The notes beneath the pieces are model-generated. The model was not told the origin of the DNA. It saw only the letters and a program-made list of their open reading frames with translations, and did not search any database. From Podarcis filfolensis (lineage: Eukaryota), in assembly GCA_964270895.1 (NCBI GenBank), contig OZ185436.1: a DNA stretch of 64,000 nt. The stretch is one strand, 5' to 3'. This document shows positions 1 through 64,000 of the stretch, piece by piece. Position 1 is the stretch's first letter. Each line of letters starts with the position of its first letter. Made by a program: the position numbers and the translations under genes.

Positions 1-1358
1 AGCTTTTTTAAAAAAAGATGCCAAAGGTTTCCCATTTCCCGTTGAGAATGGCACACATGCCCAAGCTGCTTTTTGTGACCCCAGGTGCAGTGAGCTTAAG
101 ACGGCTGTGGATTGGATATGAGAGATGCAATAAAGACAGGACGATATCTTGGGACTGAAATGGCCACAACTTTATTGATTGCAGATTTCAGTAGGTTTCG
201 GTGTAGGCACTGGGTGTGTATCCTAAAACAACCAGTCTGTCTATTGACAGACCCAGACGCAGCACCCACTTCCCCAGGAGCCAAGCTACTAAGGGTGAAA
301 TGAAGGGACACAACAACATTTTGGGATTAAAAATGGCCACAGCTTTATCGACTTCAGGAGTAGGCAAACCTTGGCATAGGCATTGGGCATGTATCCCTCT
401 CAGCCTCCTGTTGGGGGTTTGAGGCATGACAGGGTCAGATGGGGGGGGGAATGGGGCCATCGCAAAACACAAGTTTACACAGATTGTCCCCTCCCCAGGC
501 ACTGAGGGAAGCTCTGTGGCCCTCCGCCACACGCACATGACTTTATGGATAGAGACTTCCTTCAAGACTAATAGGGTACCCTGTTATCACCGCTGCAAGA
601 AGCGGGTGAGTCACCCCTTCATCAGATGTAAGATTAAAGGATTCTGCCGAAGGCCTAAACCCCCAGAGTTGTGACTATTGCTATGGGGAAGGCAAAACCT
701 GGTATGCAGGGGAAATTCCTTCCCGGCTCAGAAAACAGCAGCCATTATAAAACCATAGCGATCCCCACAGACCTGGAAAGGAAAAGTTAGACTGCAAATG
801 TAAAAGCAAGATTAGAGAGTGGGCTGGGTGGGTGGTGTTCTGGACCGACCACACTGTGGAGCGCAGGGCCGGCCCGCTTAAGAGCACAGGTAGCGAACCG
901 GCCATTTTCTTCAGGATGCCATTTTGGGGAGTTCTGTGGCCAGTTAGCTCCCATCTGATCATTCAAACAGACTGCACATCTGGCTGCAAGTGCAGTTAAT
1001 TTAAATTAAACAGAGGCAGACCCAATTAAAGTCACTCAGGGTAGGCTCCACTCAGGTTCGCCATGTGAGTCCTGTCCCTTCCAGCTCGCCCGCTGTAGAT
1101 CGACTTGAATTCAACATTGCAGACAAGCCTGTCAACCCATGTAGTCACCAGAGGAATTTCCTCGTATGTTGGCCACACAGGAACAGGCAGCTCCACCACC
1201 ACCCAGACTTGCCTGCAGCTGCAATGGGCCACAACAGCCACCTCCACAGAAACAGTAAGCGGGCTTTCTCAGTATAGGAAAAACTTGCCCCCTGCCCTGC
1301 TGTGGATTGCTGCCCATGTTGTCTTTCAAGGTGGACTGCTCCTTCACAACTACATTAT

Positions 1359-1442
1359 GGAAGGAAGGAAGGAAGGAAGGAAGGAAGGAAGGAAGGAAGG
1401 AAGGAAGGAAGAAAGAAAGAAGTTGGTTGGTTGGTTGGTTGG
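1359..1442. repeat. Compound microsatellite (GGAA)13-(GAAA)n-(GGTT)5
   Basis: Read directly. Confidence 0.97.
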
Positions 1443-2885
1443 CTTAGGCAATTCAGTGTTATGTGTAGTTTGGCCCTTGTCTCTCAAAACTGCTCCTATC
1501 ACTACAGGAAGTAGCCTTTCGGAAGCATCTTAAATAGACACACACTTCTGTTATCCTGTCTTTTTGGGAAAGCTATGAATGGGGTGGGTGAGGGCCTGGA
1601 ATGAGTGTTGGACCAGTGGGTGGATGGGGGATGTCAGTCAGTCCTTAATGAGTTCATGCTAAACCAACAATGAAACAAGTGTCATGTATCTTTCTTTTCT
1701 TTTTTAAGTTTCCAAATGTCACTTCCAGTTCAGCCGATCTAGGCTTTTAAAAGAATTCCCACCAAATTTTACGTCAGCTATTTTAAGGAATGGTTTAAAA
1801 TTAAAATCCTTTTACTAAGTTTAGACTTGAGTTTCCCGAGAGACTTGCAGTGTTTAAAAAAACTCTTTTGCCATTTCAAAAAGTTCAAAAAAACATTCCA
1901 GAAGGGATCTTTAAAAAGTCATCCTTGTAACAAGCCTGGTCTCTGGGCTTCTGTAAGGCTGTCTTGCATTTAATACCCGACATTTGTTTCTCATTTAGTT
2001 GCAAAACAGGCGCTAAAATGTAATTCTCATAATTAAATGTAATTAAGTGACGCTACTGAGTAATTTCAGGTGTGCAGTGAAGGAATAACTTTTTCGGTTA
2101 CGTAACTCAAAGACCGTAACTCAGACTTTTGGACTAGAGACACTCTTTTGTATAGCTTGTTTTTCTAATGATTGCTTCATACATGACATTTTCCTCCTGT
2201 ATAAAAAGAACCTCTGCATTTAAAAAATGTGTACAATGGAATCTGAAGCTGCGTTATTTTCAGTCAGTGCTGATGACTCTGACTGGCAGAAGCTTTCTAT
2301 GGTTCCTACACTGACCTGGGGTACATCCCCAATTATGTTTATTTTGCCCAAAGTACATAGATTAATGAGGTACAACAAAAACAGACAACAACAACAACAA
2401 CAACAACCCTGATTGCCTCTTTAAAAAACGGACAGGAAGAGCTTGAAAAAGATTATTCCTTCCCCACATGATCACTGCTTCTCTACTTCCTTTGTATGCT
2501 CCTGGGGCCTATCTGAACTAAAAATGTAGTAGTATTAGACCAGTTTAAATGTCAAGGCCACCTGGGAATTGTAGTTTGAGGAGCGTGCTGAGAAATCTTT
2601 GTTAGAGTTCTTACAGAACTACAGTTTCCAGGGTTCCCTGTGGAGAGGGAATTAATTAAATGTATTTAAGGTTGAAATACTAAACACACTTACGGATAAA
2701 ACAGGACTTAATTGTGAATGAACATGGATAGGATCATCATCTCTTTTAGTGATCCAGAAAAATTTAGCCATTTCAGGGATTGAGAAAATAAGGCACTCTT
2801 CTGCCTTCATGACATTTGCAGACACCGCCACTGTGTGAAAGATTAATTGTCTCTAATCACATTTATATTTATATTAATTATATTA

Positions 2886-2952
2886 TTATGTTATGTTATG
2901 TTATGTTATGTTATGTTATGTTATGTTATGTTATGTTATGTTATGATGTTAT
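2886..2952. repeat. (TTATG)n pentanucleotide repeat
   Basis: Read directly. Confidence 0.97.
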
Positions 2953-3017
2953 GTATTTATATCCCATCTTTCTTCCAAGCTGGGATTCAAGGCAACTTGC
3001 ATTTTAAAAACAAAGTA

Positions 3018-3259
3018 CAGTGGTACCTCGGGTTAAGTACTTAATTTGTTCCGGAGGTCTGTACTTAACCTGAAACTGTTCTTAACCTGAAGCACCACTT
3101 TAGCTAATGGGGCCTCCTACTGCCGCTGCGCTGCCGGAGCACAATTTCTGTTCTCATCCTGAAGCAAAGTTCTTAACCTGAAGCACTATTTCTGGGTTGG
3201 CGGAGTCTGTAACCTGAAGCGTATGTAACCTGAAGCGTATGTAACCCAAGGTACCACTG
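3018..3259 (+). mobile_element. Tc1/pogo (Tigger-like) MITE, 242 bp
   Basis: TIR CAGTGGTACCT(C/T)GGGTTA, TA flanks, internal TAACCTGAAG repeats. Confidence 0.88.
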
Positions 3260-3414
3260 TAGTTAAAGGAAACAATAGTTGAAATACCATAAAACATATT
3301 GAGAACCAGCATTAAAGTACTAATTGCTCTTGACATCAGCCAGTGGTCAGCACTGTCTTCACCTAGTTTCCATGGTGGGACTCTACCTTGATTTAAAGAG
3401 AGCAGATCTTCCAC

Positions 3415-3960
3415 GGTTGCACATGTCCTGGTAACATCTAGACTGGATAATGTACTCTGCGTGCATGGAAAATGTCAACTTGTTCAGAATGCAGCTGCTT
3501 GGGTGCTTGTTGGAGCTAAGCACTTGTAATACACAACCTCTATAGTATGCCAGTTGTGATGGCTATGATTTCATCTCCAGGTCCAACTTAAGGTGTTGGT
3601 ATTGACATCTAAAGCTATAAATAGTTAGTGACCAGGCTATTTGAAGGATTGCCTGCAGCCATATGAACTTGCCTAGTCTTTAAGATCAGCTCCAGAGTCC
3701 TGCTTGAGAGTCCACCATCAGTGCTCATCATATTGGCAGGCACTAGTGACAGGACCTTTTTGGTGGTGGCTCCATGTCTGTGGGACATCCTCTCAAGGAG
3801 TTCACATATGACTGCGTTTTAATTAGGTGTTTTTCTCCTTCATTTTTATTAGTTTTTAAACAGACTTTGAAACTTTTAAATCTTAATCTTCTTTTTATTA
3901 AGAGTACTGTGACTATATACAGCTTTTGCTGCTGCTGCTGTTAGTTTAGTATTTATTTAT
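3415..3960 (+). mobile_element. Degraded L2 LINE 3' fragment
   Basis: Remnants of SRLD..., QLVQNAAA..LL, FKVL.LT.KA and RTFLVVAP.LW motifs typical of L2 ORF2. Confidence 0.65.
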
Positions 3961-4539
3961 TTATTTGTATATGCCCTGAAGAGTGGCATGTAAATACTGC
4001 AAATGAACAAGGATATGCACTATCACCAACCATTATTTAAGTATTCATGCCTCCCACCCGTGCACACATGCTGATATCTCACACAGGTACATTAACTTGG
4101 TGGCTAATGTGTAAATGTATCTGGGTTTTTTTAAAACTTTTACAACAGAAAGCAAAGGAGTGGAAGTCTGTCCCAGATTGGAACAGCAGCAGGGGACAGT
4201 TTTAGAAACCCCTTTCTCTCATCATGCTATTGTCCTGTCAAAAATCTACCCCAAGCTGCTATTTACCCCGATTTAAAAAACAAAAGGGCTTGCCCCTGCC
4301 TCCCCCCTATTTTCCGCCATTGTACAACAATTGCTTTGATGCTCTATGGCTTGACACGCTTCTAGGCAAGGGAAAAGCAGTAGCCATCAATGTTTCTCTA
4401 AGACTGTATACATTACTGGCTTAAAATGCTTCTAGGTTCTTCTTTTCCCCAATTCAGATCAAAGAAATGCACTGGATGCAGAATAAACAGTAGTATGTAC
4501 ACAGCCTTCTTTGCTGTTGGGGTGGGGGATAGTTCTCAA

Positions 4540-4557
4540 TGTGTGTGTGTGTGTGTG

Positions 4558-4591
<34 letters not shown>
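4540..4591. repeat. Palindromic microsatellite (TG)9(CG)3(CA)14
   Basis: Read directly. Confidence 0.95.
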
Positions 4592-4594
<3 letters not shown>

Positions 4595-7500
4595 GCAGTG
4601 GCATAGCATTTTCCATGCTGCTTTCTATGCCAGCCTCTGGCTACTGCCCCTCCTGTGAACCTAATCTTCTGTAGTCTTGTTTGGCTTTCTACTCTGGCTT
4701 CAGCTCTAAGCCAGGTTCTTGACGATTCACCAACAGAATTGTGCCCAATGGACCACTTCCAAAAACTAAACATTTCCTCTCTTTTCTACCTCTGTATGTC
4801 TTCATGCGGGGGGGGGGGGGGGAGACACTTCACGGTTGTTGTTTTTAAAGAAACAAAGTCTACAATAGGATATAGTTTTTTTAAGAGACTTGCAGGAAGC
4901 TTTCAAATATCTCTATAGTTTAGGATAATGAAATTACATGCACTGCATGGAAAGCCATCCAATAGTTTCTCCAGTCCTCTCTCTCTCCTCCCTCTCAAAA
5001 CTCACTCTTTGTTCTTTGTTCTTTGTTTTTGTTTTTATTTAATATTTTATTTTCTGTTATCTACTTCCTCAGTTGTGGAACAAAACAAAGAAGTTGCCTT
5101 CAGGAATCACCTATTCAGCACATTCTACAACTTTGAAAATCATTAGTATTCACTGTCAAATTTTCTGTTGGAGCTAACTAAAATTATTTAGCTGTTCAGA
5201 TATGGTACAACAGATTATTGAAACACAGGTTGATTCCAAAGGATAATTCTTTGAATAGTCATCATGTAAGTAAAATGTATGGTCACTTAAGCTGCACAAA
5301 ATTTCTCAGTTCCACAAGCACCCCTCTTGTTTACTGTATCGGCTTCTCTCGCTGTGAAAGTCCCCCCAAGAGGCCTTGTTAAGAATTATCCTCTTGCTAG
5401 TGGTTTGCTGTATGAAAGCTTGAAAGTGTGATGTCATCTAAGTTTTCATGATGTCATCAAAGTTTTGGAATTCACTTGTTGGCAAAGGAGCTTAGCAGGT
5501 AGTACAAATTGAATAGTTCCTTTACGTAATACAATTAACTCCCTTGCTGGATTAGTCCAAGGGCTGTCTTCTCTAGTATTGTGTTTCTAGCAATGGCCAG
5601 CCAGATGGTGATGGGGAGGGAAGATGGATGGATGGATTTGTTTGTTTGTTTGTTTATTGAATTTTTATACCGCCCTATACCCACAGGTCTCTATTAAATT
5701 TGTATTGGGGTGGTGGAAATTCCTTGCTATGTACAACTAGGCACATAGGTGTGATCCAAGGAGTTATATGTGCCTGCTGCCTAGGTATGTTCACCTCTAT
5801 TTCTTTGACCCTTCCTGCTGTCCCACAAGCTGGTTTTGAAACTCCCTTCAGTTTCAGAAGCAATTTGCCACACAATGTGGTGAGCTGCAGTTGAACAAAC
5901 ACAAATCCCAATCACCCTACACTTCTTTGGATCCAGGCCATGAGCATATTCAAGGCATGGGAATGCACTCCTAAGAAAACTAGGGAAAAGTGATATGTGC
6001 AGGGAATATTACACAGTATAAAAGTCTCATACAAGAATACGTGATTAGAAGCCTTACCTTTTAAAAATTAGATTTAAAACAAAACAGCCTCATTAATGCC
6101 ACTTTCACCTCTTTGGAGGAAAGGTGGGATATAAATGTCATAAATATATAACACCTATTGGATTATCTGGGTAACTGGGAACTTTGTTTTCCTGGGTAGG
6201 AATACATACATACAAACATACCATTGTTACATAAATTGTAACATACATACCTTGTTACATACATGCATACCATGGTTACAAATGTAGAATCTATGCCCAT
6301 GTTAAGCTGAATGTGTTGAGGTCAGGAAAAAAGAAGACATGGATGCTCATGCTGCCCAACCTTCCCCACATTCAATGGGTCGTATCCAGTTGTCCCTCAT
6401 GTTGATGGAACGCTTGCATTTTGGCAATTTCTGCTCCACATGTAGTCCTTGCACACTCCCTAATCTGCTCTGGAGAACTGAGTAGTCACCAACAACTCAG
6501 GCATGGTAAAACTTAACTCAAGCCCTTATTCTAAGAGGTTTCATCAAGCACCTTGCACTGTCAGTTCAAGAGACACCATTGGAGATACAACCCAACATAA
6601 CACGAAAATTGTGCTGGAAAGGGCCAAGCCAACATGGTGCCCTCCAGATATTGTGAACTACAATTCCCATCAGTCCAAGGCAGCATGACCAATGGTTAGG
6701 GAAGTTGTCTGGAAAGCATGGTATTGGTCATCCCTGCCTTACAGGGATATAGGGACATATACTTGCTGCAGAGTACATTCTAGCTAACAGAAGCAGTATT
6801 CAAACTAAATCTTGAAATGAATTTGCCAACTGTGGAAGCTGAATCTTTTGGAGAATGTTGCATTTGAGCCATTGAACATTAGCATTTTCAACAGTTGAAA
6901 CTTAGCAGAAGTATGGGATTTTGACTTCCTGTTTGCCTTCATACCTGCCTCCACATGGTTACATTGTGTGTGCATAGAGGTAAGAGCTCCTAACAAAGAA
7001 AGAACAAAGTTGAAAGTGTCTGTAGAAGCTTAGCCTGGAATAATTTTTCCTTCTCTAAATGCAGAGTCAGGACAGAAAGATAAACCCAAGTAAAGCTCCC
7101 GTTGATTTCAAACCTGAATGGCCAAGAATGTGGTGAATGACTTCCCCTGGGTTATCTCAGGTTTCTGGTGTTGACAGTAGCCGTAGTTTCTTGCTATCGC
7201 TAGAAATGGTGCCCGGAATCTCTTGGCAGTAGGAAGGGTGTTTGGTGCAAAGATCAATGCTGGTAACCTTTCTAATTTTGATGGGAATGCTAGATACTTG
7301 ATCCCATTTTACTGCTGAAAGAGCAAGCGGTTCACCAACTTTGCTCTGTAAATTGGGATAGAGAAAGTGTGGGAGGGACGCTGGACAAGCAGCCACCATG
7401 TATTCTGCTGGGAAAACGAGAGCCTTGGAAGCCTTATCTTTTAAACAATAAACATCAAAAATCTGTGCAGTAGATGAGAAGCAGATATGGGTGTGGGAAA

Positions 7501-10102
7501 AGAATTCCCCCAGAGACCTAATTTATTGGGCAATCTCCATTGAAGTGAGGAGCAAAGATTCTGAGAGGAACAGGAGGCTGAGATGCTTTTTGAGCAAGCA
7601 AAGCTGCAAGGTTATAAACCATGTTTTCAACTTGACTTTTATGGAGATCTGTGATATCCCAGGGAACTAGTGACTTCAGCATTTGTCCATGGGGAGCATG
7701 GGAAAGATGCATACAGATTAGCTTTGCAATCAGTGTGTCAATTTGCCTGATAATTCTGCTTCCATCATCCGTTGCTCTTGCATGCAGAATTTGCCTTAAC
7801 CGAGCCTTCCGATATTAATTTTGAGTGGTGTTTGAATTTTGATGGGCAAATTGAGGACTCTTTCCCCTGCCCACTGTACTTTGCTCCTGTGTGAAAAAAA
7901 CAGAAGGGGGTCTCCTCTTAGAGGTTTTGTTTCATTTTGCACAGTCATCAAATGCATTTCAGCATTGTAACAGAAGCACAGGATTCCTCCAGCTATAAGA
8001 ATAAATATACCCTGTCTAGTGGACAGATTGGAAGGAGTGTTGAATGTCCCAAGATTTAAAGCTATTATAAGAGAAGCAAAACACTCAAAAAACAAAGAAA
8101 AAACACTTTCATTGAAGTGAAGCAGAGGAGCTTTTTCAACACAGCAGGAGAATCCTGCTAGGTAGACTAACTTGGTGACTCAAGGTTCTGACAGATAAAG
8201 AAAACAAGTTTGAGATGGCAAGCATCCTCTTTAAAAAGTATGGCTTTGTCTGTCTCATGCAGGCAGAATACCCCTTTTAAGCAAATAGCCACCACAGCAC
8301 ATGCGTGCAGCATCATAAAACAAAGAAAGTATGCTTCTTGCCTCAGAACTGTTATTTTTGCCCATGTGCACATTTATGGATTAAATATGAATGAATTTAA
8401 TTTATCATCTGAAAATTCTATGATTAAATGTTATTCAATTAGGTAACAGTTCTACTCTGTATATTTATGACAAACTGTTTAGGGCAAGGGCAGCCATCAT
8501 GGTGTTGTTGGATGGCAACCCACCATCCCTGACCATTGGCCATGCTGGCTGAGGCTGATAGAAATTGTGGTTCACGAACATCAGGAGGCCATTATGTTTG
8601 TTAGCCTTGGTTTTAAGGGCTCAAGGGTTGGTAATCAGAGCAGCATTTTGACCTAAATATCCTTGAAAAAGCTTCTTCTGTCCAAACAGAAACATAGTAG
8701 TGGAAAAGTCAGCTTTAGTGTTTGTTCTAGGGAAGAAGAGAAAATTATGATGTGGGACAAAATTGTATCAAGAAAACTGGACAATAAAAGGTCACGATAC
8801 TGTATATATCCCCAGAAAGCTCCTGTTGATTACCGTCTCAATACTCACGAAAACATGTATCTCCCACTTTGGCTAGCAGTGAGAGAAATCATTTGCCGGC
8901 TAGATTTGGGCATTGAATCCCAGAGGGTGTGAGATCCTTAATCTATGCTCCCTTCTTCAGGAAACATGCCAGACTATTATGACCACAAAGCCGCAGTGAG
9001 ATAATGCATCTTATCTGCCTGAGCAAATTTTAATGTGGTCCTCTTGATTAGTGTTTAGAAACCAAGCAAACAATTGATTTAAAATAATTGGTAAATTATG
9101 ATTAAATAAAAATGTTTATACCAAGGAGTTTGTCATTGATATGATAAAATAAATATTTGCAGAAGGAACTTTTCCTTGGCCCAGAGCCTGGTCCATGAGC
9201 TTTGTGAGATTGACCGTGGTCTCATTTTAATAAAGACCAGAAGGCTTTCCAAGAAAATATAGTGCCTCCTTCCATTTAGCCAACCAACGTATATCAAGAC
9301 CTTTGTCCGTTTCCCTAATATACTATGGCATGGGTCGTCCTTTGGGTCATTCTGGTAATGCCTGTCATTTATCCCTCAAAATTGGCTGAAACTATATTAT
9401 AAGTTAATAAAAGAAGACAGTTTAGTGTTTGGGTCTGGTATAAACACAAACTGAAACACTGAATACCACTCAAGCATTACTTCCAGAAGGCAGACATGGG
9501 GTATGAGAGGGACTTATGAGCTCACCATAAACATATATAAGTTTTACACCTGTTTCACTATTAGGGTAGCTACCTCCACCCCCAAAATAATGCTTAGTTG
9601 TTCTGAGAATTTTCTTAAGATAATGATCCATAGCTACACTTCCCAGGGTTCCCTGGGGGAAAGGAATGACTATAAACCAGTTTAAGTCTGTGGTGCAGAC
9701 ATGCCCCACGTTTAGGTTTCATTTACTCTGGGCTTGCCTTTCAGTTGCGTATCCACATGCAGAACCATCTAACTGCTCACTGTGGCTTGTTTTGGCTGAC
9801 CATCTCTATAGCAACCACCTCTCTCTTTCCGTTAGGCATATTGCTCTCCCAGCACCCTTCCCATGCTTCTACCACATATAAAGTAGAGTACATATGAGGA
9901 GGTTCAACCAGCTGTGGACCCTTTTGGATAGAGATGACTTGGCCTCTTTGCTCCACATCAAACTATTGCAGTGCATCCTATGTAGGACTGTTGTTGAAAA
10001 CACTTTAGGAGCCTCAACGGTACAGAATGCAGCAGCCAGGTAATGACTGCAAGAACACACATAACACCTGTTCTGAAGCAGCTGCACATCTTTGTTTAAC
10101 TA

Positions 10103-10344
10103 CAGTGGTACCTCGGGTTACATATGCTTCAGGTTACATACGCTTCAGGTTACAGACTCTGTTAACCCAGAAATAGTACCTCAGGTTAAGAACTTTGCTT
10201 CAGGATGAGAACAGAAATCGTGCTCCGGTGGCGTGGCAGCAGCAGGAGGCCCCATTAGCTAAAGTGGTGCTTCAGTTTAAGAACAGTTTCAGGTTAAGAA
10301 CGGACCTCCGGAACGAATTAAGTACTTCACCCGAGGTACCATTG
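10103..10344 (-). mobile_element. Same Tigger-like MITE, inverted copy, 242 bp
   Basis: Reverse complement of 3018-3259; TA flanks. Confidence 0.88.
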
Positions 10345-10469
10345 TATTTTGATTGAGAGGTTGCTTTGCTCTTGCACAATGCATAATACTGTGGACCAAA
10401 CTGAAGCTGGATATTTTACTCCTGCCAGTTCTCCAAGGAGCTCAGCATGACACATACTGTGTTATCACT

Positions 10470-10610
10470 TTTATCCTCACAATAACCCTGTCTGGTAGGT
10501 TAGGTTGAGAGACAGTGACTGGCCCTTGATTGCCTAGTAAGCTTTATACCTCAGTGAAGATTTGAAACCAGGTCTCCCTTATCTGAGTCAAACATTCTAT
10601 CTACTACACA
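10470..10610. mobile_element. MIR-like SINE remnant
   Basis: ttttatcctcacaataaccctg...aggttaggttgagagacagtgactggccc...gatttgaaaccaggtctcc. Confidence 0.55.
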
Positions 10611-10645
10611 CTTTGCTGGCTTGTAAACTGAGTCATTACATTCAC

Positions 10646-10648
<3 letters not shown>

Positions 10649-10694
<46 letters not shown>
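10649..10694. repeat. (TG)23
   Basis: Read directly. Confidence 0.97.
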
Positions 10695-10698
<4 letters not shown>

Positions 10699-11399
10699 AT
10701 AGACTGAATGTATCACCATGCCTATTTTGCCAGTTCAGCATTTCAGCAGCAAAATGACCACCCCATATGGGAATTAGATTTGATCAATTAATCAACCCAT
10801 CTTATTTTTTCCCCAGATACATTTCATAGTCGTTAATGAGATTTTGCTGCCTTGAAAATGGTTAGCTTACATTCTCTTGGGTTGCTGTGCCTGTTTCACA
10901 GATTACTTCATTACTTGATTGCACAATGCTTTTAAGCAACAGAAGATCATTGTTTGTGTTGTGTGTTTAGACTCACTGCTGTCCAGTTGATAAAATGTTG
11001 GGTATCCTTCATCTTAAATGTTACCTGAGCTGTGGACTTGCTGGATGTTTGTGGGCAAGGCATTGTGTCTCAGGCTGTATTTCTTGTCTGTAAAATGGGG
11101 GTAATGGTAACTGACCTTTACAGGATTGCTCTGAATATGATTGAGATAAGGAAGCAAATTTGCCACAGTAATTCTCTGCTGCTCTGCTCAGTTTAACCCT
11201 TTAATACTTGACAGTAACTTATACAGAAGGGGGGTGTCTCAGTTTACAGAAATCTAGGACTGTCATTTATATAGTGGTTTCTGAATATGCGGATGCTCTT
11301 GACTGAGACTACTGACGGATCTACACATAACACTCGTGCTGTTCTTATAGACCTCCCCTTTGTCTGCTGTGTGATGCTCAGGAAGTACAAGTATGCTTA

Positions 11400-11700
11400 A
11401 GATCAGGGTAGTAAAATGCAGTAGTGTCAGGATGACAGCATGCTTCAGTGTGTCAATTCTGGTGCCCCAAAATCCAGCACCATAGGTGGAATCCCAGACC
11501 TTCTCCACCAACGCCCACCATGGAAGTAATTATTGCAAGAGTTGTATAACCACTGCTACACAGAGGGGACTAGAGAAAGGAGGCACACTCAGGCCGGCAT
11601 TTGAACTATCCTCCTGCCTGCCTGCTAGCTTCTCTTGTATCACCAGTGTGTGTCTCAGGGAGTTCCCATGAGGACATTTCAGATGAGCCCACCAGCGTTA
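11400..11700 (-). mobile_element. Degraded CR1-like LINE fragment
   Basis: Minus strand resembles the VRPHLEY..QFWAP region (gattccacctatggtgctggattttggggcaccaga). Confidence 0.4.
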
Positions 11701-12684
11701 CATTGGCCTGGAGATTAGAGAGAACACACAGTGATCTTCAAGAGGGATGGAATCTATAGTAGCAAAGCCAGCCGGCCCCACCCTGCACTCAGTGCACATT
11801 TTGCATCCCTCCCTCAATAAACACAACAGATTGCCATATTTTCTCTCTTTTTTACAATTAAATATTTACGCTAGGCAGAAAACATTTTGCATGGACTTTT
11901 TAAACAGCCATGTCATCTTGCTCTTTTCATTCTCTAATCTTTCAGTTCTGAATCAGAAGTGAAGATTTTTAGCCTATTTACTAAGAAGTAAATATTATGA
12001 TGAAAACATCAGACAGCTTAGCAGTGACTTTAGGAAAGTGGAGAAAGCATTTTCTGGTAGTGCTGTCAATTGCAAAACATTCCATAGGCTACCAATGGAG
12101 GGAGTGATCTTGTTCTGGAATTCCTAGTTTTCTTAGACTCTTAAGAGTTGGAATAAATACAAATCATTTCATCCAAGGGCCAGGTCTGACATTACCTTAT
12201 CAGTGAGAGTGATGCTGCATCGTATAGCTACTACACAGGATCTAGTAGCATTAGAGGATCCAGATAATTGGGGCAGCACCCATAGACTTGAAGCTTCTTC
12301 CAGTATTGCCAGGCTTTTCCACTGCCCCATCTCCTGATACTGAGGTCACTGTGCATGTGCAGGCCTAAATCTTTTAGCAAAGCAGCACAGGAATAGCATA
12401 CATAGCTGCAGTTTGCCTTCCACACTTCTTAAGGTAGCATAAGAAGGACACTGTTGGTGCCTTAAGACAGGATCATTTTCAATCAGTCATAAAGTGCAGG
12501 ACTCTGAGTTTGATCTCACAAAATGTTGTTGCATGGAACATATTTCAGCTGTGCTGTGCTCCACAACACAAGGTTTCCCATCCCTCCATAATGGTTAGTA
12601 AGCATTATTGGCCACTGTGCACGCTCAGTCCTCATTCAGCTATTTTGCACCACCACCCTCCAGGTTTCCCAACACACTGCCCAA

Positions 12685-12685
12685 T

Positions 12686-12741
<56 letters not shown>

Positions 12742-12743
12742 TC
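12685..12743. repeat. (TTTC)n
   Basis: Read directly. Confidence 0.97.
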
Positions 12744-13024
12744 ATACCACTGCAGATTTTGGGAATTCTCCGAGTCTGCTGACAAATGACTAGTGTGTGG
12801 ATAATGCTGTTTGGCTACATAAGCACAGATGCTTGCCTCTGAAAGTCAAAGACAGGGAATTGGTAGCCTTGAACCTATTGTTGCTTAGGAATTATGAGAA
12901 ACTTGTTGATGGAGTACTGAAATTAGTGGTGCCATTTTGGCTCAGTCTTACATGAATGAATGAATGAAGCAAGCTTATTCAGTTGGCTGCCTGTAGTAAT
13001 TGTGGGCATCTTCGTAAAGGAATA

Positions 13025-13237
13025 CAGTGGCACCTCGGGTTAAGGACTTAATTCGTTCTGGAGATCCATTCTTAACCTGAGACTGTTCTTAACTTGAGGT
13101 ACCACTTTAGCTAATGGGGCCTGCCGCGCCGCCATGGTGCAATTTCTGTTCTCATCCTGAAGCAAAGTTCTTAACCCGAGGTACTCTTTCTGGGTTAGCG
13201 GAGTAACCTGAAGCGTCTGTAACCTGAGGTACCACTG
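13025..13237 (+). mobile_element. Same Tigger-like MITE with small internal deletions
   Basis: TIRs and TA flanks intact. Confidence 0.86.
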
Positions 13238-15399
13238 TACAAAATTCATTTGGGACAAGCGGTTACTATACCAGCCACTGCATGTGTCATTGCTGCAAGT
13301 GTGCTTCTTGGCACTGTGCTTGAATCCATTGTGGAAGGTTGATGTAGAAGTCCTTCAGCATAAAGGGCCTGCGACACACTGCCTTCTGAAACATTATGGA
13401 ACACCACTATCTGTTAGAAACAGAGCTGAAGTCTCTCAGCCCCACTCACCTCACAGAGTGTTTGTTGTGGGGGAGGAAGGGAAAGGAGAATGTTAGCCGC
13501 TTTGAGACTCCTTCGGGTAGTGATAAAGCAGGATATCAAATCCAAACTCTTCTTCTTCTTCTTCTTCTTATGAGCACTTCTGCAAGAATTCAGCCCAAGA
13601 TGTATATTGTGAGGTAATAAATTATGGGGAGTCAGAGAAACCAGCTTAAAAAGTTTTTAAAACAGAAATGTGTTAAAACAACAACAAACTCCTTATAAAG
13701 CCTGGTGAAAGTCTTTCTGAGTACATGAAACATAAAAGAGACCGTTTCTTGTTGAATTCTAGTGCCTGGTGTCCAGCTACTTTCATAGACAGGTTTATTG
13801 TACTCAAACATTAAAGTATTTTTGTTAATGTCCTAATACATTAATTCTTTTACTATGCCAATAGTTGGTGAAATAGTTGATGAAATAAACCAAATATGTT
13901 TTGACCCAACAATTTTAGCTTAAAATGGGATCAGTCTATTGACTCATGGAAAGCTGGAATCAAAATGCTGGGTTTGTTTGTTTGTTTGTTTATCTTTAAA
14001 CCCTTAATACTAATAAAGAGTCACTGTATGGTTTTCCCCTCTTGATCAAGATGTTACTCCTTATGAGGGCTTTTGGGGGGGCCAGACATGGCTTTGTAAT
14101 TGTGTTGATTGTACTTTTAAACTAGTCTTGTATTAATAGCTTTGTTTTAAGTTGATTTCTTAACTACCTTGGATTCCCCCCCCCCCTTTTAAAGCAGAAT
14201 GTAAGTTTTAAATAAAAAATAATGAGTATCCGCAAAGACACTTGCTATAGTGTTATCCACTATCCTATATTTTTATATTCTTCTTTTCTTTACATATGAT
14301 ACTTTGTCTTTCTTCAATTTCATTTTAATAAGATCAAGCAGCTACTGAGAAAAGAACTTTTGTTCTGAAGAGTCTGATACTTAAGGTAAATGTTATTGAC
14401 ATCACCAGGGGAAAATCCAAGTCAGACAATTCATTACTGGAGGAAGTCTTAAATTATAACGTGTGAACAGAGAAAAGCCTCATTGCGAAGGAATATGTGG
14501 CTTTGTGGCCTCTTTTGAGTTCTGTGAATCCATATTTAAACCTTAGAGATACATGAACTGCTAAGCCAAATTGCCACCCTTTGAGAGTCACTTAATACAT
14601 GTGTGTATGTCATTTATTCATAAATCTCTTGATTATTCCACACTTGATGGCTCACAGCCAGAACCCTTTTCAAATGTTTTATAGTGTGTTAAATGAAATT
14701 GAATCAGAGGGGCAACTCTTTGGTGAAAGTCCCCACCCCAAATCCGTGTGGATCCAGTGTAAGATCTGAACATATTCTCATCTGTACAGTTTCCTTGGGC
14801 ACCTGAGTGTGGAAAGACAGGGTGTACACTAACTTTGTTGTTGTTAAAAACTGCAAATGCAAATACCTCTCACTGTGTGTTCAACAAGGCTGCTTTTCCA
14901 GGGTTCCCAACCATGCAGAGAGAGTTCTCCGAGCACAACATTATATAATCAGGACCATTTTTAGACATTACAAATATTGTGATGATACACATCCCACCAT
15001 GTGCATTAATTACACCTCAAAAGGGCTCAAATATCTGAACAGACTTTACTGAAAAGCATTAATAAGAATAATTAACTAAAATGATCATTGTGCTGTTTTT
15101 AAATCAGCCCCTGAGTGATGTGGAATATTGTTTTGAAGGTATTTTTTAAAAGGACAGTTATTTGAGTTTGGGAACTTTGATGGAGATTTGTCAGCAGAAT
15201 ATAGGTGACGGTGCTTGGGATATAATGCATGGTGAGAAGTTTGTCAGTTACATACTTTATGCGCTTACAATGACCTCTGTTCTTGTTGTTTGTACTGCTA
15301 AGGTTGTGCAGCAAAGTTGTGTCCACATAGGGTGTCTGAGTTTTGTGAGTTTTTGATGATTAGTTTGTGTTTTTGTGACATATCAATGGGTTTATTAAT

Positions 15400-16098
15400 A
15401 GGTGATGCCTGTATCACTAGATTCACTTTAAAGCAAAAACTAGCCTAACACACAGCCACTATGCCATCCAAAAACCTCCGCTGAAGTCAAGAAATCCCAT
15501 CCTTGGGATGTGAGCTATTAAAATCCACTGCAGGAACCATGCAGCCGAGCCCTTCCTCTTGAATTCCTGGTAGCAACAGGCTCTGTATGCTGGAAAGAGT
15601 TAAGCAGGAGTCTGTTGGTATTTCAGAGCTGCTCCGAACCCCTGCAGTCAGAGGGAGGGAAGCTCTTGATTGGCCAAGTTCCTGTTGGTAGTAATAGCGG
15701 ATCAGATATCAAACTTCTGTCTTTCCTAAAGACCCTTTAGGGATAGTCTGCTCCCCGCTAGACTATGACATCAGTCAGGACACCCGGTGATGTTGCTGAT
15801 AGTAAACTCTGAGAAAGGAGGGGAGGGTGGGATAGAAAGGAGGGGTCTGCTAGCTAAAAGTTAATTAGCCCAACACAGTGCAAGGGCATACAGTAGGCTT
15901 TCGCGGAGGGTCAGTGCTGGATGGGACCAAACCTTTCCTGAGTTACACTTCTGCTGCTTTCTGCAATCACCTAGACTCCAAGGGAGGGCTAGATGAATTG
16001 TGATTCATTGGTCGTGATCAGCTTCTCTTCTTGGAGCCAGTTAATGGTTTGAGCGTTGAGGGGCTTTCTGGCACTGGGAATTATCACAAGGCATCACC
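15400..16098 (+). promoter_or_regulatory. MYOCD promoter / 5'UTR region (TSS not determinable)
   Basis: Directly upstream of the ATG; ATTGG 15669-15673, TGACATCA 15766-15773, GA-rich tract about 15810-15845; not a clear CpG island. Confidence 0.55.
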
Positions 16099-16153
16099 AT
16101 GACACTTCTGGGGTCTGAGCATTCTATGCTGATTCGGAGCAAATTCAGATCAG
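16099..16153 (+). CDS. MYOCD: MYOCD exon 1 coding part (55 nt, MTLLGSEHSMLIRSKFRS)
   Basis: ATG in the context CACCATGA; donor CAG|GTAGGG; matches the myocardin N-terminal MEF2-binding peptide. Confidence 0.97.
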
Positions 16154-19100
16154 GTAGGGCTAACACGGCAAGAATTTCTCCTAAAACTTTTCTCTACTAC
16201 AAGCCTCAGCTGGAGGCTGTTTCTTATTAAGCGGCATGCAAGTAAAATAACCAGGGAGTCGTAAAGCTGTCATGGGCTCGCTCTCACAGAGGCTACTCTG
16301 CAAATGAAGAAATGCGTTTTCCTTTCTGTCTGCTCCCTCTCTTTCTGCTCTTTCACTACTTACAATTTATGTCTGTGGCGTAGCTTACTAAAAAACAAAC
16401 AAACCCAAACGCTCTACAATTCTGAGTTCTCCACATATTTGAATGAGAACTGGACCAGAAATCCATAAGGGCTGTTATGACAAGCAGTAGATCTCCTCCC
16501 ATCCATACAAGTCAGATGCTGTCCTGTATATCCTAGCCTTGATGCTTTACTCCAGCATCCAGGCAGCCAGCCTTAGGGTTCTGTGACTAATTGGACAAAC
16601 ATGAATTTGCAGAAAGGCATTGATTTTTTTTTTAGAAGTACAAAAAACAAATGGAACATGCAAAGTATTTAAAATGACATCACCAGAGAAATATAGGTAG
16701 AGCCAAACGACTGATTGCCATTTTCTAAAGCTTTGCAACAAAAAAACATGTACCAGATCTCCAGAGTGTGTTGAAGCCCCATTAGGGGCGTCTTCTTTGA
16801 GGACATCCAACGTGAATAAAGGTGAGTAATGGCAAATAAAGGCAGGAGACAGTCACATAGAAATCAGTCCTATTGTAGGGTTAGGGTCACAGCAACTTTA
16901 GATAAATTCAGCATTGTATAGTGTGTGTTCTTGTGTGCATGTTTGTATTTATATGTTATTCTTATTGGGTTTGGCTATACCAATTATTATTTTAAATAGC
17001 ACTCTTTTCTTGTCATCCGAGTTGTTGCCGCGTGCATCCAGTGAATGTACTGCATAATCACGTTCTCCTGTATGTTTCACCCATTCCAGAATGTCACCCA
17101 CTCAGCTTGGGGAAGGGTGGCGGTTTTTGATCTCTAGTACACCAGAGATAACCAGAAGATCAGAAACTTATCGTACTGTTGCTAATCCACTTGGGTTTTA
17201 TGAAGACGTTTGAGGCAGCTGGGTGGTCATTTGCAGTGTTTGCTTAGAAAATATAAAATTGGCAGCTAGTTGAAAACTCCAGAGTTGTATGTACAAATGA
17301 GGAGGCTCTGGCTGGCTGGGGTTCTACACAGTTTGGGTCCAGTACTTTGCTGTGGTTTTTCTATCACTGTAATCACATTTCATGAGAATAAGTCATTCCT
17401 CAGAATCCATTGGTGTATTATGGTAATGGTACAGTGCCATTCACTGGAAAGAAGAGGGCTTGCTCTCTAACCCAGTAATCCCAAAGCAATACTGCCACCT
17501 TCCTGAAGCGAGGAGGACACAAGGGGGATGGTTTTCCAGGCCATTGCATTCTTTTACAGTGAGCCAGTATTGTTTTTAAGACTCATTTTGGTGTTATTTT
17601 TAAAGACGGGGTGTTGGGGGTTGAGAGATTACAGAGCTGATGGTAGGATCGCATATTTTTCAAATGATTCTAGGCTAAAAGTAAACTTTATGACTCTTTG
17701 AGTCCCATAAATTTTGTTTCTTTTAGAGTTTCTAACAGAGTCGCTTTGTGGGGGCACTCTTCCAATCTCTTTCCCACATTTTAATTACCACCTCTTTGTC
17801 TTGGGGTGAAGACATACAGGGTGCTGTTGTGACTGTTACCCATCTTATTTTGGTGCTACTTTTATGAAAAAAACATTTTCTTGTAAGTAGAAACCTGTCC
17901 AAATTGATCCTTACAGTTAGCATTTTAGAATATTAGTATAGCACTAAAAACGGGGCCACAGCAGCAGCAGGAAATGGTTAGAATCCCAAGGATATTCCCA
18001 TAGACTCCAAAGCTACAGGGCAGATGTGTTTGAGGGTCAATATTGAGTGTGATAAAAAGTACAGTGTTCATTTAAATAAAGAGTTTAAACATAAGAGCAT
18101 CTTTGCTCTGGTGTCTCTTTCATATTACTATGCATGATCACATGGTGACCAAACACTAACTTTGATGTTTAAAGAGGATAGACCTTAGCTGCGGTATGGA
18201 AATAGAGCACAGGTCCTTCACGTCGATTTGTACTTCATCCCAATTTTTCCAAAATGGAATTGTAGCACTACATAAGCAGAATGCTTGTTGCGTATAGTAC
18301 TTTGCATAACAAATATAGTCAGTATATGAATTTCTTACCACTGCGTTTGATGGGGATTACTCCCCATAAAGTGTACGTAGGAGAGCAGCCTTTGTTTGAG
18401 GTACAGGTGGGAAGTTGTCACTAGCGTTAACCATTGTAGGTGACAAAAATTATGGTTTCTGTATGTACGGTTACATAAAATGTATGATACAGTATCATAG
18501 ACCTACTATCATGGACTATTTCTACTACCAGTATAAATGATATATAAACGTCCTACATGGGAATATCGGCAATGAATGTATACAGACTGAAATAAGCCAT
18601 TAGCCGTGGTTCTTTCATCAGTTCAGGCATGTACATTGCAATCCTACCTCCGGTGACCTATTTAGAGCACGTACTTAGGACCTCCTTTGAATTATAGTTT
18701 GAAGACCTGCGAACATTACCATGATCTTCATCCAAGGACATAACCATTTTCTTATAAGCTTTGGTAATCTTTCAGCTCAAACTACTGTATTGCGCTATGT
18801 AGGAGTCTGCCTTAGGATTTCTGTTGCTTTAAAATGTAGCAGCTCACCTAGTCTGGGGCTGATCGCAAAGCTGGCATGGCACTAATTCTAGGTGAGCTCT
18901 GCATGTTACCTAGCCAAAATGTTTCCTGGCCAAATTCAAAGTGTTGATTGTGACATTTAGAAACCTACATGGTCCTGGCATTTTTAAGGGAATGTTTCCC
19001 CCCATATTTACCTTTCCCTGGAATTAGGCTAAAGTGGAAAAATGCTGCTTCAGTTGCCACCAGCTTCTGGGGTAAGGTTGTCCCCTACCAAGCATAAGGC

Positions 19101-22100
19101 TTTATCTAGCCTCGTTCACATATCACAGTGAGCTGAACTATAGCTTACTAGGATCACAGAAACACATAGGCACTAGCAGAGGAGCTCACTTGCACTTTTC
19201 TCCTCCCCAATATTTTTTTTACTCCCATAACACACTGAAATAAGCCAGGGTTTGGCTTAGCATGTTACCCGAATTCAGGCCCTTGGTTACGCTCTCTCCT
19301 TGCTAACCAGATGTTGCAGCCAAGGTTTGCTCTTGTGCTTTCAAAATGATGGCTGTATAGTTTTAATGAATGTTGCAAGCTGTTTTGCATGCCTGTGACT
19401 GAAAAAGTGTGTTGTTCTAACAGTATGTAAATAAAACGAAGTATAAAGGTAAAGGGACCCCTGACCATTAGGTCCAGTCGTGGCCGACTCTGGGGTTGCA
19501 GCGCTCATCTCACTTTATTGGCCGAGGGAGCCGGCGTACAGCTTCCAGGTCATGTGGCCAGCACGACTAAGCCACTTCTGGCGAACCAGAGCAGCGCACG
19601 GAAACGCCGTTTACCTTCCCGCCGGAGCGGTACCTATTTATCTACTTGCACTTTGATGTGCTTTTGAACTGCTAGGTTGGCAGGATCAGGGACCGAGCAT
19701 CGGGAGCTCACCCCGTCGCAGGGATTTGAACTGCCGACCTTCTGATCGGCAAGTCCTAGGCTATGTGGTTTAACCCACAGTGCCATAGTTTTTCATATAA
19801 TCACAGGTTGCATACATACCATACATTTAAAGCACCTCCACCCCCCAAAAAATAGAATCCTGGGAACTGTTGATTATGCCTAACAGAAATTCCCAGCACT
19901 CTTAACTATAGTTACCTTTGGGAGGAAATGTGCTTTACAGAGTTGGAAGGTTCTCAAAGGTAAACTAGTCCAACCCTATCACTAATCATTCCCACTAGAT
20001 GGTCATCCAGCCTGCTCTTTTGCATAGCGTTCTGCCAAGGGGGAAAAAAAGATAAGACTTGTTTACATTGAAAACTTGCGCCTTCCAGTGAAACTTATGG
20101 TAAAACAAGCCACTGCTCTGAGTGGAGTATAAATCTAATATGTCAAAAATCTTCAGCGATGTTGCAGGCATGTTCTCCCCTCCCACTTCCTTCTGAGTTA
20201 AGAGACTAGGATTTGTGTGTATGTTTATTTTGTCTATTTTACCAAAGATAAATACACAAACCTGAGGTCATCCTGACAAATTCCACAGAAACAATGATTC
20301 TTCTTGCCTGCCTTCCTGCCAGTTTCCAAATATCAATGGAATTGCCTTAAATCAAATAGGACAAAGCATGAGGGGTTGGCCCAAGAATTCTCTTGCTAAG
20401 TGTTTAACTCTTCCCAGGAAACACTATCCATGGCATTGTTTCTCCAAGAAATACAAATCCATATGTTATTGTAGTGCTGTAAATGGAAGTCAGTAAACTC
20501 CTTTAGAGGTCATCTCTCACTTGCTTGGCCATCAGTGAGGGGGGACAGGTTGGGTAAGTTGCCACATTCTGATTGGCTGCATAAGGAAATGTCACTTTCC
20601 AGGCCCATTGCCTCAGCCTTACTGGGTAACTTCAGAGATGGGGCTCCAGAGTCTAACATAAAATAGCTGGAGAATCTTAAAAGTTCTACTGAAAAATGAT
20701 TGTTTGTTGGAAGTGATACTTGATGGTTTGTAGATAACAGAGATCTCTGACTTCCAGTGGAGCAGTAATGGGAAAAGAGGGTGAGTGTGCTTTGGGCCAC
20801 TGGTATATCAATAACTTAGTGTTGATGGCTCAAGAGCATCAAGATACAGTGGTACCTCGGGTTAAGTACTTAATTCATTCTGCAGGTCCATTCTTAACCT
20901 GAAACTGTTCTTAACCTGAAGCACCACTTTAGGTAATGGGGCCTCCTGCTGCTACGCTGCCGGAGCCTGATTTCTGTTCTTATCCTGAAGCAAAGTTCTT
21001 AACCTGAAGCGCTATTTCTGGGTTAGTGGAGTGTATAACCTGAAGCGTATGTAACCTGAAGCGTATGTAACCTGAAGTGTATGTAACCCGAGGTACCACT
21101 GTACTGAAATGTTGAAATGAAATGAGCCTGGGTGTTACTGGTGTCTTATGCTATGAAACCCATTTTGCACAATGCAAACTAGAAGTCCAGGGCTGGCTGA
21201 GGGTGTTTTGTGCCCTAGAACGTGTAATTTCAAAAAATACGAGGTGCAATTTGGTTTCATATGGAGAGCTGCTCTGCTCAAAGCAGCACAAGAATGCATA
21301 TTTACTGCTTCTGCCTGGTTTGAGTGACCCCTAAATTGCAAAATCCCAGGTGTCTACCTGTATGATAGAGTTGCTCTCTCATGCTCATCTTTAAGTGCAA
21401 CAGATGTGTAAATTGTTAAAAGATACCGGTACATCTGTACTCCGTCTCCTTTAGCCCGAGTATCTATAAGAGGCAGTGGGGAGAGACGTAGGAACTGGAG
21501 GTGCTGATTTCATAGTCTAGCAATTCAGATTTGGGTTAAATGTTAAAGCAAGTGTCTTCTTAAACGCCTAGGGTTAATGTAGAGTTTTTGTTTTAAAATT
21601 ACGAACCTGGTAGGGGATCTTTTAGCAATAAGACATTGTAGTTGGAGTAAAGATCCCGCTAATGTTACGGAGAGGAATAATCAATTAAATACAGTATTTG
21701 AAGGTTAGAGACATCTGATGAAAAGAATGAGCAACATGTGAAGTTAAGAGTAAATGCTGTTCTTTCAATATCACTTTTGGGGTTCTAAAAATCAGAGTTG
21801 GTGGTTTTATTTTACACTCTGAATTTCAATAATTATATTTTTTTTACCGGAATTCTTACTGTAGATTCCTCCCCCGCCCCGCCCCCCGGCACATTCTGCC
21901 CACTCCTCAAAGTACATTGAGGTCCTCAAGGTAGGCTAAGACTTGTCCGATTTTCTTTTTTATCCCCACTTATCTTGTCCATGATTATGTCAGATGCTCA
22001 AGGAGAAAGACAACCGATTTATAAGGTGCTAAGGGTATTGTAGATAATGTAGAAAAGTAGCAGCCATCCCTACATTGCCAAAACTGTAGTCTAAGAGGAG

Positions 22101-25100
22101 GTGCAGCTATTTTTTGGTGGTGGTGAGATGTTGCATACATTATAGGGAGGAATGAAATAGACATACTGTAAATAAGGCAAATGGAATACTGTTCAGGATT
22201 TACATACAGATTCTTAAAGATTTCTATTACTCACCCCACAAGAACAAACTTACCTCCACCTTCTGACCAATTAAGAAATAACCTCTTGAAGTATTGACAA
22301 TTCATTCTTTCTGTCAACTGCTGATCTAATAATAGAAGAATATATAATTTTGAGTGAATGGACGAGGTGAAATTTTTTTGGCCTGTTTGTTTTATGTACC
22401 TCTGAAGCTTATATCAAAGAATTATTGGTCTGCAAGGCGGTAGATGATTTTCAAACCCAGCCTCTTGCCTCAAAGCAGAAACCTTCATACCTCAAATATA
22501 TACATTACTGTAATGGCTGTTAGAGATCCTGGGTTTGTTCATATTAGATTAACAATATACACAAGCATCTTATCTAGGTTCATCCTTAATTATGAGCTGG
22601 AGTGTCCAAATTAGTCGCACTTCTGTGACCTAGGAGCACTACAAGATCTCTGAGGGATGAAATTAACTGAGCAAAAAGAGTTAATTTGTGCCTTGTTAGC
22701 GAACTCCAAATAGCTGTGGATTAAATGTCAGCTGGGCTTGACCAGCTGTACTGCAGCTTTGTTGCTTAGGAGCAAACTTCAAATGTGAGTGACCCATACA
22801 TTTTACTCCCTACCCAAACACACTGGCAAGTTGCCTTAGCCAACAGATCTGTAGGGTCAGGCTAACTTCTATGAAGAGTTTATGAGTTGATAGCTTAGTG
22901 ATGCCAGTGTAGCCTGTATTTTTTTCATACTAGAAGCAATGAAACAATGATTGCATGTCCTGCCTACTATTTCTGTAACAGCCAGTTTATGTTTGTGAAA
23001 TAAGCACAGGCCTTGTTTTAAAAACCCATCAGGAAAAAGAAGCCAGATCTATAAAGTATTTTCCAGTGGGCATCTTCACAACATGTCCATTCAGTAGTAA
23101 TTGCCAGTGGGTCATTTGTGGATATAAACAAGGATTCCATCTTATTGCTGAAGTGTTATCCGCAGTAAGTTTCTACGAAACATCCCTATATGCACTTTAT
23201 TTAAAAAACAATCAATCGTCTATCATATCGTTGCACTTACCTCTTTACCAAATACATACAATATGGAAAAGGCTTTATTCTGGACCTGTGCTTAAATGTT
23301 TTTGGTGTTAATTTTCATTGTATCGAAGTACTTACTAGTTCTGTTACTAGTTCTGTTGGCTGATAGCACACCTGCTAGTTGAGAGCAGATGAAAGAAATC
23401 AGTTCAGTGTCATCCAGTGATTGCTATTTATCCCTCTTTGTCCATTCTTCTTCAGTTGGGTAACTTCTGTATTTTTTTATTGTGGGCCACATTGCCTCAG
23501 GAACATTTTCCAAGGGGCTGCATACCAGCAGTGGGTGGGGCTGGAGTCAGCACTGGGCAGGGTCAGAGCCAAAAACTGATCCCCCTTTCTCTCTTTTTGC
23601 CACCCCACTTGCTCTCTTGGTTTCTCCTCTTTTTGATGCCCACCTGTGACTTTTGCTGTTCTTTAGAACACAAACACTGCAAGCAAAATCCCAATCATGA
23701 AATTAGGCATTAAATATCAGCTTTTCTTTCTTTAAAAAAAAAAATCATTACTACCTGTAGGGTTGCCATATTTTGAAGAGCAAAAAAAGAGGACACATTT
23801 GCAGACTTCTACTTTTAACTATGGATTGCTATGATGACTCTACCCATGAAAAAGAGGGTGTGTCCTGGAAAAAAGGACATATGGCAAGCCTAACATTGGA
23901 GCAACTCCTCCGTAAAAAGAAATGCTTTACAACAGGGTCAGCAAACTCTTTCAGCAGGGGACTGGTCCACTGTCCCTCAGACCTTGTGGGGGGCTGGACT
24001 ATATTTTTTGGGGGCGGGAATGAACGAATTCCTATGCCCCACAAATAACCTAGAGATGCATTTTAGATAAAAGCACACATTCTGCTCGTGTAAAAACATC
24101 AGGCAGGCCCCACAAATGACCCAGAGATGCATTTTAAATAAAAGGACACATTCTACTCATGTAAAAACACGCTGATTCCCGGACCGTCCACAGGCTGGAT
24201 TTAGAAGGCGATTGGGCCGGATCTGGCTCCCAGACCTTAGTTTGCCTACCCATTCTTTACAACTTTGCATTTCTGGCATTTTAAACACCTGGGATTCCAA
24301 TACTCTGGTGTGTCTTCTTGGGAAGCAAATTCCGTTGAAATTCCTGGGGCCTATTATTTCCAGGGAAATGTGTTTAAGGTGCAGATCTGACATTCTTAAC
24401 CACTGAAATTAAAGGATGTAATTGGATTATGTGGTGGCAGCCATTCATCCAAGCCTGCCTTCCAGACTGTGGATACTGGGCTTTGCAGCGAAAGGGGAGT
24501 ATTTTGATGCATTTGCAGTTATGTTTTAGTGGCGTCAAAGCTTTGCATCTGGTTCCTGAGACCACATGAAACAGGCCATGCTTTCCGAAAAGCCCAGACC
24601 TTTGGGAGCTGCCTCCCCCGCCTCTCTATCTCTTTCCTCACATGTTCTCCGGCCAAAGTGACATCTCTTAAGTGTGCAAGTTCCTTGACTAGCCCTGATT
24701 AAAGCAGCACGCAAACAGATGCTTTAATCCCTCTATAGTGCTAAGTCTGTGCAAGCATAAACAAATCATGAGAGCTTTTCAAGAGGGTGCTGGTGCCCCA
24801 AGGAAGCCATTTGTCTCCAGTGCTCATTTTTTAGAGATTGTTTGTGGAAATTGGAGGGTTTCCCCACCCAGTTCCTCAGAGCTTGTTCTGATGAAAAAGA
24901 CAAGCTTCGTGTTCTTCACAACCCAGTATTGCTGATTTAAAGGCTGAGACCCTCTAACATGTCTGAAAGGTTAAATCTTTGATCCATTAGCTAATTTGTT
25001 AAAGGGCTGAATGATGTCTTTTAAATTATCTGATAAGTCACTGGTACAGGACCTAATTCCAGCAAAGATGAGCAGTAGGACATTGCCAACACGAATGAAG

Positions 25101-27049
25101 CATCAGATACATCTGAATGGTTATGAAAATCTGACACTATTATAGATTTCTTTTAAAATACATTTTACATTGANNNNNNNNNNNNNNNNNNNNNNNNNNN
25201 NNNNNNNNNNNNNNNNNNNNNNNNNNNNNNNNNNNNNNNNNNNNNNNNNNNNNNNNNNNNNNNNNNNNNNNNNNNNNNNNNNNNNNNNNNNNNNNNNNNN
25301 NAGAGAATATGTATTTTTGCACATATGTATAGCATTCCATTCTTTATATATATATTTCAATGAAAATTTAAAAGGGCAGATTTATATATTAAATTAAGGG
25401 TTTGTTTATATATTAAGCTCACTGTGTGGCGGCAAGTTTAATCACTCATTGTGGAAATTATGTGGTTAGCCATTAATGTGCAGTGGCTCTTTCCTTAAGT
25501 TGAGATGGGTTTTGGGTTGGGGGGGTTGTTGTTGCTGATTAAAAGTTCAGTTTTATAGAGATGAAGGGCATTTCCAGATGGGATGTTAATATGCAGAAAA
25601 AATGGTTATTATTCCACACTTTCTAGTGCAATTATGCCATTAGTTTTATAACCACTAAAAGTCTGATAAGGAGAAAGTGATAAGAAAAGTGGTGGGAAAT
25701 TGCACTGGGAAGTGTTGCATAACAGTCACTGGGGGTATTGGTTTACCTGCACATGAATGAATGCCAAGCAGGCAATGTCATATAACTGCCACATATGTTT
25801 TGTACACACATATGCATGCTAAATAAACAACCACTCTGGAAGCTCCCAATGTAAGATTTGGTAACGACACGGTGAAAACCATCCTGTTGCCGTGCAATGT
25901 TTACTATGCATGTTTACTCAAAGTTCCACCATAATGAATTATTCTCTAGGAATTATGACTAAGGTTGCAGCTTTGGAATAGTCTAAATGTACAATATGTG
26001 GAGCAATTTGGATTGGCCTCCTGTAGTGACTGTGATGAATAAATTGACCCTCACCTGCTAAATGCCTCATATATCTACAAAGCAGACAAAAGTTTCTTTA
26101 GTTTCCATCTTCCCTCATCATATTTTTTTTTTTAATCAAATGTTCAGAATACTGTTAGGTTTGATTTGAAATTTGCAGACATTGTGGTTTTTTTATTTGC
26201 ACCCCTGATAGAGATAAGTCAGTTCTAGAGACACAAGGCAAGCTGAGGTGAGAGTGTTTGTTCTCCAGGGCAAGCTAATGATCTGCCAAACACAAGTGGC
26301 TCTCCATCATGCAATGAGATGCAAAGAGGGGAAGGGCATTCACTGCCCCTACGGCTAGCCTGGCTCCTAGGAACTGAGGCAGTAACAGGGGGAGCAGGCT
26401 GGACTTCATATATGTCAGAGGTGTCAAGATTAAGTTGGATTATTTATAGCTGCAGGCCGACCTGTTATGTACATTAGGCCATAGTTTCCTAGACAGCTTT
26501 TCATTTTGAGCCACATCCACTCATCACTTTCATTAAAACGGGCCAAGTCTCAAGAGCATTGATTTCATCCCTACACAAGATGGTCTGGTGGTTTGCTTCT
26601 TTCATTTCAAACTATATTTTTAAGAATTTGAATGAGCTAGAATTTCAGTCCAGTGGATCTCCTTCTGGCTGCGCCTGGCAGAACAAGCAGATCTATTGCA
26701 TATAATACAAATCCTGTCTACCTCTTCATGTAAATGTGATCATAGATAATTCATTTTCTTTAACTCCCTTTCCTTCTTTAAGCTAATGGAGCAGCACATA
26801 TCCGTGTGGACCATGTTTTCCAGATCTGCAGCAATTTTTTTTTGTAACTCTGAGTTGTTTCCTGTGAACTCTAGAATGGAAACTATTGCAAACGGCTCCT
26901 CTTCTTTCAACCCTAAATAACATGTGTAGCAGAGAAGCATTTACTCGAAAGTCTTAATAAGCAGCACAGTTAAAATAGCTTGATAAATTTTTAACTTTTT
27001 GGTAATGTAGTAACATGAGCAACTGCGTCTGCTGCGTTATGAAGTTGTT

Positions 27050-27094
<45 letters not shown>

Positions 27095-30000
27095 AGAGGA
27101 TGGAGAAAGAAAGGGAAATGGTCATTTGACCAAACTCCAGGTTAATTGGCTTAGTTTTAGTAAGATAATAAGAAAGCTGCATTCCAGTAATAGGTCAGAT
27201 CTACACTGCTGTTGTAACAAGGATGACTCCTTTTTTTGGCATGTGATAGAGATCTGAACCTTCCCTCTTTAGCAGCAGAGCGGAAGGTATCTCAGCAAAT
27301 GAAAAGTTTGGAGTTATTTGTGGCAGAAGTTCGAGGTCCCTTTCTGAAAGATGCACTCTCTCCCAGTTTTACAGTTGCGGCTGCAGCAGCGAAGAAGCCG
27401 TGAGCAGCTCGCCAACCAGGGAATCATGCCACGTGAGTACTTTGCTTTCTCACTTTTATCTTTTATGCACTAGCAGGCCCATGCAGCCTCAGCTGAGGGT
27501 CACACTATCCACCACCAAATAAATATAATACAACTTTGCATCATTAGGGACTGTTTCTGATTCTAAGAAGGGCAAAGCAGGCCTGTACACGTACACCACT
27601 TTAGCACACACAGATCTGGTGCTATGTACCTCTGCAACTTTTATGCAGGAAGGAAATATTTGTGGCAGAGAGATAACTTCTTACATAGTGCCCACCCTGA
27701 GAAGTCTGTACTGCTGCAAAAATTATTTATTTCTGGTACAATCATAAGCAGGAGATTGAGTTGAGCAACTGGTCCGGCACTACAGATTGCATGGAATTTT
27801 TGCCATCACATACTCAGCTTGTTACTGCAATTACTGTTAAACTCGGGACTAGAAGATTACTTACACATGCATCCCAAAATCTAGGATTCTAATGAGCCTC
27901 ACAGGAAAGGGAGTTTGGGCTTGATTATTCCTGAAGTAGACTATACTGTATCATTTTCATAACTCATTTAGGATGTAGGGCACCTTGCAAAACCCTATGA
28001 GGCAGGTCATTGTTATTCCAATTTTTTGCAGATGGGGAAACTGAGACTGAGAGAGATAACACCTTGCCCAAGGCCACCCAGTGAGTCCATGGTCAAACTA
28101 GGATCTGAATCCAGGTCTCCCACCCCAAGCACCAACCCTCTCTCTCTCTCTCTGCTGGATCACACTGATTCTGAGCCACACACAGTGACTGCCTAAGCCT
28201 TTGGGTGCCGCATGTTGTAGTTGGCCTCTGCTATTGCTTTCCTCTTAAGCCACCTCCTGCAAAACATTCTACATTGTTGGCATGGAATGTCTGTCGCTTC
28301 CATACGAATGGTGCATGCAGCAGTTTGGCATTTTCACGAGGCATTTCAGTGTATGTAGTGCAGGTACAGCATGTTATGTGTGACAGAGTGGATCCACATA
28401 GACTTGTTTATTTAATACATTGCCCAAAGTTCTTGGCAGGTTTAATCCTATCCCACTATCAGAATTAACTGTCATGTTCTGCAAAAATGAGGTGTCATTG
28501 GTGTTTGCCAACTGTCAGGGGATGTTCTGACACCCCATAAAGGCTGCTAGTTTACCCCCTAAAAGGCATTTTACTCCTCAAAGAGAGGGAGAAAGAAAGT
28601 GGCAAGGGGTATGGAGGCAAGAATAGCAGCATTTGTTTAGGCGTCCGAGGCAAATGGGTTACCACCATGACTCCAGACTTTTCACCTTATTTCATCTCCC
28701 CCTCTTCCACAGTCCCAAACATCTTTCTTTCTAGGACACAGTGCTTGACCATGGGCTTCAACTAGTATGTGCTTAGGGCTATTTCAGATATGACATTTCC
28801 CTAGATGCATTTTGAAGGATATAAAAAACGCCCAAGGACCCATGATAAATACATGCATCTCATACCTGTCTGGTGAGTTTGACAAAAAGTGCACATCTTT
28901 GCCCATTTCTCGACTGCCTTCCTAATCGGTTTATGCAAAACTTAGAAAGGGCAAGGTAATTGCCCTTAATATAATCATGCTTCCTTTGTTGTAGGAAGAG
29001 ATCCCATTGATTACTTTTGTTCCTGGGCATTCACATATTGATCAGTGGTAGGTAGTTAGAGAATTACACCCAACTACATCCCGTTTGGGGACGCGGGTGG
29101 CGCTGTGGGTAAAACCTCAGCACCTAGGACTTGCCGATCGCATGGTCGGTGGTTCGAATCCCCGCAGCGGGGTGCGCTCCCGCCGTTCGGTCCCAGTGCC
29201 TACCAACCTAGCAGTTCGAAAGCACCCCCGGGTGCAAGTAGATAAATAGGGACCGCTTACTGGCAGGAAGGTAAACGGCGTTCCGTGTGCTGCGCTGGCT
29301 CGCCAGATGCAGCTTGTCACGCTGGCCACGTGACCCGGAAGTGTCTGCGGACAGTGCTGGCTCACGGCCTATAGAGTGAGATGAGCGCACAACCCTAGAG
29401 TCTGGCAAGACTGGCCCGTACGGGCAGGGGTATCTTTACCTTTACCTTTACATCCCGTTTGCAGTCACTGCCCAGTAAATCCCTTGGGAATACATGATGT
29501 AACTTGATTGATACTAAGTGAGTGTGGACTTGGATAGGAGACCACTGAGAACCTCACAAAAAATGAGGAGCAGCATATTTAAATATAGCAAATAAATCAC
29601 ATGTTTTCTGCACATGTCCATAGTATTAGGTCTTCCAGCCCTCCTAATTTAAGGGTGGGTTTTTGTTTTGCCTTCTCCTTTGATGCCTTTTCTCACATTG
29701 ACAAGGCTCATAAGCCTATACAGAAGCCTCATTGCCCAGTTCACAATTAATATAATTAATGGTTTGTTGTGAATGTGGAGATCATACCTGCTTTGCTTCT
29801 CCCCTATTACAAGCATGAGCACAATCCCTGGCTTAACATTACATCTGGGGATGCTGCAGAATTCCAAGAAAAATGGAAACAGGAGTGGAAATTGCCAATG
29901 TTCACTTATTCATCCCATGTCCAAAATGGAAATCCACCTGTTGTTGTTGCTGCTTTCAGTCCACAGATGATACATAAATTATTACTTTTCCCCACCCCTA

Positions 30001-33000
30001 CTTGCATTGTGTTTCCTTTGCGTTGAAATGAATAGGGGGGAATAACAATACGGCAACATAATTTGCATGTAAATTACATAAGGTGCATAATTTGACACAG
30101 TGGATGGAAATACAGATAAAGTGGTTTTTTGTGGAAGACAAAGCGCAGTGGAACATAAACAGTGCTGCATGCAACAAAGAGGTCAGAACAGAAAATGATG
30201 TTTTCTTACATCCCTAATAATATCTGAGCCAAGGATTGTGATTTGTTTCACTCAAACTAAGTTTGATTGGTAAGTCAAGAACAAACTTTGTTTTGAGTGA
30301 AACAAACTGCTATCTCCAATTCAGATGTAACACTAGGGATTATGTTTTGTTCTTCCTGCTAGGGAATGATCAAAACAGGAAGCCCCTGTGTGTTTATGTT
30401 TAAACCATTACCTGTGTTTATGGCAAAAGCATTTACTGTGGTGTGTAAATGCAGTCAGTTAGTTAGTGGTGTTAGTAGGGGTTCAGGATTTAGTCAGTTA
30501 ATTGGTTAGGTTAATAGGTTAATTTGATCAGCTGACAAGCTGCCCCCAAATTGGTATATCTACATTATCAGTTTTTAACATAAGTACTTAAAGAAGTTTC
30601 AGATGTCAAGCAGCGTCATGTCCTTCTGTGTGTGATAGAACAGGGGACAGCTCTTCAAAGATGAGGCCTACTGTGCCACTTGTGGGCATAATTTTAAAAC
30701 AAAGTACGTTTTTCTTTAGAACCGTTTTTATCTCATATGCAAATGTATGCAAGTTTAATCAATAAATTAATCAATGTACCCAAACTCATATGAACAAAGA
30801 TTCATATGATTGGGTGATAGACACAGGTTTTACTCATTATTGATTTGCCACTATTTATCATCGGCAAGCAAGTCACACAGCTGACAAGCCTCTCTTAACA
30901 CCATGGTGGCACTCTCACTGGGACCCTTCCTCTCAAACCAGAGCATTCAAACTTCATGTCACTCTTTTAAAATCAAAATGGCTATAAACTATAAGATTTC
31001 AAATCTATTATTTGTCTTTTAAAATTATAGCAATTTCCTGATTTCTTTTCTCTGTGAAAACAAAACACTTCCCACCCCTATGGCCAAAAGCAGTAGCCTT
31101 TCCTGGCAGGCACAACGAGAAAGTTAATTATGTTTAATTGCAATACTCATTATTCAATGCACATGCTCTTAAAAATTGTGATAACTGAAGGCTCGGGACA
31201 GGTCTGTGTTGTGGGGCAGTATCCAACTAACGTGGTGCATCAGCACAAGGATTTCCGCTTGCACATTGGGACTTTTTCCTCCTTTGTGTCCAACTCACTT
31301 CCCAAATCTACTCTGCTGGAGAGTTTGGAGAGCCCCTAAAACAGATTTAGGAAGCACACAAGAGGGGAGAGGAGGTAAGTCCAGCTGTGCAAGTGGAAAT
31401 CCTTGTTCTGTCAGAAAATATTACTCAATGCTACTTTGGATACAATCCTATGTGTGTAATTCTCCTTTCATCATTGTACTCTCACTCCAGACTTTAACTT
31501 CTAAACTTCCACTACTGCCACGACTTCCCTCATGGAAGAACCAACACATTCAACCCCATATTGACATAGATTTTTTCTCAGACAACCATATGCTGTTGGT
31601 TTGTCTGCAGAATTCACATCAATCCTCCTGGCAAAGGTCCCTTTGTTTTGCGTCCATCCTTTGTCATGGATCCTACATAACTTTAGCGTTCTGTAATGTG
31701 CATTAATTGAGCTGTGCAGAAGAACAACACTGGTTTTCTGCCTTGCAGATTACTTTTATCGGATGCTCTCTCAAAGCTCTTCCCACCATCCCACTAGCTG
31801 TGAACCAGGCCTCTGGTGCACCAGCTTCTCAGATTGCTCTTGCAATATCTGAAAGTAGGATGGTTTTCACCCTATGAAGTTTACCAGAATCTGTTTTACA
31901 ACCGTCTTACCACTGAGGTGTCTCCTCTAACTTTGCCTTTGGTGCTCTGTGACACTTTTTTATTTACTCACTCACTTTAAGATTTTTTTCTTCTTTTTGT
32001 TTGGCCTTTTAGTTGCGCAGGGTTTGAGTCTTCAATAAAACAAAATATCTATCGTGCTTTAGGATCTAGTTAACTACAGGAGGCAAATAATAAATTAGCT
32101 CATCCAATTGCGTCAATGCAAAATGACTCATAACTCTGACAATAAATCCATTTGGTGATGGGAGGTAACAACTGGCATGTGGGGACTAGAGAAGCCATTT
32201 GTTAAAAGCAGTTTGGGTTGTTTTGTTTATTTTATTTTATTGAAAAAAGAGGGTTTTTAAATAAATAAAAATCACACAATATATAATTCTCTTGGCCTTT
32301 GATTTTCCTATCCCACAGTTTGACTGTGCTCCCAGTCACATTTTGTGCAAAGAAAACAAACAAACAATAATTTGACACTTATTAAAATGGAGATGAGAAT
32401 TGTGTCCGCAATCTTTATTTTTGGATTCTGGACAACTTTCACTGTATAAATAACTAGGCTACAATTCAGCCATGAGATAAAGAGCTTTTGCGCAGCTTTG
32501 GGAAGAGCGATGCTTTCCTCTCATGCCCTTAACCCATGACACAGAAGAAATAGCAAGACCCAGAAATGGTTCAGAGAGTGAGACCCAAATGAGCTGGAAA
32601 CTGTGTGCCAAGTCATCTTCACGAAGCCTGTGAACACACTGGGACAGCCTCCCACTTGGTGATAAGAGTACAACAAAGTACAAATTTCCTAGTCAGTGAG
32701 AACTAGCCAACACTGATGGTAGGGAGAGGGAAAAAAGGCTCCATGATGAGACTATGCAGATAGGAAAAGGCTGGACTGCCAGTTGGGGAGTGGAGTTCAA
32801 GGAGCAGGTTTTGCCCCTACCTTTTCCTTGCTGCCATTTATTCCTGTAGGACAAATACAGAGTTGTGATTCAATCCTAACAGCATGTTTATCACTGGAGG
32901 GCGTTAAGATATGGTGGAGGAGGCGACCCTCTTTTTTTTTATCTCGATGGAACTGCAATCTGAAGAAACAAATATGTCCTCCAAACAAATATCCGGAATG

Positions 33001-36000
33001 TGGTTCAGAACACAGAGCAGGCACTGGTGGAGAGTATCAGAATTTACTGGAGCATTCTGCTCACTCTCTTATATCGAGAAGGAGCTTTTGCCAATGGATG
33101 AAGGAAGGAGAGCTCATTGTTGAAAAGAATGTGTGACAGAATGGAGCAATTTATCCTTCTTGCTGATTTTGTATGTGCTGCTGACACCCATGTGACACAA
33201 TGAGACTCAGACTCTCAATTTTATTAGCAGGTCTCCTCTGGACATTAATCTCACTGGTGGACCTCTCCATAACTAGATCCTTCCTCCCCGACTGATCACT
33301 TTAACTGGAAGTCAACTCCACTGAAACCAAGCTCCCCAAATGCGGCTAGGATTAATGTGCAAGGCTCTGTCTCTTGAGCTTCTCACCCAATGTGTTTGGA
33401 TACTGGACAGGCTGCACTTTACCGCCAGGCCACACACCTCCCTCTAAGATGCCTTAAAAAAGATGGCTATCTCCAAACAACTCTCAGCTCTCCCCCTGCT
33501 TTAGTTACCATCTGTGTCTTTGCTCCTCTCTGCCTCGTTTCCACTGCCACAGCCTGGCCTGGGAATGTCTGTGGTTATTCCTCATCCATTTTCATTTGAT
33601 GCAATAAAGGGGCTGGCTGATTTGTGTGGCTAATTTTGTAGAACTTTGTTACAATGCCACAATGCTGAAAATGTACTTGTTGCTTGCTGTGCTCATTGTG
33701 CTTTTGTCTGTTTCTGATTGCAGCGCTGAAAAACCCCTCTCCCTTCCATGAGCAAAAGAAGAGCTTGGAGAGAGCCAAGGTAACCCTGAGTAGGCATCAG
33801 AGGGGGTGGCTGGAGGTGGCATCATGCAGGTTAACTAGCTGCTGAGAAGGTTGTGGCCATGTGCAAGAATGTGAGTGGAATATTGGCAAACAACTGGATT
33901 CATTTCTGCAGATACTACTGTACCTTTAGCACACCTTTACAGGGCTCTAAACTTAATTGGCACATGTCCCATGAGAAAGTGGCTTTCTGGTATATATATA
34001 TCTCCAGCAGGAAACCTGATGTCTGCTGTACTCCATATTGCCCTTCTCTTCTTGTGACACTGCAGAGTGCCTTTGGGCTGTTCTTAACCTGTACTCTTGT
34101 CTCTTGCTGGCACCAGTTATCAAGCAGAGTTTAAGCGCTGTTAATTAAAGCTAATGAGAAAGATAAGATTAAGAGGCAGTTCCCCCCCACCTACCCCACT
34201 AGTAGAAGAGCTGGTGATCTGGTCTTATTTAGAGAAAGTACAAAATATTCTCAAGCTTTCCCTGCTGCAAGTCTCCAGCCACTCTAGCTAAGGCTCTTAC
34301 TAGAGGTGTAGCGGGGGGGGGGGGGGACATACAGAAATTTCATTCCGTTTACATTTAAAGGCGAACCTACCTAATTTGCAATTTCAGAAATAATACGCAA
34401 ACTTAAACAAGGCCATCCTTCAAAATTCATGTTTCTCTGAAGTTTGCAGTTTGGCAAAGGGGGAAATTGGGGGACTCTGTCTGCTTAAAGAAGCCTTTTC
34501 CAAGACCGATAGCAGTTCTCTTATATAGAGAATACAATCCATATAGAGAGAGGCCTGTAGCTCATTCACAAAGCTGGTATTTTGCACGGATGACATCCCA
34601 GGTCCAGTCCTTGGTACTTCTAGTTAAATGACACAAGCAGCAAGATTGGTAAAGAGATATGGAGATATGCTCCTAGTTACAATAGACAATGCTGGGCTAG
34701 ATGGACAATAGTATATGGTGACTTTGTAAGGTCCTAGAAACTATGACTTGATTTGCTCAGAATTTTTATTAGTAGTAGTAGTTGCCGTCTGTTAACTTGT
34801 CCCATTTAATGGGAACTTGTGGTGCACCTTATCCTTTACTTCCTCTGTTTATGGTATAGGAGTTGATATGTAGAGGAAATTTAGGTCAGGAAGCCAAACA
34901 AGTGAATCCTTTTATAGTCTCTACAATTCTGTGTACGTATATATTAACTTACTTTCAAAACTCTTGATGAAATTTATGTACAGGCATTTATCAAAAACTT
35001 GCACACATGTAGAAGATGCCTATGTTACATTATTGTATATGAGTGTCCTGCAAAAATTCAAGACCAACGTAAGGAAGGATGTATAGCCCCCTGTGAAAAA
35101 TAAATGTGCTTAGAACACTTCAAGAAGTCTGAAGTATCTTAGAAGTACCCTATATTTCAATGTTCAGGCATAGGTTAATATCTCACAGTCTCCCTTCAAA
35201 GGCTTCTACAGTACTGGCCGATTGCCTGGAAGAAAAAAGGATTATATGAGTCAAAAGCCCTAAACTACATTCGTTTAGGGAGAAGTAGAACCAAACATAT
35301 ATTCTAAGCCTTTATTCAGCTGGGGAGGGGCCTGGGGGCTGGCAGGGGGAAGCAACATCAGTTTACTTCACAGCTAGTTTGGTTGAGAGGGACTGATGGG
35401 AAGCCTACTTGAAAATCTTTGTTCACACATAACATGAAACTACACCAATTTAATTGCGGTGGATTTTAAATACCTATTAGCTAAAACACAACAGAGCTGC
35501 TGTTAGATGAGTTCTAGTGAAGTAAATAAATTTACTTTGATACAGCTGGGTACTTAGGGCTGAATTTTACACTTGTTTAAGATCTGTGCCGTAAGCGAAA
35601 CTGAACTTGTGCTGAGTATAGTGCATATTAAATGTAGTATTATGATTCCTTCATGCCAATTATAAGTTACTTGCATTCTGGGAAACCTGCCAAAAGTTCG
35701 GGTTTGCACAAATGGAGCTCTTAAAAGATCCAAGTCCTAGCCTACAGACATTCAGTATCCAGACAAAAAGTTGTGGGATAATTATAGAAATGGAAGGGAC
35801 CGTGAGGGTCATCTAGTCCAACCCCTGCAATCTCAACTAAAGCATGCAGGTGGCTTCTGCTTAGTCAGTTCCACTGTCAAATAGCTCTTGCTATCAGAAA
35901 ATTATTCCTGATGTTGAGCTGAAATCTCTTTTCTTGTAACTTGAATCTATTGGTTTGGGTCCTACCAGAGAAGAACAAATGTTAACGAAAATGAACGTCA

Positions 36001-39000
36001 GTTAGACCAAGTCTGACTGAATCCTTTTAAAGAAGCATTGCCTAATGCACTTTAAATCAAGCTAGTGAGGTAATGATCTCTGTTCTTATGTTCTGTAGAC
36101 TGAAGATTATTTAAAGCACAAGACCCGAAACAGACCTGAGCGCTCAGAACTGGTTGATATGCACATTTTACAGGGTAAGATTGAATGAATAAGTTTAAGA
36201 TCTTGCTATTAGCATACAAAGTCCTTCATAACCAGATTATCTTTGGGACCACCTAATCTTGTATATCCCTACCCAGTCACTTCAATCCCTGGGGGAAACA
36301 CTCTTAAAGGTGCTGCTTACTCCTGATGTTCATCTTATGTCTGCAAAAAACCAGGGCTTTCAGTATTACATCACATGTCCTTTGGAATGGGCTCCCAGTA
36401 AGGAGCCTATAGTGTTGCTATTTCAGGTACCTACTTAAAACACATTAGTTTACTCAAGGGTGATCCAGTTTAGTAGTGTGTATTTCTGATTTACTAATTT
36501 GTTGGTGTAATTTTGTTGTTAGCAGTGTATTTTATTGATGATTTTATGGGGATCACGACCTTGAGGTTTCTTTTTACATGTTTGGAAGTATAGAAATACA
36601 CCACTGAATTGCAAATGAGCTGTTCTATGTTAATAGTCCAGACTTCCGCAAGGGTTTGGGACAACAACTCCCATCATCCCTGACCATTGACGATGTAGTC
36701 TGGGGCTAATGGGAATTGTAGTCCAAATCCTCTAGAGGGCACCAGGTTGTGGGAGACTGCCTCCTTAGATGTATTGGACTTCTTGTAGCTGTGGCAAGCC
36801 AACAGCGGAAGGCACTTCTGCCATGTTCTGAGTAAGCCTCAGAGTCTTTTGATCCCTCTTCAGGAAAGGTATAAAAGCATCTTTTATTGCCCTAATCTAG
36901 GCCTTCTTGGTAGCAATCTCCTGCTTATGGAATGCCCTCCACTTTTGAATTATTTTAGGTTTTAAAACTTTTCTAAAATGTTTGTAATCTTTGTTAGTTT
37001 GCCACCTTGGGTTCCTTCAGGGTGGGGACAAGAATAAACATCAAACTGATTGTGATTATGTTTGCATGATGTTATTCTATAAACAAATCTGGGGTGGGTT
37101 TTATTTGGGCCTGGCTGGGGCAATTGCTGCTCCAGCATGTATGGCACACACTATACAACTGGAAAAAAATGCACATCTCATGAAGCAAGTTACTCCCTCT
37201 TTTAGGTACTGCTTCTTGCACTTCTCATTTAGCGCTTGAAACCAAGTTTTTACTGGGCTTGCAGAAATGACTTTCCTGCATAGTATTCCATGCCCAGCAT
37301 TGCATTTGAAGGATTGTTTGCTTGTGTGCTCAGCATTCACTCTCCAGCGAACTGTGGCTCAGCCATGCTGGTATGCAGACGCACATGAAGGGTGTGGTGT
37401 GCTGGGTGAGAACCTTTAAATTGTTTTGTTTGGCTACAAGGAACTATGTACAGGTAATAGTTTCTGTGTATCTGGAACATTGTTAAAATAGACTGCATAT
37501 CAGATCAGCAGTGAGAGAAGCTTATCTACAAGCACACCCGTCACCATTGCACTCTGTGGCTGGTTGTGGTTAAAGGTAAAGGTAAAGAACCCCTGACAGT
37601 TAAGTCCAGTCGCAGGTGACTGTGGGGTTGCGGTGCTCATCTCGCTTTACAGGCCAAGGGAGCCAGCGTTTGTCCACAGACCGCTTTTTCCGGGTCATGC
37701 GGCCAGCATGACTAAGCCGCTTCTGGTGCAATAGAACACCGAAACCAGAGCAGCACACAGAAACACTGTTTACCTTCCCACCAGAGCGGTACCTATTTAT
37801 CTACTTGCACTGGTGTGCTTTCGAACTGCTAGGTTGGCAGGAGCTGGGACAGAGCAACGGGAGCTCACCCCATTGCGGGGATTCAAACCGCCGACCTTCT
37901 GACTGGCAAGCCACAGTTGTTTTATGGTTCAAGAGAGATGCTTTGTGTTATAGGTACACTCAGGTTCTAATTATTGGGAAAGAACTGACATGTTTCTTTT
38001 CTATATAAACTTGTCCTGGCATAGAATTTATCCTGTGTTTCTTAGAAGTGATAAAAGGAAAGGAGCTGTGGCACAGGCTGGTTATTTTGTGGAATATATA
38101 TTTTTACCATTTGGCTTTACAGATTCAGCCACAGAAGGGTCCGTTCAGGCTACTCAGATGAAACTGAAAAGAGCCCGTCTTGCAGACAATCTAAATGAGA
38201 AAATTGCTCTTAGGCCAGGTCCTCTGGAGCTGGTGGAAAAGAATATCATTCCTGTTGACTCAGCTGTGAAAGAAGCCATCAAAGGTAATACCAGGAAAGG
38301 CACATCAGGTGCTATAGCAACATCCATGCACAGTAGGCTATACAAAAGACTCGCTGTGGAGAGGGTCCCTTGCAATGTGATGTAGGGTTCTTGATGTTTT
38401 CTCCATGGGAATGCCTTTGGGAAAATTCCCATAGGAGAGTAGAGATCCATGTTGAAGAGCTAGCAGGATTCTAGTATCCTAGAATGGTTCCTTCATTCCT
38501 GCCCTCTTCAAATCCCTCTTCACTAGCAGAGTAGGAAGAAACTTGATCAAAGCCAGACATGTCCCTGGAAAGATTACAGCGTGTAGCAGGAATCTTCCTT
38601 CCTTCCACTGCCTACTCTCTGTCTTCCAGCCTTGCAGGGGCTTTTGTGATAGAGCCTGTCTTTCCCAGCACTTTACTTATCAGCAAAAGCCAAGGGTCAA
38701 GCGCTTTTGCCTGCTAGTTTGCGGGATATTGCACAGGAACACTTTCCAGAACCCGCTGAGTGGCAGAGAAGCATCATCTGGCATAAGCCACATTGATTCG
38801 TGGAGAGGCAAAATGGGTCGCATCTTTGCAGCATTTCTCAAAGGAGGTTGCAGGATGAAAACACCATGCAAGCTATTGATTTGGTGAATTGTTTGGGGGC
38901 ACATTCTTGATGAGTTTCTTGGAATATTCTCACCATGGTGCACAAGTGGCATTTGACCCCCAATATTTTTTTTGTGGGCTTCCAAGACACACACACACCC

Positions 39001-42000
39001 TAATTGTCTTTTAAAAATTGACTGCTCCTATTTCCCCACTCCCACAAATTCCCAGCTGTGACTCCAGAATGTCAAAAGGTTTTTTTTTTGTGACCCCAAC
39101 CTCCAAGACTCTTAAAATGTGCCCTATATTTTTAAAAAATAAAATGACCTTGCCCACTTTTACACTTTAGTCACACCCACTTTGAAATGTGCATTTAAAA
39201 ACAAATTTGCATTTTTAAACAAATAGTCTGAACTAAAACAGAGACGATGCAATTTGAAATGGGATACTGATTGCATTCTGCAGAGTTGTGAACTTTTGGG
39301 ATAAAAACAAGAGCCTTCTAATGATGCTATCCTTGAAGGTTCTGGATTTATTAAAGATCTGCTATCTTGCAGGGGGGAGGGTCTGAAGACTGATGGGTGC
39401 AAGCTGTGGCACATATAATATAGTGCCTCAAGCAAAATCATGAACATCTTCAAAAACAGTTGAAAAGAAAGATCCTCATTTAAAAACAACAAACCAATAA
39501 CATAATAACAATCCTGAAAATGTGTGTTCCACGGGAGAATCAGAACCTCATGGGAAATCAGACAGTTCCAGTAACCAATGTTTGAGAATTATTTATTTAT
39601 TTAAAGAATTTGTAATCCCGTTCTGCAGCTGAAAATGATTCCAGAGCAGCTTATAGAGCAATTAAGAAACATGGGAACCCTCAGGCTTCTGATCTAAAAT
39701 GCAGAACTCAAAAGGAGGAAAGGATGGAGTGAGGAGGGGGAAAGCAAGCTGAAGCAGCAGTTCTTAAACTTGCAAAATGTTCACAAAGGCCAGCTGGTGT
39801 GGAAACTGTTCAGGGAGAGGAGTCAAGGAGCTAGTCCCTCTCAATAGTCATGCTTCCCATCTCTCCGTCTGATGCACTCTGGTGAGATGACTGCTCCCAG
39901 GATGACTGAGAAAGGCCAGTGGAATGGCTCTGCTGCCCTTATCTCCCCCTGTGCCTGCAGCCTGAAGGAATGACTTTTGTACTTAGCACGGTTTTATTTC
40001 TACCCATGTTATGATGGGGCATGACATAAATTTTGTGGTCAATGCTATGCATTCTTCTGTAATTTACACCAATTGCTGAATTCAGAATTTTATTAGCATA
40101 CCATTTTCATGCTAACGAACCACTGCTTCATTAGTGGTTTTCTATAATAGTTCTTAGTTGAATGTTTGTCAGCCATAACTGAATTTGCTGCTTTAGTACT
40201 TGCTTTTGAGCACAAATAAATCACAGCTTTACCTACCTGACTGGAACAAGAAATTGTACACCTGTGAATACTTTAATGTGTTAAAATCACTTGTCTGCTT
40301 TGCTACATGTACATTTGTTGAAAACTTACTGCCATTCAGAATCATCTATCACCGAGTCTTTTTCTTCCTTCCTGCCGCAGGTACCCAAGCAAACTTCTCT
40401 AAATCCTCAGATGCTTTTGCTTTTGACGAAGATAGTAGCAATGATGGGCTGTCCCCAGAGCAGATCAGAAGCGAGGATTCCCAGGGATCCACAGAATCAG
40501 CAGCCGGAATCAAAATTTCAGAAGCAACGTTACCCACAATGTCAGGGACAACTCAGGTAAAACGGTATTTCTTACTTTTGGACAGATGAGACTTTGGATT
40601 AAATTTGCAGAACCAAGCCACACCCACCTCTCACAAGCTCAATCCAGGTCAGAAAACATGCGCTTGGATTCAGCACAGTGAGTGTGCTTCCAAATCAGTC
40701 CCTCTGCTATAAACTTTTTACGCTTGTCTTCACCCCCCGTCAGCATCCAGTACTGGACAATGAGTACAAGAGCTTCTATTAGGAAAAAATGTCTGATGCC
40801 AGAGGAAGCATATTCCTCTCCTCGGGGCTGGAATAAGAACCCGTTGTGGGTAAAAAGATGCGATGCATGCCAAGATCTCTCTGAGGGCACTGTAGCCTAT
40901 GGAGGAAGCCAGCTGTAAGGTCAGCCTCTGGTGGTTACATAAAACATGGGGGTGTCCTGCAAAGGATCCTGAGCCACTGTTAACCTGAATACGACATATT
41001 CTTGGCTTGGAGTGCCCTCCTCCATTCCGGCAGTTTTGTTACACAGTGTACTTGGCATGGGGCACCTCCATTTTCCAAGCACTTATGGCACAGAGCCCAA
41101 CGATTCGTCCATTTGGTTTCCCTAATAACACTAGCCTGATAAATGCGATTGGTCTCAGCTGTGTAGAAATGCCATGGCAGGGAGTCCCGAGTCACCAACA
41201 AAATATGCTGATTGATTATGATGGAGACTGAGAAATTGGGGGCCTCCAAGGTAGATTTTGTTGATTTTTTACAAAACATTTATTTATAGAATGTCCGTTA
41301 CAGAAGGACTTTACATTTATCAGTTGGTGGATTGGATTTAGCTAGCTAGCCGTTTTAAGATCAAGTGATTTCAGGAGTGTAGTTCACTGCGCTCACAGCT
41401 TGTCATCCATTTCTTTTACCTACTTCAGTGTTAAGCCCATTTTATATGGAACCATATCCCTATGGAAGACTGCCTTCTGTCGGCAATCCATGCTATTGCT
41501 TTAGCATCTACCGTAGATCCTCTTAATTGCATAGAGCAGCATTGCCCAGCCTAATACACGCCAGCTTGCTTTGAACTACAATCCCCATTGGATATTGTGA
41601 GTTGTAGTCCAGTAACATCAGGTGGTCACTAGGTTAAGGCTGGTGCACATAGTTTCCAGGAGCATCTGATGCTGGCAAGGAAACTTCCATGTTATGCTGC
41701 TCTAAATACGGAACACGGTGAGATGCCAGTTGAAAAAAGTGATAACATGTGGACCAGTCCTAGTTCAGGCTCCAAACAAAGTCAAGATAACTAGTCCTGA
41801 GCAAGACTAGCATGGAGCATTTCTGTAATAGTCGGTAAGCTGCCTGCATGTGGATAGGCTTCTTGAAAGTGTGCATATTGATGTTTATTAATTTCTATGT
41901 ATTTTAATTCCAGGATCATTCCCGTGGCTCTGAAAATAATACGGCTGATATGACATCTCTGAGGAATGGCCAGCCAGAAAGTCCTAAACAACAGAATGGG

Positions 42001-45000
42001 CAACAAACGCCTCCTGGCACTGTTACTACATCTGCAAAGGTATGAGCCTAACCTCCCACTATGTAGGAAGAAAAATTGTTAACATGGCCTATTGGCTAGA
42101 CAACAGCTAGCACTCATCTGCAGTAAGGGGGGTGGGACTGGTTTTAGGTGTTTGGCGAGGTGAGTTACAGAATCTCCAAGTGTTGGCTTTGCTTGGAGAT
42201 GGGAGTCGCTAGGAACTACCCAGACTGTACCTCCTTGTGTCACAAAACTGGGTCCATTAGAATTCTGGGGTGAAAGTACCTGCAAAAGGAGCAAGCTGAG
42301 ACTTTGATGATCTGTTGAAGCCAAGCTGTTTCCATCAATAGCGCCAACAGGACCTTGTGTTAGATGGCTCATTCATCTGTCTCAGGAATTGTGGAATTCT
42401 ATGAAGCTGTCATGGGCACTACAAAATACCCATTTCAGAGAGGGAAAATGGCAATACTCAGAAATATTGCCCCAGACAACAGAAATAATATCCATGCATA
42501 CGCCAAACCAAACACTGGTATATTTTAAACTACTAATTTCCATTTATATTTTGATTTTTTTTTTTTAAAAAGTTGCTTAACTTTTATGGATAATTTTAAT
42601 GTATATTTAACCACAAAATAACAGACAAACCACTTATGCACGTATCTCTTCCCAAAACATCTAGGGAAACTCTGCCCTTCAAAACAGACAAAATACTCCC
42701 TTGTCCCTCTAGGGCAACAAGAGGGCCCTCTGTTCCTTTTCTTATGATATTTAGAGAGAAGTTGGAAGGCAAAGCACTGCCCTATAGCTTTCCTTCTTTA
42801 CTCCTTTCCTATGGAGGTGGACTCAGAGGCATTCTGGGGGAAAGGGGGGTAGCTGGATGCTGCCCAAGCTAAAAATGTAAGAAACATTTAAAAGCCCTAA
42901 AGCAACGATGGGCAACATGGTGTCCTGCCCATGTTACAGACTACAGCTCCAGTCACCCTTGAGCACTGGTCATGCTAGCTATGGATAATGGGAGTTGTAA
43001 TTCCAAACACACCTAATGTTTAAAAATGGTCACCGGGGAGGTGACCTGAGGACTGCCCCATTATGTTGGGGGCAGCAGGCCTATCTTAAGGCTGCTTTAC
43101 ATGTTGAGATTTTATATTTGGGTCAGAGTATCCAAGTACAAAATACGCCAGTACTGTGACGATTGTAAAACATGCATTAGTATATTATTAGATACATATC
43201 ATTTAAAAATTCTTGGAAGTGTCATCTGGGTAAGGACCAGATTGCTGCTTCAGACTGTTTTAAAAGGAATGTGTGGCTAATAAATATATAAACATGCCCT
43301 TTACAAATGATGTGGTGCCTGTATATTTTGTTCCTTGTACTCAACTACAGAAGGTCAGATGGGAAGAAGGGATGTACAAACACGTCTCAATTACAATATT
43401 CATTTGCACTTTCTTCTGATGTTTTCCATTCCTATGCAATTGGTTTATTTTGCAAAAGTTTGTGTGCTGTTTCATTGCCTGCTGATGTGGAAATACTTGT
43501 AATTTCTAACATATTTTTTTTTATGTAGCACACATTAGACACATATATCTCAGCCATCAACAGATAACTTACAAATGAGTTACATTCCTTGTGTTTTCTG
43601 GGGGGGGGGGACCATGTTAGTATTTTGCAGTAAAAAACGTAGAGTCTTCTACTTCTTGCTATCTTGATTTCACAGTTCAATATAAACTTGTCATAGAATC
43701 AGAGTTGGAAGGGACCCTGAGGATCATCTAGTCCAACCCCCTACAATGCAGGAATATGCAGCGACCTTGGCATTATCAGCACCATGCTCTAACCAGCTGA
43801 GCTACATGATCATCCTATCTTGCTTATTCACTCAGGCATCAGGAACAGTTTAGTTATAAGTCAAGGTAACCCCAGGAAGTGTGGTTTTCCATGTGAAAAG
43901 AATAAGGAGCAATGCATTCCACTGGCTTTTAAAATACACAAGAGGATACAGATTAAGTCTGAAATTGTAACCCTACTTGGAAGTCAGTGGGATTTACTTC
44001 TGAGTAGACATTGTTGGAATTGCAGTGTTAGTGCATATAGGCTGCCTTAGGGTGCAAACAACACTTTAGAAACAAGGAAAGCAAAGAGGCACCTGTATAC
44101 ATGATGATGTACCATATTTTTTGCTCTATAAGACTCACTTTTATCCTCCTAAAAAGTAAGGGGAAATGTGTGTGCGTCTTATGGAGCAAATGCAGGCTGC
44201 GCAGCTATCCCAGAAGTCAGAACAGCAAGAGGGATCACTGCTTTCGCTATGCAGCGATCCCTCTTGCTGTTCTGGCTTCTGGGATTCAGAATATTTTTTT
44301 TCTTGCTTTCCTCCTCCAAAAACTAGGTATGTCTTGTGGTCTGGTGCGTCTTATAGAGCGAAAAATACGGTAAATAATATATATAGCAAAGCAATTTACA
44401 TATCTATTTACACATAACATGTTCATGTGGTGTGTTGTTTTTTTTAGTTCGTTGTAGATAATTTAGGTAAATAGTTTCCACAGCGAGTGTCTCTGCCAGT
44501 GGGGATAAAATGGGCAGATTAAAGGAAATTTGCTTGATATTCTGTTTTCAGTGGATTCCTTTGACAACCCTAGTGAGAAGGGACATCTATTATGACTTCA
44601 CACAGTCTTGATACTATCTCCACTGACTTGCAGGCTGACAGGCCCTGGGCACAGTAGCTTGCTAAACTTTCTAACTAACTTCAGTTACTCCATGTTGCAG
44701 ATAATCTTATTGAAATTTTTATTTGTGCCCCGTTTAGTCAAAACCATCAAGCGATAGCAAGAATCGCCACAAAAAGCCCAAGGAGATGAAGCCAAAAGTG
44801 AAGAAGCTTAAGTACCACCAGTACATTCCCCCAGACCAGAAGGCGGAAAAGTCCCCTCCGCCCATGGACTCGGCCTATGCAAGGCTCCTGCAGCAGCAGC
44901 AGCTCTTTCTGCAGCTCCAGATCCTCAGCCAGCAGCAGCAGCACCGGCACCAGCAGCACTTCAACTATCCGGGGCCCCATTCCATGCAGCTGAAGTGAGT

Positions 45001-48000
45001 TGGTAACGGAAAGGTTTCCTAGAGTGACCTTTCCACCTTACCCAGGTTTGATTTCTTGCCGCAATCAATTTGGGGCACATTCCAGCCCATTAGCCCCTTT
45101 TAAGCTTTGTTAATTTAAATAGGAAATTAAAGTGTGTGCTTAAGAGAGAGAGCCTCTCCCTTTTAAGTGTGGTCAACTCTTCCAAACTTCAGCAGGATTG
45201 TACCCTTCAGGAGAACAGTGGTGATGCAGTAAATTTTATTGCAAAGCAACTCAGGTTGGTCAACCCATCGCACAAGTGCTATAAAACAGGCAAAGTGTAA
45301 CTCCTATTTTCAGAAAGGTAACCAAATTATACCAGCTGCTATTCAGATTTTTCAAGCTAAAGTGTCATCCCAGCTGCTTTTTGGGACCCCAATATGGATA
45401 GAAGCATATAATAGTGATTTAGATAAGATACACTCAGGTTTCTTGAGATGTAACCTGGGGATCCTAAGTTCACTCAAGTATGAGACGATGTATGCAGAAC
45501 TAGGTATACATGTGATGGAATATTGGATGAGGGCTAGCACTATAAAATACTGGCTGCGTTGCCATTTTCGCTGCCAACCTTCGAGTCTGCTCTCTGACTT
45601 ACTTAAGAACTCTTATAAATCCAGATGGTTCCAGCTCTTACATAGCAAAATCAGATCTATTGGTATTGACTTGGAATCCTGGTATAATTCAAGTGAGCAA
45701 TATATTTATTGCAATATTCAAACTAGATTAAGAGACATTCATCAAATCATAAATAAAATTTGCTCCCCCAAGTTCTATGGTTTAAATACGACAGATAACA
45801 GGGTCACTTAAATCTCAAAATTAATAATTCCAGCCCGACGCAGGGCCTTTATGTGAGCCCAGCTGAACATTTCCCCTCAACTCTTGTCAAAGGCAGATAT
45901 TTAAACATCCCCAGAAATGACAGACATTGCAGATGTTATTTGAACGTGCCAGACACTGTAGAACATATCCTTTTCTACTGTCCATTGTACAAACAGCTAT
46001 GTAAACACATGCTATCTCCTTTTTTGGGAAGTCTAACATCATGGCACAATGAAAATATCAGATTCTATCTGTCTGACATTAACTCAGAAGTAATTGCAAA
46101 GGTGCTGAGTTTTCATCAATAGTATCTCTTAGGGCGGTGACTGGCACTATTTAGCAGGAAGAAATCCCAATGAAAATCCTTGTAATTATATATTTTACAC
46201 GGCTTTTATTTATATATATGGATGTTTTATGATGGCCTGTACTTGTAATGCCTAATAAAGGTTTGGTGAAGTAAGAAAAAATACTGGTATTTAAAAAAGA
46301 ATAAGAAAGACGAAAGGGGGAAAAAGTTCTGCACTTTTATTTTTTATAGGCAACCCAATGAGCAAATGGCCAAAACCTCAAACTCTTCCCCATCGACAGT
46401 CGCCAACAGCCCTCTTTCCCCTGGGAAGGGAAGCTTTTCAGGGCAATCCTGCATTTCGTCTCTCAAGCCAGGTCCTCTCCCATCCAACCTGGATGATTTA
46501 AAAGTGAGTATTGAATGCAAAAGTTGATGAAAAGTGTAAAACCTTTTGTGGGGTATATAAAACTGCATGTGGCAGTGTCTTCCTCCAGCAAACACATGGT
46601 TAACACACGTGCACTTCGGTCAATATCCCAAATTAATCACAATTCAAATATCACATAAATTGAAGCAGTCAAACACCACCATAGGATCAGCAGACCAATT
46701 AGGGTCAGTGGACTGTAGAGAAAAGACCAAATTATTATTTGCCAAAGCTGACTTAGAACTAATAAAATCGGACCTCGTAGCTTGTTTAAAAACAGATAGG
46801 AGAGCCAATTCTATTTCAATAATATTCGTTGTTTAAGAATACAAACCATTATTTTACTAACACACTAAATTAAAACAAAATTAACACAAAGGCAACCCTG
46901 GAACAAGAAAAAAGCTCAAGCATTAAAAATAACACACGTTAAGAAATCAATTGAAACCAAGTTCCCTAAGCGAACACTTATATACACACAGGCACGTGCC
47001 AGAGGCACAACCCCAGGCAGCTGTTGCTGAAAATATAGGCCATCCACAGGAAGCAAAGTAATGGGAAGTTCAACAAGTTCTGATGTCCTGCCTAGTCTTC
47101 ACCCGGAGGACTTGCCTGTGCCCAAAGGGCTGCAGCTCCTAAGCAGGGACAGGAGAGTCTCCTCAGGAGTAATGAGGGTTGACTGGAAAGCATGCCTTCT
47201 CTTTCCCCCAAGCTTCTCAAGAAGCACTGCTCTGTCTGTATCTAAAATGTAAGAAGGGCATCCCAGGTCAAAACTGGCCACAAATTCATTAGGTGTAGGC
47301 AGTGCTATTTTTCTAGAAAAAGAGGTGCCAGAACTCACTATGAACGCCTCCCTTAGACGTTCTCTTAGAATGGCAATGGAGCCCACCTGAGAGGTGCTGG
47401 AACTGAATTCCGGCTGAAAAATAAGCCCTGGGTGCAGACGTTCAGTCCCGCTCCAGACTTATTACAATAAACTTGCATAATTTGAATTTGAAAACAGGGA
47501 TGCAGAAAAGGGAGGTATGGGGAAGTCGTTGAAATAAGGCTTAAGAAAAAGAGGTTATGAAATTATACGTGTTTATATGTTTGTTTGTCTATGTATTGTT
47601 AGTTGTAAAGTGTTTTAATTCATGTTGGAAAATCAATAAAAATTTATAAAAAAAAACCCACATAATTTGAATTTGGACAGCATAGCACCTGAGAGAATGC
47701 TAAGACAATAGAAATAAGTAGAGATGTCCAAGTAACGGTGTGCAAAGCAGCACAGGGACAAACTGACGTATCCAGTCCAATTAATAGCAGCCATTTTGGA
47801 GCCCAAACTTTACCCAGCCCAACTCTATGTCCGTGCAAATAATCTTTGGTTTAGATTTGGATCAGGGTCCACTGTAAGCAGGTTGCTATGTTGCCACAAA
47901 GTTGAACTGAAAAGCGACCTTGCCAGTGACTAAACGGCTTTCATTCCAGGTGTCGGAGCTGAGGCAGCAGCTCCGAATAAGGGGCCTCCCTGTATCAGGT

Positions 48001-51000
48001 ACGAAAACGGCCTTGATGGAACGCCTGCGGCCCTTCCAGGAGTGCAGCGGGGGTTCTGTGCCCAGCTTCAATGAGATAACCACCGTCACCTTCCCAGTGA
48101 CGCCAACCAACTCTCTCTCCAGCTACCAGTCGCAGTCTTCGACCAGCCTGCTGTCCAATGGCTTTTACCACTTTGGCAGCACCAGCTCTACTCCCCCCAT
48201 CTCCCCAGCTTCCTCAGACCTATCGGTGAATGGCTCCCTGCCAGACAGTTTCAACGAAGGACCAATGTCTTCCCCCCATTTTGTCTTGCACCCTTCCCCT
48301 GTGCAAGGCGGGTGTGAAGAAAGTCTGATGGGAAGCATGAATGGCGCTGGCATCCAGCTCGACGTGGAAAGGGTTGACACAGAGAAAGACAAGATGCTGG
48401 TGGAAAAGCAGAAGGTCATCAATGAGCTGACATGGAAACTGCAGCAAGAGCAGAGGCAAGTGGAAGAGCTGAGGATGCAGCTGCAGAAGCGCAAAAGGAG
48501 CCACGGCTTGGACGAGAAGCAGCCCTCTCCACACTTCTTCGGCTTTCCGATCAAGCAAGAAAACCCAGCGTCCAGTTGTCCCTTTGCCTCTAAGCAAGCT
48601 CCGTTGAAAGGCCAGGCTAGCAACTCGGACACACTGAGAAACTGTGGGACACCTCAGCTGCCCCATCTTGTAAATAGCCATTGCATGGAACCGCCAGGAC
48701 AGAGCGGCATACTGTCCTCCACATTCCTAAGCCCACAGTGCTCTCCCCAGCATTCTCCACTAGAGGCAGCAAAGAGTCCACAACACATCAGCCTTCCACC
48801 CTCACCAAACAGCCATTACCTCCTCTCTGTGTCCCCCAGCACTCAGGGAGAAGGACGCAGCAGCTCTCCACAGCCCAGCAGCCATCTTCGCACAGCTCCA
48901 GTAAGAAAGCTACTTATTATTATTATTATTATTGGGGGGGGTGCAGAGTTAGGGAAGGGTGTTAAAGCAGCTCCCATTCTATCCCAAACTGCTCAGCGCT
49001 TCAAAGGCACTTTGAACTGTGCCCAGAATCAGACTGGGGGGCAGTGCAATGTTTCAAAACTGGCAGGCTGCGTTCCATGTGTCCAGGCCCAGTTTACCTA
49101 CTGTAGCTATTATTGCTTCTCAGTTGATGAAATACCAAACAGGAAAGGAGGAGTATCTTTTAAGTGCCCATCTTCCAGTGATTAAAATATACACAATCTG
49201 TTGATTTGAATTCAAGTTGCAGAACGGCCTTTCAAGGATGGTGGCATACACATAGCAGAGTAGGTTCAACTTTTTCAGAAGTCATTAAGAAACTGGACAC
49301 TACCAACCCTTCCACATATACAGCTTAATCACCACCCTTGGTGCCCCTGTAAGTCTCTCCTGCCCATTCAAAAGAAAGTATATCCCCTAAGCCATGGGTA
49401 GGCAAACTAAAGCCCGGGGGCTGGATCCGGCCCAATCGCTTTCTAAATCTGGCCTGTGGACAGTCCAGGAAACTGTGTGTTTTTACATGAGTAGAATGTG
49501 TGCTTTTATTTAAAATGCACCTCTGGGTTATTTGGGGCATAGGAATTCATTCATTTCCCCCCCAAAAAACATAGTCCGGCCCCCCACAAGGTCTGAGGGA
49601 CAGTGGACCGGCACCCTGCTGAAAAAGTTGGCTCACCCCTGCCCTAAGCCTTTATTGTCAGATGCTGCAGTTTTTCTGCTAGTGGGTGGGGGAATTCAAT
49701 ATTATTTCAAAATTCCTTTGCAGAACTTTGTAAGTGCCATTATCAACGGCAAAACTGTTATTACAGCAAGGGAGATGGGCTGCCGGAGCCTTGACTTTTG
49801 TCTCATGCTTCCACTGGATTTGCAATGCGATCGCCTCATTGACTGTTGATTTGTTCCCATGTGCAATAGGTAAATTTATGGAGGCAACTGCTGAATAGCA
49901 GTCTTGGTCCAAGTTTGGCTTGATCCCTGTGATTGATTTTGATTCCATACAGGTGCCAGTACAAGGTAGTCAGAAGTATTCCATTCTGTCTCCTGGCTTT
50001 TGCAAGTCAAATGCTGCCCTCCCAGATGGAAAGCAGCCACCACCCTACGCTGATGCTGTGAAACAGGTAACAGTCTGGTGCTTGGCTGCAGATCGCTTGC
50101 TTTGATTGTTATGTACATCAAAGCCAATTGCAGATTTGAGAGTGTTGTGTGACCTATGAGTGAAAGCAGATGATTACCGACAGACTTGAAAACTGAATTT
50201 ATTGTTGTAGAAAGAGTTATATACAGTCAATTGGATTAAAAGCAAATGCAAATTCATTCAACCTCTTATTTGTTCAGACATTGAATAAGCAGCTGAAGTG
50301 ATTCAGGTGACTTCTGTTGGAAGGGCCATCTGAATTTTTAGAAGAAACAGAATGATCTCTGAATGAACTAAGTTTGAAAGCTACAGCTGAACACTTGGTT
50401 CAAAAAAGTACACACAAGAGCACTGCAGGATGACCCCTAAAGAGGTAATTGCAGTGGGTCACACAAAGTTTGTGTGGGTTAACAGGAGCCAACGTAAGCA
50501 TACTTACTAGGAAGTAAGTACCAATGAATGTGGTGGGATTTTATTCTAAGTAACATTAGTTACTTAGTGAAGGAGGGAGTTTTCATTCCACTTTGGGAGG
50601 GCTATTGATCTTGCTTCTCTGAGGCTTTTATGAACTATAACGGTATTAATTGTAATACATAACAGCCTACTATATGCACAAAAAACTGCTCGAGTATTGT
50701 AGGAGACCTGCTTCAACTAGTTACTAAGGAATCATTGTTTATTTAACATGCCTGTCAAGGAGCTTCATCATCCTAATATGTCTGAGGCTTCAGCTTTCTT
50801 TTGAAAGCATCTCTCAATATCCATCAAAGCTGATTTTTATAGTATAGTAGTGTGTGGCTCCAGTACCAACTTCCTAACATCCCTTGCTTTTGTTCTTGCT
50901 GCAGCAGATGACCCGAAGCCAGCAAATGGATGAACTGTTGGATGTGCTTATTGAAACTGGAGGTAGGTGATGTCCATAAGGCAAGACTGTTGGTTCTGCT

Positions 51001-52750
51001 CAAAGAAAGTATGAGCGAAGTCTCTGGCTGCCCAAAGAGGGTGCACTGTGATTGCTGTGTCTGCACTAACTAACCCCTAGCCCCAATGCTCTTCATTGCC
51101 TGGAGGGTGGTACCCAAAATGGCAATTTCAGAGAATTTCCCCTAATCATAGTAAGCCATAATTTGAGCCCAATGCCTACTGCTAAATGTAGCCATGGTCA
51201 TAGCCCATGAAAGAAAGTGCTGCTCCCAAAGCACATTTTCTTGATGGGCTTATTTTAAGTAACCAGATGTGGCCTTCCAGCTGTCACTGGACTCCAACTC
51301 ACATCAGCCTCAGTCAGAGATGATGGGAGATGAAGCCCAACATCTGGAGGGCCATAGTTTAGCCACCCTTGTACTAAAAACAGATGTGAAAAACTTTGCG
51401 CTTAAATAGATTTGTGTGGTCTTAACAATCAGAATCTGATAAGCATACAGGAATCAATCTGTCTGACATTAACCTGGAAGTAACTGCAAGGGTGGCTGAG
51501 TTTTGGTCAACAGTATCTCTTAGAGTGGTGAATGGCACTATTTAGTGGGAAGAAATCCCATTTTTATATAGTTTACATGGCTATTTATTTGTATATATTT
51601 TAAATTTTATATATCAATGTTTTATACTTGTAATGCCTAATAATGGTTTGGTGAAGTATTAAGATTCCAGTTGCTGTAGGACGTCCCATACTCATCCACT
51701 CATCTTTTTCCCTCTTAACAAGTCCTTGCTAACACACATATACTTAGTGATAATTTCTTCTCCTGATTTCCTTCCTGCAGTCCTTGGATGGAGCACCTAC
51801 TGTGTTCCCTGACCACAATCTGCTGCTGGCTCTTCTGTGATCTTTCTGTTCTTCTCACCCAGGCATTCCTAGTTACACCTTACAGGCTCACAGAACCACC
51901 AAGTAGATTCCTGATGTGCCAGGTTGATCTAGCATAACATCACATAAAGCTATATCCAACCAAAAGAAAAGTAGGAAACACTTCTTTGACAGCAACAGCG
52001 AATTACGATGTGCTCCATTGGGTATCTCATACTGTAGACAAAGGAGTCTGCTGTCTTGACAGGCAGTAATCATTGATGTGCAAGATGTTTTATAACATTT
52101 AAAGTTGTAGGGTGGCTTGGGGTGCACGGCGTAGTCAAGTTGTAGATCTGCTCTTGATGAGCCTTTTTTGTTTGCAAACAGAAATGCCTGCAAATGCCAA
52201 AGAGGACCGCCCTTGCCTTCAGAAGGTGCCTCAGATAACAGTGTCTTCGGGGACCTCCGGCACTTCCTCGCTACTGAAGACATCTGCTTCATTTGAGCAA
52301 GGCCCCTCAGGTCAGCTGTCCTTTGAACACTGCCCTAGCAGCAACGACAGTCATCTGGAAATCTTGTTAAATTCCCACAGCCCTCTGGGGCGGTCGAGTG
52401 AAATCACCCTACTGAAAGTGGGTGAAGAACCACACTTTGAAGGGGTGATGGAAGGATTTTCCAACAAAGCTACCGATGAACTGCTCACACCCCACGAGAT
52501 CCTGCCCACTCCCCTGTCGCCCATGGAGACCCAGCTGTCTCCCTCTTCTGGAGAAGGAACTGGTTTGCACATGAGCTTCACAGAGTCTCCTTGGGAAACA
52601 ATGGAATGGCTGGACCTCACTCCGCCTAGCTCAGCCAACGGTTTCGGTTCCCTCACCACCACTGGGCCCAGCATCTTCAACATTGATTTCTTAGATGTTA
52701 GTGATCTCAACTTGAACAGTACCATGGACCTGCATTTACAACAGTGGTGA
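16099..52750 (+). CDS. MYOCD: Myocardin, complete spliced CDS (13 exons, 2820 nt, 939 aa)
   Basis: Exon lengths 55+66+56+76+162+176+126+257+154+951+114+58+569 give one open frame from MTLLGSEHS to MDLHLQQW*. All introns are GT-AG. N- and C-termini and domain order match myocardin rather than MRTF-A/B, and MAP2K4 is the neighbour. Confidence 0.98.
19444..19785 (-). mobile_element. Sauria SINE (intron 1), extreme 5' end missing
   Basis: Reverse-complement copy of the 29088 element family; starts with an aaaggtaaagg tail. Confidence 0.9.
20847..21101 (+). mobile_element. Same Tigger-like MITE with an extra subterminal repeat unit (intron 1)
   Basis: TIRs, TA flanks, three tandem GTATGTAACC units. 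Confidence 0.88.
23933..24254 (-). mobile_element. Same hAT MITE family, inverted, with an internal duplication of about 60 bp (intron 1)
   Basis: Reverse-complement similarity to 49393-49641; 8-bp TSD CTTTACAA at 23925-23932 and 24255-24262. Confidence 0.85.
25174..25301. other. Assembly gap (128 N) in MYOCD intron 1
   Basis: Run of N; true length unknown. Confidence 0.99.
27053..27093. repeat. (GT)20, about 275 bp upstream of exon 2
   Basis: Read directly. Confidence 0.97.
27367..27432 (+). CDS. MYOCD: MYOCD exon 2 (66 nt, RPEL1: VLQLRLQQRRSREQLANQGIMP)
   Basis: Acceptor tctctcccag, donor CAC|GTGAGT; phase 1-1. Confidence 0.97.
27925..28130. mobile_element. MIR-like core SINE remnant (intron 2)
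   Basis: attttttgcagatggggaaactgagactgagagag...cttgcccaaggccacccagtgagt. Confidence 0.6.
29088..29448 (+). mobile_element. Sauria SINE, full length, young (MYOCD intron 2)
   Basis: tRNA-related head GGGACGCGGGTGGCGCTGTGG with B box GGTTCGAATCC; (ACCTTT)n tail; perfect 13-bp TSD TACATCCCGTTTG at 29075-29087 and 29449-29461; CpGs retained. Confidence 0.93.
33724..33779 (+). CDS. MYOCD: MYOCD exon 3 (56 nt, PLKNPSPFHEQKKSLERAK)
   Basis: Acceptor ttctgattgcag, donor AAG|GTAACC; frame continuous with exons 2 and 4. Confidence 0.95.
35784..35980 (-). mobile_element. CR1 3' end fragment (intron 3)
   Basis: ggaagggaccgtgagggtcatctagtccaacccc tail motif followed by a degenerate CR1-like block. Confidence 0.55.
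36099..36174 (+). CDS. MYOCD: MYOCD exon 4 (76 nt, RPEL2: TEDYLKHKTRNRPERSELVDMHILQ; contains Met80)
   Basis: Acceptor ttatgttctgtag, donor CAGG|GTAAGA; ATG at 36159-36161 corresponds to the internal start of the smooth-muscle isoform. Confidence 0.95.
36649..36759. mobile_element. Old short DNA-transposon-derived repeat (aactacaactccca / tgggaattgtagtcc family)
   Basis: Related degenerate copies at about 6620-6736, 8480-8610, 41545-41643, 42900-43010 and 51250-51370. Confidence 0.45.
37571..37912 (-). mobile_element. Sauria SINE (intron 4), 5'-truncated
   Basis: taaaggtaaaggtaaag tail and shared core ggtacctatttatctacttgcac. Confidence 0.9.
38123..38284 (+). CDS. MYOCD: MYOCD exon 5 (162 nt, RPEL3: QMKLKRARLADNLNEKIALRPGPLELVEKNII)
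   Basis: Acceptor ggctttacag, donor AAG|GTAATA; lies inside ORF 37990-38385. Confidence 0.97.
40381..40556 (+). CDS. MYOCD: MYOCD exon 6 (176 nt)
   Basis: Acceptor tttttcttccttcctgccgcag, donor CAG|GTAAAA; encodes FSKSSDAFAFDEDSSNDGLSPEQ. Confidence 0.96.
41914..42039 (+). CDS. MYOCD: MYOCD exon 7 (126 nt, divergent linker DHSRGSENN...TSAK)
   Basis: Acceptor ttttaattccag, donor AAG|GTATGA; phase 0-0, open frame, expected size. Confidence 0.9.
43692..43804 (-). mobile_element. tRNA-Ile-derived SINE with CR1-type tail, internally deleted (POM-like)
   Basis: Minus strand TAGCTCAGCTGGTTAGAGCATGGTGCTGATAATGCCAAGGTCGC joined to GGGGGTTGGACTAGATGATCCTCAGGGTCCCTTCCAACTCTGATTCTATGA. Confidence 0.65.
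44112..44370. mobile_element. Tc2/pogo-type MITE with an internal 35-bp hairpin (intron 7)
   Basis: TIR CCATATTTTTTGCTCTATAAGAC / GTCTTATAGAGCGAAAAATACGG with TA flanks. Confidence 0.8.
44738..44994 (+). CDS. MYOCD: MYOCD exon 8 (257 nt; basic SRF-binding and Q-rich domains)
   Basis: SKPSSDSKNRHKKPKEMKPKVKKLKYHQYIPPDQKAEKSPPPMDSAYARLLQQQQLFLQLQIL; acceptor cgtttag, donor GAA|GTGAGT. Confidence 0.98.
45220..46270 (+). mobile_element. 5'-truncated LINE: ORF2 C-terminal region with Cys/His motif and 3'UTR (intron 8); clade uncertain
   Basis: ORFs 45239-45811 (IFQAKVSSQLLFGTPIW...YAELG) and 45853-46122 (RHCRC...DTVEHILFYCPLY) are broken by a frameshift and stop; ends TAATGCCTAATAAAGGTTTGG. Confidence 0.75.
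46350..46503 (+). CDS. MYOCD: MYOCD exon 9 (154 nt; ends at the start of SAP, LPSNLDDLK)
   Basis: Acceptor ttttattttttatag, donor AAA|GTGAGT; phase 2-0. Confidence 0.96.
47300..47430. mobile_element. Short hAT-like MITE (intron 9)
   Basis: Ends CAGTGCTATTTTTC...GAAAAATAAGCCCTG; degenerate 8-bp TSD ggtgtagg/ggtgcaga. Confidence 0.6.
47455..47656 (+). mobile_element. L1-like 3' end with AATAAA and A-tail (intron 9)
   Basis: GGGAGG...GGGGAAGTC followed by a T-rich tract, then aaaatcaataaaaatttataaaaaaaaa. Confidence 0.5.
47950..48900 (+). CDS. MYOCD: MYOCD exon 10 (951 nt; SAP domain, leucine zipper)
   Basis: [30 protein letters not shown] ... KDKMLVEKQKVINELTWKLQQEQRQVEELRMQL; acceptor ttcattccag, donor CCA|GTAAGA. 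Confidence 0.98.
49393..49641 (+). mobile_element. hAT-type MITE (intron 10)
   Basis: Ends CATGGGTAGGCAAAC...GCTCACCCCTG; 8-bp TSD CCCTAAGC at 49385-49392 and 49642-49649. Confidence 0.85.
49953..50066 (+). CDS. MYOCD: MYOCD exon 11 (114 nt; QPPPYADAVKQ)
   Basis: Acceptor ttccatacag, donor CAG|GTAACA; homologous to human QPPSYEDAVKQ. Confidence 0.92.
50905..50962 (+). CDS. MYOCD: MYOCD exon 12 (58 nt; QMTRSQQMDELLDVLIETG)
   Basis: Acceptor ttcttgctgcag, donor GAG|GTAGGT; near-identical to the mammalian peptide. Confidence 0.97.
51455..51660 (+). mobile_element. 3' end of the same LINE family (intron 12)
   Basis: Clear similarity to 46065-46270 (tctgtctgacattaac...ggcactatttag...gaagaaatccca...cttgtaatgcctaata). 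Confidence 0.8.
52182..52750 (+). CDS. MYOCD: MYOCD exon 13 coding part (transactivation domain)
   Basis: Acceptor tttgcaaacag; ends SPWETMEWLDLTPP...FNIDFLDVSDLNLNSTMDLHLQQW-TGA. Confidence 0.98.
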
Positions 52751-53469
52751 ACAGAATAAGCCTTATGTGTGGGGATGCAGTTAAACACAAACAGATTTCC
52801 ATTAAAGAGACTCAGATACTTTATCAGAGAGCTCTGGTGACAGCCAGGGAGAAGAAACTGGAGTCAGTTTTCCCAGGACATTCCCCTCCCCTATTATAAA
52901 TGAAATTGCCAGATAATCTCCCACACACCACAAAGCAAATCTCTGGCGCAGGAGTCTCCTCCTCAGCAAGCACAGCTAACTTTAGTAGCTTCCAAGAAAG
53001 ACTCACTCTGCAGCAGAATTCTGTTTGGTATGCACATCCATTTCATCCCTAACATATCTATCATCCGGATCAGGTTCTGTTATATTGTCTCTTATTACCT
53101 ACTGTGGAAAAAAATCTGGTTCACTTACAGCTTCCAACACACTGCATGGCAGCCACTGCCTTTCCTCCTGATTATATACATGAAGACTTTTTTTAAAAGT
53201 CAGCTCACGAAGAAGCCATTGTCATACCAGTAACCTCCAAGCCATCCTTTCACTAAACACTTCTCTCTCTCTGCCCTGTCTTACCAATTTTAAAGTCACT
53301 TGAAATAGAAGTAAAGCAATCTGACTTGTTTATGTGGTGGGCACTCAGCTTGGAAAGAACGCAGAGTAATATAAAAAGCAAGTACATAAATGAAGGATTT
53401 TTAATTGACTAGAAGTTTGGGGTGACTTCTATCAATTTTCTGTTTCAGGGTACATTCCTCCCTTCATAA

Positions 53470-53800
53470 GTACTTTGCTCATTTATTAATTAAATTAAAA
53501 ATATAAACATATCTATAATTTGATATAGATAAAACTATTAAAACCAACCATATTCTTATATATGATATAAATATCTGTGAGTGTATCAGATCGTCGTGAA
53601 TAAATTTACAACAAGCAATAAAGTAATCGTAACTTATAAAAATGGAAAGGATTACCAATTTAAATTCTGTTTCAAATTCTAAAAACATTTTGAAGGACTC
53701 GCATTCCTCCTCAAATCTCTTTGCATATACCAAATAATTTATTCAGTTTAATAAACAGGCAGTCTTGAATAAACTGATAATATTGAATAAAATGTTGCCC
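53470..53800 (-). mobile_element. Probable L1 ORF2 C-terminus and 3' tail in the MYOCD 3'UTR
   Basis: Minus frame KTACLLN*...KRFEEECESFKMFL resembles squamate L1 C-termini; abrupt AT-rich block. Confidence 0.4.
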
Positions 53801-54472
53801 AGAGCCGATCTGAAAAAGTGACAGTTTAATCAGCATAACAAGTGAAGGTTGCAAATCTACGACTAAGTCTACGACGGTGGAAGAAACTGGGCAACTTACC
53901 CCTTGTAGCCTGAACCTATGGCCTTTGTCTGTCTTTAAATTAAGATATTGCACAGGGCAGACCCCAAAAAGGAGGCTGCCAGGTTTTCATCTAGGGCAAG
54001 GTCAGGCTAGCTGGTACAAGGCAGGACCATAGCAGGCCCAGCTACACAGCAACCATTTCCCAGCCCATGGGCTTCATAGCAAGCACCAGATACTCATTAT
54101 GTTCCTAACCATCGCTTTCTTGAGGGCAGACAAGAATATTGCAATGTATCACTCAAATATGTCGCCTCATTAAAAGAAGATGCAAATGCTGCCAGCCTGG
54201 TAGGGTTCCTTTGTTCACATGTGGGTAGGCTTCACCCAGGTGATGACTCCACAGCTACATATAAAAAACAAAGTCTGGGTTATGAGCAAAGCACTATGTT
54301 GTGAGATATCTACCCTTTATTCGTTTTAACCATAGTTCTCTCTTTATACCACAAAGTGAGGGCCCAGCCCTCAGCCACAATTCCAAACTATACTCAGATC
54401 CACTTGAGCAACAGATCCTCACTACACTGCTGAATGTCCACAGTAACAACTGAATGTTATAATTTACCTATA

Positions 54473-54702
54473 CAGTGGTACCTCTAGATACGAACAGGAT
54501 CCGTTCCGCAGCCCCGTTTGCATCTAGAAGCAAACGTAACTAGTGACGGCACGTCTGCGCATGCACGTCGCTTTTTGCCGCTTCTGCGCATGATGTCATT
54601 TTGAGTGTCTGCGCAAGTGGCAAAACCTGGAAGTAACGCACTCCGTTACTTCCGGGTTGCCGCGGAGTGCAACTCGAATGCGCTCAACCCGAGGTATGAC
54701 TG
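54473..54702. mobile_element. Related Tigger-like MITE with a different CpG-rich interior, inside the MYOCD 3'UTR
   Basis: Ends CAGTGGTACCTC...GAGGTATGACTG with TA flanks. Confidence 0.8.
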
Positions 54703-57230
54703 TAAATTATTATTAGTAATTTCCTTAATGCCCAGTGAGCTTACTGTTTGTTTTCTTGCACATACCTTCTTATCTTTCATTCTAGCAAGTTCAAAACCCT
54801 TTACATTCCCCTCAGTTTTACTTTTGCCAGTAGACCAAATGCTGAGTGGTTGGGCCTAGGAAGCAGATAGTTGACTGGGGGCTAAATCTTGAGTCTAGTT
54901 ATGTGACAAAAGAAATGTAGAAGCAAAAGTCTAAACGGCACTTAAAATGTATCCTACTTGGCTCAAAGCTAGGTGGTAGTTTAAAACAAATTACACTACT
55001 GTATCTACAGTGATGGAAAGCGTATTTTAACTAAACCGGTCCCTATATGTCAGGATTTATTATTATTTTTAAAAAACAAAATAACTTCTGCTTCCTGTTG
55101 CAACCAAATCTGAAAATGGCAGCTGTTGTCAAAGGTGCATCATGCTTCAAAATACTAGTTAAGCAGGTGAATAAGCCTTTAAAATAATAGTCTGCTATGA
55201 TGTTTATGGCCCTTGAGTGAAACTTTGCTTGAACTATACCGGTGCTGTAAATTAATACAGCTTAAGCAGGTGGTGAGACATATGTTGAAAGGGGAGGGCA
55301 GGTACTTATATAGGTACTTCCAAATTGGCAACTCTTAGTTGTGCACAATCATTACTCTCCAGAAAGTCTTCTCCACACAGAAAAACTTTCCACACTCAGA
55401 GTTGAGGATATAGTACTTGTTTTATGTGTAATCCACACCACTAGACATGACATAGGCATGAAAGTGGGAAAGGGACCATTCTGAACGAGCCAAATTAATT
55501 CTTTAATTTACAACAAACCACTTTTTAAAGTTCTATTATATGGTTTACTTTTATGGCTTCTTAAAAAAGACAGCACTTTTTAAATTAAGATAATGGTAAG
55601 AAAACAACAATTTTTAAAGCAATTTCAATTCTTAAAATTTGAGTTAAATTGTTTTTCATGTAAGTACAATTGTGTGATTATTTCAATTCTAATAGGCAAA
55701 AATGTTCTAGCACAAATAAAAAGATGCTTTGAAGTCATACTTACAAAATTGTGTAAATGGAAAAACTAATAAGGATGGTGTGCTGAAGTAGATGACTACC
55801 AACAGGTTCACCTGCCCAGTATGTCAGAGTGTACATAAAATCCACACAAAAAGGACAGAATAGTACTATAGTGATCTACAGCTATGGGGATCGTACTGTT
55901 GTTCTCTTTTAAAAATGGTATGAAGAGACAGAAGGAAAAACAGGATAATAATTTGATGACATCATGCTGATGTCCGACAGAAAGCGTGAAGCATTCAGCC
56001 ATAAACACCTAGCATGGAAGCATGCAGCATCACAAAGCACATTCTACTACAGCAGAATGGCACCTCAGAACAGAAAGACAATAGCACTCAACTGAACCAA
56101 ACAGATACCTTGCAATGCACACAATACCAGTGTGAAGAATCTCCTTACAAAATAAACCTCTACTGTCTCCTTCACATGGTGCTGCACCTCTTTCAAGACA
56201 TCCTTTCCTTCAACACACCTATCTGTGATCTACGCTACACAAGCAGCAATCTCACTGATGTCATATTCAACCTTTTAATTGCCTAAGGCTTGTGAAAAGA
56301 AGCTCCCATTTACAGTATTGTGACACAGAACTAACTGCACAGGATGCTCAAGTCCACAATATCTTCGTGCCTTAGCCATTGCTTTTTTCTGGATTTCCTG
56401 CCCAGCCTCACCTGTAGTGCAGGGAGCAGAGTGAAAATCCCATGCAAGGTCTTCCAGAGAACGGCTATGAATCCACATCCAAAGAGGAGGAGCTTGTTCT
56501 TCTTGGCTAGCCGGGTACTTTGCAGTATTGGCCAATTCATCAGTGTTTTTATTTCTTCTGTAAACCTCTGTGCACTGCAATTCAGAAAGGTCGCACAGTA
56601 TGGAAGGGCATGTGTAAGAAACAGTTTGTGGCTGCTTTGGACGGATCTGGCCATTTCCTGAAACTGTGTAAAAGTATTGCAAACCAAAGCTAACTACAAA
56701 ACTATTTACCAAATGAGTGTATTTAATATTGTGTTACTGGAAGGAGTTGTTGGAAATCAAGACAGTACAAAAAGGACCACGTGCCCTCGTGTGTCTTCTT
56801 GGCTGAAGAACAGCCTGGACCGGGAGAGCTGTCTCTGCAGACCTCAATATGTGTAGAACTCCAGCCTCACTAGGGTGACTAAACTTCTGAGGTCAAGTAG
56901 GGGAAGAACGAACAACTGGTTTTAATATTGCTGCATGTTGTATAAAAAAATGTTAAGTTTTTTTTATAAAGTCACTATTTAAAGCATGAATTTTCTATTG
57001 TACAAATGTTCACACAGTGCACTGGTAGGATAGAACAATCCTTCACATGCTTGTTTTCTTTTACTTAATTTTAATATGCAAAAAGTTAGAAGTCATTCCA
57101 TTGAGGCTTTTTAATAGCACTTGAATACAGACTAGTTTTAGGTGCTACACTGCCATGCGGTACAGGGCTTTTTATCCTTATTTAAAGGGATGCTGTCAAC
57201 TATATATATATATTAAAAAACCACACTGTA

Positions 57231-57236
57231 AATAAA
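57231..57236 (+). terminator. Likely MYOCD poly(A) signal AATAAA
   Basis: Upstream ATTAAA and TGTA; downstream GU/U-rich tract (tgcttgttttgcagttattttgt). An alternative AATAAA lies at 57571-57576. Confidence 0.55.
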
Positions 57237-57664
57237 CACAATGCCTTACCTCTGTGATCAGCACTGCCGTACTTAATTAAAAGACTCCCTGTGATGTCAC
57301 ACTGAGTGCTTGTTTTGCAGTTATTTTGTCATGTGCAAGCTTTAACAATAGTAGATATTCCAAGATTTCTTCAGTGCTCTATCCATAAAGCCTGGCCAGC
57401 CTGGACTAGTTTATCCCTCATTTCACCTTTGCAAGCCACTATGTGCAGAAAGTTAGACAGAAAGTCAGTAATTTGTTCAGTGAACTTCAAAGACAGGTCA
57501 AATCACAGCTTCTTGTCATTTAACTGCTAAAGGAGAAGTAAAAAATGCAATCTCCCCCTCTGGTCTACAAAATAAAACCTTAAAAAAAATGCCTCCCCCC
57601 ACCCACCCCAAATGATAGAAATGGAAGAGGCTGGTAATGGTCTGGAGAACGTATGAGAATTTAG

Positions 57665-60600
57665 TTCAAAATGATTTCAATGAATTTATTGAAACCAGTA
57701 ACATAAAAATACAAAACAGATGGAACAAGAAACGAAAGTCCCAAATGGCAGCTACCTTGTTGGACAGGGCTACTGATGAGAAAGATCTTTTGTGTTAAAT
57801 TACAAATATAACATAAATCAGCAACGTGATGCTGTTGCCCAAAAGGCAAATTCAAATCTAGGATGCACAAGTGTTATACGCCATGCATGACCCAAGTAAC
57901 TGGGTCATTCATGTGGTAATGTCAGGCCTCAAATACAGTAGTAGCTAAAGATGAAAAATATTATCCAATGATTTCTCCCTTACGCTGATAGAAAGCACTT
58001 TGATCCAGCAAAGGCTTCCAGTGGCAGAATGGGGTGAGAGGCAATTTTTGGCAATTCCTCCTTCCAACCTGAAGTCCCCCAAAACATACTCCATAGGGTT
58101 GGGGGAACCCTTCAGAACAGTGCGTGAGATGGCGTTGGAGACTGGGGGGAATAACAAAAAGCACACCCCTCCCCATTCTACTGATGGAAGCTCTGCTAGA
58201 TTAAAAAGCTTGCAGTCAGCATGGGGGTACCACTGTGTAAAATGCATAGACAGCAAACAAAGTAATTGGTTCAGGGGAGTAAAAAAATTGTTTAAAGGTC
58301 AAACAATGGCCAGGATCAGCTGAGCCTCTTGTATTTCAGGGGCACCCCTTCAAAGTCCCACCATCCCTTTTGGTCCTTCTTGCAAACATCAATAAATAGG
58401 AAAACTTGGCCAAAGAAAGATGGCATTTTTAAATTTCATTTTTCATTTATTGATTTCCCCATCATCATGTCTGACCTTATAGCAAGATCATATTCAGATC
58501 CTTGATATATTACAACTGACCTGCAGGCGGGGGTGGGGGGGACCTATTACATTAACACTTTGATTCCATGTAGAGTATTTTAAATAGAAGAGGAAGTCAA
58601 ACCAGGAGAGGATAAAATAGTTGGAAGCTCTTAGAAGCTATCATGTTGTCAAACTCCATTTTACTTACAGACAATAAGGCAATATCCCCTGCACATCAGC
58701 TTCTCAATAAACTTTACATTTTTTTCTATGGTACAAGAAAAAAATTAAACCAGAGCTCACAATGTACAGTTCTTACACTATTTTCACAGCTTCTGAACAC
58801 TATACATCTTTATAAACATATACTGTAATATAAATGCTGCACCCTTAATATATCAATCTATGATTAATATGCTAGAACAGTCAGTTCCTCTCAGACATCC
58901 ACTGAGCCTGAATAGGAGCTACCTCCATTTGCGGTTGACCAAATGGAAATGCGCTGCTAACATACGTGAGAATAGAATGCAAGATGAAAGGGGCTCTAAT
59001 TACTATTCAATTTCCGGCAGGCACAAAGAGGAAAAGCCAGGAGATAGGCATATAGAGGTTGGGAACATCTGGATGAGGTCGAAAATCTTCCACCTGAGTG
59101 GATTACAATGAATAATTACTACATTAGAACAGTCCCAACCAGGGACTTTGCCTACCATTGGGCAAGTGAAACAGCCGCTCAGGTGGTGGGTGCTTACCTG
59201 GCAGTTTGGTCAGCTTCTGCACTTGTCATTTACCTCAGGCAGCAAAATGTCTTGGAATGGCCCTGGTCCCAACTGGTTCCCATTTCAATACATTATCTCT
59301 TATGGTGTTGACCAAGTTTTTGCCCCCAAATCCTATTAATCAGCTGGTATACTAGAGAAAATTAAGTTAACTGGTTATAGTAACAGGGTCTTGTTATCGC
59401 TGACCCACTCAATGGTAAAGCTTAATTCCCTTACAATTCTAGTATTACATGTTAAATAGTGACTGTTACTGAGATTACAAATAACTTTGGATTTTAAAAA
59501 ACACCACTTCCTCCCCCTTGTGACTTAGAAGACAAGATCACACTGGATGCAGTTGAGATGACAATATAATTGTTTAAAGGGCTCCCCCACCCCACCCTCC
59601 GTCTGGCAATATAACCTCTGGGTTTCCTTTTTTCTGTCACATGCTTTTAAGAACTTAACATTCCAGTTCTCTTAGTTACCGTTGTGTTAGGAAATTCTTC
59701 TAATAAACAAATTCATCCACAAAATGAAAGCAAACATATTTAGCATCCTCTTTGTAATGATTTTGGAAGCCCAACTATCCAACTGATGGGGATGTGGGGA
59801 GCTTATTTGATCTGACGGTTAATATCAGAAATCCAAGTCATACCTGGAGCTCTGTGGGAAGTTTCTATGCAACTGGAAAACATGAGAATTTTGATGGAGA
59901 TAAATTACAAATAATTATTAACAATGTAAAATAGCTCTTCACAACTGCGAACTGTCCCGTACCCTTTCAATGGTGAAAGTTTAGCCATGAGTTGGAAATC
60001 AGGGGTCACAAGCCAGTTAAATTCAACTGAGTAGTTTAATAATTCCTCAGGTAAAAGTCTTATCTCACCAGGTAACAATTTACAGGACACCTAGTTCTAC
60101 TGAAGAAGTGGCTTGCTTGGAAAATGAAACAATACATTATTCTCCATGAGTTCAAACTCATACTCTCATGAGTTTAATTGTTAGCTCCTTTCAATGCAAT
60201 GCAATGCATTTTTATTTTTATTTTTTGGTAAAGACATAGTCCATTTTACATGATCACTTCTTTCTCCCTCCGAAATATGAAGTTCTGCTGAGCCACAATT
60301 GTCTTCAAAACATATACTGTGACTGAAAAGCAACAGAATTTCAAATCAATTAATCTATTGCACTTTGTGAAGAAATATATATATATATATATTTATATAT
60401 TATCCCCTCTTTGCCTTTGTTGACTTCAGAAGGTAAAAGTAGCTCATTTGGCTGCATAAAAGTTTCTTTCTCCCCAAGCAGTTTATGTTCAGAATCAGAT
60501 AGGCCAATGCCTAACTTCCTTTCTTTTATATTATCTGTAACAATTGGAAGAGTCTGAGAGAATAAAATCATTCCAGTAGCTGCTGAGAAGTCTCTGAGTC

Positions 60601-60913
60601 TAGAAATTAACTTTAGGTGCTATCCAATCATGGTCAACAAATAAAATGTTACTTATTTCCACGTTTTATGAACATGTCCACAAAAAGAGCAAAGTAAGGT
60701 CTCTCTTTGACTGACACCAACACTGTGATCAGGTATTATTACATGGATGCACTTTATAAGTGACAATAATATACAGACAGAATGGAAGAAAAACACCAAC
60801 ATTATTGCACATGGTGTCTGGGCGAGCGTTAAAACACTGCAATACGGGGTGAAGATTCTGTACATCTTGCTTTTTCTCAGCATTTGCACTAGAGTTTTGA
60901 TGTAGCAGCAGTA
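57665..60913 (-). other. MAP2K4: Probable MAP2K4 3'UTR (about 3.25 kb; end inferred)
   Basis: Runs from the stop to a minus-strand AATAAA preceded by TTTTGTATTTTTATGTTAC. Confidence 0.6.
57685..57690 (-). terminator. Likely MAP2K4 poly(A) signal AATAAA
   Basis: Forward tttatt; U-rich upstream element and U/G-rich downstream sequence on the minus strand. Other tttatt hexamers exist further upstream in the UTR. Confidence 0.55.
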
Positions 60914-61027
60914 TCAATCGACATACATTGGAGAGCTCGGAGTCGTTGGCATTTGATCCAGGATTTTACAAACATAGCACGCAACGTCCACTGTTCGCTC
61001 CTCATACATTAGGATGAAGGGATGTTT
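60914..61027 (-). CDS. MAP2K4: MAP2K4 last coding exon (114 nt; DVD docking domain, stop TGA)
   Basis: Minus strand: acceptor ttcccttctcttctaccag; KHPFILMYEER...SSPMYVD*. Confidence 0.98.
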   Translation of the reverse strand, partial: KHPFILMYEERTVDVACYVCKILDQMPTTPSSPMYVD

Positions 61028-63771
61028 CTGGTAGAAGAGAAGGGAACAAAATATAGTCTCACTTTTGGAGCACAGAAGGTGCCTCCAGAAGACGTGTGAG
61101 CTCCCAAAGGTACTTCCATGCAACTTAACACTTCAGGTGTTATGAGTTGCTGCGCTGAGGTACCAGCTCACTAGATTCAGTAGAAGGGGTCCAAGCATCA
61201 ACATGGGCATATACACACAGAGAAGGTAGGTGGGGTATAGTACATTCCTTTGCCTTACGTTTGGGAGGAAATGGATAACTGGTGAAGCAGACAAATCCCA
61301 AAATCAAATTTCAATTATACCAATTAAATATGCCATGCAATTGCCAAAAAACTTTAATTCTCTAGATACACAACACAACCCCTGAACAAACTAAATGTGG
61401 GCTTGCTTCATTGCTCACCACAGCAAAAGACAAAATAGCAAGCCCGGCCTCACTAAACAGGTAGAATGCTCATATCTCACAAAGTGGGAATAGCAATGGT
61501 GCTGCTACAGAATGCCTAATTATATCTGTTGGCAACCCAGTCAAATGGGTGGGGTATAGTTAATAATTATAATAATAATAATACCAAGCTTCAAAAGAGT
61601 TAAAGTCTTTAAAGTCCTTAAAGTCTTAGCCAGTTCTAGTCTCATGCATTCACATATCCCATCATACTCACCAGAAGCTCCTTATACTTTGGCCTTTTGG
61701 ACTCGTCCTTTGTAAGGCTAAAAAGATCAGGAAGAGGATTAGGGTGACAGAACATTAGCAGAAAAACATATGAAATTAAGTGTTGGGCAGTTAAGACACT
61801 GCACACTGTCAGAGTCTGCAATTCTATCACACCTATATGTATGATGATGATCATTAATGGTCATTTAAGTCACCTCTCTGCCCAAAGGCTGTGGCTATAA
61901 AACCAACTCATACAGTGATAGTGACCTGCCTTCTCTTTCACTCAGGGCAACCAGTTAAATAAATAAATTAAAAAAAGAGGACAGGGCTTGTGCAAGCTGT
62001 ATAGGAGTGGGAATTTCAGCAGATGAGCCATGCAAGACAAGATGCACTATTGAAATTCCTCTTTCTACCAAACTATGCAGGAGCCCTGGACACCATATTT
62101 TCAATTCTGTATTGCCTATTAAGCTCAGAGTATATTGAATGTATTGAGAATCCCAGGACTGTCCTTGGTCTGCAGGTAACCAAGAAAATGCTGCAATATA
62201 ACCAGAAGCACTCTGAAGTCTGCAACCTATCGGTACATCTCTCACTCCATTGTTTTAAAATTCTGAATGCAGGAAGTACACAGCCTTTCAACAACTTCCT
62301 GGCATCAGGGAAGTTTCCTTTTACTTCTTTCTCAAGACCTGTGCAGTATGAAATTAACCCTTCATAAACAAACATAGGCCGGGGGGGGGGGGGGGGAGTC
62401 TAAAAAAGATCCTTCTTGCACTACCATAACCTGCCAATAATGAATATAGAGAGCTCAGCAGAGAGGAAAATGCCACAGTTGCTTTTCAAGGGCCTGGTAT
62501 ACTTAACACAAAACCTGCTCCCCACCTTTCTAAGGAGGAAAGCACATCACTGAATTAAAGACAGTCTTGTCCTGTCCATCTGCCTCTAAGAAATCAGCTC
62601 AAGAGGCTAACTAACTGCATTTTAAAAACACTGCAGAAAAATGTCAAACCAACAGGTGGCAGCACATCAACACTGTAGTGAATTTGAAGCGACTGTCTTG
62701 CTTTAATCAGTTTGTAAAACGTACATTGATCATTCTCCTTTAAATACCACACCTCTGCTTTCTCTTTTGTGTGATTACAGCCTCAAAGGCAATTGTTTCA
62801 TCTTAAAGGTATCTTTAACTATTGTCTTGCATGGCTCCAAATCACCACTGATGTTTGCCTCATTGCAGCACAATTATTACATTGTCCTGTATATATACTA
62901 AAGGATGTTAAGTTGCTCACATAACGCTTCCTGAGCCCATTCTGGTGTGCTAAATGTAACGAGAGCAACCGACTCATATCCACTTTGTTTTATCCACAGG
63001 ACAATGTAATAATTGTGCTGCAATGAGGCAAACACAACTTATCAACATTCATTTAAAATATCACAGCTACAAACCTGCAGGTAGGCAAACTCCCAGGAGC
63101 AGGCACTACAAAGATATATTCTGCAATTTACAGTGTGCACTCTATTTGATGCAATCGCTGTTCCCTCTATCATATATCGAGGAGGCAACAACAAACGGAT
63201 CTCCAAGATGTAATTAGGGGCTACAAAAGGTCTTGCTACAGACACAGCCTGAGGAAAGGCCTCCCCACCACCCCGGTGCTATTTGTCAAATGTGAGAAGT
63301 CAGTAAGGAAGATCTGCGTTGCCTTCACGTTGAGTGGCAACTCAACCAGGGAAGGACATGTCTAAATCTCTCCAAGCCACCACTTCCATCACACATGCAG
63401 GAAATGTGGCATTAATTTGAGGCTTGCAAGTGGCTCTTCATACTGCAGCTTTCTCCACCCAAACCACTTTCATCCTCAGTGGAGGAAAAATGCACCATTA
63501 CCAGCAACAGGAATGCTCTTGGATGTTGCTGCCACATGCAAGTTGCTGAGGGACAGAGTTGGAAGCCTGAGCCAGAACCACTTACTAATGCCCTGAAGAG
63601 CCCCAGAGCGAGGCATACTCACCACAAGTTGACAAAGTTGATAAAACTTTGGGAGAACTCCCGTTCCTCTGAGTTACTCAGCTGCGGTGGGTCTCCTTTG
63701 ACTACTTGTGTCAGCTGATCAAAAACACTATTCCATTTGGGATAGGGGAACCGTCCTGTGGCCAGTTCATA
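60914..63771 (-). CDS. MAP2K4: MAP2K4 (MKK4), 3' part: last three coding exons; gene continues beyond the window end
   Basis: Spliced frame YELATGRFPYPKWNSVFDQLTQVVKGDPPQLSNSEEREFSQSFINFVNLC-LTKDESKRPKYKELL-KHPFILMYEERTVDVACYVCKILDQMPTTPSSPMYVD*. Confidence 0.98.
61672..61717 (-). CDS. MAP2K4: MAP2K4 penultimate exon (46 nt; LTKDESKRPKYKELL)
   Basis: Minus strand: acceptor gatctttttag, donor CTG|GTGAGT. Confidence 0.97.
63623..63771 (-). CDS. MAP2K4: MAP2K4 exon (149 nt; kinase subdomains IX-XI)
   Basis: Minus strand: acceptor ctttcggtgtag, donor GTG|GTGAGT. Confidence 0.97.
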
Positions 63772-64000
63772 CTACACCGAAAGAAAAAGCAACAGCATGG
63801 GATAGATTAGCCATTGTGAAGCTCATGGGGCCAGGAGGGTGGGAGCGAGGATTCTCCAAACAAGCCCCAACAGCAGAAGCTCTGTGCAAGGTTTCCAACT
63901 CCTAACGATTTAACAATAGCAACCCCCCAAATTAGCCCGCTGAAATCAAGAAAGCTTGGGGGAAAGTAGGAGATGGCTTGTGCCTGAGAAATAATAGTTC

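What the first reader, a model, noticed from the sequence alone, without database searches (positions are those of the whole stretch)
52844..52888. 3'UTR hairpin in which a miR-145 site is masked by a built-in copy of miR-145
Seen, about 100 nt after the stop: AAACTGGA (52855-52862) is complementary to miR-145-5p nt 2-9, with extra pairing GGGA (52847-52850) to nt 10-13. Directly after a 4-nt loop, CAGTTTTCCCAGGA (52865-52878) is identical to miR-145 nt 4-17 (GUCCAGUUUUCCCAGGAAUCCCU, from memory) and continues CATTCCCCT, resembling the miRNA 3' end. The two arms fold on each other, and a miR-1 seed site begins at the stem base (52878-52884). Known: myocardin-SRF drives miR-143/145, and miR-145 was reported to raise rather than repress a mouse Myocd 3'UTR reporter. 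Inference: a strand-displacement switch in which miR-145 opens the stem and changes UTR structure or miR-1 access. Part of the identity is forced by the stem, and coincidence is not excluded.
Basis: partly seen in the sequence, partly recalled or inferred. Interest (0 to 1): 0.7.

Follow-up and report, generated by a model that had tools for sequence, protein, structure and literature searches.

The report
Conserved miR-145 site in reptile/bird MYOCD
About 100 bases after the stop codon of a lizard's myocardin gene lies a strong microRNA-145 binding site shared by lizards, snakes-like relatives and birds but lost in the mammals sampled; the eye-catching hairpin with a 14-base 'copy' of the microRNA is largely peculiar to this lizard lineage and is not a conserved structure.

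Summary
The element is real biology. It sits in a ~45-nt conservation island about 100 nt after the MYOCD stop codon, found in all 8 sauropsid lineages sampled (4 squamates, 4 bird-like) inside an otherwise diverged UTR.

The invariant core is AAACTGGAGTCA-(0-2 nt)-TTTT(T)CCC(C)AG. This is a miR-145-5p 7mer-m8 site with extra pairing to nt 10/11-13 and 15-16, followed by a conserved pyrimidine tract.

The proposed masking hairpin does not hold up as a conserved structure:
- Its key base (G52867) is G/A/T/C or absent elsewhere.
- The sense identity to miR-145 is 14 nt here but 6-9 nt elsewhere.
- The stem has pair probability 0.03-0.43 in context.
- Stability z-scores average about -0.8.
- RNAalifold finds no covariation.
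- The predicted partner of the seed match differs between squamates and birds.
- The miR-1 site is lineage-specific.

In a ruminant and a rodent-like mammal the orthologous block reads AAACAGGAGTC, with the seed broken. The mouse reporter result therefore cannot act through this element.

A second miR-145 site (56736-56742) is conserved down to fish-like sequences.

Verdict: a new lineage-restricted member of a known kind, a conserved miRNA site in a known target. The conserved downstream flank remains unexplained.

The parts
52748..52750 (+). MYOCD stop codon (…MDLHLQQW*), start of the 3'UTR
   Evidence: the last-exon protein finds myocardin fragments
52831..52837 (+). GCTCTGG, invariant in the 4 squamates.
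   Evidence: alignment A1; MFE structures. L003 has CCAGAG, turning a U·G pair into U-A.
52844..52850 (+). CCAGGGA: pairs with miR-145 nt 15-16 and 10-13, with an A·A mismatch at nt 14. It also carries a CCAG that can pair with the seed match CUGG.
   Evidence: CCAGGG is conserved in 6 of 8 sauropsids
52851..52854 (+). GAAG: purine spacer that bulges out of the miRNA duplex. It is present in squamates and absent in birds, where complementarity to nt 2-13 is contiguous or nearly so.
52855..52862 (+). AAACTGGA: miR-145-5p match to nt 2-9 (the 7mer-m8 is 52856-52862). AACTGGA is invariant in 8 of 8 sauropsid lineages at +93 to +110 after the stop.
52863..52866 (+). GTCA: conserved spacer (TTCA in one squamate), also kept in the mammalian block
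52867..52867 (+). G that completes the apical stem and extends the miR-145 identity. It is variable (G/A/T/C) in squamates and absent in birds.
52868..52876 (+). TTTTCCCAG: conserved pyrimidine tract plus CAG, identical to miR-145 nt 7-15. Tract lengths vary elsewhere (U4-6, C3-4).
52865..52878 (+). The 14-nt sense identity to miR-145 nt 4-17. This full length is seen only in this lineage; two close relatives showed no differences listed within 52844-52888.
52878..52884 (+). ACATTCC: miR-1/206 7mer-m8 match, not conserved in any other sampled lineage
   Evidence: The published mouse miR-1 site has a different context (PMC3777988).
56736..56742 (+). Distal miR-145 7mer-A1 site ACTGGAA in the block GTATTTAATATTGTGTTACTGGAAGGA, conserved in a squamate, birds and fish-like sequences

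Best explanation
The finding lies in a conserved regulatory island of the sauropsid MYOCD 3'UTR. Its core is a high-affinity miR-145-5p target site: a seed match to nt 2-8/9, plus supplementary pairing of an upstream CCAGGG to nt 11-13 and 15-16. In one bird-like sequence the complementarity runs unbroken over nt 2-13 and in the others nearly so. Myocardin/SRF is known to drive miR-143/145 (established knowledge; PMC6395947). The most likely working is therefore a feedback loop in which miR-145-loaded Argonaute binds MYOCD mRNA here and at a second, more deeply conserved distal site (56736-56742). The conserved downstream tract GTCA-(N)-UUUUCCCAG is a flanking determinant of that site, either a protein-docking pyrimidine tract or a weak local partner (CCAG) of the seed-match CUGG. 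The extension to a 14-nt copy and a neat hairpin arises from a lineage-specific G (52867) and GGA, not from a conserved design. Shown: the sequence matches, the conservation, the absence in sampled mammals, and the lack of a conserved stable helix. Inferred: that miR-145 actually binds here, the direction of the effect, and the role of the flank.
For: AACTGGA is invariant at +93 to +110 in 8 of 8 sauropsid lineages, while mean UTR column identity is 0.52. The 15-nt window 52852-52866 scores 0.89, as high as the coding end. The lineages span a lizard-to-passerine-like range; P0009 is 96% identical to a Lonchura myocardin fragment. Predicted miR-145:site duplexes are -17.8 to -26.0 kcal/mol in 7 of 8 species and -12.9 in L003, against -4.4 to -14.4 for the local hairpins. 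One bird-like site, CCAGGGAAAACTGGA, complements nt 2-13 and 15-16. A second miR-145 site is conserved from squamates and birds to fish-like sequences, and birds carry a third at about +310. This makes MYOCD a multiply and anciently targeted gene. Literature: miR-145 acts on a Myocd 3'UTR reporter (PMC4882986, PMC6395947). Against a conserved hairpin.
Against: There is no direct evidence of binding, and no expression data. Two RNA runs of a close relative gave no MYOCD UTR coverage. The island is partly shared with mammals as CCAG…AACAAACAGGAGTC, without a miR-145 seed match. Some of the conservation could therefore serve another factor. The plain-site model does not by itself explain why the 3' flank, which does not touch the miRNA, is so well kept. 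It also does not explain why the seed is predicted to be poorly accessible in 7 of 8 species. The taxa of the Logan contigs are inferred, not labelled. Turtles, crocodilians and amphibians were not identified among the sequences.
Confidence: 0.6

Rival explanations
1. Masked site or strand-displacement switch. The seed match CUGG is held by a flanking miR-145-like CCAG motif: the downstream UUUUCCCAG or the upstream (U)CCAGGG. miR-145 must invade, perhaps using CCAGGG as a toehold, and this changes local structure.
For: Both flanking CCAG motifs and the central CUGG are kept in nearly all sauropsids. The central C-U-G of the seed match is predicted paired at over 0.9 in most species. Seed 7-mer accessibility is in the 6th-18th percentile of each species' own UTR in 7 of 8. 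Under this model both arms are pinned by the invariant miRNA, so absence of covariation is expected. In L001 a 5' A-to-G change coincides with an extra C in the 3' tract. A similar copy-plus-site arrangement flanks the bird-only site.
Against: No common helix exists. The partner is downstream in squamates (0.76-0.95) and upstream in birds (0.54-1.0), and L005 is mostly open. Core z-scores run from -2.3 to +0.9, mean about -0.8. RNAalifold gives 4 invariant pairs at -3.6 kcal/mol with no covariation. G52867 is not conserved. L006 has lost the U-run. U and C run lengths vary, even between L001 and L002. The species are not independent samples, because the core is shared.
Confidence: 0.13
2. The downstream pyrimidine tract is a docking site for an RNA-binding protein (U-rich or C-rich binders of the RBM38, PTB, PCBP or hnRNP K kind). 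That protein gates or assists Argonaute at the adjacent site. The likeness to miR-145 nt 7-15 is coincidence.
For: The tract tolerates length changes (U4-6, C3-4) but keeps its pyrimidine composition and the CAG. That pattern fits a protein motif better than an exact copy or a fixed helix. RBM38 is documented to bind uridine-rich regions next to miRNA sites and block access (PMC3221330). In this lizard the tract is followed by a further C-rich run, CCCCTCCCC.
Against: No specific motif was tested, and no protein data exist. No Pumilio element or AUUUA lies within 100 nt in most species. The rough chance of a 9-nt identity to the neighbouring site's own miRNA is about 1e-3 to 1e-2 (my estimate), so calling it coincidence carries a cost.
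Confidence: 0.2
3. The island is conserved for a reason unrelated to miR-145. One option is an amniote-wide protein-binding block, CCAG…AAAC[T/A]GGAGTCA. Another is a cryptic 3' splice acceptor, TTTTCCCAG|G. In either case the seed match in sauropsids is incidental.
For: The mammalian orthologous blocks keep CCAG…AACAAACAGGAGTC(A) although the seed is broken. TTTTCCCAG|G or |C matches the pyrimidine-tract-plus-CAG acceptor consensus (what the sequence shows).
Against: The chance that a 25-nt block carries the 7-mer of exactly the miRNA tied to myocardin is about 0.1% (my estimate). The further CCAGGG complementarity makes it less likely still. The mammalian UTRs are alignable throughout this region, so their block is not specially conserved. 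No RNA evidence for splicing was obtained. Rodent-like sequence has no acceptor-like tract.
Confidence: 0.07

Closest known systems
Conserved canonical miRNA target sites with 3'-supplementary pairing (TargetScan-type 7mer-m8 sites). Specifically, the reported action of miR-145 on the Myocd 3'UTR (Cordes et al. 2009, Nature 460:705, as cited in PMC4882986 and PMC6395947).
   Same: A seed match to nt 2-8 in a 3'UTR, more than 15 nt past the stop, evolutionarily conserved, in a gene already tied to miR-145 in a myocardin/SRF to miR-143/145 loop.
   Different: This proximal site is present in squamates and birds but broken (T to A in the seed) in the ruminant and rodent-like sequences sampled. 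It is therefore not the site behind the mouse reporter result. Its extra pairing is to nt 10/11-13 and 15-16 rather than the classic nt 13-16. The Cordes paper itself was not available to read.
Structure-gated miRNA sites: the Pumilio-induced switch in the p27 3'UTR controlling miR-221/222 access (Kedde et al. 2010, from memory; discussed in PMC3794589 and PMC8728526), and RBM38 blocking of miRNA access via U-rich flanks (PMC3221330).
   Same: A miRNA site whose seed match is predicted to be base-paired with nearby UTR sequence, next to a conserved U-rich tract. It could work in the same way.
   Different: No Pumilio element lies nearby. There is no stable or conserved helix. No protein partner is known. 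Here the occluding sequence resembles the miRNA itself, which follows trivially from complementarity to the site.
TDMD (target-directed miRNA degradation) trigger sites such as CYRANO:miR-7 (from memory)
   Same: A seed match plus a central bulge (GAAG in squamates) plus further 3' pairing, with conservation extending beyond the paired region.
   Different: miR-145 nt 17-23 find no complement upstream in any species. Pairing stops at nt 16 with a mismatch at nt 14. The defining extensive 3'-end pairing is missing.
mir-145 precursor hairpin (Rfam mir-145 family)
   Same: Contains a miR-145-like strand opposite a complementary strand.
   Different: No Rfam miRNA-family match at this place even at E up to 10. 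The stem is about 11 bp, far too short for Drosha or Dicer. The arm order is reversed, with the antisense-like arm 5' and the sense-like arm 3'.

Membership tests
Canonical conserved miRNA target site (miR-145-5p) | Perfect match to miRNA nt 2-8 (7mer-m8) within a 3'UTR, at least 15 nt after the stop | tested here: met
   AACTGGA at 52856-52862, +106 after the stop. It is the only 7mer-m8 in the ~4.5-kb UTR.
Canonical conserved miRNA target site (miR-145-5p) | Seed match preserved in orthologous position across distant species | tested here: met
   8 of 8 sauropsid lineages at +93 to +110. Not met in 3 mammalian and 2 fish-like sequences.
Canonical conserved miRNA target site (miR-145-5p) | The miRNA exists and is co-expressed with the target in this organism | not tested
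   The miR-145 locus is not in this window. Its presence in lizards and birds is from memory of miRBase. RNA runs gave no MYOCD coverage.
Canonical conserved miRNA target site (miR-145-5p) | Seed-dependent change of expression | not testable with these tools
   Needs reporter or CLIP experiments.
The seed core is predicted paired in most species.
   RNAalifold gives 4 invariant pairs and 0 compensatory changes. The partner of the seed differs between clades. G52867 is variable or absent.
   No UGUAHAUA within ±100 nt in any of the 8 species.
TDMD trigger site | Extensive pairing to the miRNA 3' end (about nt 13-22) in addition to the seed | tested here: not met
   Pairing ends at nt 16 with a mismatch at nt 14. 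No complement to nt 17-23 upstream.
miRNA precursor (mir-145 family) | Match to the family covariance model; a hairpin of about 22 bp or more | tested here: not met
   No miRNA-family hit at 52800-52900 at E up to 10. The stem is about 11 bp.

The most novel reading that the evidence does not exclude
The conserved CCAG…CUGG…CCAG arrangement is an autoinhibitory, bistable module. The seed match of a near-perfect miR-145 site is always held by one of two built-in miR-145-like segments: upstream (U)CCAGGG, resembling nt 2-6, or downstream UUUUCCCAG, identical to nt 7-15. miR-145 gains access by toehold-mediated strand displacement. Response of MYOCD to its own downstream miRNA would then be thresholded. 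The same design would recur at the bird-only site (CCAGUUUU…AACUGGA).
Probability: 0.1. Interest if true: 0.65.

Novelty: new member of a known kind. Interest (0 to 1): 0.3.

Why it matters
Myocardin is the master co-activator of smooth-muscle and cardiac genes, and miR-143/145 is its best-known downstream miRNA cluster. Three points follow from this work.

First, reptiles and birds carry an extra, very strong miR-145 site close to the stop codon. In the sampled mammals that site is broken by a single base. The strength or wiring of the myocardin-miR-145 feedback may therefore differ between sauropsids and mammals.

Second, it cautions against carrying the mouse reporter result over to this element.

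Third, the conserved flank is a compact, testable case of sequence next to a miRNA site being under selection. The likely payoff, however, is incremental rather than a new mechanism.

Tried and rejected
1. Rejected: variable G52867, low pair probabilities in context, no covariation.
2. The miR-1 site as part of the module. Rejected: absent in all 7 other sauropsid lineages. The published mouse miR-1 site has a different context.
3. A link to the mouse Myocd reporter. Rejected for this element: rodent-like L019/L020 read AAACAGGAGTCAGC, and there is no ACTGGA in the first 336 nt of that UTR.
4. A pre-miRNA or miR-145-derived insertion. No Rfam hit. The resemblance to the miRNA 3' end (CATTCCCCT) is window-lineage only.
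5. A TDMD trigger. No 3'-end pairing.
6. A second conserved miRNA seed match in GAGTCATTTTCCCAG. None recognised among broadly conserved families. This was checked from memory only, not against miRBase.
7. RNA evidence. Read laying on two RNA runs of a close relative gave no coverage of the MYOCD UTR, only a repeat at about 54456-54765. This is uninformative, not negative.
8. More orthologues. The metagenome scan returned only a contig already held and one fish-like contig. The P0016 (Myotis) look-up found no record.
9. The Cordes et al. 2009 paper (PMC2769203) is not held. Its claims are taken from citing papers.
10. Handling notes. Clusters P0015 and P0020 looked primate or human-like by their C-terminus and were deliberately not fetched or compared. 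No contig taken for human was used. Only the last coding exon was searched, by reference.

Full report
**1. What is in the sequence**

The window carries the last coding exon of a lizard myocardin gene. Species class comes from earlier scan notes s1-329732 and s1-329769. The exon ends …MDLHLQQW with the stop at 52748-52750.

- AAACTGGA (52855-52862) is the reverse complement of miR-145-5p nt 2-9.
- GGGA (52847-52850) complements nt 10-13.
- CAGTTTTCCCAGGA (52865-52878) equals nt 4-17.
- ACATTCC (52878-52884) is a miR-1 7mer-m8 match.

The miR-145 string used is found verbatim in 205 papers. The 14-mer occurs once in 64 kb, where 0.05 matches are expected even with one mismatch allowed. The plain seed 7-mer occurs at chance frequency in the window: 17 found against 13 ± 3 expected.

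**2. Does it fold?**

Excised alone (52843-52880), the two arms pair at -12.3 kcal/mol. In 150-450-nt contexts the apical pairs have probability 0.29-0.43 and the basal pairs 0.02-0.17.

The 56-nt stretch is no more stable than dinucleotide shuffles (z -0.60). The 36-nt core reaches z -1.7.

Two competitors exist. One is the downstream CCCCTCCCC tract. The other is an upstream GCTCTGG (52831-52837), invariant in squamates, which pairs with CCAGGG.

**3. Relatives**

I searched with the last exon by reference and fetched the contigs that encode the fragment proteins. The sequences obtained were:
- Three further squamate-tier lineages: L001/2, L003/4 and L005, at 86-91% protein identity.
- Four bird-tier lineages: L006, L007, L008/9 and L010/11. 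P0009 is 96% identical to a Lonchura fragment.
- A ruminant, L012/13, identified by a Bov-type SINE in its UTR (from memory).
- A rodent-like mammal, L019/20.
- A more distant mammal, L014.
- Two fish-like sequences, L015/16 and L018.

Clusters whose C-terminus looked primate or human-like (P0015, P0020) were not fetched. No contig taken for human was used.

**4. Conservation**

The sauropsid UTRs are otherwise largely diverged, with mean column identity 0.52. Within them stands a ~45-nt island: CCAGGG-(1-11 mostly purine nt)-AACTGGAGTCA-(0-2)-TTTT(T)CCC(C)AG. The 15-nt window 52852-52866 scores 0.89, on a par with the end of the coding sequence.

AACTGGA is invariant and always sits 93-110 nt after the stop.

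In birds the purine spacer is missing. One site, CCAGGGAAAACTGGA (L006), complements miR-145 nt 2-13 and 15-16. The others differ by a wobble or a mismatch at nt 10, and L010 also loses pairing at nt 12-13.

Predicted miR-145:site duplexes are -17.8 to -26.0 kcal/mol in 7 of 8 species and -12.9 in L003.

Two close relatives of the window species show differences at 52781, 52897 and 52935, and none listed within the element.

**5. What is not conserved**

- G52867 pairs with C52858 and lengthens the identity to miR-145. It is A, T or C in the other squamates and absent in birds.
- The longest sense identity downstream of the seed is 14 nt here and 6-9 nt in the seven other lineages.
- U- and C-run lengths vary, even between L001 and L002. 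L006 has replaced the U-run by a duplicated CTGGAGT.
- The resemblance to the miRNA 3' end (CATTCCCCT) exists only in this lineage.
- The miR-1 match also exists only in this lineage. The validated mouse miR-1 site has another context (PMC3777988).

**6. Structure across species**

RNAalifold returns only CUGG (seed match) paired with CCAG (downstream). That is four invariant pairs at -3.6 kcal/mol with no covariation.

Pair-probability bookkeeping gives the following:
- The seed-match CUGG pairs downstream in three squamates (0.76-0.95).
- It is mostly open in L005.
- It pairs with the upstream UCCAG in birds (0.54-1.0).

Core z-scores range from -2.3 to +0.9.

The seed 7-mer is nevertheless predicted poorly accessible, in the 6th-18th percentile of its own UTR, in 7 of 8 species. 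These species share the core sequence, so they do not count as independent observations.

**7. Mammals and the mouse reporter**

The island is orthologous in mammals (alignment A4). The rodent-like sequence reads CCAACCAGAACAAACAGGAGTCAGCTATT. The ruminant reads CCAGAAAGAACAAACAGGAGTCTTTTTTTT. The seed match is broken by a T-to-A change and the CCCAG is gone.

No ACTGGA occurs in the first 336 nt of the rodent-like UTR. Citing papers confirm that miR-145 raised a Myocd 3'UTR reporter (PMC4882986, PMC6395947). That effect cannot run through this element. The primary paper was not available.

**8. Further miR-145 sites**

A distal 7mer-A1 site at 56736-56742 lies in the block GTATTTAATATTGTGTTACTGGAAGGA. 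It is conserved in a squamate, in three birds and in both fish-like sequences.

Birds have a third site at about +310. It is flanked by a CC[A/T/G]GTTTT segment and an AAAACTG.

MYOCD is thus an ancient, multiply targeted miR-145 gene. The proximal site is a sauropsid-restricted addition, or a mammalian loss. No outgroup was available to decide which.

**9. Interpretation**

The best-supported reading (0.6) is a functional, high-affinity miR-145 site closing a myocardin to miR-145 to myocardin loop. The neat hairpin and the 14-nt copy are lineage-specific embellishments of a conserved pyrimidine tract.

The conservation of that tract is the one feature not explained by a plain site. Candidate explanations are:
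- a protein-docking site of the RBM38, PTB or PCBP kind (PMC3221330), at 0.2;
- intramolecular occlusion, the generalised masking model, at 0.13;
- a function unrelated to miR-145, including a cryptic splice acceptor, at 0.07.

The masking model survives in weakened form only. It lacks a common helix, thermodynamic signal and covariation.

**10. Limits**

- No expression or binding data were obtained. The RNA runs were uninformative.
- Taxa of the Logan contigs are inferred.
- The check for a second miRNA seed in the flank was from memory only.
- Only the last exon was searched, by reference. No joined spliced model was used.

Noticed in passing
window 56736-56742 (block about 56715-56750): A second miR-145 site (7mer-A1, ACTGGAA) in a block conserved in squamate L001, birds L006/L007/L010 and fish-like L015/L018. 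It is probably the vertebrate-wide miR-145 site of MYOCD.
   Followed up: partly
L006 about 1990-2060, L007 about 4015-4085, L010 about 3830-3900: A bird-only extra AACTGGA site at about +310. It is preceded about 22 nt upstream by CC[A/T/G]GTTTT (like miR-145 nt 3-10) and followed by AAAACTG. The upstream variants keep pairing to the seed match via G·U wobbles.
   Followed up: partly
window 53923-54068, minus strand: A SCARNA16-like match at 61.5 bits (gathering score 65), E 2.6e-11. It lies inside the MYOCD 3'UTR but on the opposite (MAP2K4) strand. No counterpart was found in the other squamate, bird or mammal loci searched.
   Followed up: partly
window about 54456-54765: A highly repeated element. 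Summed contig depth is 2e4-3e5 in two relatives' DNA runs, and it is the only part of the UTR where RNA reads landed. Probably an interspersed repeat.
   Followed up: no
window 52831-52849: A squamate-conserved small hairpin, GCTCTGG-N4-6-CCAG[G/A]G. L003's G-to-A change turns a U·G pair into U-A. It would sequester the segment that pairs with the miR-145 3' region.
   Followed up: partly
window 52801-52806: An ATTAAA poly(A)-signal-like hexamer only about 50 nt after the stop, upstream of the miR-145 site. If used, it would give a UTR isoform lacking all the sites.
   Followed up: no
runs X7-X10, X14, X15, X19, X20: Very small libraries (70-160 million letters) of related species still hold this stretch as contigs. 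This suggests the region is a target of a sequence-capture probe set rather than shotgun or RNA data.
   Followed up: no
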